Of a DNA stretch of 64,000 bases, positions 1-64,000 are shown piece by piece. The DNA is from a bacterium (lineage in GTDB: Bacteria > UBA8248): positions 256,001-320,000 of the forward strand of contig OZ241326.1 of assembly GCA_965199855.1 (NCBI GenBank), in the 5' to 3' direction. Made by a program: the position numbers and the translations under genes. The notes under the pieces were generated by a model. It was given only the letters and a program-made list of their open reading frames with translations, searched no databases and was not told the origin of the DNA. The stretch's first letter is position 1; every line of letters begins with the position of its first letter.

Positions 1-58
1 GCAGGCCCGCCAAAGCCGTCCCGACAACCGCCGCGCCCGTCCGTCTCCATGCTCGCAT
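1..58 (-). CDS. 5' end of a probable exported or membrane protein running off the window
   Basis: Minus strand GAGGAG SD then ATG at 58: MRAWRRTGAAVVGTALAGL, signal-peptide-like; divergent from the gene at 228. Confidence 0.5.
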   Translation of the reverse strand, partial: MRAWRRTGAAVVGTALAGL

Positions 59-227
59 GTCAGCCGCTCCTCTTCGAGGGGAATGGATGCCCTGATCCTA
101 GAAGCGCCGCCGCCGCCCTGTCAATTCCCCGGATCGGCGCGCGCGCCTCGTGGCGGCCCTCTCCCGGCTGTGATAAGCAGAGACGCCTTGACTCCCCTTC
201 ACCTCGCCGGACGCCTGGAGAAAGCGC

Positions 228-1220
228 ATGACCGACAGGATACGGCTTCTCGTGGCGGACGGGGCTTCGGGCCGCTTTCTGGAGAGGGTGCGGGCGAGTC
301 CCGCCGCCGCGCCGTTCGAGATCGCGGCGCCGGAAGCCGGGGGGGAGGACGCCCTGCTCGCGCTCGCGCCGGAGGCGGACGCCATCCTCTGCTACAAGGC
401 GCGGCTCCCGGCCGCCGTCATCGAGGCGGCGGCGCGCCTCAAATACATCCAGAAGCACGGGCTGAACCTCAAGAACATCGACCTCGAGGCGGCGCGGCGG
501 CGCGGGATTCCCGTCGGCGCGCAGGCGCTGGCGCGAAACGCCACGGTGGCCGAGCAGGCCCTCGCCCTCATGCTCTGCTGCGCGCGCAGGGTGATTCCCG
601 GCCACCGCGCGGTGGAGGCGGGCGTCTATCGGGAGAGGGGGATCGAGCCGATCCCGACCAGCCAGTGGAGCTTCCGGGCGAACTGGGCGGGAATCGAGGG
701 CGTCTCGGAGCTGTTCGGCGAGAGCGTCGGCATCGTCGGGCTGGGCGACATCGGCATGGAGATCGCCAGGCGGTGCCTCGCCTTCGGCATGGAAATCCTC
801 TACCACCAGCGAACGCGGCACCCGCCCGAGGTCGAGGCGGAATATCAGGCCGCCTGGCTGCCCCTGGACGAGCTGCTCGGGCGGGTCTCCTGGCTCGTCC
901 TCGTCCTGCCGCACACCGAGGAGAGCGAGGGGATGATCGGCGCGGCCGAGCTCGCGCGCATGAGGAAAACCGCCGCCCTCGTCAACGTGGGCCGCGGCGC
1001 GCTCATCGACGAGGACGCGCTCGCCCGCGCCCTGCGAAGGGGCGAGCTCGCCATGGCCGGCCTCGACGTCTATCGCCGGGAGCCCCTGCCCGCCGACAGC
1101 CCGCTCATCGGCCTGCCCAACGTCGCGCTCGCCCCCCACGTCGGCGGCGGCTCGAACCGCCACTGGGACGCGGACATCCCCGCCTCCCTGGGCAAAATCG
1201 CCGCGTTCTTCGGGGCGTGA
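228..1220 (+). CDS. D-isomer-specific 2-hydroxyacid dehydrogenase
   Basis: VGIVGLGDIG Rossmann motif, VNVGRG, GLDV..EP and PHVGG motifs. Confidence 0.92.
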   Translation: MTDRIRLLVADGASGRFLERVRASPAAAPFEIAAPEAGGEDALLALAPEADAILCYKARLPAAVIEAAARLKYIQKHGLNLKNIDLEAARRRGIPVGAQALARNATVAEQALALMLCCARRVIPGHRAVEAGVYRERGIEPIPTSQWSFRANWAGIEGVSELFGESVGIVGLGDIGMEIARRCLAFGMEILYHQRTRHPPEVEAEYQAAWLPLDELLGRVSWLVLVLPHTEESEGMIGAAELARMRKTAALVNVGRGALIDEDALARALRRGELAMAGLDVYRREPLPADSPLIGLPNVALAPHVGGGSNRHWDADIPASLGKIAAFFGA

Positions 1221-1380
1221 GGGCGGGGAGCCGCCGGCGCGGGCGAGGCCCGCTCCGCAAGCTCCCGACCACCCCTTCCGTCGTTTGGCCGGCGCGTCTT
1301 TCGGCTCTCCCGGCCCTTCATTCGCCTGATGGTTTGTGATAGGCTGGGAGCGCCAGAACCAGATACAGAGAGCATTCAAT

Positions 1381-2157
1381 ATGGCTACGGAAACTGATGC
1401 CGCCGTCCAGGGCAAATCAGCCGCGGATGCGACTCCGTGGTTGAACAAAATTCACCGCGGCGACTGCATCGATCTGATGGGCGAGATGCCCGCCGGCTCC
1501 GTGGACATGATAGTTACCAGCCCCCCGTACAACATAAAAAACAGCACAGGCAACGGCATGAAGAACGGGAGCGGCGGCAAGTGGCCTAAGGCCGCGCTCA
1601 TCGAAGGCTACGAGGAACACGAGGATTGTATGCCCCACGATGAATATGTGGCGTGGCAACGCGAATGCCTGAGCGCCATGATGCGGCTCATCAAGCCCAC
1701 GGGCGCGATATTCTACAATCACAAGTGGCGCGTTCAGAACGGCCTGCTTCAAGACAGGAGCGATATTGTCGAGGGCTTCCCCGTCCGCCAGATCATCATC
1801 TGGAAGCGCAAGGGCGGGATCAATTTCAACCCCGGATACTTCCTTCCGACCTACGAGGTCATCTACCTGATCGCCAAGCCTGACTTCCGCCTCGCGCCCA
1901 AGGCGAACGCCGTCGGCGATGTGTGGGAGATCAACCAGGAGGCGAGCAACCCCCACCCTGCGCCGTTTCCCACCGAGTTGGCCCAAAGGTGTATCGGCTC
2001 CGCGCCTGGCGAGATTGTCCTTGATCCGTTCATGGGAAGCGGGACGACCGCCATCGCTGCGGAAGCGCAGGGAAGGCAATGGATCGGGATCGAGAAAAGC
2101 AAGCGATACTGCCGCCTCGCGGATGAGAGGCTGGCGGCGTATCGGAAGCTGAAATGA
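1381..2157 (+). CDS. Site-specific DNA methyltransferase, N4/N6 beta class (probably N4-cytosine)
   Basis: TSPPY catalytic motif precedes HPAPFP and DPFMGSGTT SAM motif; ATG 1381 chosen over the GTG at 1336. Confidence 0.92.
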   Translation: MATETDAAVQGKSAADATPWLNKIHRGDCIDLMGEMPAGSVDMIVTSPPYNIKNSTGNGMKNGSGGKWPKAALIEGYEEHEDCMPHDEYVAWQRECLSAMMRLIKPTGAIFYNHKWRVQNGLLQDRSDIVEGFPVRQIIIWKRKGGINFNPGYFLPTYEVIYLIAKPDFRLAPKANAVGDVWEINQEASNPHPAPFPTELAQRCIGSAPGEIVLDPFMGSGTTAIAAEAQGRQWIGIEKSKRYCRLADERLAAYRKLK

Positions 2158-2828
2158 TCACCCGCAAAGCCCTGCTCGACAAGATACGGGAGTTGTGCGG
2201 GAGCGGCTGGCACGACCTCCCCGACACCGGCTCCGGCGCTCCGGGCGACCATCTGGAAAAACTGCTCGGCCTCAAGACATCGAACGTGGACATCCCCGAC
2301 GCGGGAGCGTTCGAGTTGAAGTTCTCTCGCGGCTCCGCGCTCATCACGCTGTTCCACAAGACCCCGAGGCCGAGAGGCTCCATGCGCTACGTCATCAACA
2401 AGCACGGATGGAGGGGGCGCAACGGCCGCCCTTCGTTCCGGCACACCATCGCCGGCGAATCGGACAAGGGCTTCGACATCGTGTACGACGCGGGCTCCAT
2501 CTGGGTGAGACACGAGGAGGCCATGAACATCGTCCCCCACTGGACGGAGGACGATCTATTGAACGCGGCGGGCAGGAAGTTGAGCCGCCTGGTGCTGGTA
2601 CGGGGAACCGTCAGGAAGAATCCGTATCGGGTGCTGTATGAGCGCGCCGCCCTCTATGAGCAGTTCAGGCTGTCGAGACTCATGCGGGCGATTGAGAGCG
2701 GGCTCGTGCTGGTGGACTTCGACGCCTACATCAGGCCGTCCGGCGCAGTGAGAGATCACGGCACCAAGTTCAGAATCGACCCCAGGAACATCGGACGCCT
2801 ATACGAGACGCACGAAAGAATCGTTTAG
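2154..2828 (+). CDS. MvaI/BcnI-family type II restriction endonuclease
   Basis: G.PG..LE.LLG....N...PD...FELK...LITLF..TP pattern and C-terminal RDHGTKFRI; ATGA overlap with the MTase. Confidence 0.8.
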   Translation: MITRKALLDKIRELCGSGWHDLPDTGSGAPGDHLEKLLGLKTSNVDIPDAGAFELKFSRGSALITLFHKTPRPRGSMRYVINKHGWRGRNGRPSFRHTIAGESDKGFDIVYDAGSIWVRHEEAMNIVPHWTEDDLLNAAGRKLSRLVLVRGTVRKNPYRVLYERAALYEQFRLSRLMRAIESGLVLVDFDAYIRPSGAVRDHGTKFRIDPRNIGRLYETHERIV

Positions 2829-2829
2829 T

Positions 2830-3057
2830 GGCGTCAAGTATATCATTCCCAAAAAATCCTTCGACAAGACGCCCGCGAGATCAAAGAATTTCCTGATCCT
2901 CGGGGTGGAGACGGGCGAGATGCGCGCGCAGCTGAACGAAATGCGCGTCGAGAGGGTGTTCGACCTGTTCGAGACGCTACACAACGACGCCCGGTGGCGC
3001 GAGTTCCTGAACGAGGTGTTCCACCACACCCTCCGCGCGCTCCGGGCGCCTCTGTAA
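2830..3057 (+). pseudogene. Probable 3' remnant of a truncated gene
   Basis: Open frame GVKYIIPKKSFDK...FLNEVFHHTLRALRAPL-TAA with GC3-rich codons and no convincing start, abutting the REase stop. Confidence 0.45.
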
Positions 3058-3117
3058 AGAAGCCGGGGAGACAGGGCGAGGCGGGAAGCGTCCCCGAGCG
3101 CCCCTCGATCCGCCCCC

Positions 3118-3555
3118 CTACCCCTGCGCCCAGTCGGGAGCCAGCGCGCCTTCGGGAAGGTATTGAATCAGCTCGACGGCGAGGCCGCCCGTGGTGGCGG
3201 GGTCGGCGAAGGTGATGACGCCGCCTCGAGAGCCGTAGGTGGGCGGCATCGTGAAGACGACGCCCTTCGCCTCCCACTCGGCCATGGTCGCCCGCAGATC
3301 GTCCACGGCGAGGCAGACGTGGTGCAGCCCCTCGCCGCGCTCGGCGATGAAGCGGTTGAGCGGCGCGTCGGGGCTGCTCATCTCCACGAGCTCCATCACC
3401 GCCCCCTCCGCCTCGTAGAAATCGAGCCGGGCGGTGTTGCCGGGACGCTCATAGACCCTTCTCTCCAGAAACCGGAAGCCCAGCAAATCCTCCATCACGC
3501 GCCTCTTCGCTTCCAGGTCGCGGACGGCGCAGCCCACGTGATCGACTTTCGGCAT
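3118..3555 (-). CDS. VOC family protein (methylmalonyl-CoA epimerase-like)
   Basis: VDHVGCAV, ELVE, RGEGLHHVCLAVDD and ELIQ motifs. Confidence 0.85.
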   Translation of the reverse strand: MPKVDHVGCAVRDLEAKRRVMEDLLGFRFLERRVYERPGNTARLDFYEAEGAVMELVEMSSPDAPLNRFIAERGEGLHHVCLAVDDLRATMAEWEAKGVVFTMPPTYGSRGGVITFADPATTGGLAVELIQYLPEGALAPDWAQG

Positions 3556-3592
3556 TTTTCCAGACTCTCCCGATGAAGAAGGGAACGCTCGC

Positions 3593-4498
3593 TCAGGCTT
3601 TCATCCATATCTGGTTGTGCGTGTCGGCATACTCCGTGTCGTCGAACATTTCGCTGCGGCGCTTCTCCTCCCGCGTGAAGCCGCAATCCTGAAGGACGGC
3701 GGCGACGCCCTCCGCCTGCTCGCGGAAGTTGTCGTTCACCTCGACGTATACCGTCTTCAGCGCGGGGTCGCGCAGGGTGCGCTCCGCGCCCTTGAGAACC
3801 AGATGCTCGATGCCGTCCACGTCGATCTTCATCATGCCCGGCGCGCCGGAAACCAGGCCGTTCTCGACGAGGGAATCCAGCGCGAAGCCCACCGTCCGGT
3901 AGGACGCGGTTTTCTGGAGCCGCTCGCCCTCGTGGCCATAGTCCACGCCGAAGGCGGAATGCGAGCCTCCCGCCCCCGGGCTGGAAAGCGAGAAGTCGGC
4001 GACCCGGTTCCCGTCGCTGAGCGGATTGGGCACGATGCGAACCTTGCTCTCCAGACCGTTCCTGCCGATGTTCCTCGACAGGACGGGAAGATTGAAAACG
4101 GACGGCTCGAAGGCATAGACCTCGCCGCCCTTCGTCATCCCGTGATAGATGGAATACATCCCCACGTTGGCGCCCACGTCGAAAAAGGCGCCGTCGCCGC
4201 CGCAGCGGTCGATCCATTCCAGGATTTCCGGCTCCTTGGAGGAAAACGTAGCGGCGCGGAAGGCGCAGGTTCTGTTGGGGACGAAGAACTCCATCTCGAC
4301 CGCCGCGCCGTCCGTCGAGCGGTGGGAAACCCGCCTCGTCGCGCCCTCGATTTTTTCCAGAAGGAGCTGATTCCCCAGCGTCCCCAGATTTCCGTCCAGG
4401 GCGTTCAAAAAACGCGAGTAGGCGCCCTCCAGCATGGCCGAAAAGCGCAGGGGCGCGAGCAGCGCGCCCTTCGCGAACCTTCTCGCCGCTCTCCTCAT
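3593..4498 (-). CDS. FkbM family methyltransferase
   Basis: FFDVGANVG, AFEP and MKIDVDGIE motifs; GGAGAGG SD before ATG 4498. Confidence 0.88.
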   Translation of the reverse strand: MRRAARRFAKGALLAPLRFSAMLEGAYSRFLNALDGNLGTLGNQLLLEKIEGATRRVSHRSTDGAAVEMEFFVPNRTCAFRAATFSSKEPEILEWIDRCGGDGAFFDVGANVGMYSIYHGMTKGGEVYAFEPSVFNLPVLSRNIGRNGLESKVRIVPNPLSDGNRVADFSLSSPGAGGSHSAFGVDYGHEGERLQKTASYRTVGFALDSLVENGLVSGAPGMMKIDVDGIEHLVLKGAERTLRDPALKTVYVEVNDNFREQAEGVAAVLQDCGFTREEKRRSEMFDDTEYADTHNQIWMKA

Positions 4499-4681
4499 TC
4501 CGCCTCTCCCGAAAGCGCCCGCCGGGCGCGGACCCCGTGGAGCGGCCCTTGTAGCACGACGCCCGCGCCGCCTCCAGCCCTCCGCGCGCCCGAAGCGCGG
4601 GCCCGCCGGGGGATGACGCGCGGGGGCGCGGCCTGTATACTCGCCCTCTTTTCCGAACCGACGGAGATTCTCGACAAGCGC

Positions 4682-5566
4682 ATGTCCGCCATCCCGCCGC
4701 TTCTGAACGTCGTCTTTCCGGTGATGGCGCTCATCGGCGCCGGCTTCCTCTACGGGCGATGGAAGCGGATCGACCCCCGGACGCTGGCCGAGATCGTCCT
4801 GTTCCTGCTCGCGCCCGCCGTCATGTTCGACGCCCTGGCGCGGCAGCGCGTCCTCTGGGAGGATCTGCTCAGGGCGGGCGCCTTCTCCTGCGCCATCCAG
4901 ATCGTCCCGGGGGCCGCCGCCTGGCTCATCAAGCGCGCGGCGGGGATGACCCAGCGCTCCTTCGTCCCCGGCGTGATGATCATGAACGCCGTCTCGCTGC
5001 CCTATCCCCTGGCGCTTCTGGCCTTCGGGGAGGAGGGCCTGGCGCACACGGTGCTGCTCTCCATCCCCAACATCTTCATCACCTTCTCGCTCGGCATCAT
5101 GGCGCACGGCGGGGGGGCGAGCGTCCGGGAGCCGCTCCGGATGCCCGCTCTCTACGCGGCCGTCGCGGGCATCGCCGCGGCGCTGGCGGCGATTCCGGTT
5201 CCGCAGTTCATCCTGCGCTTCACCCACCTCGCCGGGCGCGGCATGTTTCCGGTGGAGCTCTTCGCCCTGGGCTACCGGCTCCGAAGCATCCGGGCGTCCG
5301 ACTTCCGCGTCAGCCTCCTCGTCTCGGCGCTCAGGTTCGGACTCGGCTTTCTCCTCGCCTGGGCGCTCTCGGAGGCCTTCGCGCTCGAGGGCGCGTTCCG
5401 CGCCGCGCTCTTCCTCATGTCGTGCAGCCCGCCCGCCGTGCTGAACTACGTGTTCGCCGAGCGCTACGGGGAGGAGGGGCCCCTCGCCGCCTCCATCGTG
5501 TTCACGGGCACGGCGCTAAGCCTGATCGCCACGCCCCTGCTTCTCCTCTATCTGGGAGCGGGCTAG
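4682..5566 (+). CDS. AEC family membrane transporter
   Basis: About 10 hydrophobic segments; PPAVLNYVFAERY C-terminal motif; ATG 4682. Confidence 0.85.
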   Translation: MSAIPPLLNVVFPVMALIGAGFLYGRWKRIDPRTLAEIVLFLLAPAVMFDALARQRVLWEDLLRAGAFSCAIQIVPGAAAWLIKRAAGMTQRSFVPGVMIMNAVSLPYPLALLAFGEEGLAHTVLLSIPNIFITFSLGIMAHGGGASVREPLRMPALYAAVAGIAAALAAIPVPQFILRFTHLAGRGMFPVELFALGYRLRSIRASDFRVSLLVSALRFGLGFLLAWALSEAFALEGAFRAALFLMSCSPPAVLNYVFAERYGEEGPLAASIVFTGTALSLIATPLLLLYLGAG

Positions 5567-6307
5567 GCGCCCCTGCCCGGCGCGGCCCCTCAGCCGGCGC
5601 GTGATGGACTCCTGAAAATAGAGCGCGGCGGCGGCGGCGGCTACGGCGGCGACCAGCAAGGCGGCCACCATTCCGTATCGCTCCTCGTACATCCCGGCGC
5701 CCTGGATGCCCAGCATGATGGTGCCGGGGATTCTGCCGAGGAAGGCGACCAGGGCGAACGCGGGCGTCCGGAGCGGACTCAGCCCCAGCAGGTAGCACAT
5801 GTAGTCCTTGGGAAAGCCCGGTATCGCGAAGAAAACGAAGGCGAAAAACGCGCCGCGGCTCCGGATGAGGAAGTCGAACTTCCCCAGAATCCCCGGCGGG
5901 ATGAGCCGCTCCACGAAGGGGCGGCCCAGCTTTCGCCCGATCCAGAAGGCCAGGAGGCTGCCCAGCGTCAGGCCGATGGTGCTGAGAACCGTAGCGGCGA
6001 GCGCGCCATAGACGTAGCCGCCCAGAAACCCCGTCAGCTCCCCCGGTATCGGGGAGAAGACCACCTGGAGCGCCTGCGCCCCGACGAACACCGCCGGCCC
6101 CCAGGCGCCGAATCCGTGAATCCAGTCCCGGAACCTGTCCTTTTGATGGTGGAACTTCGCCAGATGCGTCCAGAGGAGGAGCGCCTCGTCCCGCAGGAGC
6201 CAGAGCAGAAGCGCCGCCGCGGCCAGGCCGAGCGCGGACGCCCACAGAATCTTCCTCTTCCCCACCGGCGACGCTCCCCTCGTTCCGGGCGATGAGACGC
6301 TCCCCAA
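5516..6307 (-). CDS. TVP38/TMEM64 (DedA/SNARE-associated) membrane protein
   Basis: LQVVFSPIPGE, IPGFPKDY.CY.LGL and GRIPG motifs; start uncertain; 3' end overlaps the convergent AEC gene. Confidence 0.85.
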   Translation of the reverse strand: MGSVSSPGTRGASPVGKRKILWASALGLAAAALLLWLLRDEALLLWTHLAKFHHQKDRFRDWIHGFGAWGPAVFVGAQALQVVFSPIPGELTGFLGGYVYGALAATVLSTIGLTLGSLLAFWIGRKLGRPFVERLIPPGILGKFDFLIRSRGAFFAFVFFAIPGFPKDYMCYLLGLSPLRTPAFALVAFLGRIPGTIMLGIQGAGMYEERYGMVAALLVAAVAAAAAALYFQESITRRLRGRAGQGRLARSQIEEKQGRGDQA

Positions 6308-6442
6308 GACGAAGGGTTACATACCATCAAAGCCGCCGCGCGCGGAACCGCGAAGGCGCGCCGCCCGCCATCGTTGACATCGAGCCGTCCCCCCGTCCAG
6401 GATCCGCGCCTCAGAAGGAGCGCTCAACCGTTCGGAGAAGCC

Positions 6443-7663
6443 ATGGAGATCGACCCCCCTCGTCCCCGGCGCGAAGCCCGCGCGGCGCCCCGCATCTCAA
6501 GCGCGGAGCTCAAGGCCGCCGCCCGCGAGCGCGCCCTGGCGCACGGCTTCGACCTCGCCGCCGTCGCCCCGCCCGCCCTCGGCGAGGCGCACGGGCGATA
6601 CCTCGAATGGCTCGAAAAGGGCTTCGCGGGCGAGATGGGCTACCTGGGCAGAAACGCCCGCAAGCGCGGCGACCTGCGCCGCCTCTGGCCGCGGACGCGC
6701 GCGGCGCTCATAGTCGCCATGCGCTACGCGCCGGAGGAGGAGACGCCCCACGCCCCCGGGCGGGGGCGCATCGCGCGCTACGCCCGCGGCGGGGACTACC
6801 ACAAGTTCATGAAGAAGCGGCTGATTCGCGTTCTGCGCGACCTGAAGGCGCTCGACCCGGGCGTCGAGGGCAGAAGCTACGTGGACGCGGGCCCCCTCCT
6901 CGAGCGCGACCTGGCCGTCCTGGCGGGCCTGGGCTGGAAGGGGAAGAACTCGCTCCTGCTCTCGCGCCGGCTGGGGAGCTACTTCTTTCTGGGCGCGCTG
7001 CTCCTGAACCGCGCGCTCGAGGCGGACGCGCCCTTCCTGGAGGATCACTGCGGCACGTGCGCGCGGTGCGTCGAGCAATGCCCGACGAACGCCATCGTCG
7101 CCCCCGGCGTCGTGGACGCGAGGCGCTGCGTCTCCTACCTCACCATCGAGCTGCGGGGGCCGATTCCCCGGGAGCTCCGCCCCCTCATGGGCGCGCACGT
7201 CTTCGGCTGCGACGTCTGCCAGGAGGTCTGCCCCTGGAACGAGGACGCCCCGCGCGCGCGCGAGCCGAGGTTCGCCCCCCGGGAGGCGGCGCGCGACCCG
7301 CGGCTGCGCGGCTTCCTGGAGATGGACGAGGCGGGCTTTCGCCGGGCGTTTCGCGGAACGCCCGTCATGCGCGCGCGCTACGCGGGGTTCTTGCGGAACG
7401 TCCTCGTCGCGCTCGGCAACACCGGCGGGCGAGAGAGCGCCGCGCCCCTGGCGCGCGCCCTCGATCACGGCGAGCCCCTCGCGCGGGGCCACGCCGCGTG
7501 GGCGCTGGGGCGCGTCGGCAAGCGGACGGGGGCCGCGCTCGCGCGCCGCGCCCTGGAGGGCAGGCTCGAGGTGGAGGCGGACGCCTGGGTCCGCGAGGAA
7601 ATCGAGCTGGCGCTCGGCGAATGCGCCCTGCTCTCCCTCCCCGTCCTCGACCGCGGGGCGTGA
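6443..7663 (+). CDS. queG: Epoxyqueuosine reductase
   Basis: YARG.DYH, VDAGPLLER, GW.GKN, CGTC.RC...CPT and FGCD.CQ.VCPWN motifs, HEAT-like tail. Confidence 0.95.
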   Translation: MEIDPPRPRREARAAPRISSAELKAAARERALAHGFDLAAVAPPALGEAHGRYLEWLEKGFAGEMGYLGRNARKRGDLRRLWPRTRAALIVAMRYAPEEETPHAPGRGRIARYARGGDYHKFMKKRLIRVLRDLKALDPGVEGRSYVDAGPLLERDLAVLAGLGWKGKNSLLLSRRLGSYFFLGALLLNRALEADAPFLEDHCGTCARCVEQCPTNAIVAPGVVDARRCVSYLTIELRGPIPRELRPLMGAHVFGCDVCQEVCPWNEDAPRAREPRFAPREAARDPRLRGFLEMDEAGFRRAFRGTPVMRARYAGFLRNVLVALGNTGGRESAAPLARALDHGEPLARGHAAWALGRVGKRTGAALARRALEGRLEVEADAWVREEIELALGECALLSLPVLDRGA

Positions 7664-7766
7664 GAGGAGGCGGGGCGCGGCCGTGCGCGGCGGCGGCCGC
7701 CTGTGCTAGGATGAGCGCCCGGCAGGGATGATTCGGAACCCGAGCGAACGCCAACGGGAGCGCGCG

Positions 7767-8570
7767 ATGAACACCGTATCCGTGAACGGAATCGAGATGG
7801 CCTACGAGGAGGCGGGCAGCGGCCCCCCGCTCCTCCTCCTGCACGGCTTCGCGCTGGATCGCGGCATGTGGGCGGCGCAGGCGGAGGCGCTGTCGGGAAA
7901 ATACAGGGTTCTCCGCCCCGACATGCGCGGCATGGGCGAGACGACGCACGACGGCCGCCCCATCACGCTCGAGACGATGGCGGACGACATGGCGGCCTTT
8001 CTCGCCGCCCTCGAAATCGACGCCGCCGCCGTCGCCGGCTTCTCGATGGGCGGCTACGTCCTCCTGCAGATGGCGGTTCGCCACCCGCTCCGGGCGCGCG
8101 CGTGCGGCTTCATCAGCACGCGGGCGGCGGCCGACTCCGAGGAGGGCAAACGGGCGCGCCTCGCGCAGATGCGCGCCGTCATCGACGAGGGGATGGAGCC
8201 CTTCGCCGCCCGTTTCCTGCCGCAACTGTTCTCGCCCGGCTACGCCGCCGCCCACCCGCAGGAGGCGGAGGCCGTCCGGAGCGTCGTCGCCGGCCAGACC
8301 CCCGGCCATATCGCCTCGCTCATCGACGCCAACCGGAGGCGCGAGGACATGACGCCGCGCCTGGGGGATATCTCCTCCCCCTGCCTGGTGTTCGGCGGAA
8401 CGGGCGACGCGCTGGTGCCGCCCGCGCAGATGGAAGCCCTCCGCGAGGGCCTGGGCGATCCCGCCTACGAGATGGTCGAGGGCGCGGGCCACATGACGCC
8501 GCTCGAATGCGCGGAGCGCGTGAACTTCCGGCTCGATCAGCTCCTCCAGCGCGCGGGCATGTGGATGTAG
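7767..8570 (+). CDS. Alpha/beta hydrolase
   Basis: LLHGF, GFSMGG nucleophile elbow, GAGH. Confidence 0.9.
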   Translation: MNTVSVNGIEMAYEEAGSGPPLLLLHGFALDRGMWAAQAEALSGKYRVLRPDMRGMGETTHDGRPITLETMADDMAAFLAALEIDAAAVAGFSMGGYVLLQMAVRHPLRARACGFISTRAAADSEEGKRARLAQMRAVIDEGMEPFAARFLPQLFSPGYAAAHPQEAEAVRSVVAGQTPGHIASLIDANRRREDMTPRLGDISSPCLVFGGTGDALVPPAQMEALREGLGDPAYEMVEGAGHMTPLECAERVNFRLDQLLQRAGMWM

Positions 8571-8670
8571 GCGCGCGCAGGCCCCGACCGGAAAACGGAG
8601 GCGCGCCGGGCCTGCGGGAAGCGCGGCTCTCCGCCCCGGGGCTTTTTCGGATTCCGCGCGGGGCGGGGCT

Positions 8671-9447
8671 TCACCCCTTCCAGAAAACCCTCTCTCTCAG
8701 CCAGTCGATTCGCCCGGCGGGGGCGGCGAGGACGGGTTCGGGCGTCTCGCGCCCGTCGGCCAGGGCGGCGTAGTCCACGCGCGCCCCCGAGAGGTAGCCC
8801 ACCGCGCCGCCCGCGCGCTCAAGGACGAGGCCGGCCGCGGCGAAGTCGTAGGCGCGCAGAGGCTCCATCAGGACGCCGAAGGCCGCCCCCGCCGCCGCGA
8901 AGCACAGATGGCAGGCGGCCGAGGCCAGCGCGAGGAAGCGCCCCGGGTAGGCGTGCGAGAGTCCCGCCGCCTCCCCGCAGGGGACGAAGAGGTAGTCGTG
9001 CGGGGCGGGCGCGCCCTGGGCGACGCGCGGCAGCGGCCTCCCGTTGCGGGTCGCGGCGCCATCGGCCGCGGCCGTGAAGGTCTCGCCCAGGGCGGGCATG
9101 TGCACCACCCCCGCCTCGGCGCGGCCGCCCCGCAGGCAGGCGATGGAAACCGCCCAGAAGGGCAGGCCCTTGAGATAGGGCCCGGTGCCGTCGATGGGGT
9201 CTATCGCCCACCAGCGGACGCCCGCGCCGAGCCCGCGCGTCCCGCGCGCCCCGCTTTCCTCCGCCAGGACGGGATCGTCCGGAAACGCGGCGCGAATCTC
9301 CGCGAGGATGAGCGCCTCCGCCTCCCGGTCGGCGCGCGAGACGACGCTCCGCCCCTTGGGTTCGCTCGCCACGCGGCCGGAGAGCGCCTGCGCCCGCGCG
9401 CCCGCCGCCCGCGCCGTCTTCTCCATGAACGCGATGAGGTCGGACAC
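8671..9447 (-). CDS. Inositol monophosphatase family protein
   Basis: AEE, IDPIDGT and YDFAAA..V.E.AGG motifs; GTG start 9447. Confidence 0.88.
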   Translation of the reverse strand: MSDLIAFMEKTARAAGARAQALSGRVASEPKGRSVVSRADREAEALILAEIRAAFPDDPVLAEESGARGTRGLGAGVRWWAIDPIDGTGPYLKGLPFWAVSIACLRGGRAEAGVVHMPALGETFTAAADGAATRNGRPLPRVAQGAPAPHDYLFVPCGEAAGLSHAYPGRFLALASAACHLCFAAAGAAFGVLMEPLRAYDFAAAGLVLERAGGAVGYLSGARVDYAALADGRETPEPVLAAPAGRIDWLRERVFWKG

Positions 9448-9539
9448 CCGCCCCCCCTTTCGTCTGACGCTTCGCCCCCCGCGCCATGATGGAGAACGCG
9501 CCGGGGCATGGCAAGGCGCGCCGGCGAGGCGCGAACATC

Positions 9540-9875
9540 CCGCAGGGGTCGTTCGGGAACGCCCCGCCCCGCCAACCAAACGGATATTCGCCGGGTTGTC
9601 GGCCCATGCCTTCAAAACGGGCGGTTCACGAATTGTGGGGCGGCCTCGGGGAGGCACCGCCCCTGCGAAACCATTGAACCCCTCACGGGCCGTAAAACGC
9701 CCCGCCTCGCATCCCCGCCGATCGCCGGGCGGGACGCATGAATGCGTCCCCTACAAAGGAAAAATCACCACCCGCCCGTAGGGGGCATCCCCGGCCGTCA
9801 TTCCGGCGAAGGCCGGAATCCAGGGTTTTGATTGTCTTCCTGAAAACGGGCGGTTCACGAACCGCCCCTACGAAA
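9540..9875. repeat. REP mosaic (GTAG/GCAG-tagged and CGTC-tagged palindromes)
   Basis: GGGACGCATGAATGCGTCCCCTAC (9731-9754), CGTCATTCCGGCGAAGGCCGGAATCCAG (9796-9823), CGGGCGGTTCACGAACCGCCCCTACG; the same modules recur at 48.7-50.0, 54.6-54.9 and 57.5-58.2 kb. Confidence 0.88.
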
Positions 9876-9900
9876 CCGTTGCCGTCCCGCCGGAATCGAT

Positions 9901-10368
9901 CGCGCATTTGCCCGCATTTGCGGTTATGGGGCTTTCCCCTGAACGCGCGAGAATCCGCCAGCGAGAGGGAGGAGGCGAACGCATGGACTTCGGAATACGA
10001 ATGATGACGAAGGCGAGGGCGTGGGTCAGGGCGTTTGTCGCCCCGCGCCGTTCCCGCGTCATCAATTCCGATGAGAAGGAAGGATTGCGGAATCCGTCAT
10101 TTTCCCGTCGGCCCCGGATTGCGGGTTCCGCAGGCGCGACGCGCGCGCTCCGTTCGCGCCATGATGAAAACGATCCCGTTTTCGACAAAATCCGACAAAT
10201 TCACGCCTTTATCCCGCAAATTCACGCCTTTTTTCGACAAATTCAAGACCCTTCGGAGCGCGGAAAAAATATCAAATCATTGAAAATAAACGGATTATGC
10301 GAAAAAGCGGCGCCGGGAGGGGGTATTTCGCAAGGCCGCGGCATCTGCCCGCATCTGCGCGCATCCGC
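9901..10368 (+). repeat. Dispersed intergenic element, copy 1 (21-bp phased repeats, IHF consensus)
   Basis: Strong reverse-complement match to 48894-49282; CAAATTCA at 10196, 10217 and 10238; TATCAAATCATTG at 10270-10282. Confidence 0.85.
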
Positions 10369-10384
10369 GCCGCCCCGGCGGGAG

Positions 10385-10558
10385 CGTAGGGACAGCCCCC
10401 TTGTGGTTGCCCTTCGCCGCCTCCTCGTCCCGCCGAGGCCCAAAAATCCCGCAGGAGTCGTTCGGGAACGCCCCGCCGTCTACGGATGCGAACCCTTCCC
10501 CAAAACGGGCGGCTCGCGAGCCGCCCCTACGAAGGCGAATCGCGTCCGCCCTCTACGA
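10385..10558. repeat. REP mosaic (GTAG-type palindromes)
   Basis: CGTAGGGACAGCCCCCTTGTGGTTGCCCT, GTCGTTCGGGAACGCCCC and CGGGCGGCTCGCGAGCCGCCCCTACG. Confidence 0.85.
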
Positions 10559-10597
10559 ACGCGGCGCGGGGCGATCGGGGGTCGGACGCCTCCCGGC

Positions 10598-11374
10598 TCA
10601 TCGCCCCTTCCATTCGGGCTTTCGCTTCTCCAGAAAGGCGCGCAGCCCCTCCGCCTTGTCCTCGGTCTCGCAGAGCGCGCCCTGGGCGAACTTCTCGAGC
10701 GCCAGGCCCGCCGTCATGCTCCCCTCCATCCCGAAGTGCACCATGGCCTTCATGAACTGCGGGACGAAGGGCGCGTAGCCCGCCAGCTTCCGGGCCATGC
10801 GCCTTACGGTCGGCAGGAGGTCGTCGGCTTCCACCAGCCGGGTGACGAGGCCGATTTCCAGGGCGCGCTCCGCCCCGATGACCTCGCCCATCAGCAGCAT
10901 CTCCATCGCCCAGGCGCGCCCGACGAGGCGGGGCAGGCGCTGGGTGGCGCCGCCGCCCGGGATGATGCCGATGCGCCCCTCCGGCGTGGCGAATTTCGAG
11001 GCCGGCGTGGCGATTCGCAGATCGCAGCCGAGCGCCACCTCCAGGCCGCCGCCCATGCAGTAGCCGTTGATGGCCGCGATCGTCGCCTTGGGCGTTCTTT
11101 CCAGCCGCTCCGCCACCCCCTGCACCAGCGGGGTGAGCGCGAGGGCGAGATCGCGATGCTCGACCTCCTCCAGGTCCGAGCCCGAGGCGAAGGCGCTCTC
11201 GCCCGCTCCGGTGATGGCGATGGCGCGGACGGCCTCATCCCCGGCGGCTTCGGCGATGGCGGCGTGGAGGTCGTCCAGCGTGGCGAGGGATATGGCGTTG
11301 TGCCGCTCGGGGCGGTTGATGGTGATGAGAGCCAGGGGCCCCTCCGTCTCATACAGCGCGTTCTCGTATGGCAT
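10598..11374 (-). CDS. Enoyl-CoA hydratase/isomerase
   Basis: INRPE..NA, AAINGYCMGGGLE.ALGCD and PE..IG.IPG.G motifs; start MPYEN at 11374. Confidence 0.92.
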   Translation of the reverse strand: MPYENALYETEGPLALITINRPERHNAISLATLDDLHAAIAEAAGDEAVRAIAITGAGESAFASGSDLEEVEHRDLALALTPLVQGVAERLERTPKATIAAINGYCMGGGLEVALGCDLRIATPASKFATPEGRIGIIPGGGATQRLPRLVGRAWAMEMLLMGEVIGAERALEIGLVTRLVEADDLLPTVRRMARKLAGYAPFVPQFMKAMVHFGMEGSMTAGLALEKFAQGALCETEDKAEGLRAFLEKRKPEWKGR

Positions 11375-11409
11375 GGCCGTTCTTTCTCTCTCGCGGCGGG
11401 CGACCGAAG

Positions 11410-12402
11410 CTAGGCGCTCCTCACGACCCGGTTCTTCAGGACGCCGATTCCCTCGATTTCGAGCTCCACCACGTCGCCGGGGCGCAGCCACCGGTCGAGG
11501 TCCGCCCCGCAGCCCGCGGCGACGGTGCCCGAGCCGAACATCTCGCCCGGGAGGAGCTCCTCCTCCATCGAGGCGTACTCGATCATCCCCTCCCAGGAAT
11601 GGTAGGCGTCGCCCGCGTTGCCCCGGCTCCACTCCTCGCCGTTGACGCGGGCCGTCATCACCGCGTCGGCGGGGTCGAACTCGTCCGGCGTGACGATGCA
11701 GGGCCCCACCGCCGTGCCGAAGTCCTTGCCCTTGTGCGGCCCCAGCCAGTTCCTCATCTCCCGCATCTGGATGTCGCGCGCGCTGAAGTCGTTGAGCGCG
11801 CTGAAGCCGAAGACGTGCGCCATCGCGTCCTCTCGGCGGATGTCCCTGCCGCGCTTTCCGATGAACATGGCGAGCTCCAGCTCGTAGTCCAGCTTTTCGG
11901 TGTAGCGCGGCCATTCGAGCTCGTCTTCGGGGCCGATGACGCTCAGGCGGTTTCCCTTGTAGCAGGAGGGCAGCTCATACCAGACGGGGTCGATGGAGAC
12001 GCCGCGCCGCCGCGCGCCGGCGGCCTTGTGGCCTTCGTGGATCAGAAAGTCGCGGAACGAGACGGGACGAGGCGCCGGGGCGCGCAGACGCGCCTCCCCG
12101 AGCGGAAAGGCGAGCCGCTCGCCCCCCGGCCCGCGCCTGCCGGGGTCGGCCAGGATGAACGCCTGCGCCGCCCGCGCGGCCTCCAGGGAGGGCGCGCCGC
12201 CCGCCATGAGCTCGCACATGTCCTGGGGAAGCCTGAAGTCGGCGTATTCCCGAAAGCGGGGCTCCCGCCCCTCCTCCCGAAGGAGGGCGGCGTAGCCGTG
12301 GGCCAGGTCGAGCGCGACCTCCCGCTCCCCGTCCCGCGCCAGCGCGCCAGCGCGCGAGACGGGGCCCAGAGGGGTGGCGACCTCAAAGGTGATGAATTTC
12401 AT
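11410..12402 (-). CDS. Fumarylacetoacetate hydrolase family protein
   Basis: LDYELE, NDFSARDIQ, KGKDF and GSGT motifs. Confidence 0.9.
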   Translation of the reverse strand: MKFITFEVATPLGPVSRAGALARDGEREVALDLAHGYAALLREEGREPRFREYADFRLPQDMCELMAGGAPSLEAARAAQAFILADPGRRGPGGERLAFPLGEARLRAPAPRPVSFRDFLIHEGHKAAGARRRGVSIDPVWYELPSCYKGNRLSVIGPEDELEWPRYTEKLDYELELAMFIGKRGRDIRREDAMAHVFGFSALNDFSARDIQMREMRNWLGPHKGKDFGTAVGPCIVTPDEFDPADAVMTARVNGEEWSRGNAGDAYHSWEGMIEYASMEEELLPGEMFGSGTVAAGCGADLDRWLRPGDVVELEIEGIGVLKNRVVRSA

Positions 12403-12560
12403 TGTCCCGTTCCTCGGGCGCGGCCGGCGGCGCGGAATGCGGCGGGCCTCCACCCTTCGGAAAAATAGCACGATTTCCCCCGCGCGGGCAGGCGCTTCTC
12501 CCGGAGCCTCCCGGCCGGGGAGCGGGAATCCCGAAAGCCGCAAAAGATTTCCTGAAGGTC

Positions 12561-12589
12561 TTGACTTCGGCTATGGGTGCGGGTAGATT
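12561..12589 (+). promoter_or_regulatory. Sigma70-type promoter of the atp operon
   Basis: TTGACT-17 nt-TAGATT upstream of the first atp gene. Confidence 0.6.
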
Positions 12590-12712
12590 CAGGCGGTTTT
12601 CGGGCGGGGCGGCGGCCTCCCCGGAAAACGAGCGAATTCATAAGCCATTCCCCAACGGTTTTCGTGGAAGCGCCTGAACCTTTCGGGGGCGGGCTTATGC
12701 CCGACGCGGGAC

Positions 12713-13309
12713 ATGACGAAAGAGGAAGCGATGCCCCGGTTTTTTCGCCTCAAGCGATTCGCGCCCGCCTCGGCGCTGGCTCTCGCCGTCCTCGCCGCTC
12801 CGGCGGCGTCCTGGGCGGCGAGCGCCCCCCAAAGCGGCTTCGGGGCGTGGCTTTCGGGCTTCAACCTCGGCAGCGGGGCGCTCATCATCAACCCGGTCGT
12901 CATCGCCGTGCAGTGGGCCAACTTCCTGATTCTCCTCCTCATCCTGAACAGGATTCTCATCAAGCCCCTGATGGGCCTCATGGAATCGCGCGACGCGGAG
13001 ATAGCGGGCGACGTCGAGGCCGCCGGGCGGGACAGGAGCGAGGCGGCGGGCTACGTCAGCCAGTATGAGGATTCGCTGGCGGAAATCCGGCGGGAGAACA
13101 CCGAGGCCCTCATCGCCCTCCAGCAGGAGACGGCGGAGACGACCCGCCTGCGCCTGGACGGGATTCGGGAGAGAACGGGCCGCGAGCTGCAGGAAACGCG
13201 CGAGTCCATCGCGGCGCAGGCGCGGGCGGCGGCGGCCGATCTCGAGGAGAGCGCCGGCCGCCTGGCGAGCGAAATCGCCAGCAAGCTCGCGGGCCGCGGC
13301 ATCGGATAA
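12713..13309 (+). CDS. atpF: ATP synthase F0 subunit b'
   Basis: QWANFLILLLILNRILIKPL transmembrane segment then coiled coil; start may be 12731; N-terminal extension. Confidence 0.85.
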   Translation: MTKEEAMPRFFRLKRFAPASALALAVLAAPAASWAASAPQSGFGAWLSGFNLGSGALIINPVVIAVQWANFLILLLILNRILIKPLMGLMESRDAEIAGDVEAAGRDRSEAAGYVSQYEDSLAEIRRENTEALIALQQETAETTRLRLDGIRERTGRELQETRESIAAQARAAAADLEESAGRLASEIASKLAGRGIG

Positions 13310-13324
13310 GGGACGGCGGAAATC

Positions 13325-13918
13325 GTGCTTTCAGCGAAATGGCGCCGGCTTCTTCCGGGGCTTGCGCTCGCGGCGGCGCTCCTGCCGCCGGAGTGCGCTC
13401 TGGCCGCGGCGGCCCACCACAAGGCGTTCAGCCTCACCGAGGAGCTCTTCAAGCTCGTCAACACGCTCGTCGTCGCGGGCATTCTCTACAAATTCGCGTT
13501 CCACCCCATCAAAAACTTCCTGAAGGACAGACGCGAGGGGGTTCGCAGGGCGCTCGAGGAGGCCAGGGCGGGGCGCGAGGCGGCGGAGAAGGAGCTCGCC
13601 GAGCAGAGGGAGAAGGTGGCCGACCTGGAGGCCGAGCTCGATCGCGTCCGCGAGCGGGGCGAAAGCGAGCGCGCCGCGATGCGGGAGAAGCTCGAGGAGG
13701 AGCGGGAAAGCCAGGTGAGCCGCCTGCTGGAGCAGACGAGATCGACCATCCAGCTGGAAGCCTCCCGCGCGAGCGCGGAGCTTCGGAGCCGCGCGGCGGA
13801 GCTGGCGCTGGGTCTCGCCGAGGAGATGCTCAAAAAAGAGCTGGGAGAGGCGGATCAGGAAAGGTTCGTCGAGAACTACCTCGCCGGACTCGACAAGAGG
13901 AACGGAGGCGCGCCGTGA
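13325..13918 (+). CDS. atpF: ATP synthase F0 subunit b
   Basis: VN..V..GILYKF...PI..FL..R then coiled coil; operon context. Confidence 0.88.
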   Translation: MLSAKWRRLLPGLALAAALLPPECALAAAAHHKAFSLTEELFKLVNTLVVAGILYKFAFHPIKNFLKDRREGVRRALEEARAGREAAEKELAEQREKVADLEAELDRVRERGESERAAMREKLEEERESQVSRLLEQTRSTIQLEASRASAELRSRAAELALGLAEEMLKKELGEADQERFVENYLAGLDKRNGGAP

Positions 13919-14457
13919 CGGGCGGCGAGGCGGCGCACCGCTACGCGCGGGCATTGGTGGAAATCGCCGAGAAGCGCGGCGTCCTGGACGAGACCGGAGA
14001 GGCACTGGCCGAGGCCGCGGCCGAACTGCGGGACAGCCGCGAACTGCGGAGCGTCCTGCTCAACCCGCGCTTCGCGCGAAGCGCGCGGGTGAGGATGCTC
14101 GAGGAGATCATGGCCGCGTCGGGCGCGAGCGAGCTGCTCCGCAGCTTCGTGCGCGTGGTCGCCGAGAAGGATCGCGTCGGCGAGCTCTCCGCCATGGCGC
14201 GGAGCTATCAACAGCTGGCGGACGAGAGGCGCGGCCGCGTTCGCGCCCGCGTGAGCGCGGCGCGCGACCTGGGCGCCGACGCCTTGGAGAAGCTGCGCGA
14301 GAAGCTCTCCGCGATGACGGGCAGCGAGGTGCTCATCGAGGTGGAGAGGGATGAAAAACTGATTGGCGGGCTGGTCTGCCGCCTGGGCGGCGTCGTCATG
14401 GACGGCAGCATCAGCAACCAGCTCCGCGGCCTGCGGAGGACGCTGCTTGCGGATTGA
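13915..14457 (+). CDS. atpH: ATP synthase delta subunit
   Basis: A.RYARAL, L.NP and LIGG...DGSI..QL motifs; GTGA overlap with upstream gene. Confidence 0.92.
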
Positions 14458-14498
14458 CGCTCCTTCGGGAGCCGGCTGAAGGATCAAGGGGACAATTC

Positions 14499-16037
14499 AT
14501 GCAGATTCGCGCCGAAGAAATCAGCCAGATCATCCAGAAGCAAATCGAGGGCTTCGACGCCTCGGTCGAACTCGCCGAAACGGGCACGGTCATCTCGGTG
14601 GGCGACGGCATCGCCCGCGTCTATGGCCTGGAGAAGTGCATGGCGGGCGAGCTGCTGGCCTTCCCCGGCGACCTGTACGGGATGGCGCTCAACCTGGAGA
14701 CCGACAACGTCGGCGCCGTGCTCCTGGGCGACGACCGCGCCATCCGGGAGGGCGACGAAGTCAGGCGCACGGGCCGCATCGTTGAGGTGCCGGTCGGCAA
14801 GGCGATGGCCGGCCGCGTCGTGAACGCGCTGGGCCAGCCCATCGACGGGAAGGGGCCCATCGAGACCGAGGACTCGCGGAACCTGGAGGTCATCGCCCCC
14901 GGGGTGGTGGATCGCCAGCCCGTGAAGGAGCCCCTCCAGACCGGGATCAAGGCGATTGACGGCATGGTGCCGATCGGGCGCGGCCAGCGCGAGCTCATCA
15001 TCGGCGACCGGCAGACCGGCAAGACCGCCATCGCCATCGACGCCATCATCAACCAGAAGAACACCGACGTATACTGCATCTACGTCTGCACCGGCCAGAA
15101 GCGCTCCACGCTCGCCCAGGTGGTGGGCACCCTCGAGGAATACGGCGCAATGGACTACACCGTCGTCGTGGCGGCCACGGCGTCCGACCCCGCGCCCCTG
15201 CAATACATCTCACCCTACGCGGGATGCGCCGTCGGCGAGTATTTCCGCGACAACGGAATGCACGCGCTGATCATCTACGACGACCTCTCGAAGCAGGCGG
15301 CCGCCTACCGCCAGCTTTCCCTGATGCTCCGGCGCCCGCCGGGCCGAGAGGCGTATCCCGGCGACGTGTTCTACCTGCACTCCCGCCTGCTGGAGCGCGC
15401 GGCCAAGCTCGGCGACGGGCTGGGCGGCGGCTCGCTTACGGCGCTCCCCATCATCGAGACGCAGGCGGGCGACGTGTCCGCCTACATCCCGACGAACGTG
15501 ATCTCCATCACCGACGGGCAGATTTATCTCGAATCCGCCCTGTTTCACTCGGGCATCCGCCCGGCCATCAACGTGGGCCTCTCCGTCTCCCGCGTGGGCG
15601 GGGCGGCGCAGAACAAGGCCATGAAGAAGGTCGCCGGCACCCTGCGCCTCGATCTGGCGCAGTATCGGGAGATGGCGGCGTTCGCGCAGTTCGGCTCGGA
15701 GCTCGACGCGGCCACCCAGGCGCAGCTCGCCCGGGGTTCCCGCCTCACGGAGCTGCTCAAGCAGCCGCAGTACGCGCCCGAGGTGGTGCATCGCCAGATC
15801 ATGTCGATCTTCCTGGGCACGCAGGGGTATCTGGACGGCGTGGACATCGACGACATTCAGAAGGTGAACGGCGATTTTCTCGCCTTCATGGAGACGAGCC
15901 GCGCGCAGCTGGTGAGCGATCTGGCGGAGAAGCGCGAGCTGACCGACGAGATCACCGAGGGGCTGCGCGCCGCGTGCGAAGAATTCGTGAAAACGCTCAA
16001 GGCGGCCGAGCCGGCGGCCGCCGCCCCGGCCGAATAG
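14499..16037 (+). CDS. atpA: ATP synthase alpha subunit
   Basis: GDRQTGKT and [22 protein letters not shown]. Confidence 0.99.
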
Positions 16038-16044
16038 GTGGAGC

Positions 16045-16926
16045 ATGGCGTCAACCAGGGACTTCAAGCGCCGCATACGCAGCGTCAAGAATACCCAGCA
16101 AATCACGCGGGCGATGAAGCTCGTGGCGGCCTCCAAGGTGCGCCGCGCGCAGGAGCGCATCGAAAGCGCCAGGCCCTACAGCGAGAAGATAGAGGAGCTG
16201 GTGAACTCCCTCGCCGCCAAGGCGCCGCCGGACGTCCACCCTCTTCTGCGCGACGACATGAAGGACGCGAGGGCGCTCCTGCTCGTCATCACCTCGGACA
16301 AGGGTCTCTGCGGGGGATACAACACCAACCTGCTTCGCCGGGCGCTCCAGTTTCTCAGGGAGCGCGAGGACGCGGGCAAGGAGACCGGAATCGCCGTCGT
16401 CGGGCGCAAGGGCCGCGATTTCCTGACGCGCCGGGGCTTCGGGTTCAAGGAGCAGTTCACCGACGTCTACGGGAAAATCGACTTCTCCCTGGCGGCGCGG
16501 CTGACCGAGGTCATGACCGGGGCGTATCTCGAAGAGGGCTTCGATGAGGTCCACGTCCTCACTACGGAGTTTCGCACCATCCTGAGCCAGCGCCCGAGGC
16601 TCTCCCGTCTTCTGCCCCTGGCGCCTTCGGCGCCCGACGCCGTGGACGCGCGGGGCGAGCCCGTGACGGCCGAGCATCTTTACGAGCCCTCCATGCAGGG
16701 CGTGCTCGACGCGATTCTGCCGCGGCACGTGACGGTGCAGACATACAGGTCGCTTCTCGACGCGGAAGCGAGCGAGTTCGGCGCCCGCATGACGGCGATG
16801 GACAACGCCTCCCGAAACGCGGAGGAGATGATCGGGACGCTCACTTTGCAGATGAACCGCGTGCGCCAGGCGTCGATCACCACGGAGCTGCTCGAGGTGG
16901 TGGCCGGAGCTGACGCGCTCTCCTGA
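16045..16926 (+). CDS. atpG: ATP synthase gamma subunit
   Basis: ITRAMKLVA, SDKGLCG, ARMTAM and RQASITTE. Confidence 0.99.
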   Translation: MASTRDFKRRIRSVKNTQQITRAMKLVAASKVRRAQERIESARPYSEKIEELVNSLAAKAPPDVHPLLRDDMKDARALLLVITSDKGLCGGYNTNLLRRALQFLREREDAGKETGIAVVGRKGRDFLTRRGFGFKEQFTDVYGKIDFSLAARLTEVMTGAYLEEGFDEVHVLTTEFRTILSQRPRLSRLLPLAPSAPDAVDARGEPVTAEHLYEPSMQGVLDAILPRHVTVQTYRSLLDAEASEFGARMTAMDNASRNAEEMIGTLTLQMNRVRQASITTELLEVVAGADALS

Positions 16927-16956
16927 AGGATTCGGGAGCGAAAAAATCATCCCTGA

Positions 16957-18432
<1,476 letters not shown>

Positions 18433-18435
18433 GGA

Positions 18436-18861
18436 ATGACCGAAGGCAGGATGACGCTCGACATCGTGACGCCCGAGCGCAAGATCGTCTCCGCCAGGGT
18501 GGACGAGGTGACGGCCCCCGGCTTTTACGGCGAGTTCGGGGCGTTGCCCCGGCACACGCCCTATCTGTGCAGGCTCGGCGTCGGCGTGCTCAGCTACCGC
18601 GTCGGCAGCGCGCGGTATTTCGTCTCGATCGTCGAGGGGTTCGCCGAGGTGGGCCCCGACAGAATTACCATTCTGGCCGAGAGCGCCGAGCGGGCGGAAG
18701 ACATCGATTCGGGCCGCGCCGAGGAATCCCGCAGGCGCGCGCAGGAGCGCATGGCGGGCCGGGCGGAGGAGGAGCGCTTTGACTTCGAGCGGGCGGAAGC
18801 TTCCCTGAGTCGCGCCATCGCCCGCATCTCCGTGGCGCGAGAGAGCGGCCTTGACGGCTGA
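18436..18861 (+). CDS. atpC: ATP synthase epsilon subunit
   Basis: IVTPE, GEFG.LP.H, GFAEV and ILAE.AE motifs. Confidence 0.97.
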   Translation: MTEGRMTLDIVTPERKIVSARVDEVTAPGFYGEFGALPRHTPYLCRLGVGVLSYRVGSARYFVSIVEGFAEVGPDRITILAESAERAEDIDSGRAEESRRRAQERMAGRAEEERFDFERAEASLSRAIARISVARESGLDG

Positions 18862-19022
18862 CAGGCGCTTCGCATGGGAGCCTCCGGCCCGGACGGGCGA
18901 GCGGGCGGCCCCGTTTTCGTTCGCCGTCGGAGGCGCGCGCCGAAGTTTCCCGCCTCGCTAGGCGCGCTTGTCCCGATGCGCCGCCGGAAGTGAACGCCTT
19001 TATGTTCCCGGGAGGTCGCGCC

Positions 19023-19469
19023 ATGAAAACCCTTTCCGCAGCGGCTTTCGCTCTCATTCTTTCGCTCGCCCCGGCGTCGCCGTCCCATCCGGCGGGAGAC
19101 CCCAAGCCTCCCGCGCCGGACGAGGGGAATTACTCCCTGGGAGAGGAGAGGGCGCGGCAGGGAAAATGGGCGGAAGCCGCGGCGCTGTTCGCAAGGGCGG
19201 CGGAGGAGGACCCGCGGCACTACCGGGCGCTCAACATGCTGGGCTATTCCCTGCGGAGGATGGGGCGGACGAAGGAGGCCCTCGCCGCCTACGACAGGGC
19301 GCTCGCCGTCAAGCCCGACTACGCCCCCGCCCTCGAATACAGGGGCGTCGCCCACGTCATGGCCGGAAACAAGGCGGCCGCCCGGGCGGATTATGAAAAG
19401 CTCAAGAGTTTGGGCTCGCCTCTCGCCGCGGATTTGCGGGAGAAGATTATGGCCATGCCGGCCAACTGA
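19023..19469 (+). CDS. Exported TPR protein
   Basis: Signal peptide; ALNMLGYSLRRMG and ALEYRG TPR-like helices. Confidence 0.8.
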   Translation: MKTLSAAAFALILSLAPASPSHPAGDPKPPAPDEGNYSLGEERARQGKWAEAAALFARAAEEDPRHYRALNMLGYSLRRMGRTKEALAAYDRALAVKPDYAPALEYRGVAHVMAGNKAAARADYEKLKSLGSPLAADLREKIMAMPAN

Positions 19470-19481
19470 TCATAAATTCGC

Positions 19482-19520
19482 CAAAACCGCCCCGGGCCAA
19501 GAGTCCCCGGGGCGGTTTTG
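19482..19520. terminator. Probable bidirectional intrinsic terminator
   Basis: CAAAACCGCCCCGGG / CCCGGGGCGGTTTTG inverted repeat between convergent genes. Confidence 0.7.
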
Positions 19521-19665
19521 CTTGTGGGCCGCGGCGCGCCCGAACGCCTTGGCGTTCCGTCGTGATTCGGGACGGAATCCGCCCGCGCCTTCGAGGAGAG
19601 CCCCGGCCTTATCCATCGGCTTCCGCGCGGAGACCCGGCATGAAGGGCAGGCGCTTCCCTTTTCG

Positions 19666-20856
19666 CTATATCCGCATGAACTTCATGGGGAACTTCTGGA
19701 GCGAGCGCGCCCCCGTCCTGGTGATTTCCACGAGGTTGCCCGCCTGGAGGCCGCGCTTTCCGTCCATGGTGCAGACGTTGGGCTGAATCACCATGAGCAT
19801 CCCTTCCCGGAAGGTGATCTCGTTCTGGGGACGCTTGATGAGGGCGGCGTCAACGTCGATTCGGGGGTTTTCGATGAGGAGGCCCCAGCCGTGGAAGGTG
19901 GCGTCGAAGGTGGTGAAGCCCTCCTCTTGGATGACTGCGCCCGCGCGCCTGACGTCCTCGTGCGTCGCGCCCGGCCGGAGCGCCCTGAATATCCGCTCAT
20001 ACGCCTCGACGGCCACCTCGTAGAGCTTCCGGTAGATGGCCGTCGGCGCGGCTCCCACGGAGATGGGGCGGTGCGCCTGGCCCGGGTGCATTTCATAGTC
20101 GGCGGAGAGCTCCGTCAGCACGACGTCGCCTTTTCGGATTTTCCGGTGGGAGGGGAACTGGTTGGGAAAGATGAGGCGCGGCCGCGCCATGGACGTGGAG
20201 CCCACGAAGATGAGCTGCGGGCTTCCGCCCCTGGGAACGTATGCGCCCGAGATGAGGGCGGCGAGCTCGAACTCGCTCATGCCCGTCCTCGCTTTTTTCT
20301 CCAGCGCCTCGAAGGCCATGTCCGTCAGCGCCGCTCCGCGCCTGAACCATTTGAGCTCCTCCGGGCTCTTGACGAGCCGCGCGTCCGCCAGGATGTCCGA
20401 GGCGTCCGTGAACCGCGCGCCCCTCAAGGCCTTTCGCCAGTGATCCACCACGCCGTAGGGCATCGACACCGGCAGGATGCCGCGAAAGCCGACCAGGCCG
20501 ATGACGCCCTTCGCAAGCCCCAGCTCTCGGATGCGCCGCTCCACCTTCGGGCCCGGCTCGTAGTCCACGGCCTCGGTCTTCTCGATGACGCTCATCTTTT
20601 TCGCGTAGGGGAGATAGAGCCGGTTCGATATGAAGAGAGCGGGCGCGCCCTTGAGTGGAAAGACGAAGAAGCTGCTCACCGGGTCCTTGTAGTTCGTGAC
20701 GTATTTGAGATTGGCCTGGTTGCCGCCCTGCATTCCGGAATCGCCATAGAATACGAGCGCGTCGATTCCCCCCGCGCGCATCCTTTTTCTGATCTCCCGG
20801 TAGCGGCGCGCGTATTCGGCCTGCGGATAGCGCGGATAGTCTTTCGCCGAGGCCAT
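19666..20856 (-). CDS. M24 family (Xaa-Pro peptidase/creatinase-like) protein
   Basis: Creatinase-like N-terminus, R.VKS.EE and HGWGL; several canonical metal ligands appear substituted. Confidence 0.8.
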   Translation of the reverse strand: MASAKDYPRYPQAEYARRYREIRKRMRAGGIDALVFYGDSGMQGGNQANLKYVTNYKDPVSSFFVFPLKGAPALFISNRLYLPYAKKMSVIEKTEAVDYEPGPKVERRIRELGLAKGVIGLVGFRGILPVSMPYGVVDHWRKALRGARFTDASDILADARLVKSPEELKWFRRGAALTDMAFEALEKKARTGMSEFELAALISGAYVPRGGSPQLIFVGSTSMARPRLIFPNQFPSHRKIRKGDVVLTELSADYEMHPGQAHRPISVGAAPTAIYRKLYEVAVEAYERIFRALRPGATHEDVRRAGAVIQEEGFTTFDATFHGWGLLIENPRIDVDAALIKRPQNEITFREGMLMVIQPNVCTMDGKRGLQAGNLVEITRTGARSLQKFPMKFMRI

Positions 20857-20888
20857 GTCTGGCGTCTCCCCGGAGGCCGGAGGGCGCG

Positions 20889-21896
20889 CTATTCCTTCAG
20901 CGCGGGCATGAGCTCATCGGAAATGAGCCGCGCGCTTTCCAGCGCGGAGGAGGCGGGCATCCCGATCCAGCTCGTGCGGATGATGAGGTGGTTCACGCCC
21001 ATGTCCCTGTAGGGCCTGAGCTGCGCGAAGCATTCCTCCGGCGAGCCGATGACGAAGCGATCCTTCAGCAGCGCCTCGAAGGGCTGATCGAAGGTCTCAT
21101 CCTCCGGCAGCGCCTTGTCCTGCCCCCAGCGGGCGTAGTCCCTGTATTTCTGGCCGAGATAGGGGCCGGCGAGTTCGAGCGCCGTTTTTCGGTCCTTGGC
21201 GCAGAACACCTCCTTCATGCAGGGGAGCTCCTTCGGGAAGGGCTTGCCCGCCTCAGCCAGACCCTCGCGGTAGATGCTCATCTGCCGCTCGATGGTCCGC
21301 GTGGTGGCGTGGGGGTTGATGAAGAGCGTGTCGCCCAAGTGCGCCGCCCGCTTCACGGCCGGGTCGCTGTTCGCCGCGAACCAGATGGGCGGATGGGGCT
21401 TCTGCACCGGGCGCATGTTCAGGCGCGCGTTCTCGAGCCGGCAGTATTCGCTCTCGAACGACACGGCCTCCTCCGTCCACAGGCGCTTCACCAGCTCCAG
21501 GCAGTCCGTGAAGCGCTTCACCCGCTCGCCGCGCCGGACGCCGAAGGCGTCGAACTCAACGCCGCGGTAGCCCAGGCCGACGCCGAACGCCATGTTTCCC
21601 TCCGCGATGACGTCCATGGTGGCGACGGTCTCCGCCACGTAGACCGGGTTGTGAAGGTTGATGAGCAGAACGCCGATGCCCAGCGTCATGTCGCCCGCCT
21701 CGGCCTTCAGGCGCGCCAGAAAGGGGAGGTTCTGAAGGTGCTGGACATCGCCCTCGCTCAGGTAGTGCTGGCCGGTGAAGAAGGAGTCCCAGCCCTTGTC
21801 GCGCGCCAGGCGAACCAGGGCTATCTGATCGTGGAGAGCCTCGACCAGATTGGCGTCCAGGGTCTGCTGCGCCGAGAGAAAGATGCCGAATTTCAT
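20889..21896 (-). CDS. LLM class flavin-dependent oxidoreductase
   Basis: NP..VAE..AT.D, GVGLGY...EF and RP.QKPHPPIW motifs. Confidence 0.9.
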   Translation of the reverse strand: MKFGIFLSAQQTLDANLVEALHDQIALVRLARDKGWDSFFTGQHYLSEGDVQHLQNLPFLARLKAEAGDMTLGIGVLLINLHNPVYVAETVATMDVIAEGNMAFGVGLGYRGVEFDAFGVRRGERVKRFTDCLELVKRLWTEEAVSFESEYCRLENARLNMRPVQKPHPPIWFAANSDPAVKRAAHLGDTLFINPHATTRTIERQMSIYREGLAEAGKPFPKELPCMKEVFCAKDRKTALELAGPYLGQKYRDYARWGQDKALPEDETFDQPFEALLKDRFVIGSPEECFAQLRPYRDMGVNHLIIRTSWIGMPASSALESARLISDELMPALKE

Positions 21897-21999
21897 GCCC
21901 GAACCTCAAAGAAAGCGCTTCGTCATTCAAGGCGCGAAAAGGAAAGCCGCGGGGGCGCCTAGGACGCGCCCCCGCGGCCCGATACAAACGGCGTTCAGC

Positions 22000-23529
22000 C
22001 TAGTTGCTGCCGAGCACCTCGATCTCCCAAGGTAGCAGCGTCTCGTCGTGGCGCGGGGTCCACTTCAGATTCGAGCGGTGGCCGAGCACGTCGTGAATCT
22101 TCACGACGATCTTGTGCGTGGCCAGCGCCTTCATCTTGTCGGTTACGGCCTCAAAGGCGGCCTGTTGCTCTTTCGTGTCGACGGTGGCGTTGGCCTTGTC
22201 GATCAGTTTGTCCAGTTCGGGGAAGCACATGCCGCTCCAAGCCCCTTTGCAGCTCGAGGTTCCGCGAAGGACGCCGGAAGAGTCGCCCCCGCCGTTGCCG
22301 AAGCCCATGTAGTAGGCCGCTGCTCCTTTTTTCTTGCCGGCCTTGTAGGCGCGATGGAGCTTCTTGAAGAGCGGGAAGCGCTGGGAGTTGCAGGTGGCGT
22401 CCACGCCGACTTTCTTGATCATGCCGGCGAAGGCCTCGCAGGTGGCCTTGTCGCCCGGATAGCGGCCGTTCGTGGCGATGACTTCCATCTTGAAGCCCTT
22501 CGGATAGCCGGCTTCCTTGAGGAGCGCCTTCGCCTTGGCCGGGTCGTAGCCGTACCACTTCTTGTTCGGGTTGTAGCCCGAGTAGTTCCAGGGGTGGAGC
22601 ATCTGGCCGAAGAGGTCCGCGCGCCCGCCCAGGATGGTCGTTCGCACCGCTTCCGCGTCCAGGGCGTAGTTGATCGCCCTGCGCACCTTCACGTCGGCCA
22701 TCGGGCCGCCGTGTCTCGTGAAGAAGCCCATGTGCATGATGCGCACGGCGGGAACGATGGCGACCTTCGTCCTCGGGTTCTTCTGAAGTTGCGGGATGAA
22801 CTGAGGCATGATGCCCCAGGCCACGTCAATTTCGCCCGCCTGAAGCGCCTTGGCGCGCGTGGCGCTCTCGCGGATGCGACGGAGCACGATGCGCTGCGGC
22901 CGCTTCGGGAAGTTCTTGTTGTTCCACCATTGGGGGTTCGCCTCGAAAACCATCTTCTGGCCCTTCGTCCAGGACTTCAGGATGTAGGGGCCCGTGCCGT
23001 AGGTGTTGCGCGAGATTTTGGCGACGTCCATGCCCTTGGTCTTCAGACTGATGGCGCCGGCCCAGCGGGTCAGGCGGTTCCACATGCCGCTGTCCGGCTG
23101 CTTGTTGTGGTAGATGAAGGTGTGGTCGTCAATGATCTCGATTTTGTCGAAGTTTTTGAAATACGTCCTCTGGCGCGCGGAACTCGTGACGCGGCTGAGC
23201 GTATACTTGACGTTCTCGGCGGTAAGGCGCGTGCCGTCTGTGAATTTCACGCCCTTTCGCAGATGGAACTTCGTGCTTTTGGGGGTCATTTTCACCCACT
23301 TGGTGGCGAGCCAAGGCTTTTTCGCGCCCGTGCCCGTCTCGGCGTGAAGAAGGGTGTCGTAGCTCCAGCGCCAGACCATCGCGCCGATGAAGTTCGAGGT
23401 CCGGTGCGGGTCCATCGTCGGGGGTTCGCCCGTCAGGGCGATGGTGACCGTGCTTTTCGCATCGGCCTTCATGGGCGCGCCCACCGCCAGGATGGCGAAA
23501 GCGGCCAGGACTACGAGAAATTTCCGCAT
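22000..23529 (-). CDS. ABC transporter substrate-binding protein, family 5
   Basis: Signal peptide; LRKGVKF.DG, GTGPY and VRRAINYA motifs; GGAGG SD. Confidence 0.92.
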   Translation of the reverse strand: MRKFLVVLAAFAILAVGAPMKADAKSTVTIALTGEPPTMDPHRTSNFIGAMVWRWSYDTLLHAETGTGAKKPWLATKWVKMTPKSTKFHLRKGVKFTDGTRLTAENVKYTLSRVTSSARQRTYFKNFDKIEIIDDHTFIYHNKQPDSGMWNRLTRWAGAISLKTKGMDVAKISRNTYGTGPYILKSWTKGQKMVFEANPQWWNNKNFPKRPQRIVLRRIRESATRAKALQAGEIDVAWGIMPQFIPQLQKNPRTKVAIVPAVRIMHMGFFTRHGGPMADVKVRRAINYALDAEAVRTTILGGRADLFGQMLHPWNYSGYNPNKKWYGYDPAKAKALLKEAGYPKGFKMEVIATNGRYPGDKATCEAFAGMIKKVGVDATCNSQRFPLFKKLHRAYKAGKKKGAAAYYMGFGNGGGDSSGVLRGTSSCKGAWSGMCFPELDKLIDKANATVDTKEQQAAFEAVTDKMKALATHKIVVKIHDVLGHRSNLKWTPRHDETLLPWEIEVLGSN

Positions 23530-23792
23530 CGGGTTTCCTCCTTCGGGAAGGGATGGGTTCAAAGCCTGCTTCGGCGACACTCGAGAATCCTCTCGCGTGG
23601 TCTTCCGGTGATATTTTGGTTCTTTCCCTATGTCGGATGCCCCAATCTATCACGAACGCGGGCGAGGCGTCAAAGCATAAAGCGCGGTTTTTTCGCGCGC
23701 GCCTTTCCTTGTGAATTCGCGCGCGCCGCGCGTATATTCTCCATGTTTCCGGATTCGTGAATATGCGCGGGCTTTCGGCGGGAGGGCTTCTC

Positions 23793-24968
23793 ATGGCGGC
23801 GGAAAGCGTCATCGGCTCGTGGTTCCGGTATTTCCCCGAGCACTATCTGTGGTCGCAGGTGATGTGCGGACAAATCAGCGTCGCTCCGATGGGAGGCTCG
23901 AACTTCCAGGAGCTGGACCAGATCGGAAGGCGGCTGCGCGGACGCGAGGGCGACGCCGAAGCCTGGCGCGAGGCCTGGGAATGGATGGCGGACAAGACCC
24001 TGGCGCGCGCCGGGGAGGAGGAGCGCAGGGGCCACGCGCAGACCTCGATGGCGGCCTACGTGCGAAGCGCGATGTACCGCTATGCGAGCGAGCGCTTCGT
24101 GCATCCCGATAATCCGCGAAAGGCGGAATCCTACAGGAAGCTTCTCCCCCACTACGAGAAGGGGATGAAGCATCGCGTCCCCGGCTTTCAGCGCGTGGAG
24201 GTTCCCTACGAGGAGGGCGCGCTGCCGGCGTATCTGCTTCCGCCTGTGAACCCGACCGGCCGAGACCCCTACGTCGTCTTTTTCGACGGGCTGGACGGCT
24301 CCAAGGAGATCACCGTTCTGTGGGGCGGACTCGCCCTGACGGAGCGCGGCGTCGGCGTTCTCTGCGTGGACGGGCCGGGACAGGGGGAGACGCTCAGGCT
24401 TCGGGGGATTCCGAGCCGCCCCGACTACGAGGCGGCCGGGACGGCGGCTTTCGATTTTCTGGACGCGCGGCCCGAGGCGGACTCCGCGCGCATCGGCCTC
24501 ATGGCGATGAGCATGGGAGGCTACTACGCGCCGCGCGTCGCCGCTTTCGAGCATCGCTACGCGGCGTGCCTCGCCTGGGGGGCGCATTTCGATTATCACG
24601 AGGTCTGGGTTCACAGAAGGCGGGTGCTGGAAGGCGGCGGCACCGTGGCCTCTTCCGCCATCTGGCAGCTGCCCTGGGTGCTGGGGACGCCGGACATGGA
24701 TTCGGCCATGGAGAAATGCAGGGCCTACACGCTGGCGGGCGTCGCGGAGAAGATGCGAATGCCCGTCTGCATCGTCCATGGGCGCGACGACAACATCGTG
24801 CCGGTCGAGATGGCCCACAGGCTCTACGAAGCCTGCGGATCGAAGGAGAAGGAGCTCAAAATCTTCACCGTCGAGGACGGCGGCAGCCAGCACTGCGTCT
24901 TCGACAACCTGCCGATGTGCGGCGCCTGGATCGCGGACTGGTGGATGGACAGGCTCGCCGCCGCGTAG
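23793..24968 (+). CDS. Alpha/beta hydrolase, 2,6-dihydroxypseudooxynicotine hydrolase/FrsA-like (paralog 1)
   Basis: FDGLD..KE, DGPGQGE, MSMGGYYAPR and GG.QHC..DN motifs. Confidence 0.85.
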   Translation: MAAESVIGSWFRYFPEHYLWSQVMCGQISVAPMGGSNFQELDQIGRRLRGREGDAEAWREAWEWMADKTLARAGEEERRGHAQTSMAAYVRSAMYRYASERFVHPDNPRKAESYRKLLPHYEKGMKHRVPGFQRVEVPYEEGALPAYLLPPVNPTGRDPYVVFFDGLDGSKEITVLWGGLALTERGVGVLCVDGPGQGETLRLRGIPSRPDYEAAGTAAFDFLDARPEADSARIGLMAMSMGGYYAPRVAAFEHRYAACLAWGAHFDYHEVWVHRRRVLEGGGTVASSAIWQLPWVLGTPDMDSAMEKCRAYTLAGVAEKMRMPVCIVHGRDDNIVPVEMAHRLYEACGSKEKELKIFTVEDGGSQHCVFDNLPMCGAWIADWWMDRLAAA

Positions 24969-25043
24969 GCGCCGTCCGCTTCCGGCGGAGGCTTCGGGAT
25001 TCCGGAAGCCCCGCCTTCGCCCCGTTCACGAAAGGAGAAGGGA

Positions 25044-25448
25044 ATGGCGGAGGAGACGAGAGAGGAAAAGGTGAGGCGCATCACGGAGAAGATTCACGGC
25101 GACAGGGGCTTCGTGTATGACGTGCTCGGCTTCGGGGCGCGGCTGGATCCGGATTATTTCGAGGTCTATTCGCAGATGCACTGGGGCTTCTTCAAGGAGG
25201 AGCCGCGCCACTTGGACCCCAAGACGCGCGAACTCATCGAAATCGGCCTGCTCGCCTTCAGGGGCATGAAGCACGAGGTCTATACCCACACGAAGAAAGC
25301 GCTGCGCCTGGGCGCGACGATGGAGGAGGCGCTCGAGGCCTTCGAGGTGGCGAGCATCGGCGGGGGCGCGCCCGTGCTGATGGAGGGCCTGTACGCCCTC
25401 AAGCGCATCGCCGACGAGCAGGCCGAGGAGGAGCGCGCGAACGCCTGA
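25044..25448 (+). other. Carboxymuconolactone decarboxylase family protein
   Basis: LDPKTRELI and H...ALRLGAT.EE motifs. Confidence 0.82.
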
Positions 25449-25542
25449 TCGCTCGCTGGTCAGGCGAGGGGATTCGTGAGAGCCTCGGCCGTGGAGTCTC
25501 CCGAACAGGAAAAGCCACCCTCTCGATCAAGGAGAGCGTCTT

Positions 25543-26511
25543 TTGGCCCCGGGGAAAGCGTCTTTGACCGATGCGCGGATGCAGGAGATGTATCGCGCCA
25601 TGCTGCGCATCCGAAGGTTCGAGGAAACGGCCTTCGATCTGTTCGAGAAGGGCGAAGTGGTGGGCGGCATCCACGTGAGCGTCGGGCAGGAGGCATGCTC
25701 GGTCGGGGCGTGCGGCGCGCTCAGGGAGGACGACGCGATTCTCACCACCCACCGGGGACACGGCCACTCCATCGCCAAGGGAACGCGCCTGCCCGAGATG
25801 ATGGCGGAGCTTCTGGGCAAGGCGACCGGCCTTTGCCACGCCAAGGGCGGCTCCATGCACATCGCCGACGTGTCGAAGGGACACTACGGGGCGCACTCCA
25901 TCGTCGGCTCGAACATGCCCATGGCGGTGGGCATCGGCCTGGCCTTTCACTTCGAGGGCAGGGGACAGGCGGCGGTCGCCTTCTTCGGAGACGGCGCGGC
26001 GAACGAGGGCAGCTTCCATGAATCCATGAACCTGGCCTCGATATGGAAGCTTCCCGTCGTCTTCTTCTGCGAGAACAATCATTTCGCCTCGAGCACCCGG
26101 GTGGGATACGCCACCTCGGTGGCGGACATCAGCGCGCGGGCGGGAGGCTACGGCATGCCCGGCGCGACCGTGGACGGCATGGACGTGCTGGCGGTTCACG
26201 AGGTGATGGCCGAGGCCGTGGCCCGCGCCCGCGGGGGGGCGGGCCCCAGCCTGATCGAGGCGAAAACCTATCGCTATTTCGGCCATTCGAGAAAGGACCC
26301 CCGCTTCGGGCTCTACAGGACGGAGGAGGAGTGGAGCGAGTGGAAGGAGAAGGATCCGCTCCTCCTGGCGGAGAGAATCCTGGGGGTGAGCGAGGCGCAG
26401 AAAAAGGCGCACCTGGAGGCGGTGGAAGAGGAGTTGCGCGAGGCGCTCGCCTTCGCGGAGGCGAGCCCCGAGCCCGCGCCCGAAGCCGTGTTTGAGGATC
26501 TCTATGCCTGA
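25543..26511 (+). CDS. TPP-dependent dehydrogenase E1 alpha subunit (AcoA/PdhA-like)
   Basis: GQEA, HRGHGH, GGSMH, GDGA..EG...ENN and TYR..GHS motifs. Confidence 0.92.
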   Translation: MAPGKASLTDARMQEMYRAMLRIRRFEETAFDLFEKGEVVGGIHVSVGQEACSVGACGALREDDAILTTHRGHGHSIAKGTRLPEMMAELLGKATGLCHAKGGSMHIADVSKGHYGAHSIVGSNMPMAVGIGLAFHFEGRGQAAVAFFGDGAANEGSFHESMNLASIWKLPVVFFCENNHFASSTRVGYATSVADISARAGGYGMPGATVDGMDVLAVHEVMAEAVARARGGAGPSLIEAKTYRYFGHSRKDPRFGLYRTEEEWSEWKEKDPLLLAERILGVSEAQKKAHLEAVEEELREALAFAEASPEPAPEAVFEDLYA

Positions 26512-27502
26512 GGCGAAGACGCGATCCATCTCATACGCGGCGGCGCTCAACGAGGCGCTCCACGAGGAGATGGCGCGCGATGAAAAGGTTTTCCTGATGG
26601 GAGAGGACGTGGCGCTCTCCGCCATCTCTCCCGCGACGGCGGGCCTGGGCGAGCGGTTCGGCCCCGAGCGCGTTCGCAACACGCCGATAAGCGAGCTGGG
26701 CTTCACCGGCGCCGCCGTCGGCGCGGCGATGGCGGGCTATCGGCCCGTTCTCGACATGCGGCGCATCGACTTCATGATGCTGGCGATCGACCCGATCGCG
26801 AACCAGGCGGCCAAGCTGCGCTACATGCTCGGCGGCCAGGTGAGCGTCCCCCTGGTGATCCGCGCGCCCGAGGGCGGCGGCGTCCAGAACGGCCCCACGC
26901 ACAGCCAGTGCCTGGAGGCTTGGTTCATCCAGGTGCCGGGCCTGCGCGTCGTGGTGCCGAGCGATCCGGCGGACGCCAAGGGGCTTTTGAAGTCCGCCAT
27001 ACGGGAGGACAACCCCGTGCTGTTCGTGGAGTATCGCTCGCTCTATTCCGTGGAAGGCCCCGTGCCCGAGGGGGACTGGACGACGCCCATCGGCGAGGCG
27101 GCGGTGAAGAGAGAGGGGGCGGACATCACCCTCATCGGCGTAGGGAGCCAGGCGCGCAACTGCCTGGAGGCTGCGGACGCCCTCGCGCGGGAGGGAATCG
27201 ACGCCGAGGTGGCCGACCCCAGAACCATCAATCCGCTCGACGTGGAAGGGCTCGCGGCCTCCGTCCGAAAGACCGGGGCGTGCGTGATAGCCGAGGAGGG
27301 ACACAGAAGCGGGGGAGTGGGCGCGGAAATCGCCGCCTCGCTCCAGGAGGCGGCCTTCGGCGCGCTCCAGGCGCCCGTCGCGCGCGTGGCGGCGCTGGAC
27401 GTGCCCGTACCCGTTCACGCGAAGCTGGAGGCGATCGTCCTGCCCAGCGCGGAGAAAATCCTGAAGGCGGCGAAGCGGACCCTGGCCGCCGCGGGGCGAT
27501 AG
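26504..27502 (+). CDS. TPP-dependent dehydrogenase E1 beta subunit
   Basis: MGEDV, NTPISE, HSQ.LE and DNPV motifs. Confidence 0.92.
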   Translation: MPEAKTRSISYAAALNEALHEEMARDEKVFLMGEDVALSAISPATAGLGERFGPERVRNTPISELGFTGAAVGAAMAGYRPVLDMRRIDFMMLAIDPIANQAAKLRYMLGGQVSVPLVIRAPEGGGVQNGPTHSQCLEAWFIQVPGLRVVVPSDPADAKGLLKSAIREDNPVLFVEYRSLYSVEGPVPEGDWTTPIGEAAVKREGADITLIGVGSQARNCLEAADALAREGIDAEVADPRTINPLDVEGLAASVRKTGACVIAEEGHRSGGVGAEIAASLQEAAFGALQAPVARVAALDVPVPVHAKLEAIVLPSAEKILKAAKRTLAAAGR

Positions 27503-27505
27503 CCC

Positions 27506-28486
27506 CTATTGCGCGACGACGGGGTTTCTCAAAACGCCCAGGTGCTCGACCTCGCACTCCACCACGTCGCCCGGTCTGAGCAGAAACGGCTCCGGGTCTT
27601 CCCGCTCGAGGGCCACCCCGCAGAACGTTCCCGATGAGATGATGTCGCCGGGCTCCAGCGACATCTGGCTGTAGAAGGCGACGAGCTCGGGTATCTTGAA
27701 GATCATGTCGGTCAGGCGCTCGTCCTGCCGCGTTTCGCCGTTCACCCGGCACTGCACGCGGAGCGATTCAGGGTTCGGCGCCTCGTCCGCGGTGACGAGG
27801 CAGGGGCCGATGGGGTTGGTGGCGTCGAAGTTCTTTCCCAGAAACACGCCGCCCAGCGCGGGGTCTCTCTGCACCTCGCGCGCCGTGATGTCGTTGTAGA
27901 CCGTATAGCCCATGATGACGTCGAAGGCGCGCTCCGGCTTCACGTCCTTGCAGTATGCGCCGATGACGATGCCCACCTCCGCCTCGTAGTCCAGCATCCG
28001 GGTCTGCTTCGGATAGAGCACGGGCTCCTCGTGGCCGATGAGCGATGTGTCGAAGCGCGGCGCGCCGGGCACGTTTGCGGGAACCGCGTGCCCCGTGTTC
28101 GCCACGTGCTTGTGCGAGTTCAGCCCGGTGTGGAAAAACTTGCCCGGGTGCGGAATCGGCGCCCGGAGCCGAACGTGCCTGCTTTTGAGGGCGGCGAGTT
28201 CTCCGTCCGGCCCCGCCGGCTCTCCGCCGGCCTCAATCGCCGCCTCCGCGTGGTCGAGCGCCGCGCGCGCGGCGGCCAGGGCCGGCTCCCCGCCGCATAG
28301 GAAATCGCGCATGTCCCTCGGAATCCGCGCGTTCGCCATGGCGTAGGGGCGTCCCTCCCCCTCTTTTTCCGCGAGCAGGCCCGCGTAGGCGAGCCGCAGG
28401 TCGAGCATCCTCCCGTCGGCCAAGACGGCTCCCAGACGGTCTCCCGCGGCTCCCGGCGAGAGATTCCTGTAGGTGGCGAGCTTCAT
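27506..28486 (-). CDS. Fumarylacetoacetate hydrolase family protein
   Basis: LDYEAE, NDITAR, GKNFD and PGDII.SGT motifs. Confidence 0.9.
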   Translation of the reverse strand: MKLATYRNLSPGAAGDRLGAVLADGRMLDLRLAYAGLLAEKEGEGRPYAMANARIPRDMRDFLCGGEPALAAARAALDHAEAAIEAGGEPAGPDGELAALKSRHVRLRAPIPHPGKFFHTGLNSHKHVANTGHAVPANVPGAPRFDTSLIGHEEPVLYPKQTRMLDYEAEVGIVIGAYCKDVKPERAFDVIMGYTVYNDITAREVQRDPALGGVFLGKNFDATNPIGPCLVTADEAPNPESLRVQCRVNGETRQDERLTDMIFKIPELVAFYSQMSLEPGDIISSGTFCGVALEREDPEPFLLRPGDVVECEVEHLGVLRNPVVAQ

Positions 28487-28741
28487 GGGCGTTTCCCCCT
28501 TGCGAGCGATGGGCCGGAAAACCAGGAATCGCGCGCCTGCGCGCGCCGCGAGCCTTCATCCTACAGAACGAAGGCGCGGATTGTCCATGAGGCGGGACGC
28601 GGAGCGGAGCCGCCCGGGAAGCGCGAACGCGGAAGGAGGCGCCGCGCCCGCGCTTGACGACTTGGCGAAAGCGGGGGATAAATAGCCTTTCACGCGAAGT
28701 CGATGCGTTCGTTCGCGGCCGCTTCTCGTCGGGGTTCCGCC

Positions 28742-29761
28742 ATGCGCACCTACATCATCAGGCGCTGCCTTCAAAGCTTCATCGTGTTCACGGCGATTCT
28801 GATCATCGTGTTCTCGATGCTCCAGATCACCGGCAACCCCGCGGCCGTCCTGATGCCGCTGGACTCCTCCGAGGAGGACATCCGGGCCTTCAGCAAGGAG
28901 ATGGGCTTCGATCAGCCCATCCCGATCCAGTTCGCCAAGTTCATCCTGGGCTCGGACCTGGTGGACGATCTGCTGGGGGTCGAAAGGACGAAAGAGAAGA
29001 TCGACGACCTGGAGCGCGACTCCGACGCGCCCAAGATCGTCAGGACGAAGGGGGTGATCCGCGGGGATTTCGGCTTCTCCTACCGGCATGAAATTCCGGC
29101 GATGGGCCTCGTGCTCGAACATTTCCCGAACACGGTCCTCCTCGCCTTCGCGGCGGTGCTCATCGCCGTGGTGGTCTCCATCCCCGCCGGCGTGCTCTCG
29201 GCCACCTTCCGCAACACGTGGATTGACTACACCAGCTCCGTCGGCGCGATGTTCGGCCAGTCGATGCCGAACTTCTGGCTCGGGCTGCTGCTTATCATCT
29301 TCTTCGCCGTGTATCTGGGCTGGCTGCCCACGTCGGGCTTCGACGCCTGGTATTACATCGTCCTGCCGGCGATCACGGCGGGCCTTTACGCTACCGCGCG
29401 CATCACGCGCCTGGTGCGCTCGCAGATGCTCGAGGTGCTGGGCATGGACTACGTGCGCACGGCGCGCTCGAAGGGCATCGTGGAGTGGCTCGTGGTGGTG
29501 CGCCACGCCCTCAAGAACGCGTCCATCCCCGTCGTCACCCTAGTGGGCTTCGAGCTGGGCATCCTGCTCGGCGGCACGGTGGTGACGGAGGCCGTCTTCG
29601 CGTGGCCGGGCGTGGGCTTTCTGGTCGTGGACGCGATCAACAACCAGGACTATCCCATCGTCCAGGCGGCGGTGGCCCTGCTCGCGTTCGTGTTCGTTTT
29701 CGTGAATCTCGTGGTGGACATACTCTACGCCTGGCTCGACCCGAGAATCTCCTACAGCTAG
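28742..29761 (+). CDS. Peptide ABC transporter permease (DppB/OppB-like)
   Basis: GDFG.S, P.FW.G, DYVRTARSKG and DPRI motifs. Confidence 0.93.
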   Translation: MRTYIIRRCLQSFIVFTAILIIVFSMLQITGNPAAVLMPLDSSEEDIRAFSKEMGFDQPIPIQFAKFILGSDLVDDLLGVERTKEKIDDLERDSDAPKIVRTKGVIRGDFGFSYRHEIPAMGLVLEHFPNTVLLAFAAVLIAVVVSIPAGVLSATFRNTWIDYTSSVGAMFGQSMPNFWLGLLLIIFFAVYLGWLPTSGFDAWYYIVLPAITAGLYATARITRLVRSQMLEVLGMDYVRTARSKGIVEWLVVVRHALKNASIPVVTLVGFELGILLGGTVVTEAVFAWPGVGFLVVDAINNQDYPIVQAAVALLAFVFVFVNLVVDILYAWLDPRISYS

Positions 29762-29783
29762 GCGAGAGAGGAGAGAGGCCCTC

Positions 29784-30713
29784 ATGGCCGTGGACGACAG
29801 AGCGGCGGCGCTCAACGTTGAAATCGACGAAGACATGGAGCGCGGGCCGACTGATTTTCAGCTGGCGCTGCAGGAGCTCAAGCGGCGGCCGCCGGCGATT
29901 TTCGGCGCGCTGTTCATCGCCGTCGTCATCATCTTCGCCGTCGCGCCGGAATGGTTCTCTCCGCTCGATCCTCTCTCGCAGGATCTGGGGAGGTATCTCA
30001 AGGCGCCCGGCTATGTGGACAAGGCGGGCGACGTGTATTGGCTGGGCACCGATCAGCAGGGCCGCGACATCCTGAGCCGCATCGTCTGGGGTTCGCGCAT
30101 CTCGCTCATCGTCGGCATCGCCGCCGTCCTCGTGAGCGGCCTCATCGGCATCACGGTCGGCATTTTCGCGGGCTATTTCGGCGGATGGGTGGACACCGTC
30201 ATCAGCCGCATCATCGACACGGCCCTCGCGGTTCCCTTCATCCTGCTCGCCATCAGCCTGGTGGCGATACTGGGGCCGAGCCTTCAGAACATCGTTCTGG
30301 TCATCGCGCTGAGAACCTGGCTCGTCTATGCGCGGGTGGTGCGCGCGGAGGTTCTCTCCGTCAAGGAAAACGAGTTCATCACCGGAGCGCAGGCGACCGG
30401 CTGCGGCACGCTACGCATTCTGTTCGTCTATCTTTTCCCGAACGTCGCCTCGACGGCCATCGTCATCGCCACGCTCTACCTGGGCCGGATGATCATCATC
30501 GAGTCCGCGCTCTCCTTCCTGGGGCTGGGCGTGCCGCCTCCCACGCCGACCTGGGGCGGAATGCTCGCCGACGGCAGGAGCTTTCTCGACACGGCCTGGT
30601 GGATCGCGCTCTTCCCGGGCCTCATCCTGATGCTCACGGTCCTGAGCGTGAACCTGCTGGGCGACTGGCTGCGCGACGTGCTCGATCCGAGAATGAAGCG
30701 CCTCGCCGAGTAG
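29784..30713 (+). CDS. Peptide ABC transporter permease (DppC/OppC-like)
   Basis: LGTD..GRD, ESALSFLGLG and LRD.LDPR motifs. Confidence 0.93.
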   Translation: MAVDDRAAALNVEIDEDMERGPTDFQLALQELKRRPPAIFGALFIAVVIIFAVAPEWFSPLDPLSQDLGRYLKAPGYVDKAGDVYWLGTDQQGRDILSRIVWGSRISLIVGIAAVLVSGLIGITVGIFAGYFGGWVDTVISRIIDTALAVPFILLAISLVAILGPSLQNIVLVIALRTWLVYARVVRAEVLSVKENEFITGAQATGCGTLRILFVYLFPNVASTAIVIATLYLGRMIIIESALSFLGLGVPPPTPTWGGMLADGRSFLDTAWWIALFPGLILMLTVLSVNLLGDWLRDVLDPRMKRLAE

Positions 30714-30736
30714 CCTACTCAAGCGGGAGCCTCCCC

Positions 30737-31729
30737 ATGCCGGACTTCGATCTTCCCGAAAGCGTTCTGGTGCGCGACGTGGTCATGCGCGACGGCATCC
30801 AGAACCTGAGCCAGACGCTGCCCACGGGGCTCAAGGTCGAGATTATTGAGGGCCTCGCCGAGGCGGGCGTTCGCCGCATCGAGGCCGCGAGCTTCATGAA
30901 CCCCAAGGCGGTGCCCGCCACCGCGGACGCCGAGGAGGTGATGCGCCGGATCAGGAGAAGGCCGGGCGTCCGATATGAGGCGCTGGTCGCCAACCGGCGC
31001 GGCGCGCGCCGGGCGGCGGACGCCGGATGCGACGGGATTCAGCAGGTCATCTCCCTCACGGACGCGCACAACCGGGCGAACGTCAACCGCTCGGTCAAGC
31101 AGAGCCTGGAGGAGATGCGCGAGGTGTCCCGCGTCGTGAAGGACGCCGGCGTCCCCTTCAGCGGAGCGATCAGCCTCGCGACGGGGTGTCCCTACACCGG
31201 GCGCGTGGCGGAGGAGGCGGTCTATGGCCTGGCCGGGAAATACGACGATCTGGGCGTGGACGAGGTGTTCCTGTGCGACTCGATGGGAATGGGCGATCCC
31301 GCGCGCATGGCGCGGATGGTTCGCGAGTTCAGGCACCGCTGGCCGCGCAAGGGGCTGGTCGTCCACATCCACAACACGCGCGGCATGGGGCTGGCCAACG
31401 CCCTGGCCTCGATGCAGGCGGGCGCGCGCGTTCTCGACGCCTCGCTCGGCGGCATCGGGGGGTGTCCCTTCGCGCCGGGGGCTTCGGGCAACGTCTCGAC
31501 GGAGGACCTGGCCCACATGCTCTGGCTCATGGAGGTGGAGACCGGCCTCGACGTGGACGCCCTCATCCGGCTGGCGCGAAGGCTGGCGGACGCCCTGGAA
31601 GCGCCCCTGCACGGCGCGGTGCTCAAGGCGGGCAAAAGCTTCGCCAAAGCGCCGATACCCGAGGGGCTTCTGGTGGACGAGGACGCCCGAACCACCCAGG
31701 CGGTGGACGCTCTCGCCGAGCGGGTGTGA
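30737..31729 (+). CDS. Hydroxymethylglutaryl-CoA lyase family protein
   Basis: RDGIQN, HIHNTRG and GGCPFAPGASGNV.TED motifs. Confidence 0.92.
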   Translation: MPDFDLPESVLVRDVVMRDGIQNLSQTLPTGLKVEIIEGLAEAGVRRIEAASFMNPKAVPATADAEEVMRRIRRRPGVRYEALVANRRGARRAADAGCDGIQQVISLTDAHNRANVNRSVKQSLEEMREVSRVVKDAGVPFSGAISLATGCPYTGRVAEEAVYGLAGKYDDLGVDEVFLCDSMGMGDPARMARMVREFRHRWPRKGLVVHIHNTRGMGLANALASMQAGARVLDASLGGIGGCPFAPGASGNVSTEDLAHMLWLMEVETGLDVDALIRLARRLADALEAPLHGAVLKAGKSFAKAPIPEGLLVDEDARTTQAVDALAERV

Positions 31730-31770
31730 CGCTTCGGGCTGAATCTTTTGGCGGGGCGCGCTTTGCTGGA

Positions 31771-32982
31771 TCAGCCGGGGTCGATCCCCTCGCTTTTGAG
31801 CCTCTCCTCCGCATAGCCCAGGCGCTCCACCAGAATCTCCCGGTTGCTCCGTCCCAGAGGCTCGGCCGCGTGGCGAATTTCGCCCGGCGTGCGCGAGAGC
31901 CTGCCGAAGACCTCCTGCATTCTCACCGCGCCGCCCAGCTCCTCATCCTGGACTGACGCGATGTTTCCGCGCGCGGCGACCTGCTCGTTCTCCATCACCA
32001 TCCTCACGTCGTTGATGGGCGCGGCGGCGCCCTCGAACGCCGTCAGGCGCGACATCACCTCCTCGAGCGTGAGCGACGCGATGGTCTTCCCCAGCTCCTC
32101 CTCCAGGGCGTCGGGGTTCTTCATGCGCTCGCGGTTGTCCGAGAACCGGGAGTCGGCGATGAGATCCTCGCGCCCGAGGCCCCGGCAGATGTTCTCGAAG
32201 ATCGACTGGTTCGAGCCCGCGATGAGCACCCACTGATCATCCGCGGTGCGGAAGTTGTTTCTCGGCACCGCGAATTCGAGGCGCGAGCCGCTTCTGCCCT
32301 GGATGAAGCCGAGCTGGTCGCAGTAAATCACCTGGGGTCCCAGCATGGTGAGCAGCTGCTCGTAGATGGCGAGGTCTATCTGCTGGCCGAGGCCGCCTCT
32401 TCTCTCGCGCTCGAACAGGGCGACCATCACCAGGAAGGCGGCGGCGATGCCCGTGGAGCAGTCGCCCAGCCCCCAGGAGGGGCTCAGCGGCGGGCCGTCC
32501 GCGTGGCCGTTGATGTGGCTGAATCCCGCGAAGGCCTCGGCCAGGGAGCCGAAGCCCGGGCGGTTTCGGTAAGGTCCCGTTCTGCCGAAGCCCGTGATGG
32601 AGAGCATGACGAGGGCGGGGTTCACCGCGCTGAGCGCGTCGTAGTCGAGGCCCCATTTCCGCAGGACGCCGGTGCGGTAGTTCTCCACCACCACGTCGGC
32701 CTCCTCCACGAGCCGCTTCACCGCCTCGACGCCGAAGGGCGTTCTGAGGTCCAGGGTCACGCTCTTCTTGCTGCGGTTGATCATCTTGTGGTAGAGGCCC
32801 ACCCCGTTCTTGTGGTGGCCCCAGAGCCGCATGGGGTCTCCGCCCTTCGGGTTTTCGATCTTGACGACCTCGGCGCCGTAGTCCGCCAGATACATCGCCG
32901 CCAGCGGCCCCGCCAGATAGTTCGAGATGTCCACGACCTTCACGCCCGCCAGGGGCGCGCGCGCGTTCGCCGAATCGCTCAT
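31771..32982 (-). CDS. CaiB/BaiF family CoA transferase
   Basis: AGP....LAD.GA.V.KIE, NR.KKS and ADVVVENYR motifs. Confidence 0.93.
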   Translation of the reverse strand: MSDSANARAPLAGVKVVDISNYLAGPLAAMYLADYGAEVVKIENPKGGDPMRLWGHHKNGVGLYHKMINRSKKSVTLDLRTPFGVEAVKRLVEEADVVVENYRTGVLRKWGLDYDALSAVNPALVMLSITGFGRTGPYRNRPGFGSLAEAFAGFSHINGHADGPPLSPSWGLGDCSTGIAAAFLVMVALFERERRGGLGQQIDLAIYEQLLTMLGPQVIYCDQLGFIQGRSGSRLEFAVPRNNFRTADDQWVLIAGSNQSIFENICRGLGREDLIADSRFSDNRERMKNPDALEEELGKTIASLTLEEVMSRLTAFEGAAAPINDVRMVMENEQVAARGNIASVQDEELGGAVRMQEVFGRLSRTPGEIRHAAEPLGRSNREILVERLGYAEERLKSEGIDPG

Positions 32983-33080
32983 GGGGAGTCCTCGGTGATG
33001 GTTTTTGGCGCGTGCGGGGAGAATGCTATCATTCGGGGCATTCGGTGGGAATTGACTCGCGCCTCCCTGCGGAGAAGGCC

Positions 33081-33233
33081 ATGGGCTATCGCGGAATGCG
33101 CGTCGTGGACTCCGACGCGCATTATCTCGAAGAGATTCGAGACTTCGCCAAGCATCTCGAAGGCCCCGCCGTCGAGCGCTTCCCCGTGGAGGCGGACGGG
33201 GAGGACCTCTACGTCATCCTGCCGGGAGGGTAA
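33081..33233 (+). pseudogene. N-terminal fragment of an amidohydrolase
   Basis: SD + MGYRGMRVVDSDAHYLE (D-x-D-x-H metal motif); stops after 50 aa where the GC content drops. Confidence 0.65.
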
Positions 33234-33317
33234 GGGGGATGAGCCAAGGCGTCGAGGGAGGCATCACCGATCTTCATCGATTTCACGAAATCGCGAATAA
33301 GAAAGGACAAAAGAAAC

Positions 33318-34484
33318 GTGTCTCTGGCGAATCTGGATAGAGAGACGCTCCGCAAAAAGGTGCTGGAGGCCTACAATGCGGATGATCCCCACCTCCGGCG
33401 ATTCCGGAAACACGCGCGCCGCCTCCGGGACGGAGTGAAGCCGCTTCGAGCGTATTCGACCAATGCGGTCTCATCGGTCTCGGCGGATGGCGGCGACAAT
33501 CGCCTCACGTTTAATCCGGTAGTTGTCGAACTGGTCCGGGTGGTGGATTCACTAGGCATGGAGTGCGCGCTCGACGCCGTCGCCAGCACCATTACCCTGA
33601 AAGAACTGGGGGAGCGCGCCGATCCGGAATCGGAACGTGGAATTCCTCCCTTGCAGCGATTGGCCCAGGATACCGGCAAGACGCTCGAAGATATGTCGTC
33701 AAACCTCATCAAAGGCATCGGGGCTCCGGGCGGGAGCACCGCGGCGATGCGCTGTTACCGCGACATCGTCGAGTGGGCCGTGCTTTACGATCTTGTTGCG
33801 AAGCCCAATCTTCGATGGGGCAACGATACGATTCTGGTGCGGGACGGCCTTCTCCGAACCAAATCCTTCTCGCGGGGCATGTTCCCTCTCCTGGATGAAA
33901 AAATACGCGACGGCGTCGCCGCGCACGCGCAAAAAAACGTGCAGATCTCAATCGTTGGCGTAGCGAAGCAAAGCGCCGTCCTCGGACGACTCGCGGTCGC
34001 CCTGGAGCTGGAGGCGACGTTTCACAAAAATTATCCATGCTATGTTCGCGTCGATCGGGACATAGAGAAAGAGTGCTACGATTTCGACAGTTCCTGGTTC
34101 GAGACATACGAAACAACGGAGGAAAACGCCTCCGGCCGCCGGTTGTACCAATCTCTCGGGCGTCTCCATCTCGTGAAGTTCGGGGACAGGCCAATGGATC
34201 CGGTATGGCCCGTTGATATCGCCGAATGGCAAGTGGGAAGCGCTGACCGCATTCTGGGGCAGCTCATGGCCGATGCCCAACAAGGCTTCCCCATTCCCGA
34301 TTACCCGATGTGCATTCAGCGAGCGCATAACTATGCGAAAATATCCGGCCTCGAAGTCCAGGACCTCCAGGATATGCTTTTCCAAGGATTGTGCAGCAAA
34401 CTTACAAATGAAGAGACCGAACGTCTGCTTCGCATGAAGCACCTGGGGCAGACGCTGGCGGATCTCAGATACAGGGAAGCCTGA
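33318..34484 (+). CDS. nurA: NurA-like nuclease
   Basis: SADGG and LVRDG acidic motifs, VGVAK, C-terminal DYP.CI.RAH..A.I; directly upstream of herA. Confidence 0.7.
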   Translation: MSLANLDRETLRKKVLEAYNADDPHLRRFRKHARRLRDGVKPLRAYSTNAVSSVSADGGDNRLTFNPVVVELVRVVDSLGMECALDAVASTITLKELGERADPESERGIPPLQRLAQDTGKTLEDMSSNLIKGIGAPGGSTAAMRCYRDIVEWAVLYDLVAKPNLRWGNDTILVRDGLLRTKSFSRGMFPLLDEKIRDGVAAHAQKNVQISIVGVAKQSAVLGRLAVALELEATFHKNYPCYVRVDRDIEKECYDFDSSWFETYETTEENASGRRLYQSLGRLHLVKFGDRPMDPVWPVDIAEWQVGSADRILGQLMADAQQGFPIPDYPMCIQRAHNYAKISGLEVQDLQDMLFQGLCSKLTNEETERLLRMKHLGQTLADLRYREA

Positions 34485-34486
34485 CC

Positions 34487-36553
34487 ATGCTGTTCTCGAA
34501 CGCGCGTATCGTTGGAACGTTCAAGGGTTTTCATGAGCGCGGCTTTGAATTTGCGGCCGAAATTATCGCCCCTTACGACGCGGGAATGCTCGATCGCCCT
34601 CAACTCGGCCAGTTCCTTCTCGTTGAGCTCGGCTCACGGGAAGAGGCCGCGCTCGGACGCATAACGCGCTTCGTTCCTTCCGGGTTGCTGACCACGCCGG
34701 AAGGTGAAGACTACGTCACTACCATGCAGCGCAGGCAACAAGAGGTGCCCGAAGACCTGAAGGAGCAGCGCTTGAAATATCGCGTCCAGGTAAAACTGCT
34801 GGGGGCCGTGCGCGCAAACGGAAGCGGAATCATCTATGTTCCATCACAGCGCAGGCTGCCGCATCTCGGCGCGCGCGTCGCATTGCCCAGCGATCAGGTT
34901 TTGCGGGAGCTGTGCAAGCTGAGCAGGGGAGAAACGGAGCTGGGGTCATACGTGTTGGGCGAATTCGTATTCTGCGGCGCCAGCCACAGACAGCGCCAGC
35001 CCGAACTGCTTTCTTGCGATCCCCGACTTCAGGTTACCTTTGACATTAAAAGCCTTGTGTCCCGCCGCTCCGTTGTTTTCGCGCGCGCGGGCTACGGGAA
35101 GTCCAACCTTGTCAAGTTTCTTGTCGCCGAGTTGTACAAGGAACAGCCCGTCACCTCGAGCGGCCGACCCGTCGGCGCGCTGATTTTCGATCCTGACGGC
35201 GAGTACTTCTGGCCTGATCGCGTCGCGAATCGCCCGGGGCTGTGCGACGTGCCGCACCTGAAGGATCGTCTTATCGTGTTCACCAACCGGCCGGCACCAA
35301 ATCCGTATTATGGCAGCTGGAAGGCCGGCGAAGTGAAGCTCGACATACGAGATATTGCCCCGCGTGACGTGATCAGCATTGCGATTTCTTCCGATCGCCA
35401 ATCCCAGCAGAACGTCCTCAAGCTGAAGAGCGTTTCACGCCCGAACTGGCGCGAACTCGTTGATCTGATCCACAAAAAGGAGCTTCGAGTCGAGGACAGT
35501 GAAATCGGAAAACTTCTTGGCTACAAGGATTCCCAAATTTTGAGCGCTGGGGTCGAAATCGCGGCGGCTCGCAGCAATATGTTCAATGTCGTGCGGACCC
35601 TTCACGACCCGAACAGCCAGGTGCTGGCGGGAACGCTCCGCGCTCTGGCCAAAGGGCAGGTTGTCGTCATCGACATCAGCCTGTTGAGTTCTGGCGCCGG
35701 CAACATGCTCGCCGGTCTGCTTCTCAGGCGGATTTTCTCGCATAATCAGGAGAACTTTACGGGCGGAAGTCCCGTAATCCCCGCCGTCGCCATCGTAGAG
35801 GAGGCGCAGAGCGTTCTCGGCCGCCGGCTGGACGATGCCAGCCCCTACGTGGAATGGGTGAAGGAAGGGCGCAAGTACGATCTCGGGGCCATGCTCGTTA
35901 CGCAGCAACCGGGTTCGATGGCGCCCGAGCTGCTCAGTCAGGCGGACAACTGGTTTTGCTTCCATCTGCTCTCCGAAGGCGACGCCGGGGTTCTGGGAAA
36001 ATACAACTCCCATTATTCACCGGACGTTCTCGCTCATCTCATCGCGGAGCCCATCCCCGGCAATTGCTACATGTGGAGCGCGCCGCACCAGCCCTTCGTG
36101 CTTCCGGTTCGACTGCGGGACTTCGGCGAAATCTATGGGGACAACATACGAAAAGAAGATGACGCGTCGCCCGCGGAAAACACCGGGGCGCAGGAAGTCA
36201 TCAAGGAACGGGCGGACGCCATGATTCGCATCAAGGATTGCGTGCGGGAACAACTGAAAAACAATCGCACGAAGGGCGGATTCCCGGTTAGATTCTACAG
36301 GATACCCGATGCGCTTCCCGAAGGCCGCGAGGGGGTTGGGATCAAGGAAGGCCAATTGTACTATCTCATCAAGTCCTGCAAATCTCCCGAAGACCCCCAT
36401 ACGGAAGATGAGTTGAAACGCCCGATTCTTGATCTGTTGCTTGGAGAAGGCGCCCTATGCGTCAAGAAGCGCGAGAACGCGGATTACTACTGCGCCGCCC
36501 TGGAAGACTGGGAGCGCGCGCTCGGAAAGAAGCCGACGCTCTCGGATCCATGA
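34487..36553 (+). CDS. herA: HerA/FtsK-family ATPase (DUF87) with N-terminal HAS barrel
   Basis: Walker A ARAGYGKS, IFDPDGEY, Walker B IVEEAQ, KEGRKY and VTQQP. Confidence 0.88.
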   Translation: MLFSNARIVGTFKGFHERGFEFAAEIIAPYDAGMLDRPQLGQFLLVELGSREEAALGRITRFVPSGLLTTPEGEDYVTTMQRRQQEVPEDLKEQRLKYRVQVKLLGAVRANGSGIIYVPSQRRLPHLGARVALPSDQVLRELCKLSRGETELGSYVLGEFVFCGASHRQRQPELLSCDPRLQVTFDIKSLVSRRSVVFARAGYGKSNLVKFLVAELYKEQPVTSSGRPVGALIFDPDGEYFWPDRVANRPGLCDVPHLKDRLIVFTNRPAPNPYYGSWKAGEVKLDIRDIAPRDVISIAISSDRQSQQNVLKLKSVSRPNWRELVDLIHKKELRVEDSEIGKLLGYKDSQILSAGVEIAAARSNMFNVVRTLHDPNSQVLAGTLRALAKGQVVVIDISLLSSGAGNMLAGLLLRRIFSHNQENFTGGSPVIPAVAIVEEAQSVLGRRLDDASPYVEWVKEGRKYDLGAMLVTQQPGSMAPELLSQADNWFCFHLLSEGDAGVLGKYNSHYSPDVLAHLIAEPIPGNCYMWSAPHQPFVLPVRLRDFGEIYGDNIRKEDDASPAENTGAQEVIKERADAMIRIKDCVREQLKNNRTKGGFPVRFYRIPDALPEGREGVGIKEGQLYYLIKSCKSPEDPHTEDELKRPILDLLLGEGALCVKKRENADYYCAALEDWERALGKKPTLSDP

Positions 36554-36727
36554 TGCCCGGCGCTTCAGATGCCCCCCCCTTCTCACTCGCTTGGCGAGTG
36601 CGGCGCTTCGTTGGCCGGTATCGTAACGGCGTTCATCAAAGGTCGATCCGACAAAGAGTAAAGCGAACGCGCTTGCCGCGTCACTTCGGGACGGGTTCGT
36701 TTGAAAAAGCGTTTCCCCGAAAAGCCG

Positions 36728-37531
36728 TCAGCTCCCCCTGAACTTCGGCTTGCGCTTTTCGTGAAAGGCCTCGACGCCTTCGCGGAAGTCGTCCGACTGG
36801 CGAAGCCGGGAGTAGCAGTGACCCTCCAGCTCGATGGCGGCGGAGAGGAGCGTGTCTTCGGTTTCGTTGAGCAGGCGCTTGGCCGTTCGCTGGGCCAGGG
36901 GCGCGAACCCGCGCAATTCGGCGGCCAGGGCGTCCGTGGCCGCTTCCAGCTCCTCGTCCGGGACGACTTCCGAGACGATGCCCCACTCGCGCGCCTGCCT
37001 GCCGGTGATGCGCTTCGAGCGCATGACGACGTCCTTCGTCCGCGCGATGCCGATCATCTTCTGGAGGCGCGCCGAGCCGCCGGAGCCGGGAATCTGGCCC
37101 AGGCGCTGCTCGGGGAGGGCGTAGAGCGCCGTCTCCGAGGCGACGCGGAAGTCGCAGGCGAGCGAGACCTCGAAGCCGACCCCGAAGCAGTAGCCGCGAT
37201 TGGCGGCGACGACGGGCTTTTCGCACCGCGCGGGCGCGGCGATGTTGTCGGCCAGCTTCGAGACGTGCTCGGGCGATGCTTCCAGAAAGCCGCGAATGAA
37301 GCCGCCCGAGGAGAAGTTCGGGCCGAGAGCGCGGAGCACGATCACCCGCACCCGGTCGTCGCGGTCGAGACTCTCGAACGCGGCGCGCATCTCCTCGCGC
37401 TGCCCCATCGAAATGGTGTTCATGTCGCCGCGGTCAAGAACGATGTCGCCGCGCTGCCGGTCCGCGTCCACCTCGACCGTGAAGCCGTCGAAGCGCGCGC
37501 CTCGCGGATCCTCAAGCGCTTCGGTCGCCAA
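36728..37531 (-). CDS. Enoyl-CoA hydratase/isomerase
   Basis: KPVVAA..GYCFG.GFE..LACD and PE..LG.IPG motifs; TTG start with GGAG SD. Confidence 0.9.
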   Translation of the reverse strand: MATEALEDPRGARFDGFTVEVDADRQRGDIVLDRGDMNTISMGQREEMRAAFESLDRDDRVRVIVLRALGPNFSSGGFIRGFLEASPEHVSKLADNIAAPARCEKPVVAANRGYCFGVGFEVSLACDFRVASETALYALPEQRLGQIPGSGGSARLQKMIGIARTKDVVMRSKRITGRQAREWGIVSEVVPDEELEAATDALAAELRGFAPLAQRTAKRLLNETEDTLLSAAIELEGHCYSRLRQSDDFREGVEAFHEKRKPKFRGS

Positions 37532-37557
37532 GGTGACTCCTCCCGCTTCGCGCCTCC

Positions 37558-39198
37558 TCATCGGCGCGAATGGTATCCCTTCCGTCCGGCGGACGCCATC
37601 CGCAGCAGGGACTTCTTGTCGATCTTGCCGCCGCCCACCCGGGGAAGCGCGCCCAGCTGAATGAATCGCGCCGGTATCTTGTAGGTGGCGAGTCCGCCCG
37701 CGCGCAGAAGGTCAATCAGGGCTTCGGGCTCGGGCGTCTTTCCTTCGTGCGCCTGAAAGAACGCCCAGGGCGCCTCGCCGTATTCGGGGTCGGGGGCGGC
37801 GACGACGGCGCACTCGAAGACGTCGGGATGCCTGGCGATTTCCCGCTCGACCTCTATCGGCAGGATTTTGTGGCCGCTGCGGTTGATGACGTCCCCGCCG
37901 CGGCCCAGCAGCGTCAGCCGCCCGTCCTCGCCGATGACCCCGATGTCGCCGGTCGCGCACCAGCCCTCCGACCAGACCGCCCGCGCGGCCCGCGGGTCGC
38001 TCCAGTAGCCGGAGGAGGCGTAGGGCGCGGAAACCCGGAGCCGCCCGATTCCGCCGGGAGGAAGCGCGCCTCCGCTCTCATCCTCGATGCGCAGGCGGCA
38101 CCCCGGAAGCGGGAGGCCGACGCTGCCGTCGAGCCGAAGGGCGGCCGGCTCCCGAACGTCCGCGTGCCCGAAGCCGGGGCATTCCATGCTTCCCGCCGCG
38201 ACCACGACGCGGCAATTCGTCAGGCTTTCGAGGCGGCGGGCCGCCTCGAGATCGGCGACCGCCGTGCCGACCCGCACGACGCGCAGCGAGCCGAGATCGA
38301 AGGAGGCGAGGTCTTCGCGCGCCAGCCGGGCGAGGACGACCGGCACCGTCGTCGCCGCGGTGATCCTCGCTTCCTCGACGAGCCGGAGGAGGTCGCGCGC
38401 CTTGTAGCCGTCGGGAAAGGTGAAGGCGCAGGGCGCCGCGCCGGAGGCCGCCCAGACCAGAAGCCCCGCCGCGCCCGACATCGGCGCGAAGACGCCGACG
38501 TTGTCGTCCTCCCCGAGGCTCAACCTTTCGGCGATGGCGCGCCCGACGCAGACCTGCGCCGCCTCCGGCCATTCGCACAGCTTGGGGAGGCCGCTCGATC
38601 CGCTCGAGACCGTGATCAGGGAAACCTCGTCGAAGCGGAAGCCTCGGCCGGCGATCCGTCCGGGGGCGCCGGCGTCCCGCGGGGCTTCGCGCAGGGCGGG
38701 CCAGCTCAGCCACCCCTCTGGCGCTTCCTCCGAGAGGAGGACGCGAAGGACGGGTTCGGCGCGACCGGCGAACGCCTCGTTCAGCCAGGCCGTTCGATCC
38801 TCGTCCATGGCTTCGGGCGAGACGAACACGGCGGCGGGGTCGAGTCGCCGGCGGGCGTGTTCGAGCTCCCTGCGCCGCCACTGCATGGGGGCGAAGCAGC
38901 CGATGATTCCGGCTTTCTTGAGCGCGATCCGCAGGATCATTTCGCGGTTCGAGGAAGTCATCTGCGCGAGGGCGCGGGCGCCGCGCGGAATCCCGCGGGC
39001 GATCAGGCTCGCGGCGATCCGGGCGGTCGCCTCATCCAGCCGCCGCCAGGTGATTTCCTCCTCCGCGTCGCGGCAGGCGGTCTTGTCGGGAAAATCCCGC
39101 GCGTAGGCTGCGTATCGCCCGACCATCGTCTCGCGCGACCAGTGCCCGGCCGCGAGATGCGCCTCGATTGCGGCGCGGTCGAGAAGAGAGGGCTTCAC
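37558..39198 (-). CDS. AMP-binding acyl-CoA ligase
   Basis: SSGSSGLPK, TGD, GR..D.I.R.G and YKIP motifs. Confidence 0.9.
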   Translation of the reverse strand: MKPSLLDRAAIEAHLAAGHWSRETMVGRYAAYARDFPDKTACRDAEEEITWRRLDEATARIAASLIARGIPRGARALAQMTSSNREMILRIALKKAGIIGCFAPMQWRRRELEHARRRLDPAAVFVSPEAMDEDRTAWLNEAFAGRAEPVLRVLLSEEAPEGWLSWPALREAPRDAGAPGRIAGRGFRFDEVSLITVSSGSSGLPKLCEWPEAAQVCVGRAIAERLSLGEDDNVGVFAPMSGAAGLLVWAASGAAPCAFTFPDGYKARDLLRLVEEARITAATTVPVVLARLAREDLASFDLGSLRVVRVGTAVADLEAARRLESLTNCRVVVAAGSMECPGFGHADVREPAALRLDGSVGLPLPGCRLRIEDESGGALPPGGIGRLRVSAPYASSGYWSDPRAARAVWSEGWCATGDIGVIGEDGRLTLLGRGGDVINRSGHKILPIEVEREIARHPDVFECAVVAAPDPEYGEAPWAFFQAHEGKTPEPEALIDLLRAGGLATYKIPARFIQLGALPRVGGGKIDKKSLLRMASAGRKGYHSRR

Positions 39199-39213
39199 GT
39201 CCCAAGTCCCGGG

Positions 39214-39999
39214 CTAGCGGCCCCTGTATCGGGGAGGGCGCTTTTCGGCGTAGGCCCTGAGCGCCTCGCGGCTGTCCTCGGTCGCCATGCAGATGGCGTA
39301 GAGCTTGCGCTCGTAGTCGATGCCCGTCAGCAGGTCCGTCTCCATGGAGCGCAGGACGGCGTCGCGCCCGGCGGCGAAGGCCATGGGCGCCTGCGCGCCC
39401 AGCTCGCGCGCCAGCTCCTTCGCGCGGGGCAGCAGGTCGGCGAGCGGCAGAACCTCCGTGACCAAGCCGATGGAAAGCGCTTTTTGCGCGTCGATTCGCT
39501 GTCCGGTGAGCACCATCTGCATCGCCCAGCCCAGGCCGACGAACCGGGAGAGGCGCTGCGTGCCGCCCGAGCCGGGAATCTGGCCCAGGCTGATCTCCGG
39601 CTGCGCGAGCTGCGCGTTTTCGCTCGCTACGCGGACGGTGCATCCCATGGCGAATTCGAGGCCCGCGCCGAAGCAGTAGCCGTTGATCGCGGCGACGGTC
39701 GGCTTGCCGAGGCGCTCCACCGCGGTCGGCAGGTCCTTCCTGAGCGTCGCCGAGGGCCCCATCTCGGAGAGGAGCGTCCGTTGCTCGAGCTCCGGGATGT
39801 TGGTGCCGGCGCAAAACGCCTTGTCCCCGTGTCCGGTGAACACGATGGCGCGGACCGCGTCGTCGGACTCGGCGCGGCGAACGCAGTCCAGCAGATCGAC
39901 CCGCATCTGGTGGGTCATGGCGTTTCGCCGCTCGGGCCAGTGAAGCGTCGCGATCAGCAGGTCCCCGTCCATTTCGGTGAGCACGTTCTCGTAAGGCAT
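39214..39999 (-). CDS. Enoyl-CoA hydratase/isomerase
   Basis: AFCAG, AAINGYCFGAGLE and PE..LG.IPG motifs. Confidence 0.92.
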   Translation of the reverse strand: MPYENVLTEMDGDLLIATLHWPERRNAMTHQMRVDLLDCVRRAESDDAVRAIVFTGHGDKAFCAGTNIPELEQRTLLSEMGPSATLRKDLPTAVERLGKPTVAAINGYCFGAGLEFAMGCTVRVASENAQLAQPEISLGQIPGSGGTQRLSRFVGLGWAMQMVLTGQRIDAQKALSIGLVTEVLPLADLLPRAKELARELGAQAPMAFAAGRDAVLRSMETDLLTGIDYERKLYAICMATEDSREALRAYAEKRPPRYRGR

Positions 40000-40115
40000 G
40001 GGAGAGCCGCCTCCTCATTTCCCCTGAGTTTTTCGCGCCGGCGCCCGGCGCGGCCCGCATCCGAAGGCCCGTCCGCTTCTTTCGTCCGCACGGGGCTTTC
40101 CCGCCCGGACTCCCT

Positions 40116-41291
40116 TCAAGCGCCGAGTTTCAGCTTGAGCCAGTCGAAAATCTCGTGCGCGTAGGGGGGGACGTTGTCCATCTGGCAGTGCTGGGCGCCG
40201 GTTTCCGTCCCCTTGACGATTCGGAGCGTCTTGTCCCTGGAGCCTGCGGCCCTGTAGAGCTTGCGCGCCTCGGCGAGGGATATCTGTTGGTCGCCCTCTC
40301 CGTGAATCAGGAGAAACGGGCAGCGCATCTTCTGCGCCACGCCGTCGAGCTTGAAGCCTTCGAGCTTCTCCAGGGACTCCTCGGTGGAGCCGGAGTTGAA
40401 AATCCAGTTCAGGTGATGCCCCGGAACCGAGAGCGCCGTCCTGTAGGCGGCGTCGATGCGCTCCCGCCAGACTTTTTGATAGTCCCAAATCGCCCCCCAG
40501 GCCACGCACGCCTTGAAGCGGCGCTCCATGCCGGCGTTTCGGGGCGCGTAGTAGCCGCCCAGGCTGATGGCCATGACGCCCGCGCGCTTCGCGTTCACGT
40601 CCCTGCGCTTCTCCAGATAGTCGAGCGCCGCCGCGCCCGCGGCTTCGTGGTCGTGCCGCAGGTAGAGCTTTCGGAAGCGGATGGCCTCCCCGTTTCCGGG
40701 CGCGTCCACGGCCAGCACGCTCATCCCCCGGCGCGCCAGATCCTCCGCTCCCAGCAGGTATTGAATCTCCTTGGAGACGTCGAAGCCGTCGAAGGACACC
40801 ACCACGGGCGGCTTCGCCTTTCTCGTGTTCCGGGCGTGGACGAAGAGGCCGGGAAGCGCCTTTTTGCCTTCGAAGGGAATTTCCACATGCTCGACGCGCG
40901 GAGAATCCGTAAGCGCGGCGAAGCGCCTGAAGGAATCCAGCGACTTGCGGTAGGCGTCGTTCGCCGCCTTGTCCTTGGGCGTCCGGAAGCGCTCGCCGAG
41001 CTGATAGTAGAAGCAGGCGCGCTTGTGGAAGGCGGCGGCGGAGAGCGCGTTCTTCCTTCTGGCGGCGGCCATCCCCAGGGCGCGCATTCTGTCCGCCTCC
41101 CTCACCCACTCGGCGAACCAGGCGTCGTCGTCGCCCACCCTGCCGGCGAGCCTTCGGCAGACGCGATCCACCTCTCCCATCGTGGCGGCGCCCCAATAGG
41201 AGGTGGAGCAGGCGATGCTCACGCCCGCGGACCAGCGGTAGTCATCCGAAAAATACGCGAACCAGGGTTCCTTGCCGACGGCTTTTGCCAT
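40116..41291 (-). CDS. Alpha/beta hydrolase, DHPON hydrolase/FrsA-like (paralog 2)
   Basis: ISLGGYYAPR and GAQHCQ.DN motifs. Confidence 0.85.
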   Translation of the reverse strand: MAKAVGKEPWFAYFSDDYRWSAGVSIACSTSYWGAATMGEVDRVCRRLAGRVGDDDAWFAEWVREADRMRALGMAAARRKNALSAAAFHKRACFYYQLGERFRTPKDKAANDAYRKSLDSFRRFAALTDSPRVEHVEIPFEGKKALPGLFVHARNTRKAKPPVVVSFDGFDVSKEIQYLLGAEDLARRGMSVLAVDAPGNGEAIRFRKLYLRHDHEAAGAAALDYLEKRRDVNAKRAGVMAISLGGYYAPRNAGMERRFKACVAWGAIWDYQKVWRERIDAAYRTALSVPGHHLNWIFNSGSTEESLEKLEGFKLDGVAQKMRCPFLLIHGEGDQQISLAEARKLYRAAGSRDKTLRIVKGTETGAQHCQMDNVPPYAHEIFDWLKLKLGA

Positions 41292-41475
41292 GGAGGATTT
41301 CTCCTTGCGGAAAGCGGGAAACTCTCGTGAACGCCCTTGAGCGATTATCTCATGGATTCGTCCATCGTATCACGGCGCCGCTCCCGGCGTCATCGCCTCG
41401 GGGGGGCCTCCTCGAGAGCGGCCGCCGCTTTTGTAGTAGGATGTCGCCCGCCCCGCCCTTTTCCGGCGTCGGAGC

Positions 41476-42168
41476 ATGAAGGAGACGAGCATGAGCATAT
41501 CCGATGAGGCGCTCGCGCGGCTCAGGGAGCTGGACACGCCCACGGTGTCGAACGCGGTGGAATCCTTCGGCGTCCGGCCCGGGAGCCTGGGCCACGCCGA
41601 CGCGGGCGTGCGGTGCATGTTTCCCGAGCTGGGCGCCGCGCTCGGCTTCGCCGTCACGTTCACGACGAGCGAATACGCGCCGGGCGAGGCGCGCTCGAAC
41701 GAGGAGCGCGCCGCCCTCTACCGCGCCGTGGCGGACGCGCCCAGGCCCTGCGTTCTCGTCCATCAGGATTTGGGCCCCAGGCCGCGCTCCGCGTGCTTCT
41801 GGGGAGAGATCATGTCGAACCTGTTTTCGCGCCTCGGCGCCGAGGGCGTGGCGACGGACGGCGCCGCGCGCGATCTGGACGCCATGCGCGAGGCGGGCTT
41901 CAAAACCTGGTGCGCGGGAACGACCGCCTCGCGCGGAGACGTTCGCGTGTCGTCGGTGAACGCGCCGGTATCGGTCGGCGGCATGGCCGTCCTGCCGGGC
42001 GACCTGATTCACGCGGACGCGAGCGGGGTCGTCGTCGTGCCGAAGGAGATCGCCCCGGAGGTTCCCGACGCCGCCCGGCGGGTGCTGGACAAGGAGGCGA
42101 AGATGCTCGAAGCGATTCGGGCCGAGAATTTCGACCTGGACGATCTCATCCGGCGGTTCTGGGGGTAG
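41476..42168 (+). CDS. RraA family protein (HMG aldolase-like)
   Basis: DTPTVSNA, WGEIM, TDGA.RD and GDLIHAD motifs. Confidence 0.88.
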   Translation: MKETSMSISDEALARLRELDTPTVSNAVESFGVRPGSLGHADAGVRCMFPELGAALGFAVTFTTSEYAPGEARSNEERAALYRAVADAPRPCVLVHQDLGPRPRSACFWGEIMSNLFSRLGAEGVATDGAARDLDAMREAGFKTWCAGTTASRGDVRVSSVNAPVSVGGMAVLPGDLIHADASGVVVVPKEIAPEVPDAARRVLDKEAKMLEAIRAENFDLDDLIRRFWG

Positions 42169-42326
42169 GGGCGGGTTTGGCCCGTCCGTAAAAGAGGCAT
42201 TTTGTAGTAGGATGGTTCCCGACGGTGAAGGTGAAAAGACCTCATGCCGCCGTTTTGAGGCGGAAATGAACATTAGATGACAGGCTGAAAAAGACGCGGC
42301 ATTTTGGAAGGGAGCGAATGTTGCGT

Positions 42327-42581
42327 ATGAGCCGGTCCCAACCGCTTTTTCAAAAGATTCTCGGCGGCCGATCTGATGGAAATATCCGCTTTGACGATTT
42401 GCGCAATCTGCTCCGGAACCTGGGGTTCATCGAGCGGATACGGGGGAGCCATCATATATTCAGAAGGGAGGGCGTCGCCGAGAGAATCAATCTGCAGCGA
42501 GACGGTGGGCAGGCGAAACCCTATCAGGTGCGGCAGGTTCGCTCGGTACTTCTGAAGTGCGAGCCGGGGGAGGGCGAGTGA
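42327..42581 (+). CDS. hicA: HicA family toxin
   Basis: I.F.DL..LL..LGF..RI.GSHH.F and AKPYQV.QV motifs. Confidence 0.88.
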   Translation: MSRSQPLFQKILGGRSDGNIRFDDLRNLLRNLGFIERIRGSHHIFRREGVAERINLQRDGGQAKPYQVRQVRSVLLKCEPGEGE

Positions 42582-42793
42582 TGTACAAATACGAGATCAT
42601 TCTCTACTGGAGCAACGCGGACGGCGCTTTCGTGGCGGAAGTCCCGGAGCTTCCCGGTTGCATGGCGCATGGCGACACGCAGGAAGCCGCGCTTAAGAAC
42701 GTCAACCAGGCCATGGTTCTGTGGATCGAGACGGCGAGAGAGTTCGGCGATCCGATACCGGAACCAAAAGGCGAGCGCCTGATGCTTGCGTGA
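42581..42793 (+). CDS. hicB: HicB family antitoxin (short form)
   Basis: YWS..D..FVAEVPELPGC.AHG.T and IPEP motifs; TGATG overlap with hicA. Confidence 0.9.
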   Translation: MYKYEIILYWSNADGAFVAEVPELPGCMAHGDTQEAALKNVNQAMVLWIETAREFGDPIPEPKGERLMLA

Positions 42794-42826
42794 AGGGGAG
42801 GGAGTTCGGAGGGATGCCGAAAAATC

Positions 42827-43611
42827 TCATTTGAACAGCCGAACGGCTTTTCCATAAGCGTACACTTGTGGCCTTGCCTGTCTCTTTTCTTGAATGCTGT
42901 TTGTTAGAATCTTGAAGACAGATTCGGCATGGAGCCGGAATTTCATCTCTCTGTAGTGGCCTTCGCTGTCGTGCCGATCTCAATTTCTCCGATGTTTTTT
43001 CCATGGAGTGAAGACAGGAAAGTAACTTTTTGGTCGTCCATCTCCTTAGAATTTCTGGCCTTTGAATTACGAAGCGTTACATCCGATGCGAGGGTAGCCA
43101 CGACTTCATCTTTATGGAAAATGTGAAATATCTTTTTTGATTTGTCTATTTTGGCCTTGCCGGGGAAGAGGCTCAAGTAATCCGCATTACCACCATCGAA
43201 TAATGCCTTGTTCAGGAACGCATTAAATATCTTCGGCTGTTGTAATTCTGCCAGAAGTCTTTGCATTTGTGGCTGCAGTCTGGTTTTTGCTTGAAGTTTT
43301 TCAGCTTTGTAGTCTTGAAATGTTGGAGGATATGCGTCGATACAATCGACCATAATGTTCGCCACGTTTCCGATTCCCTGAAAGATGGTGTTCGTTTTCA
43401 GGCGTTCGCGACTATAGAGGAATATCTGCCACCAAACGCCCGCCTTGACTGAATGAGAGCGATGTTGGCGATCAATTACATCTTTTTTGTCCGTATGCGC
43501 CCCCAGATTGACTTCTCCGCCGATTAACTCCGCGAAATCATACTCATTCAGATGCCCCGCTATTTTCACTTCGCTTGCATGGTCGGAAGTCATTGCTCGT
43601 CGCGCGTGCAT
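42827..43611 (-). pseudogene. Putative type II restriction endonuclease with a 1-nt frameshift near 42976
   Basis: Low-GC ORF immediately after the MTase; K.D..D....HSVK nuclease-like motif; the shifted frame continues RHDSEGHYREMKF...AVRLFK to TGA at 42827. Confidence 0.62.
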
Positions 43612-44613
43612 TTAACTGTCCTTCACGATCAGGAGTTCGTGTGAAGCTTTGACGTAATCCCGCGCGCCGTTCTCGATGCGGTTTTTGCCGATGCGGGTCT
43701 CCCCCTGTCCCAGGGTGTATTGCCATTCCACCTCGATGACGCGGAAATCCGCATACCATTCCCTGATTCGCGCGCAGTCGTTGTAAGAGAGAATGAAGCC
43801 CCCCTCGCGTGAATGCAGCAAATCCCGCAGCCGCTCGTGGTCGAAGCCCTTGTGGTGGACGGGAAAGTTTCTCTGGGGATAGATGCCCCGGAACATGCGG
43901 CTGTCGCCAGCCAGATAATAGGGCGGGTCGCAGTAGAGAAAATCCCCCCTGCGGCGCGGCAGGGCGTCCTCGAAGGCGCCGTGCGCCACGCTAAGATTCG
44001 GGCAGCGGAAAGTCCGCACCTTCTCCAGCAGCCGCCCGAAGCGCGCCGGCTCCTCGTAGATTCTGGACATCCAGCCGAGGAAGCCCGGGCCGTAGCTCAG
44101 GTTGTGGTTGAACCAGTAGTGCGCGGCGAGCTCCAAAGGCTCCGTGATGGACGCCTCCTTCTTCCAGTGGGCTTTCAGACGCTCCTTCACCCGGGCGTAG
44201 TCCGCCTTGTCGGGCTTCCATCGCGCTATCCGCCCGGCCAGTTCGACCGGCGAGCGCAACTGAACCTCCCAGTAGTTCGCGAGAACGTCGAACGCGTCGT
44301 AGCCCTGAACCTGAATCCCCAGCTCGTTGGCGCAGGCGATTTCCACCGAGCCGCCGCCGAAGAAGGGGGAAACCAGGCGCGTGACGCCGGGCGGCAGCTG
44401 CTCGATGACGTGTCCGACGGCCAGGCTCTTGCCGCCGGCGTAGCGCAGGGGCAGGTTTCCATACCGCTTGTATTCGTAGCGGCCCGCGCTTTTCAGACCG
44501 CAGAGAAATTCCCTGCGCCTGCGCTCTATGGCCGAACCCGCACCGAACGGGCGCCGCGAGGTCTCTCCCAGGGCCCTTTTCACCGAAGGAGAGGCTGCCA
44601 GCTGTTTCGCCAT
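43612..44613 (-). CDS. Dam-family (D12 class) N6-adenine DNA methyltransferase
   Basis: PLRYAGGKS, PFFGGGSV, YCDPPY and ILSYN motifs; start uncertain. Confidence 0.92.
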   Translation of the reverse strand: MAKQLAASPSVKRALGETSRRPFGAGSAIERRRREFLCGLKSAGRYEYKRYGNLPLRYAGGKSLAVGHVIEQLPPGVTRLVSPFFGGGSVEIACANELGIQVQGYDAFDVLANYWEVQLRSPVELAGRIARWKPDKADYARVKERLKAHWKKEASITEPLELAAHYWFNHNLSYGPGFLGWMSRIYEEPARFGRLLEKVRTFRCPNLSVAHGAFEDALPRRRGDFLYCDPPYYLAGDSRMFRGIYPQRNFPVHHKGFDHERLRDLLHSREGGFILSYNDCARIREWYADFRVIEVEWQYTLGQGETRIGKNRIENGARDYVKASHELLIVKDS

Positions 44614-44708
44614 GCCTGGGTCCGTGGGCGGATCATCCGGAGCGTCTTGCCTCCCGAATATGGCATCAGGGGCGCGAGGAGGCAACGGTTCTCATCGCCT
44701 CCCGGGAA

Positions 44709-45884
44709 TCACGCGCCGAGCTTCTCCTTCAGCCAGTCGAACATGTAGGCCGTGCCGATGGCGTAGTTGTCCCGCTGGCAGTGCTGGGCGCCGCCCTCCT
44801 TCACGGTGAACACCTTGAGCGTCTTGTCCTTCGAGCCGACGGCGTTGTAGAGCGCCTTGGCGTCTCGGAGCGGAATCTGCTTGTCGTCCGCCCCGTGGGT
44901 GACGAGAAACGGGCAGCGCATCTTCTGCACGACGCCGTCCAGCCGGAAGTCCTCGAGCCTGACGAGGGCGTCCTCGAGCGAGTCGGCGTTCAGAATCCAC
45001 TGGATGTGGTGGCCGGGAACGGAGAGCTCCGCCTTGAAGGAGGCGTCGATGCGCTTCTTCCAGGTGGCGTGGTAGTCCCAGATCGCCCCCCAGGCCACGC
45101 ACGCCTTGTAGCGCCGCTCCAGGCTGGCGATGCGCGGGGCGTAGTAGCCGCCCAGGCTGATGGCCATGACGCCCGCGCGCCTGGCGTTCACGTCCCTGCG
45201 CGTCTCCAGGTAGTCGAGGGCGGCCGAGCCCGCCGTCTCGTAGTCGGGGCGCAGGGGGATTTTCCGGAAGCGGATGGCCTCGCCCGTGCCGGGGCCGTCC
45301 ATCACCAGGCAGCTCATGCCCCGGCGGACGAGGTCCTCCACGCCCCGGAGGTATTGAAGCTCCTTGTTCACGTCGAGCCCGTCGAAGAATACCACGACGG
45401 GCGGCCTGCTCTTTCGGGTGTTCTCGGCGTGGACGAGATAGCCGGGCAGCTTCTTGCGCCCCTCGAAGGGAACCTCCACGGCCTCGATCTTCGGCCGATC
45501 CGTCAGGCGCGCGAAGCGGCGGAAGGCGTCGAGCGACTTCTTGAACGTGGCCAGCGCGCGCTTGTCCTTGGGCGTCCGGAAGCGCTCGGCCATCTGGTAG
45601 TAGCAGACGGCGCGCTTGTAGTGGGAGGCGGCGGAGAGGTCCCGCTTTTTTCTCTGGGCGGCGCGGCCCAGGTCCCGCACGGCGTCGCCCATGCGATCCC
45701 ACTCGCGGAACCAGAGCGCGTCGTCGCCGAGCTTCCTGTAGAGGCGGCGGCAGACCTTGTCCACCTCTCCGATTTCGGCCCCGCCCCACTGCGCGCCGGA
45801 GACCATGCCGCAGACGGCGGCCGACCACCGATAATCCTCCGGAAAATAGGTGAACCAGTTGGTGTTCGCAGGCGCTTCCGGCAT
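44709..45884 (-). CDS. Alpha/beta hydrolase, DHPON hydrolase/FrsA-like (paralog 3)
   Basis: FDGLD..KE, ISLGGYYAPR and GGAQHCQ.DN motifs; GGAGG SD before ATG 45884. Confidence 0.85.
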   Translation of the reverse strand: MPEAPANTNWFTYFPEDYRWSAAVCGMVSGAQWGGAEIGEVDKVCRRLYRKLGDDALWFREWDRMGDAVRDLGRAAQRKKRDLSAASHYKRAVCYYQMAERFRTPKDKRALATFKKSLDAFRRFARLTDRPKIEAVEVPFEGRKKLPGYLVHAENTRKSRPPVVVFFDGLDVNKELQYLRGVEDLVRRGMSCLVMDGPGTGEAIRFRKIPLRPDYETAGSAALDYLETRRDVNARRAGVMAISLGGYYAPRIASLERRYKACVAWGAIWDYHATWKKRIDASFKAELSVPGHHIQWILNADSLEDALVRLEDFRLDGVVQKMRCPFLVTHGADDKQIPLRDAKALYNAVGSKDKTLKVFTVKEGGAQHCQRDNYAIGTAYMFDWLKEKLGA

Positions 45885-46069
45885 GGGAGACCTCCTCGCG
45901 GCCCGCATCCGGGGCGCGCGAGGGCGAAGGTCGCCCGGGCGCTTCGCGCGCGGATGCGGGCTTTCGGGTTGAATGTCCGTTGCGGGGATCATATCTTTGT
46001 TCCGCGCCGGGAATCAAACCGGCGGGCCGACGCGCCGCGGACGCCTGCGCGGAGAGGGGAGGAGCGCCG

Positions 46070-47434
46070 ATGGGCGGAAACGAGGACTTCGGCGAGGTTC
46101 TCGCCTATATCGAGCGAAACGCGGATCGCTTCGTGGCGGACCTGCAGGAGCTCTGCCGCCAGCCGAGCGTCTCGACGACCGGCGTCGGCGTGCGGGAGAT
46201 GTCCGCCCTGCTCGAGGAGCGCGTGGCGCGCTCGGGCCTCGAGACGGCGCTCCACGAGACGGAGGGAAACCCGATTCTCACCGCGCGCCTCGAGGGCGCG
46301 GGGGAGAAGACGCTCCTGTTCTACAACCACTACGACGTGCAGCCCGCCGAGCCGCTCTCCGAGTGGAGCAGCCCCCCCTTCGACGCCCGGGTGGTTGATG
46401 GGCACGTCATCGCCAGGGGCGCGACGGACAACAAGGGGAACATCGTCAGCCGGCTGGCGGCGTTCGAGGCGTTTCTGGCGGTGCGCGGCGAGCTGCCCTG
46501 CTCGGTGAAATACATCATCGAGGGCGAGGAGGAGGTGGGCAGCCCTTCGCTCGATCCCTTCGTGAAGAGCCGCAAGAGCCTGCTCGCCGCCGACGGGTGC
46601 GTCTGGGAGGACAACACCACGCGGGTGGACATCCCCGTGCTCTCGCTGGGCAACAAGGGGCTTTGCTACATGGAGCTGACCTGCCGGACGGCGAACGTGG
46701 ACTTCCACAGCTCGAACGCCCAGATCTACGAGAACGCGGCCTGGCGGATAGCCTGGGCGCTCTCGACGATGAAGGATCAGGACGAGAACGTGCTGGTGGA
46801 GGGGTTCTACGACGACGTTCTGCCGATCACGGAAGCCGAGGAGGCGCTCATCCGGCGAATCAGGCCCTACGACGGGCGCGATCGCATCGAGAAGTTCGGG
46901 CTGCGGAGGTTTCTCCTCGGCATGAAGGACGAGGACCTGCCCCGCCGCCACCTGGCCTCGCCCACCTTCAACATCGCGGGCTTCGACGGCGGCTACACCG
47001 GCGAGGGGGTGAAGACCATCGTCTCGGCGCGCGCGCGCGCCAAGGTGGACTGCCGCCTCGTGCCGAACCAGGACCCCTTCAGAATCAGGGACTGCGTGCG
47101 CGCGCACCTGGACGGGCATGGGTTCGAGGACATCGGCGTGGAGCTCCTGTTCACCTCCTGGCCGGCGAAGAGCGACCCGGAGGCCGACATCGTGCGCGCC
47201 TGCAGCGCGGCTTCCCGAAGGCTCTACGGGGAGGACGCCGTCATCAACCCCTTCGGCAACGGGAGCACGCCGACCTGGATCGTGCTCAGGCGCCTGGGAA
47301 TCCCGCTGGCCTCCACGGGCGTGGGCCGCATCACCTCGCGCACGCACAGCGCGAACGAGAACCTGAAAATCGAGCACCTCATCGACGGGGCCAAATACAT
47401 GGCCGCCATCTGCGAGGAGTTCGCCCGGCTGTAG
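46070..47434 (+). CDS. M20 family peptidase/deacylase
   Basis: YNHYDVQP, RGA.DNKG, EGEEE.GS and HS.NE motifs. Confidence 0.92.
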   Translation: MGGNEDFGEVLAYIERNADRFVADLQELCRQPSVSTTGVGVREMSALLEERVARSGLETALHETEGNPILTARLEGAGEKTLLFYNHYDVQPAEPLSEWSSPPFDARVVDGHVIARGATDNKGNIVSRLAAFEAFLAVRGELPCSVKYIIEGEEEVGSPSLDPFVKSRKSLLAADGCVWEDNTTRVDIPVLSLGNKGLCYMELTCRTANVDFHSSNAQIYENAAWRIAWALSTMKDQDENVLVEGFYDDVLPITEAEEALIRRIRPYDGRDRIEKFGLRRFLLGMKDEDLPRRHLASPTFNIAGFDGGYTGEGVKTIVSARARAKVDCRLVPNQDPFRIRDCVRAHLDGHGFEDIGVELLFTSWPAKSDPEADIVRACSAASRRLYGEDAVINPFGNGSTPTWIVLRRLGIPLASTGVGRITSRTHSANENLKIEHLIDGAKYMAAICEEFARL

Positions 47435-47516
47435 ATTCGACGGAGAGCGAGCGGGGGCCGCGCCGGCGCGGGCGTCCGCTTTCGGGGCCATGGAGCCGAC
47501 GGAGGGGAGAGCCGCC

Positions 47517-47912
47517 ATGCACGTGTTCGATCTGGAAAAGGAGCAGGAGTTCAGCAGCGAGAAGCACGTGGAGAAGATTCTGGGGAGGTTCGAGGAGGGC
47601 GACGTGACCGTCGCCTGCTGGGAGCCCGGGCAGGTGAGCCCCTATCACTGCCACCCCTACGCCACCGAAATCTACTTCTGCTGGAAGGGCGGCGGCAGGA
47701 TGAAGACGCCCACGGGCGAGACGGAGGTCGTCCCCGGCTCCTTCATCGTGCATCCTCCGGGCGAGCTGCACGAATACGCGAACGGCGCGGAGCGCACCCT
47801 CCTCTACCGGGTGCGGTATGGCGGCGACAAGACCTCGCGCCACAAGGAATGGCCGACGAATCCGGACTGGAGGCAGAGGCCCGAGGACGCGGAGTATTTC
47901 GGGAGCGCGTGA
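47517..47912 (+). CDS. Cupin domain protein
   Basis: HCHPYATE...G and PPGELH motifs. Confidence 0.85.
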   Translation: MHVFDLEKEQEFSSEKHVEKILGRFEEGDVTVACWEPGQVSPYHCHPYATEIYFCWKGGGRMKTPTGETEVVPGSFIVHPPGELHEYANGAERTLLYRVRYGGDKTSRHKEWPTNPDWRQRPEDAEYFGSA

Positions 47913-47936
47913 TCCCGCCGCCCGGGGCGGGACGGC

Positions 47937-48584
47937 CTACTTCGCGGCTTCGATGAGCCGCCGGTAGGCGGCGGTGAAGCCCTTGAGGGAGACGGGCACC
48001 CGGAAGAGGGTCTCCCCCGTCGCCTCGACCGTGTCCACGTTGAGAATCCTGCCCTTTCGCATCAGCCGCGCCCTCCTCGCGTCCACCTGCCCCCGGACGA
48101 CGCAGCCGTGCGCCAGACAGGTGCGGAACCGCAGGGCGAACGCCTTGCCCTTGTCCACCCGCAGGCGCACCCCCCGGTCCAGCAGGAGGCCGAACGGGGT
48201 GAGCAGCGTGAGCGGCATTTTGTCGCCGACGGGCGCCCCCAGGGTCACGATCAGCAGCCGGTGATGCCGCCCCGTGCTCTTGTCCTTCCAGTCGATGCGC
48301 TGCTGGAGGACGCACGAGCGGGCGGGCGGCTTTTTCGCCGCCTTTTTCTTCGGGGCGCCGTCCTTGGCGTTCGCCTCGAGGACGCCGCAACTCACCCGCC
48401 AGGCGCCGTAGGTTTCCGAGAAGGATTTGGGCGCGGCCGCCGCCTCCGCGCGGCCCGCCGGAATCGCTCCCAGCAGCGCCGCCGCGATCGCCGCCGCGAT
48501 CGCCCGCCGCCCAATCCGGGAAGCCGCCGCTTCGGGGCGGCCCGGCCGCCGCTTCCCTGCCCGTTCGACCCGTCGCATGTTCAT
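47937..48584 (-). CDS. Invasion-associated locus B (IalB) family exported protein
   Basis: YGAW.V.C, C...Q, P.GL.L..G, F..C...GC and SL.GF..A motifs; signal peptide. Confidence 0.8.
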   Translation of the reverse strand: MNMRRVERAGKRRPGRPEAAASRIGRRAIAAAIAAALLGAIPAGRAEAAAAPKSFSETYGAWRVSCGVLEANAKDGAPKKKAAKKPPARSCVLQQRIDWKDKSTGRHHRLLIVTLGAPVGDKMPLTLLTPFGLLLDRGVRLRVDKGKAFALRFRTCLAHGCVVRGQVDARRARLMRKGRILNVDTVEATGETLFRVPVSLKGFTAAYRRLIEAAK

Positions 48585-48744
48585 CTTCTCTCGCATGTGG
48601 GCAGAAGCGGAAAGGATTGCAGGCGGGCGGATGCTCGAGTGAAAGCTTCTCAAAACCGCCGCCCGCTTGTCAAGGCCCGCGCGAGCCGCTTCTTCTTTCC
48701 GCCCCGCGCCGGGGAGCGGCCCGCGCCCTCGCCGACCCGCAAAC

Positions 48745-48870
48745 GAGCCCATATATGCGCCCCCTACGGCGGCGGTGGCGAGGGTTTCGTAGGGGCGGTT
48801 CGCGAGCCGCCCGTTTTCAGGAAGGGTTCGCGCCACAGGCGGCGGGGCGTTCCCGAACGCCCCCTACGGG
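48745..48870. repeat. REP mosaic (GTAG-type)
   Basis: CGTAGGGGCGGTTCGCGAGCCGCCCG and GGGGCGTTCCCGAACGCCCCCTACG; reverse-complement match to 10450-10533. Confidence 0.85.
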
Positions 48871-48893
48871 ATGGCTGCGCGGAGCAAGTGCGG

Positions 48894-49282
48894 GCGGATG
48901 CGGGCAGATGCCGCGGCCGCGCGAAATACCCCCTCCGGGCGCCCCTTGATTCCCATAATCTTTTTATTTTCAATGAGTTGATATTTTTTTCCGCGCTCCG
49001 AAGGGTCTTGAATTTGTCGAAAAAAGGCGCGAATTTGCGGGATAAGGCCGTGAATTTGTCTTATTTTGTCGAAAACGGGATCGTTTTCATCATGGCGCGA
49101 ACGACGCGCGCGCGGCGCGCCTGCGGAACCCGCAATCCGGGGCCGGCGGGACGCGCCCCGACGCGAGCTGCCTTCGTCGTCATCCGCTTCCCGAAGTCCA
49201 TGCGTTCGCCTCCTCCCTCTCGCGGCGGATTCTCGCGCGTTCTCGGGGAAGCCCGATAACCGCAAATGCGGGCAAATGCGCG
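48894..49282 (-). repeat. Dispersed intergenic element, copy 2 (inverted relative to 9901-10368)
   Basis: GAATTTG at 49010, 49031 and 49052; CAATGAGTTGATA at 48971-48983; about 80 bp shorter than copy 1. Confidence 0.85.
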
Positions 49283-49309
49283 CGGCGACCGGGCGGGGGC
49301 GGCAACGGT

Positions 49310-50040
49310 TTCGCAGGGGCGGCTCGCGAGCCGCCCGTTTTGGCGGCGTGGGCCGACAACCCGGCGATTGTCCGTTTGGTTGGCGGGGCGGGGCGTTCCC
49401 GAACGACCCCTACGGGATTATCACGCGGCGGCGGGACGGGAATCCGGCGAAGGACAACCACGGGGGTTGTCCCTACGATTGCCGTAATCGCCGCGCGCCG
49501 CCGCAAAACCCGTCATTCCGGCGAAGGCCGGAATCCGGAACCAGGGCGCGCGGCGGCGAACGGGCGTTCCCGGTCAATCCATGCGCGGGTTCATGGTTTC
49601 GCAGGGGCGGCGCCTCCCCGGGGCCGCCCCACAATTCGGGAACCGCCCGTTTTGAAGGAAGACGATCAAAACCCTGGATTCCGGCCTTCGCCGGAATGAC
49701 GGCCGGGGATGCCCCCTACGGCGGTGAACGCGGGTTTCATGGTTTCGTAGGGGCGGTTCGAGAACCGCCCGTTGGGGGAGGAATTCGCATCGGCGGGAGC
49801 GGGTCGTTCACGAACGACCCCTGCGGGATTGTCACGCGGCGGCGGGACGGGAACCCGGCGAAGGACAACCACCGGGGGTTGTCCCTACGGGCGGCGGCGA
49901 TTTTGATTTTGCGTAGGGGACGCATTCATGCGTCCCGCGCCGTTCCCGTTTGTGGCGGCGGGTCGTTCACGAACGACCCCTACGGGCGAAATGCGCGAAG
50001 GACACGCAGGGGGTTGTCCCTACGATTCGCCCCTACGCGA
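49310..50040. repeat. Long REP mosaic (GTAG and CGTC palindromes)
   Basis: More than ten palindromes including GGACAACCACGGGGGTTGTCCCTAC, two CGTCATTCCGGCGAAGGCCGGAATCC units in opposite orientations, and GTAGGGGACGCATTCATGCGTCCC. Confidence 0.88.
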
Positions 50041-50059
50041 ATGCGCCGCCGGGCGAATC

Positions 50060-53000
50060 CTAGAACCTCACGCCCAGGCTGAGGCGGCCGCCGTAGGTCT
50101 TCTCGCCGGAGCCCAGGCCGGAGGCGGAGAGGTCGGCGTCCAGCGAGAAGCAGCCCGCGCGCCAGCGCGCCCCCATCCCCAGCAGAAGGCGGGTCTTCTC
50201 CGCGCGCGCGTGGAGCCGCTCGCCGGAGACCTCGACCGTCGTCCTCTCGCCGCTCAGGATCTCCTCCACGTCCGCCGAGCCGCGCAGGGCGAGCCTCCCG
50301 CCCCCCACGTCCAGGGGATCGGCGGCCTCGGCGAGCACCCCCACCCCGCCCGTGAGCCTGTCGCCCCGGACGAGCGAGAAGCGCGCCCCGGTCGCGTCGG
50401 TGAAGTCGTCCATCGAAAGCCGCGATCTCGCCAGCCAGGCGCGGGGGGTGAAGGAAAGCCTCGCGCTTCGGAACGCCGCGCGCCGCCCGGCCTCCATCTC
50501 CAGGGAGCGGACGATCGCCCCCGCGTCGCTCTTGAGCGCGCCCATGCCCTTCGAGGAGAAGTCGGCGAGGTATTCCGTCGCCAGCAGACCCCCGCTCACG
50601 TACCAGCCGCCCGCGCTCCGCCAGGAGCCGCCCGCGCCCAGACCCAGACCCTCGACCTCCATCTTCCCCCTGTCGCCCGGCGTCGAGACGCGCGCGGAGC
50701 CCTCCGAGAGGCGGATGAGCCCCCAGGCGCTCAGCCCCCGCGTCCAGGGAAGGAAAACCTCCCCGCCCGCCTCCGCCTCGAAGCGGTCGAACTCGCGCTT
50801 CCCGCCCACGGTCGAGCCCCCCGAGCCCGAGCTCCGCGCCCCGGAGAGCCTGACCCACACGGGCGCGTCCGGGGAGAAGAGACCCCCGCGACCCCCCGGC
50901 CCCGAGCCCGCGCCTCCCGCCCCTCCCGCGCCCCCGGCGGCCAGACGCGCCAGAAGCCCCGGAAGCGCCTCGTAGAGACCCGCGCGCGGAGCGAAAACAT
51001 CGATGAAGTCGGCGGAGGAGAAGTTCCGACCCAGAATGGTCCCGCTCGGCCGCACGGCGACGTTCCGCGCCCCGATCGTCGCCACGACGCCCGTCGCGCC
51101 CCGCTCCGCGTCGTGCAGCCGCAAGCCGTTGACGAGGATGTCCGTGCCGCCCCTCTCGTTCCTGATCCAGCCGTCGCCGATGGCCTCCCGCACCCGGCGG
51201 GTGGGGGGCAGGCGCAGACCCAGGCGCAGGCGCGACGCGGCGTCCCCCAGGGATTCCACCGCTATCCCGTCCACGCCCGACAGACGCCCCGCGGCGCCCA
51301 GCGCGAGCGTCCCGCCACGATCAAAGCGCACGCGACCCGCCGACCCGTCCAGCCGCACCGCGCTGGCCGCCAGATGAATCGTTCCCGCCACCTCGCCGCC
51401 CTCGGAGACCGCGACCGTATGATCGCCCGCGCCCAGCCCTTCCACGTCGCCTTCCACCAGACCGGAGATGATCGCCGTGAAATCGCCCGCGACCTCGCTG
51501 TGGATGTTCCCCGCGACCCCGCCGCCGGGGGCGACGTTCACCGTATGATCGCCCGACCCCAGCCCCTCCACGTCGCCTTCCACCAGACCGGAAATGATCG
51601 CCGTAAAATCGCCCGCGACCTCGCCGCGGAGGTCGCCTTCGACCCTCCCCGCCACCGTCGCGTGGAAATCCCCGGACCCGTCCGCCAGGACGCCCACGCC
51701 GGACGCCGCGCTGATCCTCCCCGCCGCGCCCACCGCGAGCCTGCCGCCGCCCTTCATATAGACGCCCGCGCCGGCTCCGCCCGCGACCCGCCCGTCAATC
51801 GAGACGCTCTGGGCGAGAAAATTTCCCGCTCCCGCGCCCGCCCCTGAAAGATAGAGCCCGTTCGCGCCGCCCGAGACACTCGCGCCCTCGGCCACGCGCA
51901 CCGCTATGCCCCCGTTCCTCTCGTGAGGAACCGCGTAGAGCGCCTCCACGCCGTTGCCCTCGGCGGCTATCGTCCCTCCGGTCACGTCCACGCGGATGTC
52001 GCCCGCGTTGTAGCTCGCCGCGAGCCGGCGGACGTCGTTCTTCCAGGCGTCCGCGTAGCCTTCGGGAAGGGCGGCGAGAGCGCCCTCCAGATCGCCGCCC
52101 GTCAGCGCCGCCGCCAGAACCGCCCGCTCGGCCGCCGTGAGGGCCTGCTGCGCCGCGAGCGTTTCCCGCTCCTCATCCGACAGGGGAGGCCAGTAGCGGC
52201 GCGGAGGGACCAGGTTCGGATCCACGTCGCCCTCCGCGACGCGCCTGGCGAGGGCGCGGTGCTCCTGGGCGACGGCGCGGACGCCCGCGCGCGAAAGCCC
52301 CAGAATCCCGCCCGCCTCCGCCTCCGCCGCGGCGAAGTTCCCGGTCGGCTCATGGCCGCGCTTGCGAAGAAGCTCCCGCGCCTGCGCCTTCCAGTCGTCG
52401 TCGTAGGCGGCGGGAAGGGCGGCGAGCGCCGTATCCAGCGCGTCTGAATCACCCGCCGTGACGGCGTCCAGGACGGCGCGCTCGCCCGTCGAGAGCGTCC
52501 CGTCCTCCCCCGCCACCCTGGCTCTTATGAAGTCGTCCATCACGCCCACGCCGACGGTGATGTCCCCGCTCGTCTCGACGTGGAGGATGGGCTCCGTCCG
52601 CTCCTGGGGCGGGTCGGCGGCTTCTTCCCCCTCCCCCTCGGCCTCGTCCGCTTCCTCCGCGAAGGTGGAGCCGCTCGAAAGCTCGACGCGGGCGAGAACG
52701 CCGACGGCGCGCGCCTCTATCTCCCCCGCGTGCTCGATGCGAATGCCGTCCGCCGCGATCTCCCTCCGCGCGTTGGGCGCGGCCTTGTTCTCCAGCCGCG
52801 CCTCCGCGCCGACGCCGAACGGCGTCTTTATCGCGCTCTCCGCGTCAATCGTCACGGAGGCGGAGCCCGCGTCGACATGGCGGACGTATGCGCCGACGGC
52901 GCCCAGCCCCTCCGTAGAGACGGCGGCGGCGCGCAGGGAGACGAAGGTTTTCGTCTCCACTCGGAGTCCCCCGCCCGGCGTCGAGTAGTCCGCGAAGACG

Positions 53001-54199
53001 CCGTGAGCCCCGTCGCCCTCCGTCGAGACGGCGCCGTCCCGGAAGTCGAGGAAGATGGAGCCCTCCCCATTCCGGAAGTAGAGGCGGGCGTGGACGCCGT
53101 GGGAGGCGCGGCCCTTCGTCCGGATGTCGACGCCCGCGATGCCGCCCGCGTCGTCGCCCGCCCCGGGGTCGCCCGCGTCGAGGCGGGACACATCGATATA
53201 GACGGCTGTGGCATCGTCGCCCTCCGTCGAGACGGCGCCGCCCCGGAACCTGAGGACGGCCCTGCCCGAGCCCGACGTATAGCCTCTGATATGGAAGCCC
53301 CTGGCTTCCTCGCCTTTCGTCGTGACGGAGACGTCCTCCAAATCGAAGACGATGCCGTCGGTGACGGCTCTGACGCCGGTGGCGCGCGCGCCGCTCGTCG
53401 AGACGCGAAAATCCTTCATCCCGATGAGGGTGCTGGCGGGGCGGCCGCTGAGTCTGAAGTGGTTGATATTGAGGCCGTAGGCGTAGTCGCCCGTTGTCGT
53501 GACGGAGCCGTCCCGGGCGTCCATCTCGATGTCGCCCTCCAGGGACCCAAAATAGACGCCGTAGCCGAAGTCGCCGCTCGTCTCGATGGAGGAGCCGCCC
53601 TCCATTCTGAACAGGGCGTCGCCGTAGCCCCCGTCGATCCGGGCGCCAGAGCCGCTGCTCTTGACGACGACGCCGTTCGCCAGGTGAACGCTGACGTCGC
53701 CTCTGCCCGCCTGCTGGCCCCGGACGCCGTAGTTGAAGCCGCCGGTCTGCGTGACGGAGCCGCCCGACACCCTGACGGCGAGGCTGCCGGTCTGTATCCG
53801 GCCGCCGAAGCCGCGCGCCCGGTAGCCATAGACGGGCGTGTTCGCCGCCTTGACGGCGGTGTCCGTCACGCTGACCCTGATGGAGCCCGCGCCGTCGTGT
53901 CTGGCGAAAACGCCGTGGGACCAGTCTCCGCCCGTGAGATCGCTGTCCGTCACGTCGATCTCGATGGAGCCCGTGCCGTCGATCTCGCCGTGAATGGCGG
54001 GGGTGCCGATCGGCGCCGTGATGGTGACGCTCGCCGCGTTGATGTCGACGTTGGCGGTGGTTCCGCTGGCGACCTGGCACCTGATCGTGTCGGTCGCGCC
54101 CGGCGCGTCGCTGCAAACCGCCGCGGCCCGCGCCTCGCCCGCGCAGAGGAAGATCGCCAGAAAGGCCCCCGGGACGAGCGCGGCCGCCCGCGCCCTCAC
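50060..54199 (-). CDS. Autotransporter (type Va) surface protein, 1379 aa
   Basis: Signal peptide; V.T.G..A.G beta-helix repeats; C-terminal amphipathic beta-barrel ending LGVRF; AAAGGAG SD 6 nt before GTG. Confidence 0.85.
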   Translation of the reverse strand: MRARAAALVPGAFLAIFLCAGEARAAAVCSDAPGATDTIRCQVASGTTANVDINAASVTITAPIGTPAIHGEIDGTGSIEIDVTDSDLTGGDWSHGVFARHDGAGSIRVSVTDTAVKAANTPVYGYRARGFGGRIQTGSLAVRVSGGSVTQTGGFNYGVRGQQAGRGDVSVHLANGVVVKSSGSGARIDGGYGDALFRMEGGSSIETSGDFGYGVYFGSLEGDIEMDARDGSVTTTGDYAYGLNINHFRLSGRPASTLIGMKDFRVSTSGARATGVRAVTDGIVFDLEDVSVTTKGEEARGFHIRGYTSGSGRAVLRFRGGAVSTEGDDATAVYIDVSRLDAGDPGAGDDAGGIAGVDIRTKGRASHGVHARLYFRNGEGSIFLDFRDGAVSTEGDGAHGVFADYSTPGGGLRVETKTFVSLRAAAVSTEGLGAVGAYVRHVDAGSASVTIDAESAIKTPFGVGAEARLENKAAPNARREIAADGIRIEHAGEIEARAVGVLARVELSSGSTFAEEADEAEGEGEEAADPPQERTEPILHVETSGDITVGVGVMDDFIRARVAGEDGTLSTGERAVLDAVTAGDSDALDTALAALPAAYDDDWKAQARELLRKRGHEPTGNFAAAEAEAGGILGLSRAGVRAVAQEHRALARRVAEGDVDPNLVPPRRYWPPLSDEERETLAAQQALTAAERAVLAAALTGGDLEGALAALPEGYADAWKNDVRRLAASYNAGDIRVDVTGGTIAAEGNGVEALYAVPHERNGGIAVRVAEGASVSGGANGLYLSGAGAGAGNFLAQSVSIDGRVAGGAGAGVYMKGGGRLAVGAAGRISAASGVGVLADGSGDFHATVAGRVEGDLRGEVAGDFTAIISGLVEGDVEGLGSGDHTVNVAPGGGVAGNIHSEVAGDFTAIISGLVEGDVEGLGAGDHTVAVSEGGEVAGTIHLAASAVRLDGSAGRVRFDRGGTLALGAAGRLSGVDGIAVESLGDAASRLRLGLRLPPTRRVREAIGDGWIRNERGGTDILVNGLRLHDAERGATGVVATIGARNVAVRPSGTILGRNFSSADFIDVFAPRAGLYEALPGLLARLAAGGAGGAGGAGSGPGGRGGLFSPDAPVWVRLSGARSSGSGGSTVGGKREFDRFEAEAGGEVFLPWTRGLSAWGLIRLSEGSARVSTPGDRGKMEVEGLGLGAGGSWRSAGGWYVSGGLLATEYLADFSSKGMGALKSDAGAIVRSLEMEAGRRAAFRSARLSFTPRAWLARSRLSMDDFTDATGARFSLVRGDRLTGGVGVLAEAADPLDVGGGRLALRGSADVEEILSGERTTVEVSGERLHARAEKTRLLLGMGARWRAGCFSLDADLSASGLGSGEKTYGGRLSLGVRF

Positions 54200-54486
54200 G
54201 CCGCGCTCCTTTTCATGTCGGTGAGTCGGTGAGTCGGTGAGTCGGTGAGTCGGTGAGTCGGTGAGTCGGTGAGTCGGTGAGTCGGTGAGTCGGTGAGTCG
54301 GTGAGTCGGTGAGTCGGTGAGTCGGTGAGTCGGTGAGTCGGTGAGTCGGTGAGTCGGTGAGTCGGTGAGTCGGTGAGTCGGTGAGTCGGTGAGTCGGTGA
54401 GTCGGTGAGTCGGTGAGTCGGTGAGTCGGTGAGTCGGGCGCAGTATGCCGCGTTTTCAGGGCGCGGCCAAGCTCTCGGGCGGACAT
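54196..54486 (-). CDS. Putative leader ORF running through the tandem repeat
   Basis: AGGAG 10 nt before ATG 54486; reads (DSPTHRLT)n; stop overlaps the autotransporter GTG (GTGA). Confidence 0.4.
   Translation of the reverse strand: MSARELGRALKTRHTAPDSPTHRLTDSPTHRLTDSPTHRLTDSPTHRLTDSPTHRLTDSPTHRLTDSPTHRLTDSPTHRLTDSPTHRLTDMKRSAA
54217..54437. repeat. Perfect 8-bp tandem repeat (GTCGGTGA) x about 27.6
   Basis: Directly visible; lies 17 bp upstream of the autotransporter start. Confidence 0.98.
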
Positions 54487-54560
54487 GGAATCAGGTCTCC
54501 TCGCGCGTTCCATCCTGATGACGAATTCATCCGTTCCCGTTCCCGGTCGAACGGCGGGAG

Positions 54561-54590
54561 ATTATGCGGATGCGGAGCGGGTCTTGTCAA
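54561..54590 (-). promoter_or_regulatory. Sigma70-type promoter for the autotransporter locus
   Basis: Minus strand TTGACA-18 nt-CATAAT. Confidence 0.65.
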
Positions 54591-54644
54591 CAAAAAAACC
54601 GACAGCCCCCGCGGGGACGGCGGAGGACGCGGGGGGCATGGCTT

Positions 54645-54945
54645 CGCAGGGGCGGTTGCCTATGATGATGGGCCGTAGGGGCGGTTCGGGAACCGCCCGT
54701 TTTGACGGGAAGGCAATCAAACCCCCGGATTCCGGCCTTCGCCGGAATGACGACCGAGGATTCCCCCTACGGCGGTGAACGCAGATTTCATGGTTTCGTA
54801 AGTGAAACGCGAGAGCGTTTCCATATATGCGTCCCGCGCCGTTTTCCATTGATGCGGCGCAGGCGGTTCCCGAACCGCCCCTACGGGGATGGTCGCCCAT
54901 GGAGGGTAACGGGCCGTAGGGACAACCCCCCGTGGTTGTCCTTCG
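54645..54945. repeat. REP mosaic left of the IS
   Basis: GTAGGGGCGGTTCGGGAACCGCCC, GGATTCCGGCCTTCGCCGGAATGACG and GTAGGGACAACCCCCCGTGGTTGTCC. Confidence 0.88.
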
Positions 54946-54987
54946 TCAAAAAACAACGGAATGAGTAGTTAGGGGCTTATCTCTCAT

Positions 54988-56541
54988 TCAACCGAGTTTC
55001 CGCGCTCCCGGGAGCGAGGGCTGTTCGAGGCCCATCCCTGAAACGCTCGGCGTATGAAACCGCCTGCCGCCAAGTATTTCCTCAACCGTCAGTATTTGCA
55101 TCCGTGAATAGTTCACCCCGTCGGCGATCAGATCGCCCGCATCCGCGATGACCTTATCAAAGTTTCTCTGTTGAATCTCTCCCAACGGCTCCATGATGAT
55201 CAAACCCGCCATAGGTATTAAGTCGTCATTGAGAACGCCGCGCAACGCCCTCATATCCTTGATGGAGACGCTCTTGCCCCCCTTGACTTCAATCGCCATG
55301 CTTCGGAGGTCGTCCGTGCCGGGCATCGAGAAATAAAGCCGCCCGTCAATTCCTCCGTCCGCCGTTTTCTTGGTCGTGACGAATCCATCTACTTGCTCCA
55401 CCGCCCATTTTTGGAAGTGATACTTGTCGCGCTCCCAAAGGTCTTTCGCGCCTTCCAGGTTGCGCGGCACGCCCTCGACGATGAAGTCCTGCCCATCGAC
55501 CAGCCCAAGCCGATCCTGCAATCGCATCCGCGCTACGCGCTTTATGGCGTGAATGGCGATGTCGATCCCTATCCAGCGCCGCCCCAGCTGATGCGCCGCT
55601 TCAAGGGTCGTACCGCATCCGCAAAAGGGATCAAGCACCACGTCGCCCGGGTTTGAGGAAGCCTTGATGATGCGTTCGAGAAGGGCGAGAGGCTTTTGGG
55701 TGGCGTAGCCGAGGCGTTCTTTCGCTTGAGGATTGATGACAGGAATCTCAAATACGTCGAATGCGGGAACGCCCCGATTCTTCCTGTAAATGACGCGGTG
55801 AAAATTATGGGGATTCACCGCGCCGCTTTTGACTGCCTTTTCGTAGTTCTCCTTGTTTTCGATGATGATTTGCCTGTATTTTTTCCCTTCGTGTGTATAT
55901 GTGTTCGTGTTGTATCCTCGCTTCATGGGGGCGCGGGTTGGAGAGGCGGGAACATATTGCGCGTTGAACGTATGCTTTTTCCCCTTGGAATAGAAAAGGA
56001 TAACGTCGTGCATCCTTTGAAAGCGATTCGCCTGCGCCGCCCATCGACGATAGAACCAGATAATCTCGTTCCTGAAATTGCCATGCCCGAAAATCCCGTC
56101 CATCAGAATTTTGAGATAATGGCTCGCCGTCGGGTCGCAGTGCAGATAGATGGATCCGGTCGGTTTGAGGATGGCTTTCATTTGCATCAGGCGCTCGACC
56201 ATGTAGGAGAGATAGGCGAGAAGGCGCGGCTGCGTGTCCCGCAGGGCGTTCATCCATAGTTTCCAGAGTTCCGCTACCCAGATATCCATTCCCGTCTCGC
56301 GCATCAAAACGGGCATCTGGCGTATGGCGCGGTCGCGCTCCTTGTTGAGCTCCCACATGTCGCAGAACGCTTCTATCTGATCGGGCAGCGGTCGCCCCGT
56401 CTCATCCCTGTAAATGGAGTTGTAGGCGCGGTTCGAGTTGAACGGCGGGTCGAGATAGATCAGGTCCACGCTGGCGGACTTCATATGATCGCGCATGATC
56501 GTAAGGCAGTCGCCGTAGTAGAGCCTGTTGGGGCCCTTCAT
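54988..56541 (-). CDS. N6/N4 DNA methyltransferase with C-terminal PD-(D/E)XK (Mrr-like) domain, IS passenger
   Basis: YLDPPF, YATQKP..LL and DPFCGCGT motifs; C-terminal DGGIDG...IEVKGG. Confidence 0.88.
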   Translation of the reverse strand: MKGPNRLYYGDCLTIMRDHMKSASVDLIYLDPPFNSNRAYNSIYRDETGRPLPDQIEAFCDMWELNKERDRAIRQMPVLMRETGMDIWVAELWKLWMNALRDTQPRLLAYLSYMVERLMQMKAILKPTGSIYLHCDPTASHYLKILMDGIFGHGNFRNEIIWFYRRWAAQANRFQRMHDVILFYSKGKKHTFNAQYVPASPTRAPMKRGYNTNTYTHEGKKYRQIIIENKENYEKAVKSGAVNPHNFHRVIYRKNRGVPAFDVFEIPVINPQAKERLGYATQKPLALLERIIKASSNPGDVVLDPFCGCGTTLEAAHQLGRRWIGIDIAIHAIKRVARMRLQDRLGLVDGQDFIVEGVPRNLEGAKDLWERDKYHFQKWAVEQVDGFVTTKKTADGGIDGRLYFSMPGTDDLRSMAIEVKGGKSVSIKDMRALRGVLNDDLIPMAGLIIMEPLGEIQQRNFDKVIADAGDLIADGVNYSRMQILTVEEILGGRRFHTPSVSGMGLEQPSLPGARKLG

Positions 56542-57412
56542 GCCAAAGCCGCCCGCTTGATGAACGCGGCGAAGGGATCAGCCTGTCTGCGGGCGTTGTA
56601 TTTGTAGCAAGCCTCGTGGATATAGGATTCGGCGTGCTTGCGGGTGTATTTGTGATGAGAGCCGAACCACGCCCTTTTGAGAAGTCCCCAGAAGCCCTCG
56701 ATGGTGTTCGTATGGGTTTCGCCGTCAGCGTAGTGGACGCTGTGATTGATGATCGCATGGGGCATTTCGCCCGAAATGCCCTTGTAGGCAGGGTATTCAT
56801 CCGTGATGAGAAGGGAGCCGCCGGGCCGAACCGTATCCCTGATGAAGCGGAGAATGCCGTTGGATGAGAGATCGTCCGCGATTCGGGCGGCTACCCCCCC
56901 CCGCGCTCCACGGCCCCGATAACGGATACTTTTCTGGTGCCGCGCCCGCGCTTGTTCGGCTTATCGCCGTCCCGCCTGTTGCCCTTGCGGGGCTTGCCGC
57001 CGATATAGCATTCGTCCGCCTCGATGATCCCCTGCAACAGTTCGCCTTCCAGTTTCATGGCGCGGCGAATTCGCATCCCCATATACCACGCCGTCTTTTG
57101 ATTCAGATCGAGATCGCGGGCGAGCTGGTGGCTGGATACGCTTTTCTTGGCGTTGAGGAGCAAGCCTATGGCGAGAAACCACTTTTGAAGCGGGATTTTC
57201 GTCTTTTGAAAGATGGTCTTGGAGAGAACGTTGAAGCTGGCTTTGCAGTAATGGCAATTCCACCGTCCTATCCGGTCGCCGTCCGCCTTGCGGGCGACCT
57301 TCAACCCGCCGCAAAGCGGGCAATACGGCTGATCGCCGAAGCCCACCTTTTCAAGGTGTTCGATGCAGTGTTCATGATCGGGATAGCGGCTGAAAATGCT
57401 GATCAAGTCCAT
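56538..57412 (-). pseudogene. IS1595-family transposase split by a frameshift in a G9 run
   Basis: CPLC...CHYC zinc ribbon, IEADECYIGG, ITDEY and HTNTIEGFW motifs; frame changes at 56894-56902. Confidence 0.9.
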
Positions 57413-57441
57413 TTCTGATCTCCCCATGTTGTGATATTCTC

Positions 57442-57470
57442 AATATACATCAGGGGGAGCAAATTATCAA
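57442..57470 (-). promoter_or_regulatory. Putative transposase promoter overlapping the inner end of the TIR
   Basis: Minus strand TTGATA-17 nt-TATATT. Confidence 0.6.
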
Positions 57471-57498
57471 GCCCCTAACTACTCATTCCGAAAAACAA

Positions 57499-58210
57499 AA
57501 CCCTGGATTCCGGCCTTCGCCGGAATGACGGCGGAATAGGGACGCGGGATTTGTGATTTCGTAGGGGCGGTTGCCTATGATGATGGGCCGTAGGGGCGGT
57601 TCGGGAACCGCCCGTTTTGACGGGAAGGCAATCAAACCCCCGGATTCCGGCCTTCGCCGGAATGACGGCGAAAGGCCAACCCCGGCGTCCCTTCGATCCG
57701 GCAGGGAACAGCATCGAGACGACGGCGAGGATTTCCCCTCCGCCGCGCGCCGCCCCGGAATCTCGTCATTCCGGCGAAGGCCGGAATCCAGAACCGGGGC
57801 GCGCGGCGGCGAACGGGCGTTCCCGGCCAATCCATGCGCGGGTTCCGTCCCCTGATGGGCAGGGACAGGTCGCGACCCGTCCCTGCGGAACGTTCGCGCG
57901 TCGGCGAGCTGGATGGGAATATGGCGCGAAGGACAACCACAGGGGGTTGTCCCTGCGATTCGCGCCGCGCCCTCCCCGCGCCCGCGAACGGGGCGCAAGA
58001 ATGGAAACGCTCTCGCGTTTCACCTACGAAACCATCGTCATTCTCGCCGTAGGGGACGCATTCATGCGTCCCGCCCGGCGTTCGACGGGGCGGGGATTAT
58101 GTTCCGTAGGGGCGGCCCCTCCCCGGGGCCGCCCCACAATTCGGGAACCGCCCGTATTCAGGAAGGGTTCGCATCGGAGGCGGCGGGTCGTTCCCGAACG
58201 ACCCCTACGG
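57499..58210. repeat. REP mosaic right of the IS
   Basis: Three CGTC-type ATTCCGGC..GCCGGAAT units and several GTAG/GCAG palindromes. Confidence 0.88.
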
Positions 58211-58328
58211 ATTGTCGCGCCGCTCCGGGGCGCCGCCCTCCCCGCGCCCGCGGGTTGCAATTTCCGGGCGCGCCGCCTAGGATGCCCCGCGACCGGACCG
58301 CCCCTCCCGACGCTCAGGAACGAACGAC

Positions 58329-60023
58329 GTGAAAACCGCATGGACGCTCATCGCCGCCCTTCTCCTCGCGCCCGCGCAGGCGGCGGAGGCGGGGCGGGGG
58401 ACGGACGGACGCCTCCGCATCATCTACTGGCAGGCGCCCTCCACCATGAATCCGTATCTGTCGGGCGGCACGAAGGAGACCGAGGCCGCCTCGCTCGTGC
58501 TGGAGCCCCTCGCGCGCTACGACCAGAACGGCGACATGCGCCCCTGGCTCGCCGAGCGCGTCCCCACGCTCGGGAACGGCGGCGTCTCGGCGGACCTGCG
58601 GAGCGTCACCTGGAAGCTCAGGCGCGGCCTCGAATGGAGCGACGGGACGCCCGTCACCGCGCGCGACGCCGCCTTCACCTGGCGATACTGCACCCACCCC
58701 GAGGGCGGCTGCGCCCAGCGCGAGAAATACAACGACGTGAAAAGCGTGGAGGCGCTCGACGCGCGGACGATCCGCGTCACCTTCGCGGCGCCCAAGCCCT
58801 TCCCCTACGGGCCGTTCGTGGGCGCGCAGGCGCCCATCCTCCAGGCGGCGCAGTTCGCCGGCTGCCTCGGGGCGAAGGCGCCCGGCTGCACCGAGGCGAA
58901 TTTCCGGCCGGTGGGCACGGGGCCGTTCAAGGTCTCCGAATTCCGCCCGAACGACGCCGTCTCCCTCGTCGCCAACCCCCGCTACCGCGACCCGGAGAAG
59001 CCCGCCTTCGCCTCGATAGCCTTCAAGGGCGGGGGCGACGCGGCCGCCGCCGCGCGCGCGGTGCTCGAAACCGGCGAGTTCGACTACGCCTGGAACCTCC
59101 AGCTCGCCCCGGAAGTGCTGGCGAGCATGGCGAAGGCGGGGAAGGGGCGGGTGGTCTCCGCGTTCGGCACGCTGGTCGAGCGCATCGTCCTGAACCTCAC
59201 GAACCCCGACCCGGCGCTCGGCGCGGAGCGCTCGACGGCGAAGCGCCCGCACCCCGCGCTCTCGGACGCGCGCGTCCGCAAGGCGCTCTCCATGGCGATC
59301 GACCGCAGGCTGCTCGTCCGGATCGGCTACGGCGCCGCCGGGCGGCCCGCGTGCAACGTGCTCCCCGCGCCGGCGATCTACCGCTCCGCCGCCAACGACG
59401 CCTGCCTCGAGCAGGACGTTCCCGGGGCGAACCGGCTGCTGGAGGAGGCGGGCTGGCGGCGCGGCGCGGACGGGGTGCGCGCGAAGGACGGCGCGCGGCT
59501 CTCGCTTCTGTTCCAGACCTCCACGAACGCCGTGCGCCAGGACTTCCAGGCGCTCATCAAGCAGTGGTGGGCGAAGATCGGGGTGGAGACGGAGCTGCGC
59601 AACGTCAGCGCCTCGGTCTTCTTCGGCGGCGACCCGGCGAGCGGAGACACCTACCAGAAATTCCACGCCGACGCGCAGATGTACGCCAACAACTTCGACG
59701 GAACCGACCCGGAGGCCTACATGGCGAACTGGGCGTGCCGGGAGGCGCCGCGCCCCGCCACCCAGTGGCAGGGCAACAACGTGCCTCGCTACTGCGACCC
59801 CGCCTACGACGCGCTCATCGCCAGGATGGCGAAGGCGGGGGCGCTCGCCGAGCGGGCGCGCCTCGCCAGGGCCATGAACGACATGCTCATGCGCTCCTAC
59901 GCCGTCATCCCGCTCGTTCACCGGGGCCAGGTCTCGGCGCACTCCAAAACCCTCGCCGGCGTGATTCTCAACGCCTGGGATTCGCAGCTTTGGAACGCCG
60001 CCGACTGGCGCCGCGCGAAATAG
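58329..60023 (+). CDS. Peptide ABC transporter substrate-binding protein
   Basis: WQAP...NPYL, WSDG.P.TA.D and PVGTGPF motifs. Confidence 0.92.
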   Translation: MKTAWTLIAALLLAPAQAAEAGRGTDGRLRIIYWQAPSTMNPYLSGGTKETEAASLVLEPLARYDQNGDMRPWLAERVPTLGNGGVSADLRSVTWKLRRGLEWSDGTPVTARDAAFTWRYCTHPEGGCAQREKYNDVKSVEALDARTIRVTFAAPKPFPYGPFVGAQAPILQAAQFAGCLGAKAPGCTEANFRPVGTGPFKVSEFRPNDAVSLVANPRYRDPEKPAFASIAFKGGGDAAAAARAVLETGEFDYAWNLQLAPEVLASMAKAGKGRVVSAFGTLVERIVLNLTNPDPALGAERSTAKRPHPALSDARVRKALSMAIDRRLLVRIGYGAAGRPACNVLPAPAIYRSAANDACLEQDVPGANRLLEEAGWRRGADGVRAKDGARLSLLFQTSTNAVRQDFQALIKQWWAKIGVETELRNVSASVFFGGDPASGDTYQKFHADAQMYANNFDGTDPEAYMANWACREAPRPATQWQGNNVPRYCDPAYDALIARMAKAGALAERARLARAMNDMLMRSYAVIPLVHRGQVSAHSKTLAGVILNAWDSQLWNAADWRRAK

Positions 60024-60067
60024 CCGCGCCCGCCGCCTGAGGCCCGCGGGCGAGGGGGTCCGGCGGC

Positions 60068-61075
60068 ATGACGACCTACGCGCTCAGGCGGCTGCTCCTC
60101 GCCGTCCCCACCCTGCTCTTCATCAGCCTGGTCGTCTTCCTCCTGCTCGACCTCGCCCCGAGCGACCCGACGGCGAGCCTCCCGCTCACCATTCCGCCCG
60201 AAGTCCGCGAGAGAATCCGCGAGTCGCTGGGGCTGGGCGAGCCCTTCCACGTCCGCTATCTCCTGTGGTGCAAGCAGTTTCTCGTCAACGAGCCGCTCAA
60301 CCTGATCGACGCCCTCCTGGGCCGCGCGGACGGAGCGGAGCGGCTGCGCGTCCTGAGCTGGCAGACGCGCTCGCCGGTGGCGGACCTCATCGTCGAGCGC
60401 CTCCCGCAGACCTTGTGGGTGGTGGGCCTCTCCTACCTCATCGGCGCGCTCATCGCCCTGCCCGTCGGCGTCTTCTCCGCCTACCGGCAATACGGCTGGT
60501 TCGACCTGGCGGGAACCTTCGTCTCCACCGTGGGGTTCTCGGTTCCCACCTTCTTCACCGGCGTGGCGATGATCGTGGTCTTCTCCTCCTGGCTCGGCTG
60601 GCTGCCCTCCATCTACGACACCACCCACCGGGTGACGGACTGGGCGAGCCTCCTCCGGCAGGCGCGGCAGATGGCGATGCCCGTCTTCGTGCTCGCCCTC
60701 TACAACGCCGCGCAAATCAGCCGCTTCACGCGCGCCTCGACGCTCGAGAACCTGGGGCGCGACTACGCGCGCGCCGCCCGCGGCAAGGGTCTGCGCGAGC
60801 GGCGGATACTCTTCGTCCACGTTCTGCGCAACGCGATGATTCCGGTCGTCACCGTCATCGCCCTGGGCGCGCCCCAGGTGTTCGGCGGGGCGATCATCAC
60901 CGAGCAGATCTTCAAGGTGAACGGACTGGGGCAGCTTCTCATCGTCGCGATTCAGGGGGGAGACCTGCCGACCGCGCAGACGCTGGTGTTCCTCTTCGCC
61001 GTCCTCATCGTGGCGTTCAACCTGGCGGCCGACCTCCTCTACGGGGCGCTCGACCCCTCCATCCGCCATGACTAG
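60068..61075 (+). CDS. Peptide ABC transporter permease
   Basis: PTFF.G, DY.R.AR.KGL and LDP.IR motifs. Confidence 0.92.
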   Translation: MTTYALRRLLLAVPTLLFISLVVFLLLDLAPSDPTASLPLTIPPEVRERIRESLGLGEPFHVRYLLWCKQFLVNEPLNLIDALLGRADGAERLRVLSWQTRSPVADLIVERLPQTLWVVGLSYLIGALIALPVGVFSAYRQYGWFDLAGTFVSTVGFSVPTFFTGVAMIVVFSSWLGWLPSIYDTTHRVTDWASLLRQARQMAMPVFVLALYNAAQISRFTRASTLENLGRDYARAARGKGLRERRILFVHVLRNAMIPVVTVIALGAPQVFGGAIITEQIFKVNGLGQLLIVAIQGGDLPTAQTLVFLFAVLIVAFNLAADLLYGALDPSIRHD

Positions 61076-61943
61076 GGCGCGGCGCGGGACGTGGGCGCGC
61101 TTCCGCGCCCATCGGGGGGCGATGGCGGGAGCGGGCTTCCTGCTCTTCGCCGCCCTCGCCGCCGCGCTGGGGCCCTGGGTCTGGCCCGCGGACCCGCAGC
61201 TCATCGACATCGCCGCGAGAAACCAGGGGCCGAGCCTCGCCCATCCGCTCGGCGCCGACCGCCTGGGGCGCGACACCCTCGCGCGGATGCTCGCGGGCGG
61301 GCGGGTGTCGCTGGCGGTGGCGGCCGCCGCCATGGCCCTCTCCCTCACGGTGGGGACGGCGGTCGGCCTGGCGGCCGGCTGCTTCAGGCGGCTGGACGGG
61401 CCGCTCATGCGGCTGACCGACCTCTTTCTCGCCCTGCCGCTGCTGCCCCTCCTGCTCGTGACCATCGCGCTGTTCCGGGACGCGCTGCGCGCCGCCTTCG
61501 GGCCGGAGGCGGGCGTCTTCATCCTCATCGCCTCCGTCATCGGCCTCACCTCCTGGATGCAGCCCGCCCGCGTCGTGCGCGGCGACGCGCTGGCGCTCAG
61601 AGGGCGCGAGTTCGTGGTCGCCGCGGGCGCGCTCGGCGCCTCCCCGCGCCGCCTCGTCCTGCGGCACATCCTGCCGGGCGTCCTCTCCTCCGTCATGATC
61701 TCGGCGGCGCTGGGCGTCGCCAACGCCATCCTCACGGAATCCGCCCTCTCCTTCCTGGGTCTCGGCTTTCCGCCGGACTTCCCGACCTGGGGAAGGCTGC
61801 TCTTCGACTCCATCGACTACCTGCGCCAATACCCCGGGCGCGTCCTGTGGCCCGGCCTGGCGATTTCGCTCACCGTCCTGAGCGTCAACTACGTGGGCGA
61901 CGGCCTGCGAGACGCCCTCGACCCGCGCTCGACGAAGGGCTGA
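61068..61943 (+). CDS. Peptide ABC transporter permease
   Basis: HPLG.D.LGRD, ESALSFLGLG and GDGLRDALDPR motifs. Confidence 0.92.
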   Translation: MTRARRGTWARFRAHRGAMAGAGFLLFAALAAALGPWVWPADPQLIDIAARNQGPSLAHPLGADRLGRDTLARMLAGGRVSLAVAAAAMALSLTVGTAVGLAAGCFRRLDGPLMRLTDLFLALPLLPLLLVTIALFRDALRAAFGPEAGVFILIASVIGLTSWMQPARVVRGDALALRGREFVVAAGALGASPRRLVLRHILPGVLSSVMISAALGVANAILTESALSFLGLGFPPDFPTWGRLLFDSIDYLRQYPGRVLWPGLAISLTVLSVNYVGDGLRDALDPRSTKG

Positions 61944-62072
61944 GCCTCCGCGCCCGAGGCGCTCCCCGGATCGCGCGCCTTCTTGCGTCGGGGGGCGGCC
62001 TCTGGCAGGATGGTCGTCAAGCGAGGCGGACGGCGGGGGCTCTCCCCGGCGCCCCGCGCGAGGAGCGGCGGC

Positions 62073-62531
62073 ATGGCCGAAAGCGAAAGACCGGGGGCGA
62101 CCTTCATCTGCCCCGCGTGCGGGAAGAACGAACTTCCCCTCGACGGCTCCCTGGAGCCGAACGAGGCGCTCTACGTACAGCTGGCGGAGCTGGACGCCTG
62201 CGAGGAGGGGAAAACGGCGCGCTTCGTGTTCGGCGACGGGTTCACGGCGGGCTTCGGCGGCGTGGTGCGCGACCTCGACGAGGAGGGGAACGAGCGGGAG
62301 CGGTGGATTCCGCCGAGGGCGGTGGTGGCGTATCACTTCGCGCGAAACGACGCGCGCGTCGGCCGCGCGGAGCCGATGAGCGGCTTCTACCCCCAGCCGC
62401 TCTACCGCAACCTCTCGAAGGGCGGCGGGACGGAGGACGTCTACGTCGCCATGGCGTTTCTGCCCCACAACGAGGCGATGACCCCCGGGATGCGGAGCCG
62501 GGGGGAGGCGCTCGCCAAGTCCCTGGGCTAG
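62073..62531 (+). CDS. Hypothetical protein with N-terminal CxxC
   Basis: AGGAG SD, GC3-rich codons, FICPACGK. Confidence 0.6.
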   Translation: MAESERPGATFICPACGKNELPLDGSLEPNEALYVQLAELDACEEGKTARFVFGDGFTAGFGGVVRDLDEEGNERERWIPPRAVVAYHFARNDARVGRAEPMSGFYPQPLYRNLSKGGGTEDVYVAMAFLPHNEAMTPGMRSRGEALAKSLG

Positions 62532-62550
62532 CCAGGGCGGCTCCCCGGCG

Positions 62551-62802
62551 CTACCCCGCGCGAAGAAGGCGGTTGTATATCCACCCCAGAAGCGCGAAGA
62601 AGCAGAAGCCTACGGCGAACCCCCAGAGGGCGCCGATGACCGCCCCCGGCAGGGTGGGGCCTATGCCCGGGTAGAAGCCGCCGATCATCCGCAGCGTCTC
62701 CCCGCCCACGCCGAAGAGCGCGCCCGCGAGGGCGTAGAGGAAAAACATGACGCCGTAGATGATCCCGGCGGCCAGCCCGAACTTCACGGCGTCGAGCCTC
62801 AA
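62551..62802 (-). CDS. Small membrane protein (holin-like family)
   Basis: TTG start with GGAGG SD; FGLA.GII.G...FYPG..PT..G..IG..WGF..G....WIYN pattern. Confidence 0.6.
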   Translation of the reverse strand: MRLDAVKFGLAAGIIYGVMFFLYALAGALFGVGGETLRMIGGFYPGIGPTLPGAVIGALWGFAVGFCFFALLGWIYNRLLRAG

Positions 62803-62948
62803 GGCGAAACCTCCCCGGCGGCGTGGAGAACCATCCTGACGCGCGCCGCCCAGTATAGGCCCGCGGGCGCGCTTCGGCAAGACGGGCCGCCGGCGGACTT
62901 CGCGACGGACGGGCGCCTTCGCCCGTCCCCACAGGGGAGACGAACCCG

Positions 62949-63326
62949 ATGACCGAAGAATCACGCTACGAGAAGGGGCTGAAGAACCGCGCCAAGGTGT
63001 TCGGCGCGGAAGGCGAGGAGAGGCGCCGCGCCTTCGAGGCCGCCAGCCCCGCCTTCGCCCGCTTCGTCACGGAAAGCGTCTATGGCGAGCTCTACGAGCG
63101 CGGGGGCATGGACGACAGGACGCGGGAGACCGTCATCCTCTCCGTCCTGTGCGCCCTGGGGCGGGACAGGGAGTTCGAGCACCACGCCAAGGCGGCGCTG
63201 AACGTGGGCATGAGCAAGGAGGACATTCAGGAGATCATCATGGTGTGCGCCCTCTACGCGGGCGCGCCCAACGCCGTGGGCGCGACGGAGGCGTCGCTCC
63301 GCGTGTTCCGGGAGCTGGGCGTCTAG
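62949..63326 (+). CDS. Carboxymuconolactone decarboxylase family protein
   Basis: YG..Y.R, D.RTRE, H...ALN.G and YAG.P motifs. Confidence 0.88.
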   Translation: MTEESRYEKGLKNRAKVFGAEGEERRRAFEAASPAFARFVTESVYGELYERGGMDDRTRETVILSVLCALGRDREFEHHAKAALNVGMSKEDIQEIIMVCALYAGAPNAVGATEASLRVFRELGV

Positions 63327-63330
63327 GCCG

Positions 63331-64000
63331 TCATTCGTCGGGGCCCAGCGCGGCGCGGATTTCCGCGGCCAGGGCGTCGGCGATGCGCCGCGCCGCCTCC
63401 TTGAGCGGCGCCCGCACCCGCGCGCCGGCGGCGAAGGCGTGGCCGCCGCCGCCGAAGGCGCGCGCCACGCCGTGAACCTCCACGCGGCCCTTCGAGCGAA
63501 GGCTCGCGCGGATTCGCCCGCTCTCGAGCTCCGAGAAGAAGGCGACGACCTCGACGGAGGCGATCGAGCGGGGAACCGAGATGTATTCCTCCGTCTCGCC
63601 GCGCGAGACTCCGTAGCGCTCCATCTCCTTCGCCGAGAGGGCGAACCAGGCGAGGCGCCCCCCGCAGTCGAGCGTCATCCGGCTCATCAGCGCGCCCAGC
63701 AGCCTGACCGATCCCGCCCCGTTCGACTCCCAGAAGATCGAGTAGGCCTCCCCCGGGCGCGCGCCGAGCTCCACGAAGCGCGCCGCCCAGCCGAGGGTGC
63801 GCTTCGTGGTGTTCGTGAAGCGGAACTGGCCCGTGTCATAGACGATGGCCGCCATCAGCGCGCGGGTGATGAGCGGGTCGTCGAAGGCGAAGCCCTCCTC
63901 GTCGAGATAGTCGGCGATCATCTCCCCGACCGCGGCGGCGCCGGGGTCGATGACGGAGGGGCAGTCGAGGTTGTCCTCCTCCTCGATGTGGTGATCGAGG
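63331..64000 (-). CDS. nrnA: DHH/DHHA1 phosphoesterase (NrnA-like), 5' part outside the window
   Basis: LDHH at the window edge, DTG.F, SLRS and GGGH..AAG motifs. Confidence 0.85.
   Translation of the reverse strand, partial: LDHHIEEEDNLDCPSVIDPGAAAVGEMIADYLDEEGFAFDDPLITRALMAAIVYDTGQFRFTNTTKRTLGWAARFVELGARPGEAYSIFWESNGAGSVRLLGALMSRMTLDCGGRLAWFALSAKEMERYGVSRGETEEYISVPRSIASVEVVAFFSELESGRIRASLRSKGRVEVHGVARAFGGGGHAFAAGARVRAPLKEAARRIADALAAEIRAALGPDE

Follow-up and report, generated by a model that had tools for sequence, protein, structure and literature searches.

What is an intergenic element of 468 bp that occurs twice, in opposite orientations, within one 64,000-nt stretch of a bacterial chromosome (hereafter the window; positions 256,001 to 320,000 of contig OZ241326.1), and why does it keep repeats phased at exactly 21 bp? 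An earlier note on this DNA took it for a non-autonomous mobile or nucleoid-organising element and pointed to three CAAATTC cores, a match to the IHF consensus after an A-tract, direct decamers at both ends, and the REP mosaics in which both copies lie. We examined the element in its source genome (G000, a single contig of 3.04 Mb with 67% G+C) and in comparison genomes (G001, G002 and so on), among them 22 congeners. The structural description proved accurate in every part, and the features are as follows, in window coordinates.

9901-10368, plus strand: copy A, which aligns with copy B over its whole length
9904-9923, plus strand: left decamers GCATTTGCCC GCATTTGCGG, a head-to-tail pair; candidate activator-binding site at about -58 to -39
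9949-9954, plus strand: -10-like hexamer GAGAAT, exactly 26 nt after the left decamers
9967-9985, plus strand: purine-rich leader GGGAGGAGG, 7 nt, then ATG; a doubtful start of a small ORF
10010-10140, plus strand: variable GC-rich centre, with REP-like insertions or replacements and deletions among the 18 aligned copies
10166-10252, plus strand: module, made of a hairpin-like word GAAAACGATCCCGTTTTC and GACAAAAT / GACAAATTCAC / GCAAATTCAC / GACAAATTCAA
10196, 10217 and 10238, plus strand: CAAATTC cores, exactly 21 bp apart, with the same spacing in copy B
10264-10310, plus strand: AT-rich patch, containing the IHF-consensus match TATCAAATCATTG at 10270-10282
10341-10370, plus strand: three direct right-end decamers GCATCTGCCC GCATCTGCGC GCATCCGCGC, with no -10 behind them
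49282-48889, minus strand: copy B, shortened by deletion (79-nt internal gap relative to copy A)
49279-49261, 49234-49229 and 49082-49002, minus strand: left decamers, GAGAAT and module of copy B
48983-48971 and 48911-48882, minus strand: IHF-like site and right decamers of copy B
8671-9657, minus strand: flanking gene of the inositol-monophosphatase family (Pfam PF00459, E 6e-37)
10598-11368 (open frame to 11914), minus strand: flanking enoyl-CoA hydratase gene (Pfam PF00378, E 1e-61)

REP hairpins stand on either side of both window copies, and the cassette formed by copy A is aimed at the 3' end of the enoyl-CoA hydratase gene. The IHF-like words of the two copies, TATCAAATCATTG in copy A and TATCAACTCATTG in copy B, both fit WATCAANNNNTTR after a run of A. 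Short-read contigs of four DNA runs break at the repeats, and one contig joint skips 9831-10423 (runs X3 and X4), which could reflect a different allele or could merely connect other copies of the repeat.

Family size and the phased array

The two window copies belong to a larger family. A BLASTN search of the whole genome recovered 14 full-length copies (77-100% identity, query included) and four more that are shortened or altered, three by internal deletions, copy B among them, and one by replacement of its left half; the view of a dispersed element outside the named families stands. With an nhmmer profile we obtained 90 matches in the genome at E<=0.01, a figure that counts diverged relatives and partial modules: seven are diverged relatives of the same layout, and about 30 are places that match the CAAATTC region alone. 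The copy number of the 468-bp element is far above chance and far above two.

Conservation within the family is uneven. The mean pairwise difference is 0.03 in the -10 region, which is the most conserved segment, 0.05 in the module and 0.06 in the decamers, and it rises to 0.24 in the promoter spacer and 0.31 in the centre, the highest value of the element. The IHF consensus is found at the same place in 14 of the 18 family copies; the phased repeats and the IHF-like site are selectively kept.

We then defined the module by an 81-bp profile, which matches 57 places at E<0.01; 107 of the 236 CAAATTC words of the genome fall inside these matches. When a decamer site is counted at <=3 mismatches, a promoter-type site is aimed at the module in 54 of the 57 places, in one of two arrangements. 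F1 (n=25, including the 468-bp family) has this site upstream and in the same orientation, 118-373 nt from the module, while F2 (n=29), a second repeat family of about 330 bp, has it on the other side of the module at 177-230 nt. Read on the minus strand, the module resolves into GAATTTGTCG, GAATTTGCGG, GAATTTGTCG and GATTTTGTCG, four units whose offsets are 0, 21, 42 and 52; each agrees with the decamer of the promoter motif in 7-9 of its 10 letters. Decamer-like words inside modules lie on the strand opposite CAAATTC in 124 of 125 cases, and those outside promoters and modules number 227 compared to 250 in a reversed control; since the pattern was written after both motifs had been seen, its enrichment in modules is partly circular. 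Since the array may face either way with respect to the promoter-type site, a role at the level of DNA is the simplest reading. We conclude that the genome carries about 54 scattered, probably non-coding cassettes.

The DNA around the array has a composition of its own, with a GC content of 0.45 at 10141-10310 compared to 0.67 for the genome. The module and AT-rich patch also show an AA/TT periodicity of 10.5 bp that exceeds 500 of 500 shuffles, which predicts that this DNA is curved. Among the 45 matches to the IHF consensus in the whole genome, 14 are the family site, although these 14 do not count as independent support since the copies share descent. The consensus is absent from F2 and is inverted in three diverged F1 relatives. 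The genome encodes four HU/IHF-family genes, and IHF may bind at the AT-rich patch. As for the right end, 15 such ends match the left-end 19-mer at <=3 mismatches, and a -10-like hexamer 25-27 nt further on is missing from all 15; the decamers there form a third array that lacks a -10.

A left-end motif shared with phage-type operons

The earlier note had treated the left decamers as an end repeat, but they are part of a promoter-like motif common to phage-particle operons. The 19-mer GCATTTGCCCGCATTTGCG, invariant within the 468-bp family, occurs exactly 33 times in the genome and 77 times with <=3 mismatches. Nearly every exact occurrence is followed 26 nt on by a -10-like hexamer, which is GAGAAT in the 468-bp family and TATATT, TAGATT or CAGAAT elsewhere. 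Such a hexamer stands 25-27 nt after the decamers at 23 of the 25 F1 sites, and a TATATT-type hexamer is present in all 29 aligned F2 units. The 77 sites comprise 25 F1 sites, 29 F2 sites, 15 right ends and eight others, and five of these eight stand before phage-type operons.

Is this motif a promoter? We saw no -35 at the decamer sites, and a generic scan of 9600-10700 for sigma-70 promoters and terminators returned none of either. This empty scan is compatible with a promoter that lacks a -35, yet it lends no support to one, and GAGAAT is a weak -10. On the other hand, decamers at about -58 to -39 have the geometry of an activator-dependent promoter, and the motif may be active as one. Regulators of the OmpR/PhoB type use tandem 10-bp direct repeats, and the resemblance of the decamers to such sites is an analogy rather than an identification of the activator; the genome has only two OmpR-type regulators, both far from the phage loci. 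Readings of the motif as a sigma-54, DnaA-box or CtrA-box site gave no convincing match by eye.

The five operons preceded by the motif are separated from one another by housekeeping genes and contain the following.

Phage operon 1: a head protease-capsid fusion and a tail tube/minor tail gene
Phage operon 2: large terminase and portal
Phage operon 3: lysozyme and a holin-like ORF
Phage operon 4: five unassigned genes, taken as tail parts
Phage operon 5: tape measure protein

The large terminase belongs to the lambda-gpA type; in G000 its gene is broken into two frames that overlap, so that the particle system may be decaying in this genome. A small-terminase-like gene (weak matches to Mu gp27 and phrog_426) lies near the lysis cassette and lacks the decamer motif.

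The same footprint is found ahead of capsid, terminase and tail-like orthologues in six congeners (G001, G007, G014, G015, G019 and G020), where the decamers, the 25-26-nt spacing and TATATT or TAGATT are kept while the spacers differ. The capsid gene is single-copy in 20 of the 22 congeners, and relatives with 41-70% identity are present in five genomes of other genera. In the two congeners in which the capsid was not found, G008 and G009, decamer sites number 0 and 1, which is the level of the reversed-pattern control. G020 has 45 decamer sites. G015 has the capsid and three decamer sites, all three before phage operons, and G019 has the capsid and five, at least two of which stand before phage operons. 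In both G015 and G019 the phage genes persist although dispersed cassettes are few or absent, so the particle genes do not require cassettes. Beyond the genus, the motif has no matches at <=3 mismatches in G024, G025, G029 and G032, three of which have the capsid, and G023 has five weak matches, each with three mismatches. Taken together, the gene content and scatter of these operons suggest that they form a domesticated particle system of the gene-transfer-agent (GTA) kind.

Proposed regulon cassettes and competing readings

From these observations we propose that the element is one cassette of a genus-wide intergenic class that belongs to the late regulon of scattered, domesticated, GTA-like phage-particle genes, an explanation to which we give nearly, though not quite, an even chance of being right. 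Under this proposal, a DNA-binding activator would occupy two to three head-to-tail 10-bp repeats at about -58/-68 to -39 and would recruit RNA polymerase to a promoter that has a -10 and no -35. Transcription would then cross the poorly conserved leader into the four related decamer-like sites of the array, which would sit in helically phased, AT-rich DNA beside an IHF-type site. The sites of the array would be weaker than those of the promoter motif. Together with the promoter-less third array at its right end, each cassette would present as many as nine clustered sites to proteins of a single family. In cis, the cassettes may offer the late-gene regulator extra binding and looping sites, as a sink or auxiliary-operator network that times the particle genes; this role is much less certain than the assignment of the cassettes to the regulon.

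To place the cassettes in related genomes, we mapped 30 decamer loci of G001 (18 loci), G007 (4) and G014 (8) onto G000, which was possible for 46 flanks of 29 loci. Twenty-four of the 46 flanks project within 1.5 kb of a G000 promoter-type site, compared to a chance expectation of 0.06 per flank, and 19 of these 24 have the same orientation as the G000 site. Seven of the 24 concern phage operons and 17 concern dispersed cassettes, and several agree within 6-24 bp. At the site of copy A, cassettes of the local type lie next to the hydratase orthologue, on the same side and in the same orientation, in G001 and G002, while in G019 and G020 we found no cassette within about 5 kb downstream of that orthologue. 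For copy B, a G001 cassette (L028_R) projects 345 bp away in the same orientation.

The positions are shared, and most of the sequence is not. The three cassettes at the hydratase locus have only the decamers and module core in common, the cassettes of G001, G002, G007 and G014 share only the promoter-type site and module core with the G000 element, and BLAST in 18 of the 22 congeners found mostly the first 22-70 nt of the element. Identity of 77-91% within G000 together with species-specific interiors at shared sites means that the cassettes have been homogenised or replaced in place since the species split, and concerted evolution anchored on the conserved blocks appears to be the likeliest process. 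Often the flanks of one G001 cassette have their counterparts in two widely separated parts of G000, each of which carries a cassette (L041, for example), which suggests that recombination between copies has rearranged the chromosome. Since only the promoter-type site and array are conserved between species, and the array lies either way round, the working parts would be protein-binding DNA rather than an RNA or protein product.

Of the other explanations, the one that survives best holds that the element is a selfish or neutral repeat, a promoter-bearing phage fragment that spread to REP-rich 3' intergenic "safe" sites and persists there, homogenised by gene conversion, without a role for the host or the particle system. 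We regard this as unlikely but as a serious contender. The cassettes do sit in long, REP-filled spacers, and 16 of 24 F1 cassettes point at the 3' end of the next gene; their copy number varies widely among congeners, G015 and G019 have the phage genes without the expansion, and REP-like pieces have been inserted in the centre. However, the promoter parts and the module are far better conserved than the remainder of the element, and at syntenic sites nothing else has been kept between species. Both observations argue for constraint, but a biased gene conversion tied to these blocks could mimic it.

A second alternative makes the cassettes cis-acting DNA-handling sites, either packaging starts of the pac or cos kind or transcription-activated iteron origins, at about 57 evenly scattered points from which GTA-like machinery would package the chromosome or amplify it. 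The combination of three to four phased direct repeats, an AT-rich tract and an IHF-type site does recall lambda cosB, P1 pac and iteron origins, and transcription would be aimed at the array. Modules occur in all parts of the chromosome, with 3-7 in each 250 kb, and the particle genes include the lambda-gpA-type terminase and the weak candidate for a small terminase. A coupling of run-off replication to packaging is reported for the Bartonella GTA in the source cited here (10.1101/2024.11.20.624540). On the other hand, no initiator gene was noticed beside any cassette, the neighbours looked at being ordinary metabolic genes, and no module lies at the terminase or small-terminase-like genes. 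The orientation of the array to the promoter-type site is mixed, the modules show no replichore or strand bias over the whole chromosome, the best DnaA-box-like word fits 6 of 9 positions by eye, and the expansion is absent in G015 and G019. The resemblance of the array units to the regulator's own decamer favours a regulator-binding role, and we consider DNA-handling sites a decidedly unlikely explanation.

Could the element instead yield a protein or a structured RNA? Both a coding function and a folded RNA are unlikely. As a small-protein gene family, the element would use its promoter, the leader GGGAGGAGG and the ATG at 9983 to express a protein of about 100-160 residues, in which the 21-bp repeat would appear as a heptad peptide repeat (DKIRQIH AFIPQIH AFFRQIQ). 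A strong Shine-Dalgarno-like purine tract with an ATG is indeed present in 17 of the 18 copies, and a purine tract followed by ATG recurs in several diverged F1 subfamilies. The distance from ATG to module falls into five length classes (196, 211, 217, 235 or 79 nt), all in one frame, with copy B alone breaking the frame (126 nt, through its 79-nt internal gap). This constancy is left unexplained by a purely non-coding reading. However, GC3 is 0.58 compared to a median of 0.88 for called genes, and there is no clear third-position excess (0.093/0.110/0.126 and 0.084/0.063/0.111). There is no conserved stop, and the frames diverge after the module and run into REPs; the same frame has a TAA inside the module in G002, G007 and G014, and it is closed within 9-30 codons at loci that have only the module. 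A G001 cassette lacks the ATG, and F2 has the purine tract without a conserved start. Pfam gave no match for the long frame or the small ORF, and the only database proteins that match are 15 with 65-98% identity, which are copies of the same repeat. We therefore give a small protein only a slight chance. A second frame, which reads DKFTxFFDK across species, was dropped since the codon at its start varies among cassettes, being ATG in some but CTG or GTG elsewhere.

The chance is slighter still that the cassettes are trans-acting small RNA genes, whose F1 and F2 transcripts, carrying the module in opposite senses, could pair or sequester an RNA-binding protein. The conserved promoter-type site, the complementarity of the F1 and F2 module regions, and repeated GUCAAAGGG-like words in the F2 leaders all fit such genes. 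However, folding is no better than that of shuffles (z +0.19 and -0.24 for the two strands), and consensus folds of 14 copies contain 1-2 compensatory pairs compared to 8-13 pairs broken in at least one copy; the covariance check proposed in the earlier note thus spoke against a conserved structure. An Rfam scan of 9000-11500 at E<=1 gave three chance-level matches, far under the gathering scores, with no family threshold reached. The transcribed spacer is not conserved between species, and no terminator-like site was found in 9600-10700. Type I toxin-antitoxin loci of the LDR/Sib type, which have a conserved small hydrophobic toxin ORF with an antisense RNA, were also considered and rejected, since the ORF here is basic, and neither its stop nor its sequence is conserved from one subfamily or species to another.

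The slimmest chance of all goes to a mobile element, one of the two options of the earlier note, taken here as a non-autonomous transposon (MITE or PATE-like) with the decamer arrays as transposase-binding ends: it would account for a dispersed, multi-copy element with repeats at both ends and an IHF-type site set among REPs, but we found no terminal inverted repeats in the 14 full-length copies (longest inverted word between ends 5-9 nt, the end decamers being direct), no target-site duplication (shared word in a copy's own flanks 5.7 nt on average vs 6.1 nt for mismatched flank pairs) and, by BLASTN and nhmmer over the genome, no longer, autonomous copy with a gene between the same ends, and the sites, and for the most part the orientation, are common to sister species.

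Significance and known systems

If the regulon-cassette explanation is right, it bears on how GTAs stay silent in most cells and fire in few, and on whether they choose the DNA that they package, both of which are open questions. Dozens of small non-coding cassettes are connected with five phage-particle operons by one sharply defined motif, and this link is found in at least five sister species as well. The cassettes are also a case of a dispersed repeat whose positions stay fixed although each genome renews the sequence, a point that matters when intergenic repeats in metagenome-assembled genomes are interpreted. Even if the cassettes are inert passengers, the result still gives the regulon motif for a phage-particle system that had not been described before, in a phylum from which no sponge-associated member is in culture. 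In our literature searches, neither these repeats nor a GTA from the lineage turned up. The kinds of element involved, an intergenic repeat and a GTA regulon with many chromosomal sites, are known; their combination here is new as far as we can tell.

A bolder extension of the regulon proposal, which we think improbable, is that the cassettes are the chromosomal arm of the GTA-like system. The F2 family carries 10 of the 12 parS-type sites of the genome, and in this extension the regulator and DNA-handling proteins would reach every part of the chromosome through about 54 late-promoter cassettes, of which ten are fused to parS sites. If so, the cassettes might form a decoy network that sets an all-or-none threshold for particle production, or alternatively serve as local start sites of amplification or packaging, which would make this a sequence-directed rather than a random transfer agent. 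The species-specific interiors would then reflect ongoing homogenisation, possibly driven by particle-mediated exchange of DNA.

Several known systems resemble the cassettes in part. The BIMEs of enterobacteria (RIB/RIP class) are intergenic, dispersed mosaics built of REPs with an IHF site, and the element is like them in being intergenic, dispersed, mosaic and REP-associated, in its IHF-type site, and in having species-specific sequence at recurrent sites. Unlike BIMEs, it is not built of inversely oriented REP hairpins; its conserved parts are decamer arrays, and it carries the phage-operon promoter motif and a 21-bp-phased array. The Correia/NEMIS elements of Neisseria are short dispersed repeats with an IHF site, promoter activity, terminal inverted repeats and a TA target duplication. 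The 468-bp element is likewise short, dispersed and non-coding, with an IHF-type site and a putative promoter, but it has neither the terminal inverted repeats nor the target duplication.

Iteron-type origins, such as those of pSC101 and R6K and lambda ori, usually have the initiator gene adjacent. Like these origins, a cassette has direct repeats (three to four, phased at about 21 bp) with an AT-rich tract beside them, an IHF-type site, and predicted transcription toward the site. The cassettes differ in that no initiator gene was noticed in cis, in their number of about 57 on one chromosome, and in units that resemble the site of the promoter's regulator. Auxiliary operators and titration loci, such as lac O2 and datA with its IHF site, are single loci in their genomes. 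Like these, the cassettes would be extra clusters of regulator sites away from the main site, aided by bending of the DNA, but here the arrangement has been copied about 54 times, each copy with its own promoter-type site.

The last comparison is with the GTA of Caulobacter crescentus, where the activator GafY is reported to bind 20 chromosomal regions, 18 of which are co-occupied by IHF (PMC11150451). As in the GafY/IHF system described in that source, domesticated particle genes at several loci would here be under one activator with many chromosomal sites (PMC11150451). The system described here, known from sequence alone, differs in its tandem 10-bp repeat, its -10 at a fixed 26 nt and its lack of a -35. 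Unlike the GafY/IHF system, it has about 62 promoter-type motifs, and about 54 of these lie in repeated non-coding cassettes that carry a second, related array.

Phage-morphogenesis and lysis operons

One promoter motif is common to five dispersed phage-morphogenesis and lysis operons of the genome under study (G000), with housekeeping genes lying between them. The phage-operon regions are as follows:

774001-794000 of contig C1 (locus L011)
794001-806000 of contig C1 (locus L061)
2574001-2594000 of contig C1 (locus L012)

At these loci, a portal gene is followed by a ParA-like ATPase gene, and two overlapping minus-strand frames (15442-16500 and 14804-15928 of L011) make up the split large terminase. 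The set of five phage operons under a single motif looks like a gene-transfer-agent-like system.

L012 also carries three closely similar tandem gene copies of about 200 codons each (12900-14830), with a lipoprotein-like N-terminus; the tail-like operon lies on one side of them and the tape-measure promoter on the other. The frame near the end of the third copy seems disturbed.

parS-like sites and possible exchange at cassette copies

A genome-wide search of G000 found 12 parS-like sites, all of the variant TGTTCCACGTGGAACA and none within the window. Ten of the 12 lie inside cassettes of the second repeat family (F2, ~330 bp), just upstream of the decamer promoter, and are dispersed from 23 kb to 2.36 Mb, while the remaining two adjoin a ParB gene at 376.8 kb. 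A parS site joined to a dispersed repeat, far from the origin, is an unusual arrangement. Examples from the genome-wide set, all outside the window, are:

C1:931186, parS-like site
C1:1129721, parS-like site
C1:2225598, parS-like site

When single cassettes of the congener G001 were compared with G000, their left and right flanks mapped to different, distant regions, each of which holds a cassette (471, 1180 and 2738 kb in G000, compared with G001 loci L041, L026 and L030). This split mapping suggests that the chromosomes have been rearranged through recombination between copies.

At the 468-bp element in the window, one contig from each of two DNA sequencing runs, X3 and X4, connects 9830 to 10424 across a stretch of unknown letters and leaves out the element together with part of the REP on either side. 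Either an alternative allele or the joining of other copies of the repeat could account for this joint. The central part of the element (window 10010-10140), like the corresponding part of other copies, has received REP-like pieces by insertion or exchange. The five length classes all differ by multiples of three, a pattern in the centre that a non-coding reading does not explain.

Cassette variants in congeners

In the congener G019, four or five CCCGGGAAAAC-type repeats of 11 bp stand downstream of two decamer sites, at L065 and L068, in place of a CAAATTC-type module; the phasing is the same, but the repeat word is different. In G001, at least 13 of the 18 loci examined (L015, L024, L026 and others) carry near-identical copies of that genome's cassette family. 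These G001 cassettes lack an ATG and carry a terminator-like hairpin and U-run directly 3' of the -10-like hexamer, which recalls late promoters that need antitermination.
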